Made by a program: the position numbers and the translations under genes. A DNA stretch of 64,000 bases from an uncultured Actinomyces sp. (GTDB taxonomy: Bacteria > Actinomycetota > Actinomycetes > Actinomycetales > Actinomycetaceae), in assembly GCF_900541895.1 (NCBI RefSeq), contig NZ_UWSI01000001.1; one strand, written 5' to 3'. Below the pieces are notes generated by a model. The model ran no database searches. It was not told where the DNA came from and was given only the letters and a program-made list of their open reading frames with translations. Each line of letters starts with the position of its first letter. The stretch's first letter is position 1. Of this stretch, positions 1 through 64,000 are shown piece by piece.

Positions 1-2422
<2,422 letters not shown>

Positions 2423-2431
2423 TGCTCCTTA

Positions 2432-5400
2432 TCAGATCGCATCGATGGTCGCCGCGGCGTTCGGACGCGCATCAAGAGTGATGCCCAGTTCCTCACGCGC
2501 ATTGAAGTCGTCATCTTCTTCACGCAGGTCAATCACGTTGCCGGCTGCGTCGAGAGCTTCGACGTTCAGGCACAGCGAACGCATTTCCTGGATCAGAACA
2601 CGGAAGGATTCGGGGATGCCAGGTTCGGGGATGTCCTCGCCCTTAACAATTGCCTCGTAAACCTTGACACGTCCGGTGGTGTCATCGGACTTGATGGTGA
2701 GCAGTTCCTGCAGTGCGTAGGCAGCGCCGTACGCCTCCAGGGCCCACACTTCCATTTCGCCGAAGCGCTGGCCACCGAATTGAGCCTTACCACCCAGGGG
2801 CTGCTGCGTAATCATCGAGTACGGACCGGTCGAGCGAGCGTGAATCTTGTCGTCAACCAGGTGGTGCAGCTTGAGCATGTAGGCGTAGCCCACTGCGATC
2901 GGGTACGGGAAGGGTTCGCCGGAACGACCGTCGAAGAGACGCGCCTTACCCTCGGCGTTGGTGAGGACGTCACCATCGCGGTTGGGGTTGACGTTGCGCA
3001 GCAGACCTGCGAGCTCTTCGGCCTCGAGGCCGTCGAAGACCGGGGTCGCAACGGGGGTCTCGGGGGCAACGGTAATGCCGTCCTTAGGCAGGTGCTTGGT
3101 CCACTCTTCGCCAGCCTTGACAGCTGCCGAGGCGTCCCAACCCTGGTGGGCAAGCCAGCCGAGGTGGAACTCAAGGACCTGACCGACGTTCATACGGCCG
3201 GGGACACCCAGCGGGTTGAGGATGATATCAACCGGGGTTCCGTCCTCGAGGAAGGGCATGTCTTCGACCGGGAGGATCTTGGAAACGACGCCCTTGTTAC
3301 CGTGACGGCCTGCCATCTTGTCACCAATGGTGATCTTGCGGCGCTGCGCAACGTAGACGCGAACGGTCTGACGAACGCCGGGGTTGAGATCATCTTCGTC
3401 GTCGTTGAATTCACGAACGCCAATAACGATGCCCTCTTCACCATGGGGAACACGCAGCGAAGTATCGCGAACCTCGCGGGCCTTCTCACCGAAGATTGCG
3501 CGCAGCAGGCGCTCTTCGGAGGTCAGCTCGGTTTCACCCTTCGGGGTGACCTTACCGACGAGGATGTCGCCAGCGGTGACCTCGGCGCCAATACGAATGA
3601 TGCCGCGCTCGTCAAGATCAGACAGCGACTCTTCCGAAACGTTAGGAATATCGCGGGTGATCTCTTCTTCACCGAGCTTGGTTTCGCGGGCGTCGACTTC
3701 ATATTCTTCGATGTGAATCGAGGTCAGAACATCGTCTTCGACAACGCGACGGCTCAGGATAACGGCGTCCTCGTAGTTGAGGCCTTCCCACGACATGTAA
3801 GCAACCAGCAGGTTCTTACCCAGTGCAACTTCACCGTTGTCGGTAGCGGGGCCGTCAGCGAGGACATCGCCGACCTCCACGCGCTGGCCTTCATCAACGA
3901 TGACGCGCTGGTTGGTGCAGTTGCCGGGGTTCGAGCGCTCGAACTTTTCGAGGCGGTAGGTGTCGCGTCCGCCTTCGTCCGTGGTCACGACGACCAGGTC
4001 GGCGGAAACTTCGGTGACAACACCGGAGTGCTGAGCGATGACCATTTCACCGGAGTCATGTGCGGCACGCTGTTCCATACCGGTACCCACCAGCGGTGCT
4101 TCCGTGGTGAGCAAGGGAACAGCCTGACGCTGCATGTTCGCACCCATGAGGGCTCGGTTTGCGTCGTCGTGCTCGAGGAAGGGAATGAACGCGGTTGCCA
4201 CAGACACCATCTGGCGTGCGGAAACGTCCATGTAATCCACGCGATCACGGGCGATCAGCGTCGGATCCTCACCTGCAACACGGCACAGAACCTGCTCATC
4301 GATGAAGTGTCCCTCGTCATCGACAGGCGAAGAAGCCTGAGCGATGAAGTGTCCCTTTTCATCGTCAGCGGTCAGGTACTTGACTTCGTCGGTCACCTGT
4401 CCGTTGCGAACGATGCGGTAGGGGGTCTCGATGAAACCGAAGGGGTTAATGCGGGCAAAGGTTGCCAGCGAACCGATCAGACCAATGTTCGGGCCTTCAG
4501 GGGTTTCAATCGGGCACATACGGCCGTAGTGCGAGGGGTGAACGTCACGAACCTCCATGGAGGCGCGATCACGAGACAGACCACCGGGACCCAGTGCCGA
4601 CAAACGGCGCTTGTGCGTCAGACCGGCCAGCGGGTTGTTCTGGTCCATGAACTGCGACAGCTGAGAGGTTCCGAAGAACTCCTTGATTGCCGCAACAACG
4701 GGACGAATGTTGATCAGGGATTGCGGAGTAATAGAGTCCGTTTCCTGAGTGGTCATACGTTCGCGGACGGTGCGCTCCATACGTGCAAGACCGGTGCGAA
4801 CCTGAGCCTGGATCAGCTCACCAACGGCGCGAATACGACGGTTACCAAAGTGGTCAATGTCGTCGGACTCAACGCGGACCTCGACGGGCTCGCCGTGGCG
4901 AACACCTGCGAAGGTCTTCTCACCCGCGTGCAGAGCAAGCAGGTACTTCACCGTTGCAACGATGTCGTTGATCGAGAGCACCAGTTCAGAGGTACCTTCG
5001 GGAGAATCAACACCAAGCTTCTTGTTGATCTTGTAGCGGCCAACCTTTGCCAGGTCGTAACGCTTGGGATCGAAGTAGAAGTTGTGCAGGAGCGCTTCAG
5101 CGGCCTCGACGTTTGCGGGCTCACCCGGGCGCAGCTTGCGGTAGATATCGGTCAGTGCCTCTTCGCGGGTACGCGCGGTGTCCTTCTCAAGAGTCTCAAG
5201 AAGAATCGGGTATGCGGCGAACTGCTCGCGAATCTCACCTTCCGTCAGGCCAATTGCCTTGAGGAAGTGGGTCACCGACTGCTTACGCTTACGGTCGATA
5301 CGCACGCCAACAGCGTCGCGCTTATCGATCTCAAACTCCAGCCATGCACCGCGGCTGGGGATGATCTTCGCGTTGAAGATTTCCTTGTCCGAACCACGAT

Positions 5401-5917
5401 CCGAGGTACGTTCGAAGTAGACACCGGGCGAACGGACCAGCTGAGAAACAACGACACGCTCGGTGCCATTGATAATGAAGGTGCCGCGGGGGGTCATGAG
5501 CGGGAAATCGCCCATGAACACGGTCTGAGACTTAATTTCACCCGTGTTGTAGTTCATGAACTCGGCGGTCACATACATGGGTGCCGAGTAGGTGTAATCC
5601 TTAGCCTTCGCTTCTTCAACGGAGTACTTCGGTCGTTCCAAGCGGTGATCGCGGAATGACAGAGACATGGTGCGAGCCACGTCTTCAATCGGCGAGATCT
5701 CTTGGAAGATTTCTTCAAGACCGGAGACATCCGGAACATCTACGCGTCCAGCAGCCTTTGCGGCATCTACGCGTGCTTTCCATGCATCGTTTCCCAGCAA
5801 CCAGTCAAAGCTTTCGGTCTGCAGGCCGAGCAGATTCGGTGCCTGCAGAGGCTCACGGAGCTTAGCGAAAGAAATGCGGTTCTTGGGCTGGTTGGCAGTG
5901 TTGGTACTTGCAGCCAA
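2432..5917 (-). CDS. rpoB: DNA-directed RNA polymerase beta subunit
   Basis: 1161-aa ORF with TTG start at 5915-5917 preceded by GGGAAGGA. It is clearly RpoB (…[12 protein letters not shown]…, …[20 protein letters not shown]…) and sits directly upstream of rpoC as in all bacteria. Confidence 0.97.
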
Positions 5918-6167
5918 CGGGGGTCCTTCCCTGCGTTCTCATTGCGCGCACACGCTTTTCGACCCATTAACTGGCACCGTCCACATCCGCCCAGCGCCTA
6001 TTACAGCGAATGGATACGGGCCACCTCGGGCACAATAAAGCGCAAACACTCATTTTAGGCACACGAATATAGCGGTGCAATGTACGGACAAGAATATGTC
6101 CAACCTCACGTTCAGCTGACGCTCAGTCCAACTTCAGCCATTGAAGCTCTTCACAGAACGTGGTCCG

Positions 6168-6241
6168 TGCCCCAAGTCGGGCTTGAACCGACGACCCACG
6201 GATTATGAGTCCGCTGCTCTGACCGACTGAGCTATTGGGGC
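6168..6241 (-). tRNA. tRNA-Met (anticodon CAT; elongator type or tRNA-Ile2 lysidine type)
   Basis: Minus-strand sequence GCCCCAATAGCTCAGTCGGTCAGAGCAGCGGACTCATAATCCGTGGGTCGTCGGTTCAAGCCCGACTTGGGGCA folds as a cloverleaf: 7-bp acceptor with G1-C72 paired, GCTC/GAGC D-stem, anticodon loop CTCATAA, and GTCGG-TTCAAGC-CCGAC T-arm. CCA is not encoded. Confidence 0.85.
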
Positions 6242-6307
6242 TCTGAAAGTGTAACGCGAACTCTCACCTTCAGCGCAACACGAACCTTACTCAGCGGCTA
6301 ATAAACG

Positions 6308-6886
6308 TTACTTCAGAACGACAACGATATCCGGGTCGCCGGTCTGCGTCTGTTGCACGCGGCTAATTCCAAGGACCTTCGCGACCTCTTCGGCAGTGGC
6401 CTTGAGGTTTGGATCCTCGTAGTAAACGGTCGTCACTTCGGTATCCCAACCGCGCGCGTTCGCTGCAGTGGCACCATCAAATCCGGCGGAGGAAAGCGCG
6501 GAAACCTTCTGTGCTGCCAGGCCCTTTGTTCCGGTTCCGTTCAGAACGGAAATCTTTGCGGAGTGGCGCACGGGAATCGACGGCGAAGGAGAGGGAGTCT
6601 CACTGGTCGTCGGGGTTGCAGAAGGCGTCTGAGTGGCCTCGGTAGTCGCAGAGGCGGCGGGGGCCTGGGTCGTTGCAGCAGTCGTGGAGACGCTTGTGGT
6701 CGTCTTCTGCTGAGCACCGCCCGAGGTCAGGATGTGGCTGATCCCCCACGCGGCAGCGGGAACGATCACCAGCACCGCAAGGAAGGGCCACACGCTCTTC
6801 CATCGCGAGGGCTGCTGAAGGTGCATACCCTGGGGCATGTCTTCGCCGGCGCGGTCAAATTCGTCCTTTGGATACTGTGAAGTCAC
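6308..6886 (-). CDS. LytR_C domain membrane protein (cell-envelope-related, LytR C-terminal domain)
   Basis: 192-aa ORF with an N-terminal cytoplasmic stretch, one TM (WPFLAVLVIVPAAAWGI), a Thr/Ala/Pro-rich linker, and a C-terminal segment (AKISVLNGTGTKGLAAQKV...DPDIVVVLK) typical of LytR_C. Confidence 0.65.
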   Translation of the reverse strand: MTSQYPKDEFDRAGEDMPQGMHLQQPSRWKSVWPFLAVLVIVPAAAWGISHILTSGGAQQKTTTSVSTTAATTQAPAASATTEATQTPSATPTTSETPSPSPSIPVRHSAKISVLNGTGTKGLAAQKVSALSSAGFDGATAANARGWDTEVTTVYYEDPNLKATAEEVAKVLGISRVQQTQTGDPDIVVVLK

Positions 6887-6974
6887 GGCTTCAGAGTAGC
6901 GAAATACCCCCGCCCCCGCATAGTCCCTGCCCGCGTGCCTTAGATTTCCCTGAAGGCTTCCCCCTGTCGAGGCC

Positions 6975-7694
6975 GTGGCTGGGCACGCCTGTGGTTACAG
7001 TAGGTGCGTGGAATCTTTGGATACGGTTATCGATCCCTCTTGGGCGCGGGCACTGGCACCGGTTGAGGGGAAAATCCATGAATTAGGAGCTCAGTTGCGT
7101 CGGGAGATCGAGGCCGGGCACGGCTATCTTCCCGCCGGTAGCGATGTCTTGAAAGCCTTTACCTATCCTCTTGACCAGGTGAAGGTCCTCATTGTGGGAC
7201 AGGATCCCTACCCCACTCCCGGACACGCCATTGGACTAAGTTTCTCGGTCGCACCCGGAATTCCTTTCCCGGCCTCGTTGCGCAATATCTTCAAGGAGCT
7301 CACCACCGACGTTGGCATTCCCATGCCAACCAGTGGTGATCTGCGGCCATGGTCTCGTCAGGGTGTGTGCCTACTCAACAGGGTGCTGACAGTTAGGGCC
7401 GGACAAGCCGGTTCGCATCGAAAGATGGGGTGGGAGGAAGTCACTTCCTGCGCAATTGATGCTCTGGTTAACCGGAGGGACGCATCCGGGAATCCACTGC
7501 CCCTGGTCGCAATTTTGTGGGGGCGCGATGCGCAATCTCTACGCGAGCAATTGGGATCCACACCAGTCATCGAGTCTGCGCACCCCTCTCCCCTGTCGGC
7601 CAGACGCGGATTCTTTGGCTCGAGACCATTTAGCCGCGCAAACACGATGCTTGAGCAGCAGGGAGCAGCGCCGGTGGACTGGAGATTGCCGTAG
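6975..7694 (+). CDS. ung: uracil-DNA glycosylase (family 1)
   Basis: Motifs [30 protein letters not shown] and HPSPLSA(RR)GFFGS match the UNG water-activating loop, Pro-rich loop and His-containing C-terminal motif. Exact start is uncertain. Confidence 0.85.
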
Positions 7695-7723
7695 GCTCGT
7701 CGCCTGGGCACGTACAACAAATA

Positions 7724-7760
7724 GGGGGGCGCTCGCGCATAGTGACGCGAACGCCCCCCC
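7724..7760. terminator. bidirectional GC-rich hairpin terminator between convergent ung and the ricin-lectin gene
   Basis: GGGGGGCGCTCGCG-catagtga-CGCGAACGCCCCCCC forms a roughly 14-bp stem. It is followed by AATATTTT on the plus strand and preceded by an A/T stretch for the minus strand. Confidence 0.6.
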
Positions 7761-7782
7761 AATATTTTGGCTGAACGACAAG

Positions 7783-10700
7783 CTACTTCAGGAAATCAAA
7801 GCGCTGGGCCGAACTTCCATTGTCCTGATAGAGGTGAACCGTTGTCTCGTTCTGGCTACGCCCACCTTCAAGATCAAGGACCAACATGGGTGAGAGTGCC
7901 GAAATAAGAACTTTATGGCCACCCCTGTCTTGGATGACCCACTTTTGAGCTAGGGAGGCGTTCGAGGGCTGCTGATTCACCCGAGCCGGCCAATTCTTCC
8001 ACGCCGCAAAGACATCTAAGACTTTCCCTGAAGCCACGTTGGTCAAGGTCACGTAGCCCTTGTCATCGCGACTGATACGCCACTTCTGCGCTGCACTTCC
8101 ATTGGACTGGTAAGACCACACACGAGCACCCGCGTCCCGAGATGCCCATTGGACCTCGACACGATTATTCGGGGCAGCAACTGGACGGATCTGATACTCA
8201 CCATCAGGAACCTCGTTGCGGTACTCCTTCGCCCACTGGTCCAGGATCTCTTGGGGTCCTTGGACCGGGTTCAGACGCCACTGCTGAGCGGTTGTTCCAT
8301 TAGGCAGGTAACCGTCAATGGCCATACCATCACGCGCCTGTCCCCAGCGGAGATTGACAACCAGACCCGTCCCGACGTTGCGGAGCATATACGCCCCTCC
8401 CGTCACCGAGAAGATCACCCACTTCTGGTTCATATTCGATGTGTCTGTGTCCCACAGTTGGAGCTCAGTACCGGGAATCGGAGTGCCATCAGTGGAATCC
8501 AAGGACTTATTCGACCAGGTATTCACCAATCGGTAGAAGCCATCAGGTTCACGGCTAATTTTCCAGATCTGATTATCGGTCTTGCTTGAGCCCCACAGCT
8601 GAAGTCGAGCTCCGTTGTTGAGCGCAAAATCCTTCAGATCAATTCCCTTCATGGCATCAACGACGCTTGCCAGCTCGTAGTAACCGGGGACGATATCTGC
8701 CTGCCCCGCAGAGGAAACCTTGGGCTGCGTCGGAATGAATGAAAATGCCTGAGCATCAGAGCCATTCGCATTCCACAAGCCAACATTCGCTCCTGCAGAG
8801 GCGTTGGCCGCCGCAACATCCAGAACGATCGCGGAATCCAAAGCGGAGACGATCTTCACTCGGCCCTGATCGCCCGCAGTGATGCGCCACTTCTGGGCCA
8901 GCGTGCCATTCGAACTCCACTGATCAACGTTTGTCCCAGGTCGCGAGGACGCCCATTGGGCATCAAGCACCTTACCTGAGGCCACATTGGTGATGGTCGC
9001 AAAGCCCTGCGAATCATAAGAAACACGCCACTTCTGGGCATCGCTTCGATTAGCGTCCCACAGCTGGACATTCGCACCATCATCACGGCTAGCGCCGGGA
9101 ATGTCCAGAACCAGGTGATCCGCGAGTGCTGACTTAATGAAGTACTCTCCCGGCTCTACAGAGGACTTTTCACCAATCGCATCTTGACTGCGGAGTTTCT
9201 CGAAACGATCCCCCTGCTTCTTGTAGTAGACAATGACCGATTCAGTGGCATCCCACAGCGCATGCGTATAACCTTCGCGCGCGGTGATCTCCTCGGAGAA
9301 CTCCACCTGATAGCAGCTGTGTCCACCTGGGCACAAGCGCTTGAGCTGGTCCCAGGCCCGATCAATCGGGACAATCCAGAAGTCGAGGTCACGGTAGGGG
9401 GAATCAGCCTTCGCCATGGCTTCACCCTTGGTGTAGTTAAACACTCCCTTCGAGCGCCCAGCCTGGGTCGACTCAAAAGTTGAAGACTGATAGCCTGCGA
9501 TGTCGATCCCCGGGTTGAAGAACAGAATCAATTCCGCCGCAATGGAGGCATCGACATCTTCCATTCCTAGGCGCTTGAGTTGTTCTTGCTTGGGAATTGA
9601 CATTTCCGTGGGCGTCGCTGGGTGCCCCTTGTAGTAGTAGGCGTAACGATCCCCGTAGTAGCTCTTCGTAAAGCGGGCGTAGTCCTCGAAGCCCTGCTCA
9701 TTGGGATGAATCGTTCCAAGAAGCAGAAGGACATCCTTGCCCTCATGTTCCGCGGCACTGAAGTACCCATCGTTGAAGTTATAGAGAGCCTTAAACTGCT
9801 CCGTCGCTTCCTTCGAGGGCTTGATATTCGCACTCAGCAGTTGAGAGATATTAATTCCGCGAACCTTAGGGGACTTTTGAACCTGGGTCGCGAAGGCATT
9901 CCCATCTCCAGAAGTACTCAGAAGCTTCGGGCGAGCCAGCCACCAGTGCGCATTCGGCTCAGAATCAACCAGTGCCCACAAATAGTCAACAGTACTCCCC
10001 TGATCGGATGCCTTCGTATCAGCACGCCCATTGGCATAGGCGTGTTCCTTCATTTCTTTCCACTCACGGACCAAGCGACCATGCGTCCCCTTGGGATTTG
10101 ATCCCTGATAGAGATCAGCAAACTTCACATAGGAATACGCGCCATCAGTGATGAGATTGATCGTGTAGTGATCTTGAGGAATCCGGTTCGCGTAGATGAC
10201 CTTCTGGACCATATTGGGGAACATATCAACCGAGTAAAGATGGAATGCTGAAGAAGGATCCAACTCACGCAGGTCGCGCACATAGTCGGCAACGATATCG
10301 ATGCAATTACGGAACTGCTGCGAGGCCTCGTCAAAGCCACCGGGCTGGAACGCGTTCTCACGCTCGGTCAGGTAAGGAAGCGCGTAGACTCCATACTCTG
10401 GACCTGCTGGACCGGGCAAGGCGCCCCAGTCGTAGGCGTTGGGACGCTCAAACATCGCGATCACGGGACCCGTTTTACGAACCGAGTTTTCTCCCCACAG
10501 GTTCAGCGAGAACATCGCGACGGGAAGTGTCGCACTGACCGGTGCAATATTGTAGCTATCCGCAGTTACGCCAACTGTCTGCTTCGGGAATCGTCGAACA
10601 AGCGAACCGTTTTTCTCGGTCGAAAGTTCGACAGTGAATTTTCCGAAGGTTCCAAAGTCGAGAAAGTAGTTTCCCTCCTGCACCTGCGCAAGGGGAATCT

Positions 10701-11157
10701 TCTTGTCGATCTCGCGAGTGACTTTTCCGCGGTAGTTCATCGTCGCCTGAACGTGAACAGTATCGATTGTGTCTGCGATATCGGCTGCGGCGTCATCGCC
10801 GAGGCGCACTCGCACCTGGGTGGTGTTCCTTTGCGGCTCAAGAAGGATTTCCGAGGCGGCAGTTGAGCGAGCGACGCGCCTGCTTTGGGTGGAAGGCGCA
10901 GTGCCTTCTTCTTGTGAGGGTGAAGCACTGACTTCAGGAGTGGCAGCCGACGAGGCTTCAGAGGGAACTGAAGGCGTCTGCGTCGCATGTGGTGCCGTTG
11001 GTGTTGCCTCAGTGGAGGGAGCCGTAGGAGCGGCCTGTGCAGGAAGTACGGAGGTTCCAACTCCAAGCGCGGTTGACAACAGTGTTGAAATGAAAATGCG
11101 TCGGAGGGTGCGCTGGCGCATCGAAGGATATACACGGTGCATGAGAAGTAAACCCAT
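7783..11157 (-). CDS. large secreted multidomain protein: N-terminal putative glycosyltransferase domain with bacterial-sialyltransferase-like HP motif, plus tandem ricin-B (beta-trefoil) lectin repeats
   Basis: 1124 aa with a signal peptide (MRQRTLRRIFISTLLSTALGVGTSVLPAQA) and a low-complexity Thr/Pro/Ala linker. A roughly 550-aa domain contains ITDGAYSY and YYYKGHPATP...IAGYQSSTF, resembling the D/E-D/E-G, H-P and SS motifs of GT80-type sialyltransferases. The C-terminal half is built from many QxW beta-trefoil repeats (QKWRVS, QLWDAN, QIWKIS, QKWVIF, QQWRLN, QKWRIS, QRFDF). The function call is an inference. Confidence 0.55.
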   Translation of the reverse strand: MGLLLMHRVYPSMRQRTLRRIFISTLLSTALGVGTSVLPAQAAPTAPSTEATPTAPHATQTPSVPSEASSAATPEVSASPSQEEGTAPSTQSRRVARSTAASEILLEPQRNTTQVRVRLGDDAAADIADTIDTVHVQATMNYRGKVTREIDKKIPLAQVQEGNYFLDFGTFGKFTVELSTEKNGSLVRRFPKQTVGVTADSYNIAPVSATLPVAMFSLNLWGENSVRKTGPVIAMFERPNAYDWGALPGPAGPEYGVYALPYLTERENAFQPGGFDEASQQFRNCIDIVADYVRDLRELDPSSAFHLYSVDMFPNMVQKVIYANRIPQDHYTINLITDGAYSYVKFADLYQGSNPKGTHGRLVREWKEMKEHAYANGRADTKASDQGSTVDYLWALVDSEPNAHWWLARPKLLSTSGDGNAFATQVQKSPKVRGINISQLLSANIKPSKEATEQFKALYNFNDGYFSAAEHEGKDVLLLLGTIHPNEQGFEDYARFTKSYYGDRYAYYYKGHPATPTEMSIPKQEQLKRLGMEDVDASIAAELILFFNPGIDIAGYQSSTFESTQAGRSKGVFNYTKGEAMAKADSPYRDLDFWIVPIDRAWDQLKRLCPGGHSCYQVEFSEEITAREGYTHALWDATESVIVYYKKQGDRFEKLRSQDAIGEKSSVEPGEYFIKSALADHLVLDIPGASRDDGANVQLWDANRSDAQKWRVSYDSQGFATITNVASGKVLDAQWASSRPGTNVDQWSSNGTLAQKWRITAGDQGRVKIVSALDSAIVLDVAAANASAGANVGLWNANGSDAQAFSFIPTQPKVSSAGQADIVPGYYELASVVDAMKGIDLKDFALNNGARLQLWGSSKTDNQIWKISREPDGFYRLVNTWSNKSLDSTDGTPIPGTELQLWDTDTSNMNQKWVIFSVTGGAYMLRNVGTGLVVNLRWGQARDGMAIDGYLPNGTTAQQWRLNPVQGPQEILDQWAKEYRNEVPDGEYQIRPVAAPNNRVEVQWASRDAGARVWSYQSNGSAAQKWRISRDDKGYVTLTNVASGKVLDVFAAWKNWPARVNQQPSNASLAQKWVIQDRGGHKVLISALSPMLVLDLEGGRSQNETTVHLYQDNGSSAQRFDFLK

Positions 11158-11192
11158 CTGTCGTGAAAAGCTCAGGCGCGAATTGGGGGGGG

Positions 11193-11345
11193 CGCACCTT
11201 TGCGTAGGCTGGATGGACAGTTGTGAGTTTACCGAGCGAGCGGAGTATTTGTTGCTGCGACAACCTAAATTTATGAGATTTAAAAATGTTTTGAAAGCTT
11301 GAAAACACAGGAAAACAGGGGTCGGTTTCCCGGATAAAAAATGGA
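11193..11345. repeat. imperfect direct repeat (copy 1) bounding AT-rich island 1
   Basis: About 153 bp (CGCACCTTTGCGTAGGCTGGATGGACAGTTGTGAG...GGATAAAAAATGGA), roughly 90% identical to 14631..14784. It is preceded by a G8 homopolymer at 11185-11192. Confidence 0.8.
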
Positions 11346-11936
11346 TACCTCGCTATCCAATCGGTACACCAGTAGCGCCCTGCATAGTGTGTAACCGTGT
11401 GGCGGTCGGCTGTGATCACCTCGATCACGTCAGGGCAGGCGTCTTCACGGGAGCTGTCCTGGCCGAACAATACGATGACACCACTCCACAGGACTTAACC
11501 GCGCACGCGGATAGGCTATTCGAGCGGTAAATACTTCCGCATGCGGCACGCGTGGACGAGGGGGCCAACGCAGTGAGCAGCGAAACCGAGCAAGTCCACG
11601 ACCTCAAGGAGGTGACGATGCGGCGTATGTTTAGCGAGTACTTCATCTACATTGCTGTCCAGTCAATCCTGTTGATCTGTGGTGACACGGTGTACGTGCA
11701 CGCCTACTCTGAGATGCAGCACCTTTTGGTCGGTAGCACCAAGGAAGAACCATCCCAAAGAACGAAACCCTGGTGAGTACTCGATATCGAAAACCGTGAC
11801 CTAGTGGAGGAAGTCATTGCGATCAGCCTGCCACTGACGCCTGTGCGGGTGAAAGAGAATGCCAACGGACCAAAACAACCTACTGCTGGTAAAATCTTGG
11901 GATGAAAAATTGGATTGGCTAGGAAAGGAGGCAGAT

Positions 11937-12632
11937 ATGTCTTCATTGAATATCTATTGTGACGAAAGCACTCATCTGCCTAACGACCAGAAGCCTTTTA
12001 TGGTTTTAGGTGCGATTACCTGTCCAACTGAGCGTTCACGGGAAGTGGCAGTTCAACTTCGTAAGATAAGAGCCAAACACCACATTCCAAGTGAATTTGA
12101 GATCAAATGGACTAAAGTTTCTCCTGCGAAAGTAGATTTCTACCTAGATGTTATTGACTATTTTTTCGATGACGACGACCTCAATTTTAGGGCGGTAATT
12201 GCGTCAAAACAGAATCTTGATCATGGTCGTTTTAACCAGACTCATGATGACTGGTATTACAAGATGATGTTTTATCTTCTCCGCAACGTCCTTCCCCCAC
12301 AAGAACAGGCGTTCATATACCTAGACAAAAAGGATACGAACGGTAAGCAGAAGATTGACAAACTTCGAACCGTCATAGCGAACGCTGAGTATGACTTTGA
12401 TCGACGTAACATTCGACGCTTGCAGATCGTAGAGTCCCACCATGTCGGATTGCTTCAGCTGGCTGATCTGATCATTGGTGCAATTAACTATGCGAACCGT
12501 GGCGAGGTTGGAAACCCTGCAAAAATGAGGCTTATTGAAAGGATTCGGGAGCGTTCTGGTTTAAGCCTGACTTGCACGACCCTTCTTTCTGAAATGAAGA
12601 TGAACCTCTTTCACTGGAAGGCACAGGAATGA
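11937..12632 (+). CDS. DUF3800-like protein (island cargo gene 1)
   Basis: Strong GGAGG RBS 7 nt before ATG 11937. The protein MSSLNIYCDESTH...HVGLLQLADLIIGAINY has the DUF3800 signatures (N-terminal I-Y-x-DES and C-terminal QLADL). Codon usage and GC are clearly lower than the surrounding genes. Confidence 0.6.
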   Translation: MSSLNIYCDESTHLPNDQKPFMVLGAITCPTERSREVAVQLRKIRAKHHIPSEFEIKWTKVSPAKVDFYLDVIDYFFDDDDLNFRAVIASKQNLDHGRFNQTHDDWYYKMMFYLLRNVLPPQEQAFIYLDKKDTNGKQKIDKLRTVIANAEYDFDRRNIRRLQIVESHHVGLLQLADLIIGAINYANRGEVGNPAKMRLIERIRERSGLSLTCTTLLSEMKMNLFHWKAQE

Positions 12633-22281: not shown

Positions 22282-23100
22282 ATGACGAATTCACTTTCCA
22301 CCGCACTGTCGGATATGCCCCCAATTAGCGCATGGCTGTCAGATATGGACGGTGTTCTTGTAAAAGAGAATCGCGCTCTTCCCGGTGCTCAGGACTTCAT
22401 CTCAGCGTTGGAAGAAAATGGGATCCCTTTCCTGGTCCTCACGAACAATTCGATCTTCACAAACCGTGACCTTTCTGCTCGGCTTGCGAACTCGGGCCTC
22501 AAGGTCCCCGAGGAACACATTTGGACCTCTGCCAATGCGACTGCCTCGTTCCTCTCTCAGCAGTCCCCCAACTCCACGGCGTATGTCATCGGCGAGGCGG
22601 GGCTGACGACGGCCCTCCACACCGCGGGCTACGTGATGACCGACCAAGACCCCGAATACGTCGTTCTTGGAGAGACTCGCTTCTATGACTTTTACGCACT
22701 CACCACTGCAATCCGCCTGATCGAACGCGGTGCAAAGTTTATTGCAACCAACCCGGATGTTTCGGGCCCTTCCGATGAGGGAACCCTACCTGCAGCAGGC
22801 TCCATCGCAGCAATGATCCAGGCAGCGACCGGCAAGGCTCCCTATTTCGTCGGTAAGCCGAACCCCGTTATGATTCGCGCCGGCCTCAACAAGATCGGTG
22901 CCCACTCCGAACAAGCTGCAATGGTTGGCGACCGCATGGATACGGATGTTCGCGCAGGTGTCGAGGCAGGCATGAGGACCTTCTTGGTGCTCTCGGGTTC
23001 AACGCACTCAGATGACGTGGCGAACTTCCCCTACCGTCCCTTCCGTATCTACAACGGAATTGGTGACCTGATCCGTTACGTCCAGCCCACATCCAACTGA
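22282..23100 (+). CDS. HAD-superfamily hydrolase, subfamily IIA (NagD-like sugar-phosphatase)
   Basis: Motif I DMDGVL, then LTNNS, K…GKP and GDRMDTD (motif IV) in HAD-IIA spacing. Confidence 0.8.
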   Translation: MTNSLSTALSDMPPISAWLSDMDGVLVKENRALPGAQDFISALEENGIPFLVLTNNSIFTNRDLSARLANSGLKVPEEHIWTSANATASFLSQQSPNSTAYVIGEAGLTTALHTAGYVMTDQDPEYVVLGETRFYDFYALTTAIRLIERGAKFIATNPDVSGPSDEGTLPAAGSIAAMIQAATGKAPYFVGKPNPVMIRAGLNKIGAHSEQAAMVGDRMDTDVRAGVEAGMRTFLVLSGSTHSDDVANFPYRPFRIYNGIGDLIRYVQPTSN

Positions 23101-23616
23101 ATGGGAACAATGATCACTCACGATCCTCAGCTCCTTGCCCTTCGTACGCTCACTGCACCGATACTGGACACCGAAGAACCACTGACGCACCTCAATGAGA
23201 TTTCTTTGAGCGCTCAAGGTGCAGCCGTGTGCGGTCACGTCCTCATTGACCTTCTTGAGGAAAACGACCTCGCAATCGGTGACTACGAAGTGGTGATCGC
23301 ACCCGAATGTGACGGCGCACTTGCTGCCGCAATGATTCACGCAGCAGGAGGGCGAGGGCTGGATCTGGATGCCGCACTTCTCCGTCCGGCTCAGGCGACG
23401 GCCTCGGACACTCCTTTCAATGGCGCACCCATCCACGGGCGCCCGGCGGTCCTTCTAGCGAACTCTTCTTTGGTCGACACCGCTGTGCTTCATGAAGCTG
23501 TTAAAGGCGCGGGCGCCACGGTGGTCGGAGTTGTTTCCCTTCTCCCCGACCCTTCGACCCGGGATTTCGCAAGCGAAGCCGGACTCACCTACTGCGTGCC
23601 ATCGCTTGCTGATTGA
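23101..23616 (+). CDS. hypothetical protein, possibly phosphoribosyltransferase-like fold
   Basis: ATG overlaps the HAD gene stop. …VLLANSSLVDTAVLHEAVKGAGATVVGVVSLL is reminiscent of the PRTase PRPP-binding loop. Weak. Confidence 0.3.
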   Translation: MGTMITHDPQLLALRTLTAPILDTEEPLTHLNEISLSAQGAAVCGHVLIDLLEENDLAIGDYEVVIAPECDGALAAAMIHAAGGRGLDLDAALLRPAQATASDTPFNGAPIHGRPAVLLANSSLVDTAVLHEAVKGAGATVVGVVSLLPDPSTRDFASEAGLTYCVPSLAD

Positions 23617-23695
23617 TCACCAAAATGGTCATCATTACGTGACGTATGACATATAATTATGCGTACTCAATCCGTGAAGACAACGAGGTCTGCCC

Positions 23696-25168
23696 ATGGT
23701 ACGCCGCAACCGCAGTACTGCATCTGTATCTATTAACCCGCGCTCCGCGCAGAACATGTCGACCCGACCGGCTGACTTTTCTGCGACCAAGCAACGCCTG
23801 AGCCCCTTCAAGGTATTTGGAGCTGTGGGCGCACTGATATCGATCATCACCTGTCTGCTCATCCAGCTGCCGGGCCTCGATGCCTCGGGAACCAGAATGT
23901 TTGGGATCTTCTTGGCGGCAATTCTCTTGTGGGTCACCGAGGCCGTCCCGCTTGCGGGTACCGCGGTCCTGGTGATTTTCCTTGAGGTCCTCTTCATCTC
24001 TGACCATGCTCTTTTGAGCATCCCCGAAAAAGCCCCCGCCTACACAAAGTTCTTTGGAGCTCTAGCCAACCCAGTCATCATCCTCTTCTTGGGCGGGTTC
24101 ATGGTTGCCGACGGAGCTGCGAAGTACAAGGTCGACCGCGCTCTCTCCGCAGTGCTGCTGAAACCATTCATTGGCAAGCCGCGACTGACCGTCATGGGCG
24201 TCATGCTCATCACCGCAATCATGAGCATGTTCATGTCAAACACCGCAACGACGGCGACCATGTTTGCCGTCATGATGCCGGTCATCATGGCCCTTCCCGA
24301 AGGTAAGGCACGAACAGGTATCGCCTTATCGATCCCGGTTGCTGCGAATGTTGGAGGCATGGGAACACCTGTTGGCACTCCCCCGAACGCCATCGCCCTG
24401 GGCGCCTTGGAAAACGCGGGTATTAAAGTCACCTTCTTCCAATGGATGCTGGCAGCCGTCCCGCTCATGTTGGTTCTTCTGGTACTGTCATGGGCATTCA
24501 TCGCGTGGCGCTACATTCCGTCCAACGCAAAGTTTGACATTGACACCTCTGCACAATTTGAGAAGTCAAAGAGCGCCATCATTTTCTACGCGGTCGCAGG
24601 CCTGACGATCCTTCTGTGGATGACCGAATCTCTGCATCACATCTCCTCCAATATCGTTGGCTTCCTCCCCGTCGTCATTCTGCTCATGACCAAGGTGATG
24701 AGCGGTGATGACCTGCGCGCATTGGATTGGCCTGTTCTGTGGCTCGTTGCCGGAGGCATCGCGCTCGGTTCCGGTGTCAGCGCGACCGGCTTGGACAAAT
24801 GGATGCTCGGTTCAATCCAGTGGGCCTCGATCCCAGGTGCGCTGCTCATTCTGGTTCTGGCTCTGGTCGGATGGGTCACCTCAAACGTCATCTCCCACTC
24901 GGCTTCGGCGAACCTTCTGGTCCCCATGGGTATGGGCCTAGCATCCACGGTATCGACAGGTGCCGCAGAGATCGCTATGGTCATTGCCCTCGGCTGCTCG
25001 CTGGGCATGTGCCTACCGATTTCGACCCCTCCGAACGCGATTGCCTACTCAACAGGAACCACCCCGACAAAGGAAATGGCCATCGTTGGCATCATCGTCG
25101 GCGTTGTCGGCATCATCCTTCTGTCCTTCGTCGCACCTTTAACTTGGGGTGCGATAGGGGTGATGTAG
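23696..25168 (+). CDS. DASS/SLC13-type (divalent anion:Na+ symporter family) membrane transporter
   Basis: About 12 TM segments with duplicated SNTATTA-type hairpin motifs (MSMFMSNTATTATMF and …ISHSASANLLVPMG). The true start may be an internal Met (for example MSTRP at 23756). Confidence 0.7.
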   Translation: MVRRNRSTASVSINPRSAQNMSTRPADFSATKQRLSPFKVFGAVGALISIITCLLIQLPGLDASGTRMFGIFLAAILLWVTEAVPLAGTAVLVIFLEVLFISDHALLSIPEKAPAYTKFFGALANPVIILFLGGFMVADGAAKYKVDRALSAVLLKPFIGKPRLTVMGVMLITAIMSMFMSNTATTATMFAVMMPVIMALPEGKARTGIALSIPVAANVGGMGTPVGTPPNAIALGALENAGIKVTFFQWMLAAVPLMLVLLVLSWAFIAWRYIPSNAKFDIDTSAQFEKSKSAIIFYAVAGLTILLWMTESLHHISSNIVGFLPVVILLMTKVMSGDDLRALDWPVLWLVAGGIALGSGVSATGLDKWMLGSIQWASIPGALLILVLALVGWVTSNVISHSASANLLVPMGMGLASTVSTGAAEIAMVIALGCSLGMCLPISTPPNAIAYSTGTTPTKEMAIVGIIVGVVGIILLSFVAPLTWGAIGVM

Positions 25169-27271
25169 GTGTCTTTCCCCCCAGCCGAGGCCTCTTCCGC
25201 GAGCGCACCTGGGCTTGCGCACGGGTGGACGCAAGGCCCTGCGCAAGGAGATGCTCAGATTCTTGAACGAACCGATGTCCGCAGTGGTGGGCACCGGGTG
25301 GGCTATCACATTCATGTCCTAGTAGTTGGGGATAATTCCCGCCAAATTGCCGCTCCTCTCACGCGCGATCTCACGCAGTCTTTCCCAAACCTCTGCTTTG
25401 ATCGCATCCAGGATCTCAACGATCTGGGCGTCTTCCTCGAGGACCTAGGGGATGATGACCATGTGGTCTTGGGAGTTGCAACCAGCGAGGTCCCCAATGT
25501 CGATGCCCTGATTGAATCTGCGCGCGCCTCCTCTCTCATGGCGTCGACACAGTGGATGCTCGTGAGCGACCAAGAAATTCATACCGACCTCGCGGTATGT
25601 ACGGAATCGGGACATTTAGCCTCGGTCGTGCGCTCCCCGTGGACAGTCCCCTTACTGTCCGGCCAGGCGTATTCAACCATGCGCCGTTACCTCGAGGAAT
25701 GTGGGTACTGCGGAGGAGAGATCCTCACTCTCATCCAGGGCGCGCCTTCTTTCGCGGTTCAAGGGCCTATCCTTGAAGGCCTAGATCTCAATGAGGCTCA
25801 GGTTGTTCGCGAGTTACTTGAAGGTGTCGAGAGGGTCCTGGGGCCTCGGCCTCGGATCATTCTCCCAAGGGGAACTCACCTGCTGACGCAGGGCCACAGA
25901 GTCGAAGCGGTTCACCTGGTCCTCGAGGGGACGGTTTCGCTCCACCGCGACTCACGCCACGGCGAGGTCCTTGCCCACCTTGCGACCTCGGGCCCGCTCA
26001 TTGGTCTTATTTCGCTTGCACGAGGCGAGAATGCTTTTTTTACCGCTTTGACGACAAGCGAAGCAACGGTGGTGCGTCTGACCACCGAACAGCTTCAGAT
26101 CGCCTTGACGGAAGATCCATCAATTTCGACGGTTTTAACTGCGTTGGCAATTCGTTCACTGACGCGACGTCTCATGCGAGCCGAGGACCTTCATGTTGAA
26201 AATGCGATGTTGGCTGAAGACTTGGAGCGTCAAAAAGAAGAACTGGCGGCTACCTTGGAAGACCTGCGTGCAACGCGCGCAAAGCTTGTCGAAGGCGCGC
26301 GTTTTGCCATGCTCGGCGAACTCAGCGCTGGAATTGCCCACGAACTCAATAATCCCGTCACCGCCCTTTTGAGGGCGGCCGGGCATCTTCGCGAAGATAC
26401 CGAGGACGTGGTTAGTTCACCCGAACCGGAGGCATGTCTCAAGGCGCTCAATTCTGCGATGGACCTTCCGCCCCTTTCAACCGCTCGCGAAAGGGAATTA
26501 CAAAAGGAATTCTTGCCAATCCTTCACGATCGCAGCGTTATTCGGCAGCTGATCCGCGCGGGGCTGAGCGAGCGCGAGCAGGCGCAAAAGCTCGCAGATG
26601 ATCCCAAGCAGCTGCTTGCCTTCCAGACAGGAGCTCGATTAGGAAGCTCCCTACGATCAGTCCTGGCATCTGGTGAGCGCATCATCGCACTCACGCAGTC
26701 ATTAAAGGGCTACGCGCGCCCTGATGCCGATGAGCGCAAAGAGGTCGATGTTCGGCGCGGGATCGATGATGTACTGCGATTAACCTCGCACCGGGTTCAC
26801 GGGATTGATGTCGTCTGCGAATACGAGGATGTGGAGCCGGTCCTCGCCCACCCCAGCAAATTGCAGCAGGTCTGGACCAATCTCATTGTGAACGCGGCTG
26901 AAGCAATCGAGGACGAGGCCGCAGACCTCAAGGCGCGCGCAGAGGCCAGTCCGGCCTCGGGAATTCACCTTCCCGCGCGCGGCCATGACGAAGCGCGAAT
27001 TACCATCCGAGTAGCAATGGATGGAGATCAGGTCGAGGTCCAAATCAGTGATAACGGCCCCGGTATTGCACCCGAGGTTTTGGACCGTATTATGGAACCA
27101 CATTTCACAACGAAGGCTGGCCGCGTGCGCTTCGGCTTGGGAATGGGCATGTCCATCGTCCACTCGATCATCGCTGATTTGGATGGGCGACTACTCATTG
27201 ACTCTCACCCGGGATCCACTACGATACGGATCCTTATTCCAGCACACCATGTACACGAGGAGGAATCATGA
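25169..27271 (+). CDS. sensor histidine kinase with cyclic-nucleotide-binding (CAP-like) domain
   Basis: The central region (about aa 215-330, RIILPRGTHLLTQGHRVEAVHLVLEGTVSL…TEQLQIALTEDP) matches the cNMP-binding beta-roll. It is followed by a coiled coil, HisKA H-box (AGIAHELNNP) and HATPase_c (N-box VNAAEA, G1 DNGPGI, G2 GLGMGMS). GTG start abuts the transporter stop. Confidence 0.85.
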   Translation: MSFPPAEASSASAPGLAHGWTQGPAQGDAQILERTDVRSGGHRVGYHIHVLVVGDNSRQIAAPLTRDLTQSFPNLCFDRIQDLNDLGVFLEDLGDDDHVVLGVATSEVPNVDALIESARASSLMASTQWMLVSDQEIHTDLAVCTESGHLASVVRSPWTVPLLSGQAYSTMRRYLEECGYCGGEILTLIQGAPSFAVQGPILEGLDLNEAQVVRELLEGVERVLGPRPRIILPRGTHLLTQGHRVEAVHLVLEGTVSLHRDSRHGEVLAHLATSGPLIGLISLARGENAFFTALTTSEATVVRLTTEQLQIALTEDPSISTVLTALAIRSLTRRLMRAEDLHVENAMLAEDLERQKEELAATLEDLRATRAKLVEGARFAMLGELSAGIAHELNNPVTALLRAAGHLREDTEDVVSSPEPEACLKALNSAMDLPPLSTARERELQKEFLPILHDRSVIRQLIRAGLSEREQAQKLADDPKQLLAFQTGARLGSSLRSVLASGERIIALTQSLKGYARPDADERKEVDVRRGIDDVLRLTSHRVHGIDVVCEYEDVEPVLAHPSKLQQVWTNLIVNAAEAIEDEAADLKARAEASPASGIHLPARGHDEARITIRVAMDGDQVEVQISDNGPGIAPEVLDRIMEPHFTTKAGRVRFGLGMGMSIVHSIIADLDGRLLIDSHPGSTTIRILIPAHHVHEEES

Positions 27272-27738
27272 CGCTGACCATTTTGTCCCTCGAAGACGAG
27301 GCCGATATTCGTCAGGCGCTAGAACGTGACCTTGAGGAATTCGACGGTCGCGTCCGTTTGGAATTGGCAGAAGACGCCTCCGATGCGTGGAGCGTTATCG
27401 ACGAAATCAACTCGGACGGGGATGAGCTCGCCCTGGTCCTCTCCGATCATCGCCTACCGGGAAAGTCGGGTGTCGATTTCCTTGTTGAGCTGACAGCAGA
27501 CCCACGGTTTAGTTCGACTCGCACGGTGTTGGTCACGGGACAGGCCGATCAAAGCGACACCATCAAGGCGCTGAACCAAGCCGGTTTGGATTACTACATT
27601 GCCAAGCCTTGGGATCCACAAACGCTTCGAAACGTTGTCCGAGAGCAGCTCACTGACTATGTGCTTGAGACCGGAATCGACCCTCTTCCCTACATGCCCA
27701 TACTCGACGCAGTTCGAATCATGGAATCGATTCGGTAG
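27268..27738 (+). CDS. single-domain response regulator (receiver only, CheY-like)
   Basis: Start overlaps the HK stop (ATGA). Receiver motifs LEDEAD, LVLSDHRLPG (phospho-Asp), T…VLVTG, and a K in YYIAKPW. Confidence 0.8.
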   Translation: MTLTILSLEDEADIRQALERDLEEFDGRVRLELAEDASDAWSVIDEINSDGDELALVLSDHRLPGKSGVDFLVELTADPRFSSTRTVLVTGQADQSDTIKALNQAGLDYYIAKPWDPQTLRNVVREQLTDYVLETGIDPLPYMPILDAVRIMESIR

Positions 27739-27752
27739 CGAAATAAACTGAA

Positions 27753-27786
27753 GTGCCCCGGTTGGAGATGCGTTCAACCGGGGCAC
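27753..27786. terminator. bidirectional hairpin terminator between the RR gene and the convergent surface-protein gene
   Basis: GTGCCCCGGTTG-gagatgcgtt-CAACCGGGGCAC, a perfect 12-bp stem. Confidence 0.6.
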
Positions 27787-27796
27787 TTGCTTGTTG

Positions 27797-30586
27797 TCAG
27801 TGTCTTCTACGAATCAGCAGGGCAGCGCCAGCACCCAGCACAATTGCCAGTGCCGCCGCAGGAATCCACCACCAGCGTGGGACTTGCGACACGGTTGATT
27901 CGCCGGCCTCATCATTGCTCAGCTGAGCTGCTTGAGCTGCAGAATCTGAATCAGCAGCCGGACTTTCACTGACCGTCGGAGTGCTCGTTGGCTCTGCTGA
28001 GGCAGCCAATGGGACAGCCCCGCCGCCACCGCTTACTCCCCCAAGAACGCGTCGGGAACCCGAAGAGTTAGAGCGCGAGCCGAGCAAGCGTTCACCCGCA
28101 CTCACTTGCCCCAGAGTATTGCTCGGTGGGGTCGTAGTCGTTTGAGCGTCTGGCTGAGCCGCTGGGGTTTCCGAGAGCTTTGGATCTGCAGCCGAAGGAC
28201 TCGCCGCAGGAGTGGGCGCAGATTCTGTCGAGGCAGGTGTCGGAGCACTTGTTTGATCCGGCGTTGGCGCCGGTGCTACTGAGGGAGTGTCTACTGAGGG
28301 ACTGGGCGAAGGAATCGGCTGCTCAGAGGGCTGTTCACTTGAGGGCGCGGGCGTGGGGACCGCGGCCTCGTGAACGGATACGTTCCAGCTCACCGGTGCA
28401 GCGATCTCTTTGTCTCCATCGAGCGCACGAATCTGTAGTCGATAGTGACCGGGGCGCGAGAACACCCAGTTTGCGTGCATGTGAGTCGGCGAGTCAGTGT
28501 GAATGAGCGACTTTGCGGGGTCTGCAGAGTCGACCATGATATTTGCCGGGCCACCGAAGGTTCCTCCCTGGAAGAAGGAAACTCTCGAATCCTTCGGAGA
28601 TTCCACGACCTTCAGCTCATAATCGATTCCCTTGGGGAATTGAGAATAGTCGATACCTTCCGTGCTAACCCCAGGCCAGACGATGTCGGGATTTTGAGTT
28701 TCAGGAAGCACATAGCTGGATTCGCCAATTGCGCCCAGAACGTCATAACTGGGATCAGAGAGGCTCTGAGGACGGGTGAAGCGCGCGTTGACACCGACCT
28801 TCCACGTTACTGAATCTATTGCACGCATGACTGAGGTCTTCTCTCCCGTTAGGGAATCATCCTTCAGCACCAGTGAGTAGTTCGTGGGGGCGCCAGAATC
28901 CACGCGAAGACGCAGATCCATATGGCCGCGTGCGAGTTCGACCGGATTGGTCTTCAGGGCATCAGCCGCGTGATCGTTACTGGTATCAGGAATATTTGGT
29001 GCGGGAGAAGGCGTCGGCGCCGGAGAAGGAAGCAACGGTTCACTGGTTGGTGCGGGAGCCGGTTCAGCAGGGCTGCCACCCGGCCACATCTTCAACTTCA
29101 GATCCATTCCGAATGAGGAGGATAGCTCCACATCTTCCTGCGCCTTCGTGGTCATGGATGCCAAAGACTTGGGGTGCGGGCGAACACTAAATTTCATGTA
29201 CATGGGCTGCCCCATGCAGGCACCCAAATCTTGCTGCTGAATATCAATTCCCCCCTTTCCAAGAGTGCCTTCAATGGCACACCAAGGGGAAAAGTCATAT
29301 TCGCTTTCGAAGAACTCAACCTTATAGGCAGCACGCAATTCGGGGTCGTCAGCCTGGACCTGAACTGTGTACTGGTCTTCGCTTCCTTCCTTACGGATAT
29401 AGGAGACATGAACGCCCGGGCGCGAGACTGAAATCTGCGCGGGATCCCAAACGGGACTCGGATCCGGATTAGAAGGCTCTATGATGACCGAACTCGCTCG
29501 GGTGACACGCACCTGCGCACGGTCGCGCTGAGAGAAGGCCTGAGGCGTCGATGCCCAGCGCGCACTACCGCTTCCAGCCTCGGGAATAAAGACCGCCTGA
29601 ACCAGCGCATCATCGTCACCCAGAAGTTCACGCACCTGCGCTTTCCCGTCAACCACGGGTTCTTCGGTGAGGAAGTATCCGTTGACGGTCAACCAGAGGC
29701 GACCGCGATCTGTTGAGTGACCACTATTGAAGGTGATCTCAGTCAGGTGCTGGTCTCCGGGGTGTTCACGCTGCGAGTTGGGAGCAAGCGTCAACGAGGG
29801 CTGCGCCTGAACGCCATCGCTGCGCTGTGCCTGTGCAGCAGCAAATGCCTGGTGAATATCTGTGATGCTTCCGGAAGAGGGGTTAGATCCACCGACCTGC
29901 CAGGTCAGCGACTGGATGGGCGAGGTGTAGATCGTTTTCCCATCGATCGAACGAGCATTCACACGGAAGCGCGCTTGGTAGCGCCCCGGTTGTGTGAAGG
30001 TCGTGAAAAGGTGCGTGTGACGCGGGTTGTAGACCGATCGATAGGCGATATCGTGGCTCGACAGGAAACGCGACACCGAGTCTCCGTGATCGATAAACAT
30101 CTCCATCCGGCCCGGACCGTCAACATTAATCAGGTCTAGGGTATAGGTGCTTCCATCAAATTCATCAGGCGCTGCCCATTCAACAGAGGAGTCTGCGCCG
30201 AGGCCCGCCCAAATTGGAGTGTTGTTGGGACCAGGGTTTTGCGGGGCTGCGTTGAGGACTGAATGCTCAGGACCAAGGAAGGCGAGGTCAGGACGCTTTT
30301 CAGGGATCTCTAATTGATACTTCGCTTCTTGCGCTCCGCTGCCCGCCCAGGCTTTAGGAAGCCAGAGAACGGTCTTTTCCATCGGCATATTGATGGTGTT
30401 CATCGTGAAACTATGCGTATCCGCATGCCAGATTGGAATGGGGGCATCGACGTGTTGACCGGTAACGACCCATTCGGCATCGCGATCAGGCCCAGCCCAT
30501 GCGAGCTGGGGCATAAGGGCAATGGTCAGGGCTAGGGCTCCGGTAGAAATGATCCTCTTTACTCTCATAATGAGAATCATTATCAC
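27797..30586 (-). CDS. large cell-surface protein with repeated choice-of-anchor-M-like (HxD…W…PG.Y) domains and C-terminal TM anchor
   Basis: 929 aa with a signal peptide. At least 4 repeated modules carry HxD/HTD…W…F..PG.Y(R/Q)….R(A/V) signatures (for example HVDAPIPIWH…, PRHTHLFTTFTQPGRYQARFRV, GHMDLRLRV…, HTDSPTHMHANWVFSRPGHYRLQIRAL). It has Pro/Ser/Ala-rich linkers and a C-terminal hydrophobic segment plus RRRH, but no LPXTG. Confidence 0.5.
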   Translation of the reverse strand: MIMILIMRVKRIISTGALALTIALMPQLAWAGPDRDAEWVVTGQHVDAPIPIWHADTHSFTMNTINMPMEKTVLWLPKAWAGSGAQEAKYQLEIPEKRPDLAFLGPEHSVLNAAPQNPGPNNTPIWAGLGADSSVEWAAPDEFDGSTYTLDLINVDGPGRMEMFIDHGDSVSRFLSSHDIAYRSVYNPRHTHLFTTFTQPGRYQARFRVNARSIDGKTIYTSPIQSLTWQVGGSNPSSGSITDIHQAFAAAQAQRSDGVQAQPSLTLAPNSQREHPGDQHLTEITFNSGHSTDRGRLWLTVNGYFLTEEPVVDGKAQVRELLGDDDALVQAVFIPEAGSGSARWASTPQAFSQRDRAQVRVTRASSVIIEPSNPDPSPVWDPAQISVSRPGVHVSYIRKEGSEDQYTVQVQADDPELRAAYKVEFFESEYDFSPWCAIEGTLGKGGIDIQQQDLGACMGQPMYMKFSVRPHPKSLASMTTKAQEDVELSSSFGMDLKLKMWPGGSPAEPAPAPTSEPLLPSPAPTPSPAPNIPDTSNDHAADALKTNPVELARGHMDLRLRVDSGAPTNYSLVLKDDSLTGEKTSVMRAIDSVTWKVGVNARFTRPQSLSDPSYDVLGAIGESSYVLPETQNPDIVWPGVSTEGIDYSQFPKGIDYELKVVESPKDSRVSFFQGGTFGGPANIMVDSADPAKSLIHTDSPTHMHANWVFSRPGHYRLQIRALDGDKEIAAPVSWNVSVHEAAVPTPAPSSEQPSEQPIPSPSPSVDTPSVAPAPTPDQTSAPTPASTESAPTPAASPSAADPKLSETPAAQPDAQTTTTPPSNTLGQVSAGERLLGSRSNSSGSRRVLGGVSGGGGAVPLAASAEPTSTPTVSESPAADSDSAAQAAQLSNDEAGESTVSQVPRWWWIPAAALAIVLGAGAALLIRRRH

Positions 30587-30631
30587 AAAAGAAGTATGTG
30601 AGCGTCAATTCCTCCCTGAGCACACAAAACA

Positions 30632-31402
30632 CTACATATGCGGAAGCAAGCGCATGACGCGGCGCGTGACCCAACGCGGCGCAACTCGCATTGCAGCCAT
30701 TGCCACCTTGTAGACCGGCGTGGGAGTCACCAATACCTGACCGCGTCGCATCGCAGCCAAAGCCTCGGTCACGACCTGTTCTGAGGTTGCCCACAACAAG
30801 TGAGGCGCTGCGGACATGTCGACGCCTGCGGCCTCGAAAAAGTTCGTGTGCACCGGTCCAGGGCATACTGCTGTCACGGTGACGCCACTGCCCCGAAGTT
30901 CCTCCGATAGCCCCTCACTGAATGCACGAATCCACGCCTTATGCGCGCTATACGTCCCCGCGCCAGTCTCTGATGCAACCGAGGAAATATTGATGATGGC
31001 TCCCCGTCCACGCGCACGCATGGCCTTGCATGCAGCATAGGAAAGAACCATGGGCGCACGAACCATAACATCCAGAGCGTTTTCTTCGGCCTCAATGGCG
31101 TTATCGATAAATGAGCACCCCAGTGCAAAACCAGCGTTATTCACCAACAAACCAACGGGCGATTGCTCATCTGACAAACGCTGAGCAACACGCTCAACAT
31201 CACCAGCAACGCCTAGATCAGCAACGATCACTTCCGCATTGACTCCAGCGATCTGATGCAAATCCTCAGCGAGCTTACGCAGCTTCTCTTCGCGCCGCGC
31301 CACGAGGACCAGGTCGTGATGAGCCGCTGCTAGCTGCCAGCAAAATTCTTCGCCAATACCCGAGGTTGCTCCGGTCACAAGTGCGATACCCATGGCCATC
31401 AT
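30632..31402 (-). CDS. short-chain dehydrogenase/reductase (SDR)
   Basis: TGATSGIG cofactor motif, NNAG, S…Y…K catalytic triad (YSAHK). Confidence 0.85.
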   Translation of the reverse strand: MMAMGIALVTGATSGIGEEFCWQLAAAHHDLVLVARREEKLRKLAEDLHQIAGVNAEVIVADLGVAGDVERVAQRLSDEQSPVGLLVNNAGFALGCSFIDNAIEAEENALDVMVRAPMVLSYAACKAMRARGRGAIINISSVASETGAGTYSAHKAWIRAFSEGLSEELRGSGVTVTAVCPGPVHTNFFEAAGVDMSAAPHLLWATSEQVVTEALAAMRRGQVLVTPTPVYKVAMAAMRVAPRWVTRRVMRLLPHM

Positions 31403-31431
31403 CTTAACGACCTTTGCGTATGCTGGATTGC

Positions 31432-32217
31432 ATGAGGCTTGCAACTTGGAACGTTAACTCAATTCGTACACGCGTCGACCGCGTCATCGCTTTCCTTGAG
31501 CGCGCCAATATCGACGTCTTGGCAATGCAGGAAATTAAGTGCAAGCCCGAGCAATTCCCAGTTGAAGCCTTCGAGGCCGCCGGTTACCAGGTGATCATGC
31601 ACGGCCTGAACCAGTGGAATGGCGTCGCTATCGCCTCGCGCCTCCCGATCGTTTCACACGAGGTGAATTTCCCGGGACAACCTGCCTTCGGTGACCCCGC
31701 AGTTGTCGAGGCCCGCGCTCTGGGCGTCACAGTACGTGACGGCGACCAAGAAGTGACAACGTGGAGCCTCTACGTTCCGAACGGACGCGAGCTCGACCAT
31801 CCGCACTACTCCTACAAGCTCGAATGGCTCAAAGCCCTACTCACAGTTGGAGATTCTTGGCTTGAAGAAAAACGCCAAATTGCACTGGTTGGCGACTGGA
31901 ATATCGCACCCTACGATCATGACGTTTGGGATGTAACCGCTTTCGAAGGTCAGACACACGTCTCCCCTGCCGAACGAGATGCCTTTTTCGCTTTCGCTCA
32001 ACACGGCTGGGAAGAGGTTACCCGCGAGCGCGTCGATCAATACACCTACTGGGACTACCAGAAACTTCGCTTCCCCAAAAATGAGGGAATGCGCATCGAC
32101 TTTATCTACGCCTCGCCCGAGCTTGCGCAACGCGTCACCGCAGCAGAAATTGATCGTGACGAACGCAAGGGAAAGGGCGCTTCTGATCACGTTCCCGTGA
32201 TCATTGACCTCGCATAG
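31432..32217 (+). CDS. xth: exodeoxyribonuclease III
   Basis: MRLATWNVNSIRTR…DVLAMQEIK…GDWNIAP…SDHVPV shows the EEP-family ExoIII motifs. Confidence 0.9.
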   Translation: MRLATWNVNSIRTRVDRVIAFLERANIDVLAMQEIKCKPEQFPVEAFEAAGYQVIMHGLNQWNGVAIASRLPIVSHEVNFPGQPAFGDPAVVEARALGVTVRDGDQEVTTWSLYVPNGRELDHPHYSYKLEWLKALLTVGDSWLEEKRQIALVGDWNIAPYDHDVWDVTAFEGQTHVSPAERDAFFAFAQHGWEEVTRERVDQYTYWDYQKLRFPKNEGMRIDFIYASPELAQRVTAAEIDRDERKGKGASDHVPVIIDLA

Positions 32218-33007
32218 CGTGCAGGATTTCCTCGTTCAGGGCGCTCCAATTGTCGTGGTGCCACGGCCCAAAAGGCTTTTCGCCAAGAAAAACCGCGCGT
32301 TCACCTGAAAGCGGATCAACCCACAGGAATGATCCAGCCTGCCCAAAGTGACCGAAAGTTGCCGCAGACGACTGGGGCGAAGTCCAGTGGGGATTCTTTT
32401 CTCCCTTAATTTCACACCCCAATCCCCACGGACAGGGACGATAGTTCCCATACCCGGGGACAATCCCAGTCAGTTCAGGGAAGTGAACACTCCGTGCACT
32501 GGACGCGAGCTCGCTTGATACCAGAGTCGGATGGGCAAGTTCGCGAGCAAACACCATCAGGTCAGCTGCATTCGCACGGCCCGAATAGGCCGGCGAACCT
32601 TCAATCTCTACGCTCGCCAGCCCCAAAGGCTCACTGACGCTTTCTTCAATCCAGCGAGAAATCGGGCTTCCCGTCGCTTCTTCAAGCATCTGTCCGGCAA
32701 CTTCAATTCCCGCATTTGAGTAGATTCGCCGCTCCCCTGGTGCACGTTGCAGGTGCGCCTCGTTCATCGCCATTCCCGAGGCATGCGAGAGCAGGTGCTC
32801 AAGCGTCACTCCCGGGAAGGGAGCGGGCGCATCCAAAGTAATGAGACCCCGAGAAATCGCAACCAGCGCGGACCACGCGGTGAAAAGTTTGGTGACCGAG
32901 GCCAGAGGGAAAACTTCCTGAGGATCCCCCCAGCTCAGCGAGCTACCGCCGTCACTTTCAGCACAAATCGCAGCCTGGAAGGGAATCGAGGAAAACTCTG
33001 GAGACAT
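32201..33007 (-). CDS. serine hydrolase of the beta-lactamase/penicillin-binding-protein-like family
   Basis: SVTK (SxxK) active-site motif near the N-terminus, with YSN and HFG-like downstream elements. Confidence 0.65.
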   Translation of the reverse strand: MSPEFSSIPFQAAICAESDGGSSLSWGDPQEVFPLASVTKLFTAWSALVAISRGLITLDAPAPFPGVTLEHLLSHASGMAMNEAHLQRAPGERRIYSNAGIEVAGQMLEEATGSPISRWIEESVSEPLGLASVEIEGSPAYSGRANAADLMVFARELAHPTLVSSELASSARSVHFPELTGIVPGYGNYRPCPWGLGCEIKGEKNPHWTSPQSSAATFGHFGQAGSFLWVDPLSGERAVFLGEKPFGPWHHDNWSALNEEILHAMRGQ

Positions 33008-33017
33008 CGCTCGTACG

Positions 33018-33806
33018 TCAGTTCTGAGCGCTGGAGTACTCCACCAGGAGCTGCTGGAAGGGCGCCGCTGCCTTACGTGGAATCATCGATCCAAGCGCGA
33101 GAAGCTGCTCAGCGCTATAACGCAATTCCCGAACCGCGAAGGCCAGGTACTTAATGATGAGTTCACGGCTATCAAGACGCTCGCCGTCCCAACCACCGAG
33201 GATCACCATTCCGTACCAGCGCTCGACAAGCCTGCGAGTATCCACCGGATTCTCGGGATCATAATCGGGCATCTCCTTGGCCAGTTTCTCAAGGAGCTGA
33301 AGCATCGCATCAACTCGATATGAGAAATGATCATGGGCCGGATGGCTCTCGTTTACAGACTCAACGGTAAAAACTCGATCCAGATCAGTCATGACCTGGT
33401 TGTCGGAGGCTGCAGCAAGGCGCAGGTGCGCAGCGATCCACTCATTCATCGTCGCAACTTTTGCGCCGCGTTCTTCAAGGATCGGATCGCCGGGAGTACC
33501 ATCTTCCATTTCGGCAGTCACAACCTCAACATCGAAAATACCGAAAGCCTCTTCGAAAGCTTCGATAACGTTCAGGACCAGAGCATCCTTCGTCGGGAAG
33601 TGATACATCACGGTCGGATGGGAAACGCCGATTTCTTCAGCAAGATCTCGCAGAGAAAAACCGTAGTAGCCGCGCATGGACAACAACTGCGTTGCCCCGC
33701 GAATAATCGTTGTCCGGGTGGAACGTCCAACGGAGTAGCTACCTCGCTTCTTACGGGCGGGACCCGCTTGCGAATTTTCGTCTTCGCTCACGGCTACCTC
33801 CTTCAT
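33018..33806 (-). CDS. TetR-family transcriptional regulator
   Basis: N-terminal HTH …RGATQLLSMRGYYGFSLRDLAEEIGVSHPTVMYHFPTKDAL. Confidence 0.85.
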   Translation of the reverse strand: MKEVAVSEDENSQAGPARKKRGSYSVGRSTRTTIIRGATQLLSMRGYYGFSLRDLAEEIGVSHPTVMYHFPTKDALVLNVIEAFEEAFGIFDVEVVTAEMEDGTPGDPILEERGAKVATMNEWIAAHLRLAAASDNQVMTDLDRVFTVESVNESHPAHDHFSYRVDAMLQLLEKLAKEMPDYDPENPVDTRRLVERWYGMVILGGWDGERLDSRELIIKYLAFAVRELRYSAEQLLALGSMIPRKAAAPFQQLLVEYSSAQN

Positions 33807-33859
33807 TCTTCAGTTCTGCTCTGTTGGGTGGGGATAACTCTTAAAGTCTAAGCGAAAAT

Positions 33860-33891
33860 GCGGGTGGTGCGAAATTATTCGCACCACCCGC
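33860..33891 (-). terminator. hairpin downstream of clpB
   Basis: GCGGGTGGTGCGAA-attatt-CGCACCACCCGC inverted repeat in the 100-bp clpB/TetR intergenic region. Confidence 0.45.
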
Positions 33892-33904
33892 AAGTCGCTA
33901 CCGA

Positions 33905-36523
33905 TCAGTGATTGGACACCTCAACGCGGAGTCCTTCAAGATCGTCGGTGACGTCGACGGTGACAGTATCGCCGTCTTCAACCTCGCCGCTCAGAAGCAG
34001 TTTGGCCAGTCGATCACCGATCTCACGCTGGATCAGTCGGCGTAGAGGACGCGCACCGTAGGCCGGATCATATCCTCGCCTGGTCAGCCAGCCTCGCGCA
34101 CCTTCGGTGACATTGAGGCTGATTCGGCGGTCCTTCAGGCGATCAGCCATAGATTCAACCAAGAGATCAACGATTCCAGACAGATCCTCGGGGCTGAGCG
34201 GATCAAAGATCACGGTCTCATCCAGACGGTTGATGAACTCAGGTTTGAAGGATGCGCGCACGGCGTTCATTACGCCTTCACGCTTTTCTTCTTCGCTGAG
34301 CGAAGGATCGGTCAGGAACATCGATCCCAAGTTTGAGGTCAGGATCAGGATTGTGTTCCTGAAGTCCACGGTACGTCCCTGGCCATCGGTCAAACGTCCA
34401 TCATCCAAGACCTGCAAGAGAATGTTGAAGATCTCGGGGTCTGCCTTTTCAACTTCGTCCAAGAGGACGACGCTGTAGGGGCGACGACGCACGGCCTCGG
34501 TCAGTTGACCGCCCTGTTCATAACCGACGTATCCCGGAGGGGCACCGACCAAACGGGCTACAGAGTGCTTCTCCGAGTACTCCGACATGTCGATTCGCAC
34601 CATGGCGCGTTCATCATCGAAGAGGAACTCTGCCAAGGACTTGGCAAGTTCGGTCTTACCAACGCCCGTGGGGCCAAGGAAGAGGAAGGAACCGGTGGGT
34701 CGATTCGGATCAGACAGGCCTGCACGCGAACGACGGACCGCATCGGAAACCGCGCGGACAGCATCCTTTTGACCAATCAGTCGATGAGCAATGAAGTCCT
34801 CCATATGGACGAGCTTCTCGCTTTCGGTCTGGAGCAGTTTACCCACGGGAATTCCGGTCCACGATTCGACAACCTCAGCGATCTCAGTCGGGCCGACCTT
34901 CTCAGCGATCATTGGCTCATTGGCCTCGTTCGCCTTTTCTTCAGCCTCAACCTTTTCTTCCTCTTCGCGAATCTGACGTTCAATCTGCGGAATATCGCCG
35001 TTCTGGAGACGTCCAGCTTCTTCGAATCGACCAGCGCGAATCGCCAGCTCCAACTGGGTACGCAACTCATCCAATTGGACGCGGAGCTCACCCACCCGGT
35101 TGTGGCCAGCCTTTTCGGCTTCCCAACGACTGGTGAGAGCGGAAAGCTCTTCGTTCTTGTTCGCGAGGTCTTCACGAAGCTTCTCGAGGCGCTCCGCAGT
35201 GGCCTCGTCTAGGCCGTCGGGGTCAGACTCGGTCAGGTAGGACTCCTCCATACGGAGACGCTCCACCTGGCGACGCAGAACGTCGATCTCCTCGGGCGAG
35301 GAGTCAAGTTCCATACGCAGGCGAGAGGCGGCCTCATCGATCAGGTCAATAGCCTTATCGGGAAGCTGACGCCCGGTGATGTAGCGATCGGACAGTTGGG
35401 CCGCTGCAACCAAAGCACCGTCAGAAATGGTGATCTTGTGGTGCGCTTCGTACTTCGGCGCGATACCGCGCAAGATCGCGACGGTGTCCTCAACCGAAGG
35501 CTCACCAACGAACACCTGTTGGAAACGACGCTCAAGAGCGGGGTCCTTTTCAATGTTCTCGCGGTACTCATCCAGGGTTGTTGCGCCAACCATACGCAGC
35601 TCACCACGGGCAAGCATGGGCTTGAGCATATTGCCCGCATCCATTGCCCCTTCAGCGCCGCCACCGGCACCGACGACCGTGTGAAGTTCATCGATAAAAG
35701 TGATGATCTCGCCGTCAGATCGTTCGATCTCGCCCAGAACAGCCTTGAGGCGTTCCTCGAATTCGCCACGATACTTCGCACCTGCAACCATCCCGGTCAG
35801 ATCAAGAGCGATCAGCTTCTTGTTCTTCAAAGATTCGGGGACGTCGCCTGCGACGATTCGCTGGGCGAGACCTTCGACGACAGCGGTCTTACCGACGCCT
35901 GGCTCACCGATGAGAACAGGGTTGTTCTTGGTTCGACGAGACAGCACCTGGATCACGCGGCGAATTTCGCTATCGCGACCAATCACGGGATCCAGCTTGC
36001 CCTGGCGCGCAACCTCGGTCAGGTCACGACCGTACTTCTTGAGGGCCTCAAAGGAACCTTCGGGATCGGCACTGGTGATAGGTTCGGGGCGAAGCTCATC
36101 TAGAGCCTTCTGCAAGCGATCTGCGGTTGCGCCGTTTTCACGCAGGATTTCGCCTGCGCTATCGTCATTTGCGGCCAACGCAATGAGCAGGTGCTCGGTA
36201 GAAACGTAGGCGTCTCCCTTAGCTTCTGCACGCTTGCGGGCATCGTTAATCACCTGGATCAGACCACGTGAAGTCTGCGGCTGTGCGACGCTCGATCCGC
36301 TCGTCGAAGGTAGCGCCACCAGCGCATTGCGCGTACGCGCACCGATTTGCTGCGGGTTTGCCCCAATTGCTTGAAGCAGAGAGTAGGCAATGCCCTCACC
36401 CTGTTCAAGAAGTGCTTCCAAGAGATGCAGGGAATCCACCTGCGGGTTCCCAGCGGCCTGTGCCGACTGGACCGCGCTACTCACTGCCTCTTGGGCTTTG
36501 CTTGTAAATTGTTCAGTCATCAT
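33905..36523 (-). CDS. clpB: ATP-dependent chaperone ClpB (Hsp100 disaggregase)
   Basis: 872 aa with an N-domain, two AAA+ modules (GEPGVGKT and GPTGVGKT Walker A) and a long coiled-coil middle domain. Confidence 0.95.
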
Positions 36524-36582
36524 TCCTCCTGCCGCTCATTACGGGCGGCTTTTTTCGTTCTGACTTACACAACGTCAACAAA

Positions 36583-36603
36583 CTTGAGTCTATTCCACTC
36601 AAC
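36583..36603. promoter_or_regulatory. HAIR operator (HspR-associated inverted repeat) upstream of clpB
   Basis: CTTGAGT-ctattcc-ACTCAAC matches the CTTGAGT-N7-ACTCAAG consensus. It lies about 20-60 bp upstream of the clpB start in an AT-rich promoter region. Confidence 0.75.
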
Positions 36604-36715
36604 TTTATTTTTCTGCACGAATCAGCATTCGAAAACACATTTCACAGAAAAGAAAAAGAACGCCGAGCTGGACGCGCAACACGCCAGCTCAGCACTCACC
36701 AATATCAGAGCAGTT

Positions 36716-37516
36716 TTAGCGCGAACGACGCAGGTAAATCCCCAGACCAATCACGCTCAAACCCAGCATTCCCACAACGCTCGACCACGTCATCGCATCG
36801 GGAGCCTTTGACAGTGCGACGGACTCGCTAAAGCCTGTCATTCCGACCATTTTCAGACCATCAGGAGAGCACGCAAGCGTGTAGTCACCAGCTTGCAGTC
36901 CCGAAACGGTCCACTGGTTCAAGGTGGACTGCATTGGGTGCTCTCCCCCATCACTTCCACGAAGGAGGCACGAAGTTGCCTGTCCCGAGGTCACCTGAAC
37001 GACATAGCCGCCGCTGGAGTCCACACTCACGCTCTGGCCGCTGGAAACCTCACGAGCACTCGCCTGCATCGCAGAAAAATCCGCGCCAGACATCGCAATT
37101 CCAAAGAAAGTCGCAGGAGCAATAAGTACGGACATGACAATGCCCAACACGATCACACCAATTCCGCGACGACGTTTCTTCGCCGACTGACGAACCTGCG
37201 TAGGCACACCGATTTCTTCACCACGCATCGGCTGGGCTGGTGGCGCATAGCCGAGTTTCCCGCCAGAAGTGCGCAGTTTGATCCGTCCCTGTTCCCCTTC
37301 GCGAGGCAGCGTCCTTCCCGCCGGCGATGAGTCCCCTTCCCTCCCAGGTACAGCCTCGATCGACGAGGCCTGCCGGGGCTCGGGCGCCCGCGCCGAGGTG
37401 ACCTGGGGCTCGGCCTCGGAATAACGTTCAAAACGCGGGCCACGCGAGGGCAGGACCAGCTCACCATACTGATCCCAGGGCACATCCCGCCCTGATCGCG
37501 ATTCCTCAGCGCTCAT
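36716..37516 (-). CDS. hypothetical single-pass membrane protein (Pro/Gly/Arg-rich cytoplasmic N-terminus, extracytoplasmic C-terminal domain)
   Basis: 266-aa ORF that overlaps the gatD stop by about 10 nt, so it is probably co-transcribed with murT-gatD. No recognisable family. Confidence 0.4.
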   Translation of the reverse strand: MSAEESRSGRDVPWDQYGELVLPSRGPRFERYSEAEPQVTSARAPEPRQASSIEAVPGREGDSSPAGRTLPREGEQGRIKLRTSGGKLGYAPPAQPMRGEEIGVPTQVRQSAKKRRRGIGVIVLGIVMSVLIAPATFFGIAMSGADFSAMQASAREVSSGQSVSVDSSGGYVVQVTSGQATSCLLRGSDGGEHPMQSTLNQWTVSGLQAGDYTLACSPDGLKMVGMTGFSESVALSKAPDAMTWSSVVGMLGLSVIGLGIYLRRSR

Positions 37517-38312
37517 GCCGTTCCAAACGCTCGCGGAGCTCTGGGCGCGAAATGGTCGCAGCTAAACGTTCGTGACGAAGTTCCTCGACCCCGGGAACAT
37601 CAAGGGGGTCAAGTTTGTGTCCCAAAGCGCGCTCAAGCAAAAGGTCCGCAAGCTGAGGGTTACGCGCAAGAACCGGACCATGCAGGTAGGTCGCAATGAT
37701 TGACCCTTGAACAGCACCGTCGACACGCGGCGCTTTGAAGGCAGCATCATCGCCAGAAGCACTCTGTTCATCAAAGCCTTCGGGAGGAAGAATCGAGTTC
37801 CCCTTACCGAAAAGCACCTTTCCTAGAGGACGCGCATCAGGACCTAGCTGGCTTCCACCACCGTGGTTTTCAAACCCTGTCAGCGGCTCCGATAGTCCAT
37901 CGATCTCGGGCTGGACAACAAGTTCGCCGATTGAGCGCTTTCCCTGGGGACGAGTCGTCAGGTCCAAGAGCCCCAAGCCGTCCACCTTGCGATTACGCGC
38001 ATCTGTGTACCAGTGACCCAAGATTTGAAGTGAAGCGCAGATCGCCAGAAGAGGCCTGCCCGCTGCTACAGCATTCTTCAAACCGGGATCGGCGGTGAAA
38101 GTCTCAACCGCAAGTTCTTGGGCTGCGTCTTCACCACCACCAAGGGTGTAGATATCGAGATCATCGGGTATCACGTCACCAACGCCGACATACTGAATCT
38201 GGGCGTCAAAGCCACGCCGACGCGCGCGTTCCGCGAGCACCAGGGCATTGCCACCATCCGCGTAGGTCCCCAAGACTTCAGGGAGAAGAACACCAATTCG
38301 CAGTGCACTCAT
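37506..38312 (-). CDS. gatD: lipid II isoglutaminyl synthase, glutamine amidotransferase subunit GatD (CobB/CobQ-like GATase)
   Basis: MSALRIGVLLPEVLGTYADGGNALVL…, a type-1 GATase with a catalytic Cys in LAICASLQ and His near the C-terminus. It overlaps the murT stop. Confidence 0.8.
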   Translation of the reverse strand: MSALRIGVLLPEVLGTYADGGNALVLAERARRRGFDAQIQYVGVGDVIPDDLDIYTLGGGEDAAQELAVETFTADPGLKNAVAAGRPLLAICASLQILGHWYTDARNRKVDGLGLLDLTTRPQGKRSIGELVVQPEIDGLSEPLTGFENHGGGSQLGPDARPLGKVLFGKGNSILPPEGFDEQSASGDDAAFKAPRVDGAVQGSIIATYLHGPVLARNPQLADLLLERALGHKLDPLDVPGVEELRHERLAATISRPELRERLERHER

Positions 38313-39622
38313 TCTGCTTCCTCCGCTTGACGATGAGAATCCAAAACCCGCTTAAAATCACGCAAAGCCGTGTAGTTGAGAAGAATTTCAACCCTGCCCG
38401 GCACGCACGATTGCAGCGCATCCATTGGCAGCGGGAAAAGTTCACAGTGGACGCCCGCATATTCCAATCGAACTGCGAGGTCTGCACCGCGCTCACCACA
38501 GGCATAAACCTTGCGATGTGGAGCGCCAAGAACCGAAAAGTCCACATCCCACAGCCACGACAGGTCTTGCCCGTCAGCAACCTGGCCATTGATCGCGACA
38601 ATGACCTGATCGACACTGGGGTCAATCATGTACATGGCTTCCTGCCAGCCCGCGGGATTCTTTGCCAGCATGAGTCGCGCCAGTCGACCGTGGATTTCGT
38701 AGGTCGAATAGCGGCCTGCGACCTCAACGACCTCGGACATTGCGCGGCACGCGGCCTGCGGGTCAACGCCCATCGCGACGGCCGCAGCCAGCGCTTCGAG
38801 CGCATTGGACAAATTGGCACGACCGGGCAGAGAGAGCCGCAGAGGAATTCGCAAACCATCCTTACGGCAGGCAATGGCACTGGGGTGGGAAGGATCGGAA
38901 AGGTCCTCGTCTTCAAGCCACCACAGAGGATCGGGGCGACGATACTGGTCCAAACCCTCATCCGAAGAAGAGGCCGTCAAAGGAACGACCCGCCAGGAAT
39001 CATCGGCGTGGATGACGCGTCCGCCGCGTGGGAAGGCAGTCGAATCCCCCATCCATGCGTGTCCGGCAGCGACCCACTGAACATTGGGGCTATCCCAGGC
39101 AGCCGAAGCGACCAAGGGATCATCACAGTTCGCAATCACAACAGCATTGGGATGCTCATTGACCGCCTTTCGGAGACGACGTTCAACAGCTCCGATCTCA
39201 CCCACTCGATCCAGCTGATCTCGTGAAAGGTTCAGCAAAACCATGGCCTGCGGATCCACAAAACGCGACACCGTGGGCATGTGCATCTCATCAACTTCGA
39301 GCGCGGCAAGCGGGGCATCCGAACGCATGAGCGCGGTGGTGATTCCCGGGGTCATATTGTCTCCATTTGTATTGGAGGCAACATGGCCAATCGAAAAGAG
39401 CGCAGCGCGAAGCAGGCGGGTTGTTGTTGACTTTCCGTTGGTGCCAGAAACGACAACACTTCGGCGGTTCTTTGCCAATTCTGCGAGCAAATTCGGGTCA
39501 AGCTTCAGCGCTACTTTGCCACCGATCATTCCACCCGAACCGCGTCCGAGGCGGCGAGAGGCCCAACTGGCACCCTTCCCCGCTACAACGGCCACGCGCG
39601 AACGTAAAGTCAATGAAGTCAT
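38309..39622 (-). CDS. murT: lipid II isoglutaminyl synthase, Mur-ligase-like subunit MurT
   Basis: Mur-ligase central domain with P-loop GTNGKSTTT and a C-terminal DUF1727-like region, in conserved murT-gatD order. Confidence 0.85.
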   Translation of the reverse strand: MTSLTLRSRVAVVAGKGASWASRRLGRGSGGMIGGKVALKLDPNLLAELAKNRRSVVVSGTNGKSTTTRLLRAALFSIGHVASNTNGDNMTPGITTALMRSDAPLAALEVDEMHMPTVSRFVDPQAMVLLNLSRDQLDRVGEIGAVERRLRKAVNEHPNAVVIANCDDPLVASAAWDSPNVQWVAAGHAWMGDSTAFPRGGRVIHADDSWRVVPLTASSSDEGLDQYRRPDPLWWLEDEDLSDPSHPSAIACRKDGLRIPLRLSLPGRANLSNALEALAAAVAMGVDPQAACRAMSEVVEVAGRYSTYEIHGRLARLMLAKNPAGWQEAMYMIDPSVDQVIVAINGQVADGQDLSWLWDVDFSVLGAPHRKVYACGERGADLAVRLEYAGVHCELFPLPMDALQSCVPGRVEILLNYTALRDFKRVLDSHRQAEEAE

Positions 39623-39708
39623 GGAACCTACACTACATTGATTGCTTCATAGCTTCTCCACAGCTTGGGCATAATTCTCACAGATCAGCTGTGGGCAAAG
39701 TAAGTGTC

Positions 39709-40287
39709 ATGAACACGAACGCAGCACTCCAGTCGCAGGGGCAGGCCGCCACAACATTCGCTTCCACTCTCAGCGCGAAGCTTGTCGACTTGATCCGCAC
39801 CAATGTGCGCGTCCTGCGCTACCTGGCCTCGTCGCTGTCCTCAACCGCGCTGGACTACACAATGCTGCTCATCCTGAATGCAACCATCGGCGGAGTCTTC
39901 CTGCCGGTCGCACTGGCCAGGGTCTCCTCGTGTTCCTTGAACTTCGCTCTGAACCGGAAGGTTTTCAACGCTCGCGGTGGAATTGTTGCGACCGCAATCC
40001 GCTATGCGATTATGGCGGCAAGCGTAATGACCATGTCCTACCTGATGATCCAAGCTTTGGTATCAGCCGGAATGGCTCTGTGGATGGCCTCTTTAACCGC
40101 AAATACTTCGCTCTTCATCGTCAATTACCTGGGCCAGAACTTCTTTGTCTTCGGCACCTTAGCTGACCTTCACTCCTCAATTTCCGAGGCCGTGGCCGGG
40201 CTTCAGCGAACAGCAACGCGGGCCACTGGCATCCTTTCGTCGTTGCTTGCACGGATTACTCGACGGGACCTGGTCTTAGCTGCCTGA
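39709..40287 (+). CDS. GtrA-family membrane protein (polysaccharide-synthesis flippase-associated)
   Basis: 4-TM GtrA pattern (LRYLASSLSSTALDYTMLLILN…SCSLNFALNRKVFN…). The track ORF 39367..40287 extends upstream into murT (antisense). I place the real start at ATG 39709. Confidence 0.7.
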   Translation: MNTNAALQSQGQAATTFASTLSAKLVDLIRTNVRVLRYLASSLSSTALDYTMLLILNATIGGVFLPVALARVSSCSLNFALNRKVFNARGGIVATAIRYAIMAASVMTMSYLMIQALVSAGMALWMASLTANTSLFIVNYLGQNFFVFGTLADLHSSISEAVAGLQRTATRATGILSSLLARITRRDLVLAA

Positions 40288-40367
40288 ATATGGGGAGCAA
40301 AAAGGGGAGGCATTTTCATGCCTCCCCTCACTCACTCCACCTCAAGGACATCGCTCAAGGGGGTGTG

Positions 40368-40895
40368 TTATCGAGAAACCACAACGGTCCCTTCGATAAC
40401 CCGGACTCCTTCGGGCGATGCTTCAATAAGCGCGCGAACGCGCTGGTTACCAGCAGGTCGCCACGCTACGAGGCCTCGGTCTCTGACGGGTATCATGCCA
40501 CCGCGTCGAGATTCTTCAGCACGGCGTGCATGTGCACGTCGCATGGGACGAATCTGGCCATCTGGGCTTGCTACGAATACTCGATCAAAGACGGGTTCGA
40601 ATTCTTCAACCCGCTCAGCCAAGGCATCGCGTTGTTCTCGCAGGCGATCAACCTTATCCTCCAGCTCCATGATCCGCTGGATACCGGCCAAGTTGATTCC
40701 TTCATCTTGGCTAAGGCGCTGAATCTCCTTCAGGCGCTCGACATCGCGTCGGGTGTAACGCCGCCCGCGTCCCTTCGCACGAAGGGGTGTCACCAAGCCA
40801 ATCCGATCGTATTGACGCAAGGTTTGCGGATGCATTCCCGCCAGCTGTGCGGCAACGGAAATCACGAAAGTTACTTCATCCTGATGTCCCATCAC
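40368..40895 (-). CDS. hspR: heat-shock transcriptional repressor HspR (MerR family)
   Basis: N-terminal MerR HTH ([28 protein letters not shown]), last gene of the dnaK operon. Confidence 0.85.
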
Positions 40896-41935
40896 GCACT
40901 CACCTTCTTTACAAGATCTGCGCGCGGATCACTCTGATCAAGAGAATCCGCCAGCGACTTGATCGAATCAAGCTGTTCAGGTGTGAGATCCTTGGGGACC
41001 ACCACACTGATGGTTGCCAAGAGATCGCCCGTTCCCTTCTTCGTGGCCACACCGCGCCCCTTCAGGCGCAGGGTTCGACCAGAATCAGAACCGGCGGGAA
41101 CCTTGACGGTGACGGTCGAACCATCGATCAAGGGAAGCTCAACCTTGGCACCCAGCGTTGCCTCGGCAAAGGTCACGGGTAGGGTCATGCGAAGGTCATT
41201 TCCTTCGCGGCTGTAGACCGGATCCTCCTCGACATGGATCGTGACGATCAGATCGCCAGCGCTCCCGCCATTGATCGAGGCCTTCCCCTTGCCGCGCAGG
41301 CGCACACTCTGTCCGTCCTTAATTCCCTTGGGAACCTTGACGGTCATAGGCTTACCGGAGACAGCCAACTTGATGTTGACTCCACTCAGGCTTTGCTTGA
41401 GCGTAATGCGTGTCGATGCGTGCAAGTCTTCGCCCTTTTGGGGGGCTTGCTGGTAAGGCGAACCGTGCGCTCCGCCAAAACCGCCGAATTGAGATGCGCC
41501 AGCGTAGGGAGAGGACCCGCGCGAAGAGCCGCCACCAAAACCGCCGAAAGCACCCAGGATGTCGTCCAGGTTGATACCTGCGCCGCCACCGCTGGTGGAG
41601 AAACGAACATTCCCGCCGTTTCCCCCACCGAAAGCTCCGAAGAGATCTTCGAAGTTCACGCCGGATGCTCCGCCACCGGCAGCGCCTCGGAAACCGCCGG
41701 CGCCCATCGAGCGAATCGCATCGTATTGCTGGCGCTGCTCAGGATTGGACAGGACCGTGTAGGCCTCACCAATTTCCTTAAAGCGTTCTTCAGCTTCGGG
41801 GTTCCCCTTGTTCTGGTCGGGGTGCCAGGTGCGCGCAAGTTTGCGGTAGGCCTTCTTGATTGTGGCCTCATCAGCATCCTTGCTTACGCCAAGGACCTTG
41901 TAGAAATCCTTTTGGAGCCAATCTTCTCCACTCAC
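40892..41935 (-). CDS. dnaJ: J-domain co-chaperone (DnaJ/CbpA type, without zinc-finger domain)
   Basis: J-domain [33 protein letters not shown] with HPD, G/F-rich region and C-terminal substrate-binding domains. No CxxCxGxG repeats. Confidence 0.85.
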
Positions 41936-41980
41936 TGCGCGTCACCTCCTTTTTTGACTCTGCAGTTCGTTGAATGTTCC

Positions 41981-42634
41981 TTATTCAGGGTTGTACACCA
42001 GGACTTTCGCCGCGCGGATAATGGTCTCTCCGCGACGATATCCAGATTGCAAGACCTGTCCCAGGACCGGGTGGTCCACATCGGGATTGGGCTGAGCCAT
42101 CAGTGCTTCATGAAGCACGGGGTCGAAATCGTCCCCTTCGTCTCCGAAACGTTCCAGCTCGAAGCGCGTTCGAAGCGTGTCTTCCAGCTTGTTCGCGATC
42201 GAGGCAAAGGGACCATCATTGAGATCCCCGTGCTTGCGCGCGGCCTCGATATCATCCAAGACACCGATCATTGCTTCCAGCACCTGGTCGCGTCCGGACT
42301 GGACGTGGCCGGCAACGGATTCCTTGGAACGACGAACGAAGTTCGAGTATTCCTGGTTGAGGTTGTACAGGTCTGCGTGGGCGCGAGCGAGTTTTTCTTC
42401 AGCCTGCGCCACTTGGTCGAGAGCCTTGGACAGTTCACTGTCTTCCAGCTGCTCTTCGAAGTCCGACATATCGACTTCACCCATGTCCTCGCCCTGACTG
42501 TTTGCCGAGGCCGCAGTTGCGTGTGCAGCTGCGCCCTCTTGGGCATTGGGCTGGGCGTCGCCCGGGGTGGCCGGCTGAGAGCCGACCACCGGTTCCTGGG
42601 CGTCGTCGGAAGGATTCGTGGGCTCGGTGCTCAC
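41981..42634 (-). CDS. grpE: nucleotide exchange factor GrpE
   Basis: The GrpE coiled-coil plus beta-domain signature (…[11 protein letters not shown]…) lies between dnaK and dnaJ. Confidence 0.9.
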
Positions 42635-44487
42635 TTGTCGTCCTCATCCACGACTTCGGCGTCGATGACGTCGTCATCGGAGGAAGTGGACGGCTCCTGT
42701 GACGCACCTGCTTCAGCAGCGGCCTGAGCGGCCTGAGCGTTCTGGTAGACCTCCTGGCCGATCTTCATCGCGGACTGGTTGAGCTTCTCAACGGAGCTCT
42801 TCACAGCCTCGAGATCGCTGCCCTTGAGGGCTTCCTTCACGGCGTCGAGGTCGCCCTGGACTTCCTGGCGGGTCGCTTCGGAGACCTTGTCGGCATCTTC
42901 CTTCAGGGTCTTCTCGATGGTGTAAACCAGCTGCTCGGCAGAGTTACGAATCTCCAGCTCCTCACGGCGCTTCTTGTCGTCCTCTTCGTGCTGAGCGGCC
43001 TCGTTGACCATGCGATCGATCTCTTCCTTACTCAAGGCGCTACCGCCGGTGATGGTCACCGAGGTTTCCTTGCCGGTTCCAAGATCCTTCGCGGAAACGT
43101 GAACGATACCGTTGGCGTCGATATCGAAAGTCACTTCGATCTGGGGCACTCCGCGCGGTGCGGGAGCAATTCCGGAAAGCTCGAAGTTACCGAGGAGCTT
43201 GTTATCAGCGGTGAACTGACGCTCGCCCTGGAAGACCTGGACCAGAACGGAGGTCTGGCCGTCGGCAGCGGTCGAGTAGACACGCGAAGCCTTGGTCGGG
43301 ATTGCGGTGTTGCGCTCAATGACCTTGTCCATGACGCCGCCCATGGTCTCGATGCCCAGGGACAGGGGAGTCACGTCGATCAGCAGAACGTCCTTGCGGT
43401 CGCCCTGGATGACGCCGGCCTGCAGGGCTGCGCCAACTGCGACGACCTCATCGGGGTTCACGCCCTTGTTGGGCTCGCGGCCACCGGTGAGCTTCTTGAC
43501 CAATTCGGCAACGGCGGGCATACGAGTGGAGCCACCAACCAGGACGACATGGTCGATCTCGCTCACGGAGATTCCTGCGTCCTTAATGACCTTCTCGAAA
43601 GGAGCCTTCGTGCGATCAAGCAGATCCGAGGTCATTTCCTCAAACTTTGCGCGGGTGAGAGTCTCGTCCAAGTGAACGGGGCCATCAGCGGTCACCGAGA
43701 GGTACTGCAGCGAAATGTTTGTGCTCATCGCGCTGGACAGTTCCTTCTTTGCCTGCTCAGCTGCTGCGCGCAAACGCTGAAGTGCGACCGGATCCTTGGA
43801 GAGATCAGCACCGCTCTTTGCCTTCACCTGCTCGATCAGCCAGTCAACGATGCGCTGATCCCAGTCATCGCCACCGAGGCGGTTGTCGCCTGCAGTTGCG
43901 CGGACCTGGATGGTGGAGAAACCGTCGTCATCCTTGCCGATTTCCAGCAGGGAAACGTCGAAGGTACCGCCACCGAGGTCGAAGACCAGGATGAGCTCGT
44001 CTTCCTTACCCTTTTCGAGGCCGTAGGCCAGTGCCGCAGCGGTCGGCTCATTGATGATACGCAGGACATTCAGGCCTGCGATCTGACCGGCGTCCTTGGT
44101 TGCCTGGCGCTCTGCGTCGTTGAAGTACGCAGGAACGGTGATGACCGCGTCGGTAACGGGCTCACCGAGGTACTCTTCCGCGTCCCTCTTGAGCTTGGAG
44201 AGGATGCGTGCCGAGATCTCCTGTGCGGTGTACTTCTTGTCGTCAATGTTAACGGTCCAGTCAGTGCCCATGTGACGCTTGACCGAAGAGATGGTGCGAT
44301 CAACATTCGTGACCGCCTGACGCTTGGCGATCTCGCCAACCAGGACCTCGCCGGTCTTGGAGAAAGCAACGACCGAGGGGGTCGTACGTGTGCCTTCTGC
44401 GTTTGCAATGATTGTGGGTTCTCCGCCTTCAAGTACTGCGATTGCGGAGTTCGTGGTGCCGAGGTCAATACCTACTGCGCGTCCCAT
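42631..44487 (-). CDS. dnaK: molecular chaperone DnaK (Hsp70)
   Basis: [22 protein letters not shown]…[12 protein letters not shown], with Hsp70 signatures throughout. The antisense ORF 42988..44718 is an artefact. Confidence 0.97.
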
Positions 44488-44589
44488 AATTTTTCCTTTC
44501 ATCAAAGCGTGGTGCAAATTGTCGCCGAGGCGATGCCGCGCTTTGTACGTCTTCTGTTGTGGTGGCCGAGGTTTCGACCTTCAGACCAC

Positions 44590-44610
44590 CTTGAGTCTGT
44601 TGCACTCAAG
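44590..44610. promoter_or_regulatory. HAIR operator 1 upstream of dnaK
   Basis: CTTGAGT-ctgttgc-ACTCAAG, a perfect match to the HspR-binding consensus. Confidence 0.8.
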
Positions 44611-44651
44611 TTTACGGATCGACTACCGGGCCCGCAAGCCCTACATCAAAA

Positions 44652-44672
44652 CTTGAGTCTGACATACTCAAC
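44652..44672. promoter_or_regulatory. HAIR operator 2 upstream of dnaK
   Basis: CTTGAGT-ctgacat-ACTCAAC is a second copy 62 bp from the first, a typical tandem HAIR arrangement. Confidence 0.75.
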
Positions 44673-44737
44673 TTATTTCACAGGGTTTTATTCCCCAATT
44701 TCCCAAAACATTTACTAAGAATCGGCAACTCTGCCAT

Positions 44738-45193
44738 TTACCATTGAAATTCCGCGGAAAAATCGGAGTTCATTCCGCGGAATTTCTCCATATCGCGACG
44801 CTCTTTCTTCGTCGGACGCCCACTTCCACGTTCTCGCTGAGCAAAAGCAATGCCCAGCCGAGGTCTCGGCTCACTGAGATCCTCATAGCAAAGTTTCGCG
44901 AAGGGATAACCCAGTCGTTTCGCAAGGAGCTTGCGAACGATCAGAACACGGTCAAAGCCCTCTACTCGCAGACGAACCTCATCACCCACGCGCACTTTCT
45001 GCGCAGCCTTCACCGATTCACCGTTAATTTTGACGTGACCAGCACGAGCAGCTGAGGTTGCCTGCGAACGCGACTTCACATGGCGCGTTGCCCACAACCA
45101 CGTATCAATACGCATGGTCTCACCCGCCGCGAGCGCCCCCTGAGGGACCTCACGCGGTTCATCACCAGCGCTCACGCCCGGCTTTTCGCTCAT
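44738..45193 (-). CDS. S4-domain RNA-binding protein (Hsp15/HslR-like)
   Basis: MRIDTWLWATRHVKSRSQATSAARAGHVKINGESVKAAQKVRVGDEV is an S4 alpha-L motif. It lies adjacent to the heat-shock operon. Confidence 0.65.
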   Translation of the reverse strand: MSEKPGVSAGDEPREVPQGALAAGETMRIDTWLWATRHVKSRSQATSAARAGHVKINGESVKAAQKVRVGDEVRLRVEGFDRVLIVRKLLAKRLGYPFAKLCYEDLSEPRPRLGIAFAQRERGSGRPTKKERRDMEKFRGMNSDFSAEFQW

Positions 45194-45288
45194 AGCAGCA
45201 TCTTAACGCCCACGCGCTTGCAGCCTTCTTATTCCCCCGCCGCCCACACAAGTGACACTCCACCACTCAGCGCACGCCCGGCCTCGTT

Positions 45289-46479
45289 GTGGCGAAGAGA
45301 CTTTCAAGATGCCAAGATGAAGCGATGGAGTGCGTACATTTAACAAGCGGGGAATGCCATTCATGCCCACTCATGCCCACTCCCTATAACCTTCAGCTTG
45401 CGCAGCGCCAAAAAGAAGCCAGCGAGCTACTGGCAACTCTGCCCCAGGCCTCGGAAATAAAATGGCTGCCCGCCGCCGCATCAGCGCCTGAGCACTATCG
45501 AAGCAAAGCAAAATTTGCGGTCGGGGGAAGTGCCGAGCAGCCGACTTTAGGGATCACAGGAGGCGCACCCAGCTACGCAGGAGTAGACCTCCCCCACTGC
45601 ATTGCGCATACAACGGTCATCGCAGATACCATCGCCCCCTTAAAAGCGTTCATCCGCGAGCTCCATTTGGAGCCCTACGATATTGCGCGCAGGCGTGGCG
45701 AACTCAAGCACATCCTAGTCACGCAGGGTACTGATGACGCACTGATAATCCGCTTCGTCATGCGCTCAAAGCGCGACTTAGCGCTGCTGCGTTCAAAACT
45801 TTCGCTCTTGTACTCACTCATTCCCGCGGCCAAGGTCGTCACCGTTAACATCCTGCCCGCACACGCCGCACTGGTAGAAGGCGATGAAGAGATCGTCATT
45901 TCTCAGCAGCACACACTGCCCACGCTTGTCGGCGATGTCGAGCTTCACCTGGGCCCACGCTCGTTTTCGCAAACCAATACGGGAGTAGCCTCACAGCTCT
46001 ATCGCCAGGTCGCGCGCTGGGCGCAACAGAGCGGGGCGTCTTCCCTGTGGGATCTCTACTGCGGAGTGGGCGGTTTCGCACTGCACGCGGCACTTGGCGG
46101 GGTTGAACACGTCAGCGGTGTAGAGATTTCACCCGAGGCCATTGCCTCCGCTCGGGAAACCTCTGAAGAACTCGGTGTGAGTGAGCGCGTACACCTGGTG
46201 GCCAGCGATGCACAAAAGTGGGCTTTCGCACAGGATAGGGATCATTACCCCGAGGCCCTGGTCGTCAACCCACCGCGGCGCGGAATCGGAACAGAGCTTG
46301 CTCGGTGGATTAACCAGAGCGACATTTCCACTGTGATTTACTCGTCCTGCTATCCGAAGTCGCTGGTCAGCGACCTTCAGCTCATGAATTCCTACAGGCT
46401 CCAAGAAGCGCGCCTCTTCGACATGTTCCCCCATACGAATCATATGGAATGCGCGGTTTTGCTCACGAAAGTCGTATAG
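45289..46479 (+). CDS. class I SAM-dependent RNA (uracil-5)-methyltransferase, RlmD/TrmA family
   Basis: LWDLYCGVGGFALHAA (SAM motif I), VVNPPRRG (motif IV), YSSCYP…D catalytic Cys region, plus N-terminal Cys residues (CHSCP) compatible with a RumA-like Fe-S site. Start uncertain. Confidence 0.7.
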   Translation: MAKRLSRCQDEAMECVHLTSGECHSCPLMPTPYNLQLAQRQKEASELLATLPQASEIKWLPAAASAPEHYRSKAKFAVGGSAEQPTLGITGGAPSYAGVDLPHCIAHTTVIADTIAPLKAFIRELHLEPYDIARRRGELKHILVTQGTDDALIIRFVMRSKRDLALLRSKLSLLYSLIPAAKVVTVNILPAHAALVEGDEEIVISQQHTLPTLVGDVELHLGPRSFSQTNTGVASQLYRQVARWAQQSGASSLWDLYCGVGGFALHAALGGVEHVSGVEISPEAIASARETSEELGVSERVHLVASDAQKWAFAQDRDHYPEALVVNPPRRGIGTELARWINQSDISTVIYSSCYPKSLVSDLQLMNSYRLQEARLFDMFPHTNHMECAVLLTKVV

Positions 46480-46628
46480 TTCTTCTCTTTTTCAACACCT
46501 TCACATACGCTGGATTCTTGTTCAAAGTTCACTGCGTAACTAGACTCGAAATAGATGCGTATTTGAATCTATTGAGACCCCATCTCACACAAGAGCAGAC
46601 TTCCTCGAGATAACGACAAGGTAGAAGG

Positions 46629-48488
46629 ATGATACGAACTCGAAATGCTGTGTTAGCCACGGCTGCTACTGCCGCTTTTATGACCGGTGGCACGGCGCTA
46701 TTGGGTCCGAATGACGCGCAAGCCCAGGATCAAGCATTCTCGATCTCTCAAAACATCACAGCTGACGCAGTCACTGTCTGCAACACCAGTCCTGTCATTA
46801 CGACCTACCACGGGACCGTCAATCTGACGATTCCCGTTGTCACCCTTCTGGCCAATTTCCAAGATGAAATGCAGACCGCAGCTGCAGCCGGCCAGAGCCC
46901 ACACGCAGCGGGAGCTCAGAACCCCGATATCTCCTTCACGGTTTCCGTTCCTCAGGGAACACAGGTTGGTCCCGGAACCGTCACAAATTCTTCCTCTCTT
47001 CTCTCAAGCTGGTGGTTCTCGCCCAATTCAGAGAAGACCGAGATGACAGTTAACCTTCATCTGACACAGACTGATTGGCAGGGACTCTACACCACCTACA
47101 CATCCGAGAAGAGCAATCCTCTTGGACACACCGTCACGATCAAGATTCCCTACGCTGTCGGTGCAAATAATGCAGCGGACGCGGCACGGATCGCTCAAGA
47201 GCAAGTCACCAGCACCGCGACTGCGAAGTTCTATACGGGTGGCGACACCCCTAACAAAGTCTTCACTTCTGCGGTGGTATCAACTCCAATCGCATCCACT
47301 CCCACGGACTGTTTCTCGAACGCACCCCAGCGGACGACACGTTGGGTGGATGCAGAGACCGGAGTCGACCTCAAGGCCCCTCAGACCGGTCCGAACTTCT
47401 TCCAGGCTGCCGGCATCCCCGACTATGAGTTTGTTTCCTCAGAGCTGTCGACAGACCGCATGACCGGCTTCTACAAGTACAAGAAGGTTTTCGGCGACCT
47501 TCCGGTCAACGGCGATGATCCAACGGTCGATACCGACTTCACGATCAGCTCTGACGGCGCTGCTCCAGCAGAAAAGGAAAGAATCCAGGCTGAAAATAAG
47601 AAGTCACTTCTGACCATCGAGAACGTCGTTCACCTGAATAATCTTCAAGGTGGGCGCATTGCCGCCCTCCTAAAAAAGTACGAGGAATCTCCCGCAACTT
47701 TTGATGAGATGGCGCTGAAGAATGCACACCTGGGCTTCACTACACAGATTACTCTTCCAGATCAGCTGAAATTTGCTGATCCCTCTGCCATCTCCATCAC
47801 CGGGATCCCGGAAGGCTTCACGGCAAAGACTGTGGCCATTGATGGTCAGACGGCACGCGTGACAGTCGATGTCAATGATCCCGAGTCCATTACAACGGTC
47901 GAAGCTTTAAAGGACGTAATGGCAAGGCTTCAGGGCGAGGCTGTCATCACGATCAAGAAGATTGCATTTGCCGATTCGGCGCGCCCTGACACCGACTACA
48001 CAATCGAGCATCAGACTCAGGGGTTGGTCTCAGTCGATATTGAAAAGCAGCTTGGGGTTATTGTCCGCCCGGGCACTCCCTCCCCCGCTTGCCCGCCAAC
48101 GATGGGCGGATACGACCAGCTCAAGCCTGCCGAGCCGCTTCCCGTCCAAGGAACAGTGTTTGACCCGCCCACGCCGGCATGCCCTCCAATGACTGCATAT
48201 AGCGCTGCATGGACTTTGCCCATGACCGGCCCCTCAGCTGGCTGGGCCGAGGCACCGCTCATGGAGCATTCTTTGACGTACACAAGCAGCGAGTCGCACC
48301 CTTACGTCACGCGTTTGACGTTTAAGGGCGATCCGCAGCCTACCCCGCCGGCTCCCACGCCAACTCCCTCAACCCCAACTTTTGGGCCTCAATTGGCGAA
48401 GACCGGTGCGGCAGGCGTGCTCTTCTTCATGGGCACTGCAGCGGCAGGAGCGACCGGCATGGCGCTCCGTCGCCGGTCGCGCGCATAA
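46629..48488 (+). CDS. sortase-anchored (LAKTG) cell-wall surface protein
   Basis: Signal peptide, a roughly 560-aa Thr/Ser/Gly-rich extracellular region, and a C-terminal LAKTG sorting motif followed by a hydrophobic segment and RRRSRA tail (the class-E sortase LAxTG type common in Actinomycetota). Confidence 0.7.
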   Translation: MIRTRNAVLATAATAAFMTGGTALLGPNDAQAQDQAFSISQNITADAVTVCNTSPVITTYHGTVNLTIPVVTLLANFQDEMQTAAAAGQSPHAAGAQNPDISFTVSVPQGTQVGPGTVTNSSSLLSSWWFSPNSEKTEMTVNLHLTQTDWQGLYTTYTSEKSNPLGHTVTIKIPYAVGANNAADAARIAQEQVTSTATAKFYTGGDTPNKVFTSAVVSTPIASTPTDCFSNAPQRTTRWVDAETGVDLKAPQTGPNFFQAAGIPDYEFVSSELSTDRMTGFYKYKKVFGDLPVNGDDPTVDTDFTISSDGAAPAEKERIQAENKKSLLTIENVVHLNNLQGGRIAALLKKYEESPATFDEMALKNAHLGFTTQITLPDQLKFADPSAISITGIPEGFTAKTVAIDGQTARVTVDVNDPESITTVEALKDVMARLQGEAVITIKKIAFADSARPDTDYTIEHQTQGLVSVDIEKQLGVIVRPGTPSPACPPTMGGYDQLKPAEPLPVQGTVFDPPTPACPPMTAYSAAWTLPMTGPSAGWAEAPLMEHSLTYTSSESHPYVTRLTFKGDPQPTPPAPTPTPSTPTFGPQLAKTGAAGVLFFMGTAAAGATGMALRRRSRA

Positions 48489-48506
48489 CATGACTCATTA
48501 ACCACT

Positions 48507-48545
48507 GTGATCCCGCGGAATAACCTTCCGCGGGATCACTTTTTA
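48507..48545 (+). terminator. rho-independent terminator
   Basis: GTGATCCCGCGGA-ataacc-TTCCGCGGGATCAC followed by TTTTTAC. Confidence 0.7.
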
Positions 48546-48616
48546 CGCCAAACCTCCACAGGTCACACACAGCTTGTCCTTAATCCCTACAGAATCCGCC
48601 AGTGGATTCTGTAGCC

Positions 48617-49615
48617 ATGAACACGAACAACCTTCCCCAGCCGGCCGCTCCTTCGGCCGATGATCTTGCACCCACACGCCCCACAAAGCGCCGCCGCAAA
48701 GGTCTGCGCAACGGAATCATTGCGGGCGCAACTGCGATCACACTGGCTTTGGGTGGCACCACTGCTTGGGCTCTCAACCGCTACGTGATCGACCACGTTG
48801 AAGTCACCAGCGCTTCTTCTTACGAGGCCTCGCAGGGCAACGCGCAGACCACTTCCTTGAATACCGATACCGCGACCACGACCTCGGACACCTACACGAA
48901 CGGAAACACCAAGATTTCCGTCAAGCAGGTCCAGGATAACGGCGTCACCTATTACGTCGCCGATGTCCAACTCTCCGATGCGACTGCACTTCGTTCCGCT
49001 TTCGCAAACGATCAGTTTGGCGCAAACATCACGGACCTTGTCTCCTCGATTGCTACGGATAACAACGCCGTCTTTGCCATTAACGGCGACTACTACGGTT
49101 TCCGCTCGACTGGAATTGTGATCCGAAACGGGACAATCTACCGCGACAGCGGAGCTCGTCAGGGTCTGGCCATCTACAAGGACGGCACGATGAAGGTCTA
49201 CGACGAAACTCAGACCAACGCACAGACCCTGGTCAACGAGGGCGTGTGGCAAACCCTCTCCTTCGGTCCGGCTCTTTTGCAGGACGGCCAGATCATCAGC
49301 GGAATCGACAACCTGGAGATTGACACCAACTTCGGTAACCACTCCATCCAGGGCAAACAACCGCGAACCGCGATCGGCATTATCGACGACAACCACTTTG
49401 TCTTCGTCGTTGTTGATGGACGTTCTCGAACTTCAAGCGGCGTGACCATGAGCGGCCTGGCCGAAATCATGCAGAGCCTGGGCGCAAAGACCGCATACAA
49501 CCTCGACGGCGGCGGCTCATCTGAAATGTGGTTCAACGGCCAGGTTGTCAATAGCCCCTCTAATGGTGGCGAACGCGCTACCTCCGACATCATCTACATC
49601 ACGAAGGGAGCATGA
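48617..49615 (+). CDS. phosphodiester glycosidase family protein (DUF2233-like), membrane-anchored
   Basis: N-terminal TM, then AINGDYYGFRS…GLAIYKDGT…PRTAIGI…DGR…GVTMSGLAEIM…NLDGGGSS, typical of the NAGPA-like/DUF2233 family that acts on glycan phosphodiesters. Confidence 0.65.
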   Translation: MNTNNLPQPAAPSADDLAPTRPTKRRRKGLRNGIIAGATAITLALGGTTAWALNRYVIDHVEVTSASSYEASQGNAQTTSLNTDTATTTSDTYTNGNTKISVKQVQDNGVTYYVADVQLSDATALRSAFANDQFGANITDLVSSIATDNNAVFAINGDYYGFRSTGIVIRNGTIYRDSGARQGLAIYKDGTMKVYDETQTNAQTLVNEGVWQTLSFGPALLQDGQIISGIDNLEIDTNFGNHSIQGKQPRTAIGIIDDNHFVFVVVDGRSRTSSGVTMSGLAEIMQSLGAKTAYNLDGGGSSEMWFNGQVVNSPSNGGERATSDIIYITKGA

Positions 49616-49618
49616 GCG

Positions 49619-50776
49619 ATGTATGTGTTAATCCCCGCTTACCAACCGGACGCACGATTGCCGCGTCTCATCCTTGAACTGCATCGCGCAGATCCTGCAA
49701 CGAAGATCGTTGTCGTTGACGAAGGTTCAGGCCAGAAGTTCAGTGATATTTTCGAGGCCGCAGCCACCGCCGGTGCGCACGTGATCTCCTATGAGAACAA
49801 CCGCGGTAAGGGCTACGCGCTTCGAGAAGGTTTCACCTGGATCCTTGATAGTGCAAGCAACCCGCAGGAATGCGTGGTGACCGCCGATGCGGATGGGCAG
49901 CACACGCTCACTGACATTTTCCGCGTTGGTCGGACCTGCACAGATACCGGCACAAGCGTGCTGGGAGTTCGCGAATTCGTTGGGCATGTCCCCGCTCGTT
50001 CCCGGATCGGCAACACCGCGACTTCAGCCCTGTTCTGGCTAGCAACGGGCTGGAAGCTCAAGGATACGCAAACCGGATTACGCGCATTCCCGCTCGCCTT
50101 GCTTCCCGCGCTGCTCGAGGTCCAGGGGGATCGTTACGAGTACGAGCTCCGCGTCCTTTTGCACTTGGCGAAGTTCCGTCAGCCGGTCACCCAAATCTCA
50201 ATTGAGACGATTTACGAGGCCGGAAATCCGACTTCTCACTTCCGTCCCTTGCAAGATTCAGCTCGAATTTGGGCACCTCTGTTGAAGTTCGCTGCCTCTT
50301 CTGGTGTTGCAACCGTTATCGACTACGTGCTGGTCCTTCTCCTGAATTCCCTCACTGGAGCTCTCTTCTTCCCGGTTGTTGCTGCTCGCCTGGTGAGCGC
50401 TTCAGTGAATTTCGCAATGAACCGCCGCGTTTTCGAGGCCACGGGAGTGCCGTTGCGTCGCAGTGCCCTCCGTTATGCCGCACTTGCCGTCGCAGTGGTT
50501 GCAGGGTCGTACACCATGCTTGCTGTATTGACGGGAATCGGGATGCCACTGTGGATCGCGAAGATCATTGCTGACACGACCATGTATCTGGTTTCTTACT
50601 CGGCGCAAAGCCGCTATGTCTTCGCACCCGCACAGCTGAGCAAGCAAGCAGGAAATACGCCGGTTAAACCAGTACTGCCCACGCCCGCGGCACCGTCCAT
50701 CTCTACCATCCGTTCACTGAATCCACGAGGCCTAAACGCTCGGCACTCTAGTGTCCCCTTGAGTCGGGCCTCGTGA
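49619..50776 (+). CDS. GT2 glycosyltransferase (DPM1/GtrB-like) fused to a C-terminal GtrA-like 4-TM domain
   Basis: The N-terminal GT-A domain (IPAYQPD…VVVDEGSG…TADADGQH…) is followed by a domain closely paralogous to the GtrA protein at 39709..40287 (…LVSASVNFAMNRRVFE…). Confidence 0.8.
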   Translation: MYVLIPAYQPDARLPRLILELHRADPATKIVVVDEGSGQKFSDIFEAAATAGAHVISYENNRGKGYALREGFTWILDSASNPQECVVTADADGQHTLTDIFRVGRTCTDTGTSVLGVREFVGHVPARSRIGNTATSALFWLATGWKLKDTQTGLRAFPLALLPALLEVQGDRYEYELRVLLHLAKFRQPVTQISIETIYEAGNPTSHFRPLQDSARIWAPLLKFAASSGVATVIDYVLVLLLNSLTGALFFPVVAARLVSASVNFAMNRRVFEATGVPLRRSALRYAALAVAVVAGSYTMLAVLTGIGMPLWIAKIIADTTMYLVSYSAQSRYVFAPAQLSKQAGNTPVKPVLPTPAAPSISTIRSLNPRGLNARHSSVPLSRAS

Positions 50777-50843
50777 GCATCGGATAATAACTATCCTCAG
50801 TGGCATACTTATGGCCTGTATAACGCATTAACAAGGAGCACCC

Positions 50844-51299
50844 ATGCGTATCGAGATCCTCAGCGAATGTGACTCATCGACGATCGAAAAGGTTCACGAG
50901 GCCTTTGACCGTCTTCTTCCGCAGCTTTCCTCTTCCGCACAGCCTTTGTCGCTCGAACAAATCCAGCAGCTTCTGGCTCAGGACTGCTTGCACTTGGTGT
51001 GCGCGCTCGATGAGGATGAGCGGATTTTGGGGATGCTCTCACTGGTTGTTTTTGATATTCCGACTGGCCGCCGAGCATGGATCGAAGATGTCGTTACCGA
51101 TCAGGCCGCACGCGGTCAAGGCGTGGGACAGAGCCTTCTCGATACCGCGGTTGAGCGCGCTCGGGAGCTGGGAGCTAAAACAGTCGATCTCACATCTCGG
51201 CCGACGCGAGAGGCGGCGAACCGCCTCTACCGTCGGGGGGGGGGTTTGTTTCCTTCAGCGCGAAACCAACGTCTACAGGAAGTCTTTCTGACCCCGTAG
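50844..51299 (+). CDS. GNAT-family N-acetyltransferase
   Basis: Acetyl-CoA motif A VVTDQAARGQGVGQSLL and motif B …ANRLYRRGG. It contains a G10 homopolymer at about 51235-51244 near its 3' end. Confidence 0.8.
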   Translation: MRIEILSECDSSTIEKVHEAFDRLLPQLSSSAQPLSLEQIQQLLAQDCLHLVCALDEDERILGMLSLVVFDIPTGRRAWIEDVVTDQAARGQGVGQSLLDTAVERARELGAKTVDLTSRPTREAANRLYRRGGGLFPSARNQRLQEVFLTP

Positions 51300-51314
51300 G
51301 ACCCGTATGTGGGA

Positions 51315-51347
51315 GGTGGGACAGCAATCGCTGTCCCACCTTTTCTG
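51315..51347. terminator. bidirectional terminator between GNAT and marR-like genes
   Basis: GGTGGGACAGC-aatc-GCTGTCCCACC followed by TTTTCTGTTT. Confidence 0.7.
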
Positions 51348-51348
51348 T

Positions 51349-51807
51349 TTAAAGAAGCGTATCTGAGATGACGTTGAGGATTCTGAGCAGGGTATCGCGA
51401 TCATCGCCTTCTACCGCGCCAAGAAGTCCGTTGCGCACCGCGCTTGCGAAGACGCCATTTGCGGCCTCATAGGCCTGACGCCCTTCAGGGGTAATGCACA
51501 CAAGCACAGAACGTCGATCCGTTGACGATCCTTCTTTGGTAATGAATCCCTTCGCCGCAAGGCGAGAGATTGCACGACTAGTTCCCGAACGCGTCAAGGA
51601 GACCAGCGCACCCAGCTCGCCAGAACGCATGGGCTGCTCACCGTTGGCAAGCTCATCAAGCATCTCAAACTCAATCAGAGCAAGAGGTGCACTTTTACTA
51701 ATTTCCGAACCTAACGTGCTTTGAACAGCACGTGTAACAGAACTCCACGCGTGCCAAAGCTCAGATTCGCTCTCATCGAGGAGAGTCTCATTGCTTTGTG
51801 TAATCAC
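51349..51807 (-). CDS. MarR-family transcriptional regulator
   Basis: Winged HTH …LVSLTRSGTSRAISRLAAKGFITKEGSSTDRRSVLVCITPEG. A palindrome AGCTCACG-ctt-CGTGAGCT lies in its upstream region at 51957..51979. Confidence 0.8.
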   Translation of the reverse strand: MITQSNETLLDESESELWHAWSSVTRAVQSTLGSEISKSAPLALIEFEMLDELANGEQPMRSGELGALVSLTRSGTSRAISRLAAKGFITKEGSSTDRRSVLVCITPEGRQAYEAANGVFASAVRNGLLGAVEGDDRDTLLRILNVISDTLL

Positions 51808-52068
51808 CCTTTTAATTTATCAGTTTAGCAACAATAAAACTACCCTCTGACCTGCGTAAATGCCCAAATAAACCGGACAGATTTTCACCGAATTAATACG
51901 AACTGATACGATCTGACAACAAAATCATCCACCACGCTGTTCAAAGTTGAATGACTGTCAGCTCACGCTTCGTGAGCTAGTGGGTCAAATGATCAAGATG
52001 ATCGCTTTTTACGTCCTGCACAAATGAGCACATCTTCGTGAATGAAACGTGCAGCGTAGGATGGATGC

Positions 52069-53379
52069 ATGACACCACGACTTGAATCGGATCATCCCGA
52101 ACTCGACGCAAACACTTTGGACTATGTCCACTTCCTTGCAGACTCTCCCAGCCCCTACCACGCTGCACATCTCGTTGCGCAGCGCTTGGAAAACCTCGGT
52201 TTCAGTCGCCAAGACGAAACAGCAGCATGGGATGCGACTCCCGGCGGACACATGTTGGTTCGTGGAGGCGCCGTCATGGCATGGGTAGTTCCCGAAAATA
52301 TCAGCGACACCGCTGGTTTCAGGATCGTTGGGGCACACACGGATTCTCCTGCTTTCACCCTCAAGCCCTCACCTCAGACAACAACGGCTGATGGCTGGGG
52401 ACAAATCGAGGTCGAGGTCTACGGCGGAATGATCATGAATTCCTGGCTGGACCGCGAACTGAGCATTGCAGGCCGACTGATTTTGGCCTCGGGAGAAGAA
52501 ATCCTGGTTCGTACCGCTCCACTGGCCCGCATCCCTCAGCTAGCAATCCACCTCAACCGCGGGGTTAATGATTCTCTGCACCTCGATCCCCAAAAACACC
52601 TGCACCCGGTATGGACGGTCGACACTCCCGATGCATCGCTCATGGATACCATCGCACAGGCCGCAGGCTTGGATAACGCAGATGACGTGGTCTCTTTCGA
52701 TCTGATCTGCATCCCTTCGCAGGGACCTGTCACCTTCGGCGAGGATTCGCAATTCGTTGCTTCGGGACGCCAGGACAATCTCTCATCGGTTCACCCCGGA
52801 CTCTGCGCACTTGAAGACCTCGCTCGCCAGGGACTCCCCTCAGACGGTGACATCCTCGTTTTCTCATGCTTCGACCACGAAGAGGTCGGTTCAGAGTCTC
52901 GCACGGGTGCAGCTGGCCCAATTCTGGAAGACGTTCTGCGTCGCACCGCTTTCGCCTTGGGACGCGACGAAGATGGTTACGCACGAATGATCGCCTCCTC
53001 AACCTGCGTGAGTGCCGATGCTGCGCACTCGATTCACCCGAACTACCCCGAAGTTCATGACCCTTCACACCACCCGGTCATGGGCCGAGGCCCCATCCTC
53101 AAGATCAATGCCAAGCAACGCTACGCAACCAATGGGGTTGGAATGGCTCTATGGAAGCGTGCCTGTGATGCGGCAGGGGTTCCAACACAGAACTTCGTGT
53201 CGAATAATGCATCGCCATGTGGAACAACAATTGGACCGATCACCGCAACCCGACTGGGTATTGAAACAGTGGATGTGGGCGTTGGCCTGCTCTCTATGCA
53301 CTCGGCTCGCGAAATGAGCCATGTTGCAGACCTTCTGGGACTGCGTAAGGTTCTGGCGGCCTACTGGCTAGGTGCCTGA
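52069..53379 (+). CDS. M18-family aminopeptidase (aspartyl aminopeptidase-like)
   Basis: …FRIVGAHTDSPAFTLKP… and downstream His/Asp/Glu metal ligands, with the length and layout of M18 peptidases. Confidence 0.85.
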   Translation: MTPRLESDHPELDANTLDYVHFLADSPSPYHAAHLVAQRLENLGFSRQDETAAWDATPGGHMLVRGGAVMAWVVPENISDTAGFRIVGAHTDSPAFTLKPSPQTTTADGWGQIEVEVYGGMIMNSWLDRELSIAGRLILASGEEILVRTAPLARIPQLAIHLNRGVNDSLHLDPQKHLHPVWTVDTPDASLMDTIAQAAGLDNADDVVSFDLICIPSQGPVTFGEDSQFVASGRQDNLSSVHPGLCALEDLARQGLPSDGDILVFSCFDHEEVGSESRTGAAGPILEDVLRRTAFALGRDEDGYARMIASSTCVSADAAHSIHPNYPEVHDPSHHPVMGRGPILKINAKQRYATNGVGMALWKRACDAAGVPTQNFVSNNASPCGTTIGPITATRLGIETVDVGVGLLSMHSAREMSHVADLLGLRKVLAAYWLGA

Positions 53380-53422
53380 GCGGATACGCTCTGAACAGAC
53401 AAGGCCGCACGTATTTACGGCC

Positions 53423-53463
53423 GTCGGGGGCCGGGGAGTTCACAAACTCCCCGGCCCCCCGAC
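53423..53463. terminator. bidirectional terminator (perfect 18-bp stem)
   Basis: GTCGGGGGCCGGGGAGTT-cacaa-AACTCCCCGGCCCCCCGAC between convergent genes. Confidence 0.65.
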
Positions 53464-53497
53464 TTCCACCTAAGGCTTGTTACAGGACATGTGGCGA

Positions 53498-54013
53498 TTA
53501 GCGCTGAAAATCAGCCGCCTGCTCACCGCTGAATGCCCGTGCAATAGTCCGAGTGAATCGATCATTCATCTGCGGGATCTGATCCCCCGGAACGAACATC
53601 GCTTGAGTGTTCTCACCATCTGCCGGGAAAGGATCCCCACTGAGCCATTCACACGCAAAAGCAACGTCAAGGTAAGTCGTCTGATCACCATTTTCGTAGG
53701 TAACCGGGCCAACAACCTCAACACTGAGCAAGCGCATGGCTCGCGCCTGACATGCAGTCTCTTCGAGGATCTCTCGACATGCGGCCTGAGCCGGCTCTTC
53801 ACCCGGATCGATAATTCCCGTTACCGGTGTCCACGCATGATTATCGGAGCGCTGAACAACCAGCACCTCAACAGAAGCCGGGTCGATGGGAGAGCGCCAA
53901 TTAAGCGCAGCCCCACCACGGCCTCGTAAGACGACAGCGGTGCAGCCCGAAAGCCACAGCATAGAGTGCCCCACGTGTCGACGTAATTCCAGAACAAAAT
54001 CCGGTGTTGCCAT
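53498..54013 (-). CDS. NUDIX hydrolase
   Basis: The Nudix box GIIDPGEEPAQAACREILEETA matches Gx5Ex7REUxEExGU. Confidence 0.8.
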   Translation of the reverse strand: MATPDFVLELRRHVGHSMLWLSGCTAVVLRGRGGAALNWRSPIDPASVEVLVVQRSDNHAWTPVTGIIDPGEEPAQAACREILEETACQARAMRLLSVEVVGPVTYENGDQTTYLDVAFACEWLSGDPFPADGENTQAMFVPGDQIPQMNDRFTRTIARAFSGEQAADFQR

Positions 54014-54028
54014 ACGTTACTCCTGTGC

Positions 54029-55597
54029 TCACAGTGTCCAAATAAATGGCACCAAGAAAATCTTGACGATGATCGCAAAGGCGAACAATGTCGCGTACGC
54101 GGCCTCGATACGTTCATCAGCAACACGCGCATCTGCCGCTTGCAAGACCGCTGGCTGTCCCAAGAAGCCGGCAACAGCACCCGCGGTTCGCGGTGCAGAC
54201 AATCCCAGATATCGGCCGGCGATTGCCTGAGCACCGCAGCACACCACAACGATAATCGTCGCTAGTATCGCAGCCTTCCAGCCCTCTGGACGCAGCAGAA
54301 GATCAACAAGTGCCGGTCCCGCGTTTAAGCCCAAAGCCGCTAGGAAGAGCATCAGCCCTACGGAGCGAATGGTGATATTCGCTGAGGCGGGAAGCGTCCA
54401 TACCAGAGGCCCGGTTCGACGAAGCGCCCCCAGCAGCATTCCGACAATCAAGGGTCCAGCCGCAGATCCCAGTTGGAAGGTTGCCCCACCAAACATCGGG
54501 AAGGGGATCGCGCCCAAGGCCATGCCCAAAACCATACCGATACCAAAAGCCATTCCATCAACTTCGCTGACCCGACGCTCCGAGTCGCCCAAGAAGCTCT
54601 GAACGTTATCAAGCTCTTCCTGCGGAACAACGACTGCCGCATGATCACCCAGATTGAGCTTGAGATCATCACGTGCCAGCAGGTCAAGATCACCACGACG
54701 CACTCGGGTAATGGTCGCACCGAAACGAGTTGCCAGATTGAGCTCAACGATCGCTCGTCCCGCAACATCGGGACTCGACACAACGATTCGCTCAAAGGCA
54801 ACATCGGAGCGGTCATCAGCCAAGTGGTCGGAAACCTGCGTTCCCAACTGCTCGACGACCTCGGCAATGGCGGAAGTCCCACCGACAAGAACAACAAGGT
54901 CGCCAGCGCGAAGTTCTTCACCGGGAATCAAGACGCGGGTGCGGCCTTCACGCTGAAGGTAGGACATACGTACGCGTCCCTCGCGCCAAGCGAGAATCTT
55001 TCGCGTGAAGACCGGGCGGTCCACCCGAACAGTAACGGCGTCGAGGCCAGCGCCCGCAAGCGATGGCGTGTCCTTCTCCCCCAGCCACTTTCGCGTCACC
55101 GTCATGGTGACGACAATGATTCCGACAATCACACCGATGGGGTAGCCAAAGGCATAGCCAACTGCTGCCTGAGGGTCACCGCTGACTCGCGTCGCTGCAT
55201 CCAACGCAGGTGCGGCGGTCAGCGCACCAGTGTAAAGCCCGGTGACGAGGCCTTTGCCCAGTCCCAAGAAGTGGCCTCCGATCGTGGCCACGACTGCGCC
55301 GACAACACAGATGATCGTGGCCGACCCTAAAAGTGATGTCTGTTTACGAAGATCGGAGAAGAAGGTAGAACCAGCGGCAATACCAACGGTGTAAACGAAG
55401 AATGCCAGGCCGATCTGTTGGATGATCGCAGTTCCCTGACCGGCTTGCGGCGAATAAGCCGAGACAAGCAAGCCCACAAACAGTGCACCGGCTGCACCGA
55501 AACGCAGCGGCCCAAAGCGGATCGCGCCGAGAACAGCGCCCAGTCCGACAACCAGGAAAATCGTCAAAAGATGGTTCTGTGCGAGGAATTGGGCCAT
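54029..55597 (-). CDS. AAE-family (YidE/YbjL-like) transporter with two central TrkA-C (RCK_C) domains
   Basis: Two membrane halves flank two RCK_C domains (…GEELRAGDLVVLVG… and …GDLDLLARDDLKLNLGDHAAVVVPQEEL…). Start placed at MAQFLAQNHL. Confidence 0.75.
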   Translation of the reverse strand: MAQFLAQNHLLTIFLVVGLGAVLGAIRFGPLRFGAAGALFVGLLVSAYSPQAGQGTAIIQQIGLAFFVYTVGIAAGSTFFSDLRKQTSLLGSATIICVVGAVVATIGGHFLGLGKGLVTGLYTGALTAAPALDAATRVSGDPQAAVGYAFGYPIGVIVGIIVVTMTVTRKWLGEKDTPSLAGAGLDAVTVRVDRPVFTRKILAWREGRVRMSYLQREGRTRVLIPGEELRAGDLVVLVGGTSAIAEVVEQLGTQVSDHLADDRSDVAFERIVVSSPDVAGRAIVELNLATRFGATITRVRRGDLDLLARDDLKLNLGDHAAVVVPQEELDNVQSFLGDSERRVSEVDGMAFGIGMVLGMALGAIPFPMFGGATFQLGSAAGPLIVGMLLGALRRTGPLVWTLPASANITIRSVGLMLFLAALGLNAGPALVDLLLRPEGWKAAILATIIVVVCCGAQAIAGRYLGLSAPRTAGAVAGFLGQPAVLQAADARVADERIEAAYATLFAFAIIVKIFLVPFIWTL

Positions 55598-55756
55598 AGC
55601 TCTAAGGGTAGTGGTCAAATGCGTAAAAGAGAGGCGCACAATGGGCGTGGACTGTGAATACACCCACGTATCCAATCACACTGCATCCAGAGTCCTTACA
55701 GACAGCGTCCAGCATGTTACCGTTCAATAAAAGGACGTATACGGAAGGATCCCTCC

Positions 55757-56392
55757 ATGACAAATCCCCAAGCGGGTTGGTACAGCGATCCCTCAAATCC
55801 CTCACAATTGCGGTGGTGGGATGGGACGCAGTGGACGAATAACACCCAGGTAGCTCAGGGCGCCACACAGGCATCAGCGCCCCAGCGTCCGATAACGACA
55901 ACTTCGTCCTCGTACAGCGCTGTTCCCCAAAGTCCTCTTGCAGCAAATAGTGGCTCTGCTCAGGCGCACTACCAGGCACAACAGGGTGGCTATCCCCCCG
56001 TTCAGGGAGGAACTCCAGGCACATATCCAAGCCAGCAATCCACACAGAATGCACCTGCTGCCACGCCAGGATTCCCTCCGCGTCCCGCAAGTTACACGGG
56101 CGCTCCGACGACGGGATCAGCCTTCCCCGCTTCTCCAATGGCTCCCGCAATGCCGAAGAAGCCTAAAGCTCCGAAGAAACCCCGCAATAAGCAGAAGACC
56201 TGGGCCGTCGTCTTTACTGTCCTGAGCGTTCTTTTCATAGTGCTTGGCTTCCTTTTCCTTGGCGCAGCGTCACGTAATAATGCGCGTGCCAACACGGTCA
56301 ATGTAGAACTTCAGCCAGCACGTCAGTCCATCAGCGAATTGCAAAAGCAAGTCGATACGTTGAATAAGCAGCTCGGGGAGGCAGGCAAGTGA
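55757..56392 (+). CDS. DUF2510-domain protein (Pro/Gln-rich, C-terminal TM)
   Basis: The N-terminal GWYSDPSNPSQLRWWDGTQWT is the DUF2510 signature. Confidence 0.6.
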   Translation: MTNPQAGWYSDPSNPSQLRWWDGTQWTNNTQVAQGATQASAPQRPITTTSSSYSAVPQSPLAANSGSAQAHYQAQQGGYPPVQGGTPGTYPSQQSTQNAPAATPGFPPRPASYTGAPTTGSAFPASPMAPAMPKKPKAPKKPRNKQKTWAVVFTVLSVLFIVLGFLFLGAASRNNARANTVNVELQPARQSISELQKQVDTLNKQLGEAGK

Positions 56393-57183
56393 GCACGAAC
56401 GGACCCCAAATTCCGAATCAGGGACAGGTAGCAGACGCCACCCAAGCCCAAGCCGCGACAGAGGAAAGCCACGCTGAAACAGGACAGCAGAAGGCAGCTG
56501 CACCCAAGACCGGTTCGTCGAAGCGTTTATTCCTGATTACCGCAATCATCTGTGCCGCGTCATTGATCTTTGCATTAGTGACTTTCACGCAGAATATGGT
56601 CGCTTTGAACAGGTACCACTCGTTGGAGAATGAATCTGCGCAGTTGGAACAGCAGGCGCAGACCCTCCAGGAACAGGTCGACGAGGCACAGACGAAGCTC
56701 GCGCAGAAGCAGGTTAAGCCCTGGTGCGATTCCGTGAACGCTGACTCAACAGGCACTCGAGAGAAGATCGACCAGCTCCTCAAGCAGCTGAAGATGATCG
56801 ACCCCGATGAAAAGAGCGTTCGAAACGTCTGCGGCGAAAAGTACAAAGCACTGACCGCTTCTCTGGATTACTCACGCGTGAGCGCACGCACCGAAAACGG
56901 GACGATCAAGTGCGAAACGGATGGCAACCACGTTCGTCTCAGCGGAAAGATCGATCAATTCAAGGGCCCAGAATTTGCTCAAAAGACAAAGACGAAGGCC
57001 GATCTCACTTTAACGATCACCTACACCCTTGAGGGTACAACCGATACTGCAACGAGCATTGTCAAGGTCCCTGATGTCACTCCGGGCGGTTCGAAAGACT
57101 GGAACAGCGAGGCAGACCTTCCCGGTCGAGCACTCACCTGCCGAGTCACAAACCTGCAGTGGTGGCCAAGCGATCTGAAGTAG
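56389..57183 (+). CDS. hypothetical membrane-anchored coiled-coil protein
   Basis: Overlaps the upstream stop by 4 nt. One TM (LFLITAIICAASLIFALVTF), then a Gln/Glu-rich coiled coil and a C-terminal globular region with 3 Cys. Confidence 0.4.
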   Translation: MSTNGPQIPNQGQVADATQAQAATEESHAETGQQKAAAPKTGSSKRLFLITAIICAASLIFALVTFTQNMVALNRYHSLENESAQLEQQAQTLQEQVDEAQTKLAQKQVKPWCDSVNADSTGTREKIDQLLKQLKMIDPDEKSVRNVCGEKYKALTASLDYSRVSARTENGTIKCETDGNHVRLSGKIDQFKGPEFAQKTKTKADLTLTITYTLEGTTDTATSIVKVPDVTPGGSKDWNSEADLPGRALTCRVTNLQWWPSDLK

Positions 57184-57209
57184 AACGCTTGATGCTTCGG
57201 CAGTTATAG

Positions 57210-57245
57210 CTTGAGGGGGTACGAACCGTAGCGTACCCCCTCAAG
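57210..57245. terminator. bidirectional terminator
   Basis: CTTGAGGGGGTACG-aaccgtag-CGTACCCCCTCAAG between convergent genes. Confidence 0.65.
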
Positions 57246-57277
57246 TTGTATTACCTCAGCTTTTTTGAGCTGCTTCC

Positions 57278-58075
57278 TCAGCTATTTGCAAGCGCTTGGC
57301 GAACCAAGGGAATCAGCTTTTCACGCGAAGGGTCCACGGCCTCGGCAAGGAACTGCTCACGGTCAGTACCCTCAAGTCCCTGAGCGACTGGCTGCACACT
57401 GTCCTTGGGGATTGAGAATCCAAAGACGATCACGTCGATGATCTTTCGGATCGGCATTTGATTGGCTTCGGCAGAGTCATTGACGCTACCTAGAGCCTCG
57501 AGGTAGAAGATCGAGAGGATCTCTCCCATGATGTTGGTTGGCAATAGTGCGCGGCGTCCCATACGATCCAAAGCGGATTCGAGCATCTGGGTCACGAAAT
57601 CAGCAAGCTCATTGCGCTGATTTCCAGGAATTCCATCAGCATCAGGGTGACGCATTTGATATAGACGGTATTCCATCAGGAGGATATACACCGTGCGCCC
57701 CTGTGCGGAAAGACTGTCGAGGGTATCAACAATGCGTTCTAGAGTGAGCGGCCCTTCGATTGAATCAAAGGCCTGCGTCATTTCTGTTAATAGCCGCGTT
57801 GAGTATGCAATAAATGCATCTTCCAACAGCTCATCCATATTCGAATAATTCGAATAGAAGGCACCACGGGTGAATCCGGCGCGGGCCACGACCTCGTCAA
57901 TCTTGGTCCCTGCGAAACCTCGCTCCACCAGAATTTCAATGGCGGCGTCAACTAGGCGTGAACGCGTATTCGCTCGCGCTCTGCTTTCGCCTTCTGCACG
58001 CTTCTTAACCACAGCCACCTCCGCGGTATATCTAACTACGTCCAAAAGTCTAACGAGCTTTTCCTGCTGACACAC
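57278..58075 (-). CDS. TetR-family transcriptional regulator
   Basis: HTH …RSRLVDAAIEILVERGFAGTKIDEVVARAGFTRGAFYSNYSNMDELL. It is divergent from the aldo/keto reductase gene and likely its regulator. Confidence 0.8.
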   Translation of the reverse strand: MCQQEKLVRLLDVVRYTAEVAVVKKRAEGESRARANTRSRLVDAAIEILVERGFAGTKIDEVVARAGFTRGAFYSNYSNMDELLEDAFIAYSTRLLTEMTQAFDSIEGPLTLERIVDTLDSLSAQGRTVYILLMEYRLYQMRHPDADGIPGNQRNELADFVTQMLESALDRMGRRALLPTNIMGEILSIFYLEALGSVNDSAEANQMPIRKIIDVIVFGFSIPKDSVQPVAQGLEGTDREQFLAEAVDPSREKLIPLVRQALANS

Positions 58076-58210
58076 GCGGAAAATAAAGGATTTTCACGCT
58101 TTAAGGCCCAAATTTGAAGCTACGAAAGTCCCAGCGCCGCCACGGGGACATATCATGTGTTTCAGGGCATAGTTTTTTGGCATTTTATTCATTTTTGTAT
58201 CGGAGTTTTT

Positions 58211-59056
58211 ATGGGTCACTCAATTGCGCTCCTCCCTCTAAATTCGGGCGCTTCTATTCCTCAATTTGGCTTTGGGACCTACAAACTGACCGGCCAAGAT
58301 GCCTATGACGGTGTTCGTAATGCACTCGAGTTGGGGTACCGCCATATCGATACGGCACAGATGTATGGGAACGAGGCCGAGGTGGGCCGCGCCCTAGCCG
58401 ATGCTCCTATCGCACGCAAAGAGATCTTCGTCACTTCTAAGCTCAATAACCCCAATCACGAGCCTGATGTTGCCCGCGAGAGCCTACAGCGCTCACTGGA
58501 GGACTTGCAGCTGGACTATCTGGATCTGTTCTTGATCCACTGGCCGCTTCCGATGTTTTACGGAGGTGACATCATGCCCACCTGGCGCGCAATGGAAAGC
58601 TTTGTCGATGAAGGCCTGGTGCACTCTATCGGGGTCTCTAATTTCGAGGCCCATCACCTTGCCCCAATCCTTGAGCAGGGACGCATTGCGCCTGCCGTTA
58701 ACCAAATCGAGTCTCATCCCTACTTCGCAAACCGCGAGCTTCACCGTTTTAACGCCGAGCACGGAATTATTACCGAGGCCTGGGCTCCCTTGGCCCGAGG
58801 CACTGTCCTAGGAGAACCAAGCATTGCTGAGATTGCGCGCGAGGTCGGTGCACGTGAATCTCAGGTGGTTTTGCGATGGGCACTTCAGCGAGGAGACGTT
58901 GTCTTCCCCAAGGCTTCGTCGCATGAGCGCCGGGCAGAAAACCTTGATATTTCCGGCTTCGAGTTGAGTGCGGAGCAAATGGCTCGAATCGATGCATTGG
59001 ACCGCGGAGAAGCGGGGCGCACCGGTAAGCACCCCGATGTTATGGACCGGATGTAA
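58211..59056 (+). CDS. aldo/keto reductase (AKR, 2,5-diketo-D-gluconate-reductase-like)
   Basis: GFGTYK…D…AL..GYRHIDTAQMYGNE…K…HWP… tetrad (D, Y, K, H) and C-terminal IPKAS…R motifs. Confidence 0.9.
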   Translation: MGHSIALLPLNSGASIPQFGFGTYKLTGQDAYDGVRNALELGYRHIDTAQMYGNEAEVGRALADAPIARKEIFVTSKLNNPNHEPDVARESLQRSLEDLQLDYLDLFLIHWPLPMFYGGDIMPTWRAMESFVDEGLVHSIGVSNFEAHHLAPILEQGRIAPAVNQIESHPYFANRELHRFNAEHGIITEAWAPLARGTVLGEPSIAEIAREVGARESQVVLRWALQRGDVVFPKASSHERRAENLDISGFELSAEQMARIDALDRGEAGRTGKHPDVMDRM

Positions 59057-59142
59057 AACTTTCGCTTCAGGCGCAACTTATATCGTTTTTCGATGTGAGA
59101 CAGGGCCGTATTTTGTGGGTACCGCTGGGCTATCGTGAAGCT

Positions 59143-59556
59143 ATGACACATGCATCTTCGACGGATCTTGATCGCGTCCTCGCTTCTCTTGATCCCACAC
59201 CCAGCGGAACTTACGTATTTTCCTTGGTTGACGAAATCCCCCAGAATGTCGACATTTTTGCACTGATCCGCGACGAAGATTCCTACACTGTGGTTGTCGA
59301 GGAAGACACCGCTCGTGAAGCAGGAATCAACCCCGATGAGCTGTACACGCGAATCGACCTGGGTTCATCGACCGAACTGGCTGCAATCGGAATCACAGCA
59401 TCGATCGCTCAGATCCTTGCTGCGCGTTCAATTACTGCGAATTTCATTGCCAGTCGCCGCCACGATCACCTCTTTGTCCAGCCTGATCGCGCTCAGGAGG
59501 CAACGGCTCTTCTCGAAGATCTGGGAAGGCGAGCAAAGGGCTGGCTACCCGCCTGA
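59143..59556 (+). CDS. hypothetical ACT-like small-molecule-binding domain protein
   Basis: 138 aa of the regulatory ACT-like type (…YVFSLVDE…FALIRDEDSYTVVVEE…). Weak. Confidence 0.4.
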   Translation: MTHASSTDLDRVLASLDPTPSGTYVFSLVDEIPQNVDIFALIRDEDSYTVVVEEDTAREAGINPDELYTRIDLGSSTELAAIGITASIAQILAARSITANFIASRRHDHLFVQPDRAQEATALLEDLGRRAKGWLPA

Positions 59557-59606
59557 AATTTTCCTGTTCATCAGACGCGGAAGGGCATTCGGAATAAAGT
59601 AGAAGC

Positions 59607-60923
59607 ATGGCTGTACTACCCACGGGAAGCGATGAGGCAATCCTCCGTCTAGCCGACGGCACGGTGAAACAGCGAAATCTTCTGACCGGAACTGAAGTGT
59701 GGACGGTTCCCGGTCGAGCTCATCGTCCCCTGACTCGTCCCGGTTCCACGCCGCCCCTGATTGATCACGATGCCGACGGGCATCATTGTGCATTCTGCTC
59801 GGCGCGCTATCTTGAGACTCCACCGGAGAAGGCCCGTGTGATCCGCACACACGCAGGGGAATGGGAAACTCTCCACGGCCTCGGCGCAGAGAAACTTGGG
59901 GATACGGTTGCGGAGTTTCGGCGAATTCCCAATCTTTTTGAGATCGTTTCGTACAACTATTGGCACCTCAACCACGGTCATGTTCCTTCCGAGGCCGAGA
60001 GGCGTAGGATGGCGGAATACCTGGCCTCGCCACAGGGGTACGACCACGTGATGCGCGTGGTGCGCGCACGCTTCATGGCCTCGGGCGGGAGCGAAGAAAA
60101 GTTCGCCGCCCTTTCGGATTCTGAAAAACTCAGCCAAGCGAATGGGTTCTTTTCCGGCGGGCATGATCTGATTATCGGGCGACGTCACTACGTTGATGGA
60201 GCGAAGGATACATCCCAGTTAGCTTCGGCTGGGACGCTTACGCCCGAGGAACACTTCCAGTACATGTCGATGACCGTGCGGGCGATGCGGGATCTGTACG
60301 ACTTGGATCCGGCAGTGAAGTACGTGGTGGCTTTCCAGAACTGGCTCAAGCCTGCGGGTGCGTCTTTTGATCACCTGCATAAGCAGCTTGTGGCAATTGA
60401 TGAGTTCTCGACGCAGACGCATGATGAGATTGAGCGCGTGCGCACCTATCCGGGGATTTATGACGAACTCTTGAAGATTGCTGTGACCCGTGGGCTGATT
60501 TTGGCACAAAACGATCACGCCGTGGCAATGGCTGGGTTTGGGCATCGCTATCCTTCCTTGGCGATTTGGCCGCTTCACGCGCCGGCTGAGCCTTGGGAGT
60601 ACTCCCCCGAGCAATTGCGAGGCATCAGTGACCTTGTGCACGCCATGCACGCGGCGACGGGTGCAGAGGTTCCGTGTAACGAAGAGTGGTACTACCGGCC
60701 TCCGAGTTCATCGATTCCTATGCGCATGAGGATTTTGATCAAGTGGAGGATTTCAACGATCGCCGGTTTTGAGGGCGGGACAAGGATCTACCTCAATACG
60801 ATTGATCCCTGGACTGTGCACCAGCGGATGCTGGAACGCTTGGTTGTTATGCGGGATGAATGTTCAATCGCGCAGATGAAGCTGGGTGAAGAATGCAAGG
60901 TCACACCGCTGTTGCTGAGGTAA
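59607..60923 (+). CDS. GalT-like nucleotidyltransferase of the HIT superfamily (HxHxQ motif, CxxC site)
   Basis: 438 aa, two-half architecture. The N-terminal half has HHCAFC (a Zn-site-like CxxC). The C-terminal half has FDHLHKQL (H-x-H-x-Q), as in galactose-1-phosphate uridylyltransferase-like enzymes. Family membership is an inference. Confidence 0.45.
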   Translation: MAVLPTGSDEAILRLADGTVKQRNLLTGTEVWTVPGRAHRPLTRPGSTPPLIDHDADGHHCAFCSARYLETPPEKARVIRTHAGEWETLHGLGAEKLGDTVAEFRRIPNLFEIVSYNYWHLNHGHVPSEAERRRMAEYLASPQGYDHVMRVVRARFMASGGSEEKFAALSDSEKLSQANGFFSGGHDLIIGRRHYVDGAKDTSQLASAGTLTPEEHFQYMSMTVRAMRDLYDLDPAVKYVVAFQNWLKPAGASFDHLHKQLVAIDEFSTQTHDEIERVRTYPGIYDELLKIAVTRGLILAQNDHAVAMAGFGHRYPSLAIWPLHAPAEPWEYSPEQLRGISDLVHAMHAATGAEVPCNEEWYYRPPSSSIPMRMRILIKWRISTIAGFEGGTRIYLNTIDPWTVHQRMLERLVVMRDECSIAQMKLGEECKVTPLLLR

Positions 60924-60994
60924 GGGTTTTAGGCGGTTTGCCGTCGTTCGTTTACTGTTTGCGCGCGGGCAAGATGATCGAGTTCCCGGCTTTT

Positions 60995-61183
60995 CGGGCA
61001 TGACAAAGGCGAGAGACCCGAGGCCTGCCCGAAAAAACGGTGGGCTGGCTGGCTTCCCTCGCCTTATGCAAATGTCGGGCCTTCAGCCCCCGCGTTGAAT
61101 CGTGCTGTTATTTCAAGCCTGGCGGAGGGTACCAACCCGACAGGTCGAGCTTAACAGGGATTTATCAGGAAAGCTAGACTTGG
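60995..61183. repeat. ~185-bp repeat element, copy 1 (island 2 boundary)
   Basis: CGGGCATGACAAAGGCGAGAGACCCGAGGCCTGCCCG…GGTGGGCTGGCTGGCTTCCCTCGCCTTATGCAAATGTCGGGCCTTCAGCC…GGTACCAACCCGACAGGTCGAGC…TTATCAGGAAAGCTAG. Copy 2 is 62083..62260 (about 88-90% identity). It contains several internally complementary segments. Confidence 0.75.
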
Positions 61184-61262
61184 CTTGCGCTGTACGCACT
61201 TCAAGAAACCGCGTGGAAATTGTTTGGGTAGCAAGCAGCAGTGAGGCAACATTGATTTGTAG

Positions 61263-61282
61263 CCCCGCGCGTGCGGGGAAAA
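61263..61282. repeat. solitary type I-E-like CRISPR repeat palindrome (copy a)
   Basis: CCCCGCGCGTGCGGGGAAAA has the same stem-loop geometry as I-E repeats (CCCCGC-N4-GCGGGG). A second copy, CCCCGTGCGTGCGGGGAAAA, is at 61935..61954. The 672-bp spacing means this is not an array. Confidence 0.4.
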
Positions 61283-61295
61283 TGAAGAGGGAGAA

Positions 61296-61577
61296 TTAGG
61301 CGTGCTGCCTGTCGTACAGGCAGTCCTCCCAGTACTCCCGGATCAATTCTTCGTTGTACCCCCTTACAAGGCCGTCGATTAGATTTTCCGGAATGTCTGC
61401 TCCGTAAATAGTGAGGTCTCCGATAATTTTCATCGTGAGCGATTCGTCCTCGGCTATTTCAAGAAGAAACTTACTCTCCTCATCTTCGAGAACGGGAATA
61501 GGAAGGATGCTGTCTGCATATTTGATAAGGTCTTCGACCGTATACATTGCTTCAGTCATGATCACTCCCTCACTCAA
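61296..61577 (-). CDS. hypothetical very acidic 93-aa protein (AT-rich gene)
   Basis: MSEGVIMTEAMYTVEDLIKYADSILPIPVLEDEESKFLLEIAEDESLTMKIIGDLTIYGADIPENLIDGLVRGYNEELIREYWEDCLYDRQHA has 23 D/E against about 6 K/R. GC is far below the genome average. It lies between the two I-E-like palindromes. Coding status is unproven. Confidence 0.4.
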   Translation of the reverse strand: MSEGVIMTEAMYTVEDLIKYADSILPIPVLEDEESKFLLEIAEDESLTMKIIGDLTIYGADIPENLIDGLVRGYNEELIREYWEDCLYDRQHA

Positions 61578-61934
61578 CTGGTGTCAATTTACCATTTGAT
61601 ACGCGAAGTGCGCCTACGCCTCCAACGGGATGTGTAGTGATTGTTGCGCCCTTTGTCGCGTGTTTACCTCTCACGCTTATTTGCCCGCTCCATTAACTGT
61701 GCTGTATGCGTAAATTCGGCACCCTTGTTGCGTAATCCTAAGAGACGTCGGATTGGTAATTGTTAGAAACGCGGCCCTGATAATGTCGGTGTTGCTCCAG
61801 GTTCTTGGGAAGGAGATTTGTCCTGGCCTCATTTCGCGTTCTGCTTGCCTGTATGAGTGTCCGCCCGTACACTTCCCGTTTGCTTTTGTTGTCGCGTATA
61901 GATTGTGGTCAATCACCGCCTGCGTTGGGCTCAT

Positions 61935-61954
61935 CCCCGTGCGTGCGGGGAAAA
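61935..61954. repeat. solitary type I-E-like CRISPR repeat palindrome (copy b)
   Basis: CCCCGTGCGTGCGGGGAAAA, an 18/20 match to the copy at 61263. Confidence 0.4.
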
Positions 61955-62082
61955 CAAGAATCGTCACAAGTGCCACGTGTGCTCAGAGAACTCACCCAAG
62001 ATAACACTGTAGCTAGTGCATTTCGCGCCATCGCAACCTCGCGCATTCGAAATACAGCCGATTCAGCGTCACTGCAATTCGC

Positions 62083-62260
62083 CGGGCATGACAAAGGCGA
62101 GAGACCCGAGGCCTGCCCGGGGTAAATGGTGGGCTGGCTGGCTTCCCTCGCCTTATGCAAATGTCGGGCCTTCAGCCTCCACTTTCTCTTGGCCATTTAT
62201 TTCAGGCTCGCGGGGGTACCAACCCGACAGGTCGAGCGTAACAGAGTTTTATCAGGAAAG
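62083..62260. repeat. ~185-bp repeat element, copy 2 (adjacent to the tRNA-Ser 3' flank)
   Basis: Same element as 60995..61183. It is followed by a terminator hairpin CTTGTGGCCCC-aacatcag-TTGGGGCCACAAG (62311..62343) and then tRNA-Ser. Confidence 0.75.
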
Positions 62261-62351
62261 CTAGGCTTTGCATGCACTCACAACACTGCGGACGTTCTGC
62301 CGAATAAAAAACTTGTGGCCCCAACATCAGTTGGGGCCACAAGCCTAAACG

Positions 62352-62438
62352 CGGTAGCGCAGGGATTTGAACCCTGGGTGGCTGTTACACCACACAGCAT
62401 TTCGAGTGCTGCACCTTCGGCCGCTCGGACACGCTACC
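62352..62438 (-). tRNA. tRNA-Ser (anticodon CGA), class II with long variable arm
   Basis: Minus-strand GGTAGCGTGTCCGAGCGGCCGAAGGTGCAGCACTCGAAATGCTGTGTGGTGTAACAGCCACCCAGGGTTCAAATCCCTGCGCTACCG: anticodon stem CAGCA/TGCTG, loop CTCGAAA, long variable stem-loop, T-arm CAGGG-TTCAAAT-CCCTG. A terminator hairpin follows downstream. Confidence 0.8.
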
Positions 62439-62516
62439 TCGGCACACCACAATAGCGGATCTGGCAGGATGGGGCAATTCCACGCCAACATAGACGAAGC
62501 GACCTAGACTGACGAC

Positions 62517-62888
62517 ATGGCAAAACGGCGTATCGATCCAGCAGAAGGCCACACCGCACTCCTCACGTGGTATCGCGCCCCCGAAGACGCTACGCGACAG
62601 ACTCTCTTCACCGCCGTACGCTACACGCTTGAAGAAATTGCCGAGCTTCACCCCGGTCGAGCCGTCGAACTCCGCGTTCCCCCGGCCGGTGCCACTCAGA
62701 TCCTCCCAGGAACAACTCACCGCCGAGGGACTCCCCCGGCGGTGATCGAAATGTCGCCAGAAACCTGGCTCAAACTCGCATGCGGAATGCTGGACTGGAA
62801 AGACGCGCTCTCCCACGGGGATCTTCAGGCCTCGGGACAGCGCACCGATCTGTCCACCTATCTTCCGCTATTTTCTAATTTGCGATAG
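62517..62888 (+). CDS. hypothetical protein, possibly SCP2/sterol-carrier-like (bacterial SCP orthologue) domain
   Basis: …MSPETWLKLACGMLDWKDALSHGDLQASGQRTDL… resembles the C-terminal helix-loop segment of SCP2-like domains. Weak. Confidence 0.35.
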   Translation: MAKRRIDPAEGHTALLTWYRAPEDATRQTLFTAVRYTLEEIAELHPGRAVELRVPPAGATQILPGTTHRRGTPPAVIEMSPETWLKLACGMLDWKDALSHGDLQASGQRTDLSTYLPLFSNLR

Positions 62889-63168
62889 CCGGCTGATCAA
62901 GATCCGACAGGATCTGCGACACGGCTTCAACCGGCGCAAACCACTTATTCGTCTTGTTCACCACTCCACGCTGAGCAACCGCCGCAATAGCTGCAGAGAC
63001 CGCGGCGAAGGTTACCACTGAAACCAAGGATGCCGTACCATCATCATCCTGAGGTGCGGCCTGACCTGTCACAGCCTTCCAGCCCAGCTCCGCAACCTTC
63101 CCGGCCACGAAACCTACGGCCATAGACAGCCCTGCGGTAATGAGTTTCTGACTGAGACTGCTTTCCAT
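62875..63168 (-). CDS. DUF4235-like small membrane-associated protein
   Basis: MESSLSQKLITAGLSMAVGFVAGKVAELGWKAVTG… matches the DUF4235 N-terminal amphipathic/TM pattern. Confidence 0.5.
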   Translation of the reverse strand: MESSLSQKLITAGLSMAVGFVAGKVAELGWKAVTGQAAPQDDDGTASLVSVVTFAAVSAAIAAVAQRGVVNKTNKWFAPVEAVSQILSDLDQPAIAN

Positions 63169-63314
63169 GATGACTCCTTGCATCAGATCGCATCGAACAC
63201 TCGATACCAACATTTTGCCCTATGACCGCGGGAATATCTCTCCTTCCATGCGCTATTGCTTAGACTGGTACGGTGCGAAAGACCAAGACCGCCTCTCCGT
63301 CCCTCCAACGCTCA

Positions 63315-64000
63315 GTGCATCTGCGCCGTCTTACCAGCACGCTCCTGGGCGCGCTAGCCCTCAGTGCGTGCTCTCCCTCCATCCCACAGGGAGCCCAATG
63401 GACGGATGACCCCTTCCGCACAGACTCAACGTCTTCAGCTCAGGGGCTCTCGGCCTCGGCAACGAAGAACCGTGCAGCCACAGGCAATACTGACGGAATC
63501 CCACGAGGAAGCGGAACCCTACGCATCGCTTACACACCCGGCTGGCGCCTCCCCACTGATTACATCTCTGCTTTCGAGGCCGCCAGTGGTTACACCATTG
63601 AGCAGAGCGAGTACGCTCCGAATTCTTCGCAAAATGCCGACGTCATCTTTGGTGTCGATTCAAAACAAGCCACAGCTTTGGGGACAGCAATCTCCATCGG
63701 CAATGACCCTGTATGTGCGTGGGCTGATCGCTCATGGTTCTCTGCAAATAGCAAGGCGCTCCCCTCTTCACTCAAGGATCTTTCTTCGGCAAACTTCGCC
63801 CCTCTGACCGCGATTCCTTCCCAGGATTCCGAGGCCGGCGCCGCGTTCGCTACGAAAGCCACCTCAGCCCTCGGCGAGGACTACGAGGGCTGGAAAGAAA
63901 ACCTGAACGACGCGCATTCGATCATTCCCTCCGCAGCGGAGGCCCTGGGGCAGTGGACCGCTACCCCTGCGGATGATCGTCTTTCGCTCATTTCGGGTGC
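63315..64000 (+). CDS. lipoprotein, probable ABC-transporter solute-binding protein (5' part; continues beyond the window)
   Basis: GTG start. VHLRRLTSTLLGALALSACSPS has a lipobox (LSAC). …GTLRIAYTPGW…ADVIFGVDS… are SBP-like segments. It is absent from the ORF track because it is unterminated. Confidence 0.5.
   Translation, partial: MHLRRLTSTLLGALALSACSPSIPQGAQWTDDPFRTDSTSSAQGLSASATKNRAATGNTDGIPRGSGTLRIAYTPGWRLPTDYISAFEAASGYTIEQSEYAPNSSQNADVIFGVDSKQATALGTAISIGNDPVCAWADRSWFSANSKALPSSLKDLSSANFAPLTAIPSQDSEAGAAFATKATSALGEDYEGWKENLNDAHSIIPSAAEALGQWTATPADDRLSLISG

Follow-up and report, generated by a model that had tools for sequence, protein, structure and literature searches.

A probable remnant of a type I-E CRISPR-Cas locus with a phage-derived toxin-immunity segment between two CRISPR repeats in an Actinomyces/Pauljensenia-like bacterium

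Results

Two 198-bp repeats and an acidic ORF beside tRNA-Ser

In the 64-kb stretch of DNA analysed here (the window), a reading made from the sequence alone had described a minus-strand tRNA gene, its terminator, two direct repeats, palindromes and an acidic ORF as one arrangement. We found all of these elements in place. The features of the site, with the assignments developed below, are as follows.

60995-61192, no strand assigned: first copy (copy 1) of a non-coding element of 198 bp, at the trailer end of the putative former CRISPR-Cas locus; 86.8% identical to copy 2
61193-61254, minus strand: array trailer, 62 bp, kept beside the terminal repeat in relatives
61255-61283, minus strand: degenerate terminal CRISPR repeat, ATTTTCCCCGCACGCGCGGGGCTACAAAT in minus-strand reading, matching the array end of locus L012
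61284-61926, minus strand: oversized "spacer" of phage origin, 643 bp, bounded exactly by CRISPR repeats
61296-61559, minus strand: acidic ORF of 87 aa (possibly 83 aa from a second Met, 61547), putative immunity protein of a phage EndoU toxin
61677-61934, minus strand: putative EndoU toxin-domain remnant, 85 aa, in frame from the ATG of the repeat's ATGAGCCC
61927-61955, minus strand: canonical I-E CRISPR repeat GTTTTCCCCGCACGCACGGGGATGAGCCC, with 1 mismatch to the consensus of arrays of 13-181 repeats
61956-62081, minus strand: cas3-upstream stub, including the first 11 nt of cas3 (ATGGCGCGAAA, 62031 down to 62021)
62082-62279, no strand assigned: second copy (copy 2) of the 198-bp element, toward cas3 and the tRNA
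62309-62346, minus strand: intrinsic terminator of tRNA-Ser, a 17-pair hairpin followed by a T run
62351-62438, minus strand: tRNA-Ser(CGA), on which ARAGORN and Rfam agree; the fixed flank of the variable site

The two direct repeats, first put at about 185 bp, are indeed present in two copies, and BLAST aligns them over a slightly longer unit of about 198 bp (60995-61192 against 62082-62279). This alignment contains gap-free blocks at 60995-61031 against 62083-62119 (100% identity), 61035-61118 against 62124-62207 (85%) and 61127-61191 against 62214-62278 (89%). The window holds just these two copies, and 100 shuffles gave none. We rejected a coding role for the element, since no reading frame is kept between the copies or with a phage homologue. 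A structured RNA was likewise rejected: the element has no Rfam match at the gathering threshold or up to E 10, and it folds no better than shuffled sequence (z-scores of -1.3 to +0.6 over both strands). No single pairing scheme is kept in its variable core. Parts of the element also occur in a phage intergenic region and are targeted by spacers. The interior is mildly low in GC, in partial agreement with the sequence-only reading (0.49 in the 643-bp core, with a lowest value of 0.43, against 0.56 for the window); the repeats themselves have a GC content of 0.58.

The remains of a type I-E array

The palindrome CCCCGYGCGTGCGGGGA is found in the window at 61263 and 61935 only, where 0.06 occurrences would be expected by chance. 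The palindromes had been called nested and I-E-like; they do belong to type I-E repeats, which form two separate sites 672 bp apart and are not nested. An alternative in which the palindromes encode the junction motif VFPARTGMSP of polymorphic toxins was dropped in view of the regular arrays and cas genes found at this site. The degenerate repeat also closes a regular array with a 61-bp period at the homologous site of L012, in which nothing but the last 24 bp of the trailer separates the DUF4921 stop codon from the terminal repeat. The canonical repeat occupies the position of the first repeat-like unit upstream of cas3 in cas+ strains; its last base, 61927, is protospacer-derived and is included in the phage match described below. 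The cas3-upstream stub is 89% identical to L112 61-191, just upstream of the repeat-like units that precede cas3, and it abuts the canonical repeat exactly where the first such unit sits in L112 and L124. The duplicated cas3 start was seen by comparing L130 and L124. These two repeats are the only ones in the window: there is no tandem array with a period of about 61 bp or with at least three repeats, and tblastn found no Cas homologues in the 64 kb. The window locus is thus an array remnant and not a working array.

Related strains carry a far larger locus at the same site. Read on the minus strand, the order is tRNA-Ser terminator, flank, cas3-upstream region, cas operon and an array of 29-nt repeats, followed by the degenerate terminal repeat, the trailer, the 198-bp element and the end of the DUF4921 gene. 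By Pfam, L112 has a complete I-E operon (cas3-cse1-cse2-cas7-cas5-cas6e-cas1-cas2) at the DUF4921/tRNA-Ser site, and L103 has ORFs of matching sizes and order. About 9.3-9.5 kb separate the cas3-upstream sequence from the array in L130 and L124, and L130 shows cas3 coding sequence at the start of this interval. Regular arrays of the same repeat with a 61-bp period occupy the site in L012, L020 and L095, and metagenome contigs have arrays of 18-181 repeats there. The real leader of cas+ relatives overlaps the 3' end of cas2. These relatives also possess a two-unit, repeat-like mini-array upstream of cas3 (L112 168-240); for the 21-nt pseudo-spacer upstream of cas3 in L112, no guide-target match with up to 3 mismatches to the first 14 nt was found elsewhere in L112 or in the window between 60801 and 62500. 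From the arrays we collected 675 distinct spacers, many of which match phage contigs. The protospacers of ordinary spacers were in most cases preceded by AA, as AAC in 33 of 72 cases, AAG in 15/72 and AAT in 5/72.

A phage segment in the position of a spacer

The DNA between the two window repeats is 643 bp long, or 651 bp in alleles without a 10-bp deletion, and its edges coincide exactly with CRISPR repeats in at least 12 loci. L095 is the only locus to show the long segment inside a regular array; its contig ends before any cas gene. The segment has a match in IMG/VR, where phage contig L148 4411-5062 corresponds to window 61927-61284 with 93% identity over 654 bp; INPHARED phage records gave no match to the 643-bp segment. 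The phage junction, gtgagAA/C AACGCAGG (the slash marks the edge), agrees with the AA+N PAM of ordinary spacers, and the AA-C motif is present at the junction in three phage contigs. Ordinary spacers of these arrays match the same phages. At the level of sequence, this correspondence shows the segment to be a piece of a temperate phage taken up in the array where a 33-nt spacer would normally stand. The chromosomal copies have residues in common that set all of them apart from the three phage copies, in keeping with a single uptake event. Since the trailer-side spacers beside the big spacer vary between lineages, a single uptake requires differential loss of spacers or exchange between strains.

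The same variability of the trailer-side spacers, as if they had been added independently, could also be expected if there were two separate arrays and the long segment were the DNA between them (a trailer and the next leader) rather than a spacer. We consider the chance of this next to negligible. The phage identity runs from end to end, stops at the repeat boundaries and starts at the PAM; the segment is unlike the real leader with its overlap of the cas2 3' end; and the leader-side repeat is canonical and not a decayed terminal repeat.

A second long spacer, of 614 bp, is present in L014, L108 and L009. It is viral, starts at AA-C, and has an 18-nt sequence repeated near both of its ends; its two ORFs have no match in Pfam or PHROGs. 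This spacer and another of 123 bp also persist in cas-less alleles.

The type I-E integrase measures about 33 bp. From the PAM and the intact flanking repeats, we nevertheless infer that the segment was integrated by Cas1-Cas2. Gene transfer by recombination of spacers with phage protospacers is well established, and the segment might have entered the array in this way without the CRISPR integrase: either a normal AA-C spacer underwent homologous recombination with the phage followed by an illegitimate crossover, or a double crossover involved two neighbouring spacers. A normal first spacer (33-nt CAACGCAGGCGGTGATTGA...) would account for the 5' PAM, and the 18-nt repeat near both ends of the 614-bp spacer is also in keeping with such an entry. 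We regard it as unlikely, however, because both flanking repeats are complete with no spacer remnant, because a crossover at the TTCCCC microhomology would truncate the repeat, which is not seen, and because two independent long spacers both begin at AA-C. There is no AA, hence no PAM, 33 nt before the 3' end of the segment, which makes a second parental spacer unlikely; this argues against recombination and is not proof of integration by Cas1-Cas2. Direct repeats of at least 7 bp, a sign of a single crossover, were not found at the two ends of the 643-bp segment.

A decaying toxin domain and a conserved putative immunity ORF

The gene order of the source phage is terminase, portal, VG15-EndoU, an 87-aa gene, scaffold and capsid, and the protein encoded at L148 3588-4778 contains a VG15 domain (179 bits). 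In the window this N-terminal domain is missing and the segment begins where the toxin domain does; what the window has is part of a VG15-EndoU module, not a member gene. In phmmer searches, the toxin part matches the C-termini of phage VG15-EndoU proteins with E down to 6e-15. Against Pfam EndoU_bacteria, for which the gathering threshold is 25.3 bits, the truncated window copy scores 18.1 bits and intact alleles score 28.5 and 36.9; a PDB sequence search with the toxin returned nothing significant. The window remnant is shortened by the 10-bp deletion, at 61685/61686. Across alleles, the toxin half has a pN/pS of 0.47, contains frameshifts and stop codons, and shows at least 7 independent disruptions, from which we infer that it is a pseudogene.

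The acidic ORF is of a different kind. The sequence-only reading took it as 61296-61577, 93 aa from a TTG, and as the one plausible gene of the interior. Its acidity is borne out (pI 4.05, with 22 D+E and 6 K+R) and it does stand as an ORF; gene callers favour the 87-aa form, as we do, and we take it to be, in all likelihood, the immunity gene of a phage toxin module lying in an oversized spacer. The ORF starts 13 nt past the toxin stop codon of intact alleles, with a GAGGGAG Shine-Dalgarno sequence upstream. Its product is 32% identical (E 4e-6) to that of an 85-aa gene located after a distant phage VG15-EndoU gene, and 86-aa ORFs follow the toxin gene in another VG15-EndoU relative. A word-based protein search yielded only homologues of at least 92% identity, and the AlphaFold model, with a mean pLDDT of 51, is uninformative. 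The ORF is intact in 30/30 loci with a pN/pS of 0.14-0.15, across about 9% synonymous divergence, and the deletions that remove the toxin in L003, L018, L110 and L136 all end before it. The pattern of conservation suggests that the 87-aa immunity gene is probably the only part working today.

These data bear on whether the segment has any function. It might be a neutral fossil, having outlived the ordinary spacers only because slippage between repeats becomes rarer when they lie 680 bp from each other instead of 61 bp. Decay of the toxin half is evident, and the 614-bp and 123-bp spacers persist in cas-less alleles too, as such an explanation would have it. The lower rate of recombination at 680 bp could indeed make the retention of the segment partly neutral. 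That nothing in the segment has a function is nonetheless quite unlikely, given a 30/30 intact ORF with a pN/pS of 0.14 next to a toxin with frameshifts, stops and a value of 0.47, and given that the four toxin deletions halt before the ORF.

The opposite proposal is that the toxin and immunity genes are, or were, an addiction module of the CRISPR locus comparable to CreTA. The pair would be cotranscribed with the pre-crRNA, cutting by Cas6e would free the AUG in the repeat's AUGAGCCC, from which the toxin, 124 aa when intact, could be translated without a leader, and loss of the segment would be lethal. It is true that the toxin domain is in frame with the repeat ATG in all alleles and has no room for a promoter of its own, that the Pfam domain begins at residue 6, that the immunity gene directly follows, and that the segment survives when the rest of the array is lost. 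Yet a randomly captured fragment would match the frame in one case out of three, the toxin shows relaxed constraint (pN/pS 0.47), and translation dependent on Cas6e is purely hypothetical. Moreover, the segment persists with the toxin broken in at least 7 independent ways, and so its persistence does not need the toxin. We judge an addiction module improbable.

Alleles of the tRNA-Ser site

The sequence-only reading had proposed that the site is a heavily eroded integrative element or a small cargo cassette at the tRNA-Ser flank. On such a view, the repeats of about 190 bp would be scars of attachment sites. Direct repeats around a segment of somewhat lower GC beside a tRNA are what such an element would leave. 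There are also "empty" alleles (L101, L102, L115, L126 and L141) in which DUF4921, one copy of the 198-bp element, the terminator and tRNA-Ser follow each other, so that presence and absence of the contents, as expected of a cargo cassette, is seen, and the cargo at the site differs between strains. However, as that reading itself had remarked, there is no integrase inside: no integrase or recombinase is found among the ORFs of 57-64 kb, where the neighbours have Pfam matches to DUF4921, SCP_3, DUF4235, ACT, aldo-keto reductase and TetR, or in the alleles that we examined. There is no overlap between the repeats and the tRNA: the repeats end 72 bp short of it, past its terminator, and have no sequence in common with it. 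Cas+ L112 and L130 carry unrelated sequence in place of copy 2, and the interior is fully explained by the cas3-upstream stub, the two CRISPR repeats and the phage-derived spacer. A single-copy empty site is equally expected from homologous recombination between the 198-bp copies. An eroded integrative element is therefore very improbable, and a generic cargo cassette does not describe what the site contains; we prefer a collapsed I-E CRISPR-Cas locus.

The comparison of this locus across strains, suggested at the outset as a check, revealed that the two repeat copies exchange sequence with each other: in other lineages, copies 1 and 2 have traded their variable cores. In the single-copy alleles, the left flank is that of copy 1 and the right flank that of copy 2. 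We propose that the 198-bp repeats are copies of a hairpin-rich non-coding element that bracket the locus, and that recombination between them may give rise to the single-copy alleles. The repeats bracket the whole locus in some alleles only: an unrelated sequence of about 270 bp replaces copy 2 in cas+ L112 and L130, and in L003 as well. The tRNA-Ser(CGA) gene is 100% conserved in nearly all loci that contain it. The idea that this tRNA flank is a recombination hot spot fits the observation that strains variously carry CRISPR-Cas, DNA-methylase/ATPase genes or an unrelated two-gene cassette. The element does not belong to a dispersed repeat family, the refutation envisaged at first: 35 of 44 metagenome matches show recognisable features of the locus. 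Among other matches, 3 correspond to spacers of the same array or to its contig ends (L106, L112, L129), 5 represent a partial, rearranged copy in a phage, and 2 look like chance. A reference-genome search with the 21-mer CTCGCCTTATGCAAATGTCGG gave 0 matches because other lineages read TTATACAAATG there, and it is uninformative on copy number.

Discussion

Taken together, the sequence comparisons indicate that window 60995-62350 is most probably a collapsed type I-E CRISPR-Cas locus of an Actinomyces/Pauljensenia-like host, with a phage toxin-immunity segment as an oversized spacer. We envisage the following history. An ancestral array acquired a 651-bp piece of phage DNA encoding the EndoU RNase C-terminal domain of a VG15-type head protein and the immunity gene; the Cas1-Cas2 integrase would have inserted a prespacer with an untrimmed PAM-distal end. 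A later deletion may have fused a repeat-like unit ahead of cas3 with the repeat that immediately precedes the big spacer; this same event would have taken out the cas operon and the leader together with every younger spacer. The ordinary spacers that remained would have been lost by recombination between repeats. The immunity gene may now be transcribed from the old cas3 promoter region, from a TTGACA-N18-GATCAT site in the toxin remnant, or from both, and the 87-aa protein would neutralise the EndoU toxin carried by such phages.

A more general proposal can be put forward as a possibility that we rate as doubtful: type I-E adaptation in this lineage may occasionally integrate PAM-anchored phage fragments of about 0.6 kb (651 and 614 bp; possibly also 123 bp), so that the array would serve as a site of gene capture as well, and a captured antidote gene, cotranscribed with the pre-crRNA, would have been kept by selection after cas loss. 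Under this proposal the antidote gene would provide the host with an anti-phage or anti-competitor function at the protein level, and in cas+ cells the captured ORF may in addition be translated without a leader from the AUG of the repeat, once Cas6e has cut there.

The locus resembles the E. coli paradigm of type I-E CRISPR in its 29-nt repeat with a CCCCGC...GCGGGG stem, in the 32/33-nt spacers and cas3-to-cas2 operon of its relatives, in its degenerate terminal repeat, and in having the PAM-derived base as the last base of the repeat with the PAM-proximal end toward the leader. It departs from the paradigm in that the kept spacer is 643-651 bp long, about 20x the ruler length, and protein-coding, in that the PAM is AA+N (mostly AAC) and not AAG, and in that the window allele has two repeats only and neither cas genes nor a leader. 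In MuF-type toxins of temperate phages, a head-morphogenesis protein encoded between the portal and scaffold genes ends in a toxin domain, for which EndoU_bacteria is one of the families named, and a small immunity ORF comes next (Jamet et al. 2017, PMC5576092). The gene layout of the source phage is exactly the same, except that its N-terminal domain is Pfam VG15 instead of MuF; the window retains just the toxin C-terminus with the immunity gene, cut off from the phage protein and enclosed by CRISPR repeats. Orphan toxin-CT/immunity modules and orphan immunity genes of CDI, Rhs and related loci also combine a C-terminal toxin lacking a delivery domain with its cognate immunity gene, and there too the toxin decays and the immunity gene is kept. 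Those orphans, however, follow a complete toxin gene and are generated when conserved junction motifs recombine, whereas the module described here lies in a CRISPR array and has a PAM as its 5' edge.

In CreTA, a spacer-sized pseudo-spacer directs Cascade to repress the promoter of a separate toxin (10.1101/2024.01.05.574328). As in CreTA/CrePA and the mini-arrays that regulate cas genes, a toxin is here physically tied to CRISPR repeats, and cas+ relatives have a mini-array upstream of cas3. In contrast to these systems, the protein toxin and protein antidote are themselves the "spacer", and the window repeats are 643 bp apart with no spacer-sized pseudo-spacer between them. Casposons and integron cassettes share with the segment the precise bounding of kilobase-scale DNA by duplicated or recombination sites and the capacity to bring useful genes. 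Here there is no casposase, no terminal inverted repeat and no attC; the duplicated site is the CRISPR repeat and the edge of the insert follows the CRISPR PAM. With tRNA-linked genomic islands the site has in common its variability beside a tRNA, its direct repeats and its presence/absence polymorphism, but not an integrase or repeats containing the tRNA 3' end, and its variation is accounted for by homologous recombination, both of the 198-bp copies with each other and among CRISPR repeats. We found no precedent for gene-sized spacers in the literature on CreTA/CrePA, MuF toxins and altered spacer length, of which our coverage is incomplete.

In the prevailing view, the Cas1-Cas2 ruler keeps spacers at about 30-40 nt, and arrays store guides only. 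The natural arrays described here hold inserts of 651 and 614 bp with intact repeats on both sides, each starting at the PAM of the system itself, and purifying selection has acted on the captured immunity gene across many lineages. If the insertion was the work of the integrase, the ruler can fail in vivo with heritable products, and arrays can domesticate phage genes, in this case an antidote to a phage-packaged toxin; such inserts would moreover outlive CRISPR-Cas and mark its former place. For the window, an "eroded island" would give way to a precise history of CRISPR-Cas loss. There are also consequences for annotation. Arrays of this kind will be missed or split by CRISPR finders that expect evenly spaced repeats, and gene callers extend ORFs across the repeats: the 138-aa "proteins" found in databases begin before the repeat and continue across it.

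The tRNA-Ser flank of the window is a decayed type I-E CRISPR-Cas site

The features between the DUF4921 gene and the tRNA-Ser gene of the window are as follows.

60995-61192: copy 1 of a 198-bp direct repeat, pairing with copy 2
61283-61255, minus strand: CRISPR repeat, a variant of GTTTTCCCCGCACGCACGGGGATGAGCCC with a decayed 3' part
ATG at 61559, minus strand: acidic ORF of 87 aa (93 aa if read from a TTG), pI 4.05
61955-61927, minus strand: CRISPR repeat GTTTTCCCCGCACGCACGGGGATGAGCCC, a typical I-E repeat
62082-62279: copy 2 of the direct repeat, pairing with copy 1
62346-62309, minus strand: tRNA-Ser terminator, a 17-pair hairpin
62351-62438, minus strand: tRNA-Ser(CGA)

The repeats, tRNA-Ser, palindromes and acidic ORF claimed by the sequence-only reading are all present in the window, where CCCCGYGCGTGCGGGGA occurs twice, at 61263 and 61935; these palindromes belong to the two CRISPR repeats listed above. 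The low GC content that it reported is a modest dip (0.49 over 61284-61926 versus 0.56 for the window). The same reading took the region for an eroded integrative element or a cargo cassette. It was right that this is a variable, recombining hot spot with flanking repeats; it is not, however, an integrative element. The neighbours are ordinary genes (DUF4921 upstream, SCP_3 and DUF4235 past the tRNA) and no integrase was found among them. Nor is the site obviously mirrored by the proposed "island 1" at 11800-14800, near tRNA-Thr (14781-14856). GC is low there (0.42-0.50), but the 198-bp element is missing, as is any direct repeat of at least 25 bp in 13100-15200. Elsewhere in the window, an msiK RNA motif (Rfam RF01747, 40.5 bits) at 18111-18168, upstream of a plus-strand ORF, fits an actinobacterial origin.

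The DUF4921 protein is closest to those of Actinomyces sp. ph3, A. marseillensis and Actinomyces sp. S6-Spd3 (94-98% identity), a comparison that places the window among Actinomyces/Pauljensenia/Schaalia-like genomes. Two homologous loci (L012 and L020) have regular arrays with 32-nt gaps at the same site, right after DUF4921, and a decayed repeat of the window type also terminates the L012 array. Metagenome contigs were retrieved with a 22-mer from the 198-bp element; their arrays at this site range from 18 to 181 repeats. In the locus L112, the eight genes before the array are, by Pfam, Cas3, Cse1, Cse2, Cas7 (CT1975), Cas5, Cas6e, Cas1 and Cas2, and the ORFs of L103 match this operon in size and order. 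In L130 and L124, about 9.3-9.5 kb separate the cas3-upstream sequence from the array, and in L130 this stretch starts with Cas3 coding sequence. The PAM was derived from a set of 675 distinct spacers: protospacers in phage contigs have AA in front of them (AAC in 33, AAG in 15 and AAT in 5 of 72), and the base following the AA becomes base 29 of the repeat in the array. Today the window locus lacks both array periodicity and cas genes, the two features of array membership. Judged by these direct sequence comparisons, the window holds the fossil of a CRISPR-Cas locus, and we consider the identity and history assigned to it very probable.

Several minor features of the intact loci were noted. 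In L112 (9660-9700) the array starts just 18 bp after the cas2 stop codon, so short a gap that the functional leader must extend into the 3' end of cas2. In L124 (184-600 and 10129-12109) the CRISPR-Cas cassette is inverted relative to DUF4921, with its cas3 side adjoining that gene and the inversion breakpoint inside the palindromic middle part of the 198-bp element. Strains with cas genes have a cre-like mini-array upstream of cas3, GTTTTCCCCACCAGGGGATGACCC - 21 nt - GTTTTCCCCGCGAAAGCGGGGTTTTT (L112, 168-240; L124, about 575-650), and no target was found for its 21-nt pseudo-spacer. The mini-array lies in a block of about 270 bp, missing in L130, with the 11-bp cas3 start (ATGGCGCGAAA) duplicated at its two ends. 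The protein entries P0007, P0008, P0010, P0013, P0021 and P0026 are ORF-caller artefacts that read through CRISPR repeats of this array; among them are 131-160-aa "EndoU" proteins starting upstream of the repeat and 329/349-aa products of translated repeats (LVFPARAGM...). Finally, the Actinomyces-type locus (70-98% protein identity) occurs in records titled Trueperella pyogenes, Xylanimonas cellulosilytica and Sanguibacter keddieii (L013, which is NZ_JVLH01000009.1, L030 and L039), names that are probably wrong.

The two CRISPR repeats enclose a gene-sized piece of phage DNA

Between the two CRISPR repeats lies a segment of 643 bp in the window and 651 bp in alleles without a 10-bp deletion, and in every locus carrying it the edges of the segment are exactly the edges of the repeats. 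The array around it in L095 is otherwise regular and has three 32-nt spacers towards the trailer and at least ten towards the leader. Since this giant spacer is found in isolate genomes (L013 and L021) as well as in metagenomes, it is not an assembly artefact. Exact-word scans found four IMG/VR viral contigs that hold the full segment with no CRISPR repeat. In one of them, L148, positions 4411-5062 are 93% identical to window 61927-61284 (BLAST); the match covers the complete inter-repeat segment plus the one base usually taken from the protospacer, and nothing beyond. There it consists of the 3' third of a gene for 396 aa (Pfam VG15 and EndoU_bacteria) plus the next, 87-aa gene, with the portal gene on one side and the scaffold/capsid genes on the other. 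Three phage contigs have ...gtgagAA|C, the most frequent PAM form, directly ahead of the segment, and phages holding the segment are also matched by ordinary spacers of these arrays. At toxin residue 13, where the three phage copies have Q, all chromosomal copies have Y (N in L121); at 31 they have A instead of V, and at 67 I or L instead of V. A single uptake event behind all chromosomal copies would fit these comparisons.

A second long spacer, of 614 bp, is present in L014 (7571-8184), L108 and L009 (2329-2922). It contains two sense-strand ORFs of 74 and 100 aa, neither with a Pfam or PHROG match. Eight IMG/VR contigs (L151-L158) match it at 84-90% identity and have ...gcggtttAA|C directly ahead of the matching stretch. 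Thus, both gene-sized inserts start at AA-C and have complete repeats on both sides. By a rough estimate (A about 0.2, C 0.3), AAC would occur at any one position with a probability of about 0.01; two independent inserts at AA-C with full repeats are therefore good, though indirect, evidence for uptake by the adaptation machinery. This machinery may have integrated fragments with a processed PAM end and an untrimmed far end, and on balance we think it likely that Cas1-Cas2 integrated the 0.65-kb fragment. Another "spacer", of 123/124 bp, lies between decayed repeats in L018 (7567-7689) and also in L011, L016, L019, L092/L094, L096, L107, L110 and L139. End to end it is 81% identical to phage sequence from L105 and L120, in the intergenic region that precedes the scaffold gene, and it may be a third oversized spacer, its junction being too diverged for PAM scoring.

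As gene-sized DNA between duplicated integrase sites, these inserts recall casposons and integron cassettes, except that a CRISPR repeat serves as the site and a PAM marks the edge. The full-text literature that we searched, with incomplete coverage, holds no report of gene-sized, PAM-anchored spacers. The fossil would point to a behaviour of CRISPR adaptation that is surprising to specialists and open to direct test.

The toxin half has decayed and the immunity gene has been kept

On the minus strand, the toxin ORF is in frame from an ATG within the repeat's ATGAGCCC. Intact alleles give a product of 124 aa (as in L017) or 117 aa, scoring 28.5 and 36.9 bits against Pfam EndoU_bacteria (threshold 25.3), a domain that begins at residue 6. 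Apart from near-identical copies, an exhaustive phmmer search returned the C-termini of phage proteins of 388-456 aa whose N-terminal domain is VG15; their genes sit between those for portal and scaffold, with an 85/86-aa gene next downstream. In cas+ cells, cleavage by Cas6e could yield a leaderless toxin message with the candidate 5'-OH end ...GGGG|AUGAGCCC; that the repeat's ATG is in frame, for which the prior is one in three for a captured fragment, suggests that a leaderless toxin could be made in this way.

In the window, a 10-bp deletion at 61685/61686 cuts the toxin ORF to 85 aa and leaves an EndoU_bacteria score of only 18 bits. The disruptions seen among the loci comprise this deletion, two different 2-bp deletions and stop codons in L098 and L135; in L121 the His at the GGH motif is replaced by Tyr. 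L003, L018/L110 and L136 have larger deletions, none of which reaches the small ORF. For the toxin, pN/pS is 0.47 in frame-intact chromosomal alleles versus 0.21 in the phage copies. None of the 30 loci with the 87-aa ORF has it disrupted, and its pN/pS is 0.14 (16 chromosomal alleles, about 9% synonymous divergence). Because this ORF is intact with a low pN/pS and the toxin has been broken in many ways, the immunity gene appears to be what selection has kept. As an orphan antidote, it would act against an EndoU toxin carried in the phage virion or made by lysogens, and we think it somewhat likelier than not that it has a present function.

The window ORF is 32% identical over 66 aa (E 4e-6) to its homologue, an 85-aa phage gene found after a VG15-EndoU gene, and this homologue starts at the position of the window ORF's second Met. 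The immunity ATG is preceded by a good Shine-Dalgarno sequence, GAGGGAG, and a putative promoter, TTGACA-N18-GATCAT, lies just upstream of the ORF. A message from this promoter could begin almost at the second Met, with hardly any leader; transcripts reading through from the former cas3 promoter region are another possible source of expression.

Phage-borne polymorphic toxins of the MuF protein type are accompanied by a downstream immunity gene, and EndoU is among their toxin domains (PMC5576092). The cargo of the window is likewise a toxin domain plus an immunity gene, but it has no delivery domain and is only a fragment of a phage head-protein toxin/immunity module. Orphan toxin-CT/immunity modules of CDI and Rhs systems are alike in that the toxin decays and the immunity persists, and differ in the route of acquisition. 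In CreTA, a spacer-sized pseudo-spacer guides Cascade to the toxin promoter (10.1101/2024.01.05.574328); with a guide of that size and target defining CreTA, we rejected this assignment for the window locus.

An old deletion probably removed the cas operon

The homologue of 61956-62081 in L112 and L124 lies upstream of cas3 and is followed by two decayed repeat-like units, the cas3 promoter and the start of cas3. In the window, this sequence abuts the canonical repeat at 61955-61927, where the first repeat-like unit would sit, and it keeps the first 11 nt of cas3 (62031 down to 62021) with a GGAGG motif in front. The simplest reading is a deletion between the first repeat-like unit and an array repeat, both of which contain GTTTTCCCC. 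Along with the cas operon and the leader, such a deletion would have eliminated every younger spacer; no Cas homologue was found in the 64-kb window. The same cas3-stub/repeat junction is present in L013, L014, L017, L019, L021, L096-L098, L108, L125 and L135, a distribution that suggests a single event long ago, followed by spread.

The flanking 198-bp repeats recombine with each other

Copies 1 and 2 are 86.8% identical over 197 bp (BLAST) and align as three gap-free blocks of 100%, 85% and 89% identity. Nothing else in the 64-kb window resembles them, and shuffled sequence likewise gave 0 matches. In alleles of the window type the copies bracket the whole former CRISPR-Cas locus. Five contigs show only DUF4921, one copy, the terminator and tRNA-Ser, the single copy having the left flank of copy 1 and the right flank of copy 2; four others have two copies 358 bp apart, with just trailer and cas3-upstream scraps between them. 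The single-copy, "empty" alleles can be explained by deletion between copies. The element's variable core comes in several versions, and a version carried by copy 1 in one lineage can be carried by copy 2 in another. From these arrangements, the two copies clearly recombine with each other. An unrelated sequence of about 270 bp replaces copy 2 in L112 and L130, both cas+, and in L003.

The element is not coding, and a known RNA was rejected as well, as it matches no Rfam family; it folds no better than shuffled sequence. Parts 11-75 and 76-148, which are hairpin-rich, recur in opposite relative orientation in another phage group, in an intergenic region directly after a Phage_min_cap2-CdiA_C toxin gene. 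In the phages L105, L113, L120 (3411-3654), L132 and L142, the CdiA_C toxin gene is followed by about 240 nt of intergenic sequence with these rearranged parts, and no obvious immunity ORF follows the Phage_min_cap2 and CdiA_C gene. Several array spacers match this phage intergenic sequence or the hairpin part of the element, with an AA PAM; such spacers are in L095 (4867-4898, reverse complement), L100, L106, L110 and L112. They would be self-targeting in strains with the element beside the array; alleles of the L095/L100 type lack exactly that hairpin part in copy 1.

Other cargo was also seen at the tRNA-Ser flank, in L015 (7503-9123), L013 (8792-13287), L019, L096, L098 and L135. Several giant-spacer alleles have a DNA methylase and a HATPase_c_3 protein between the cas3 stub and the tRNA, and in Actinomyces sp. 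ph3 genes of 391 and 150 aa, with no Pfam family, stand in place of the CRISPR.
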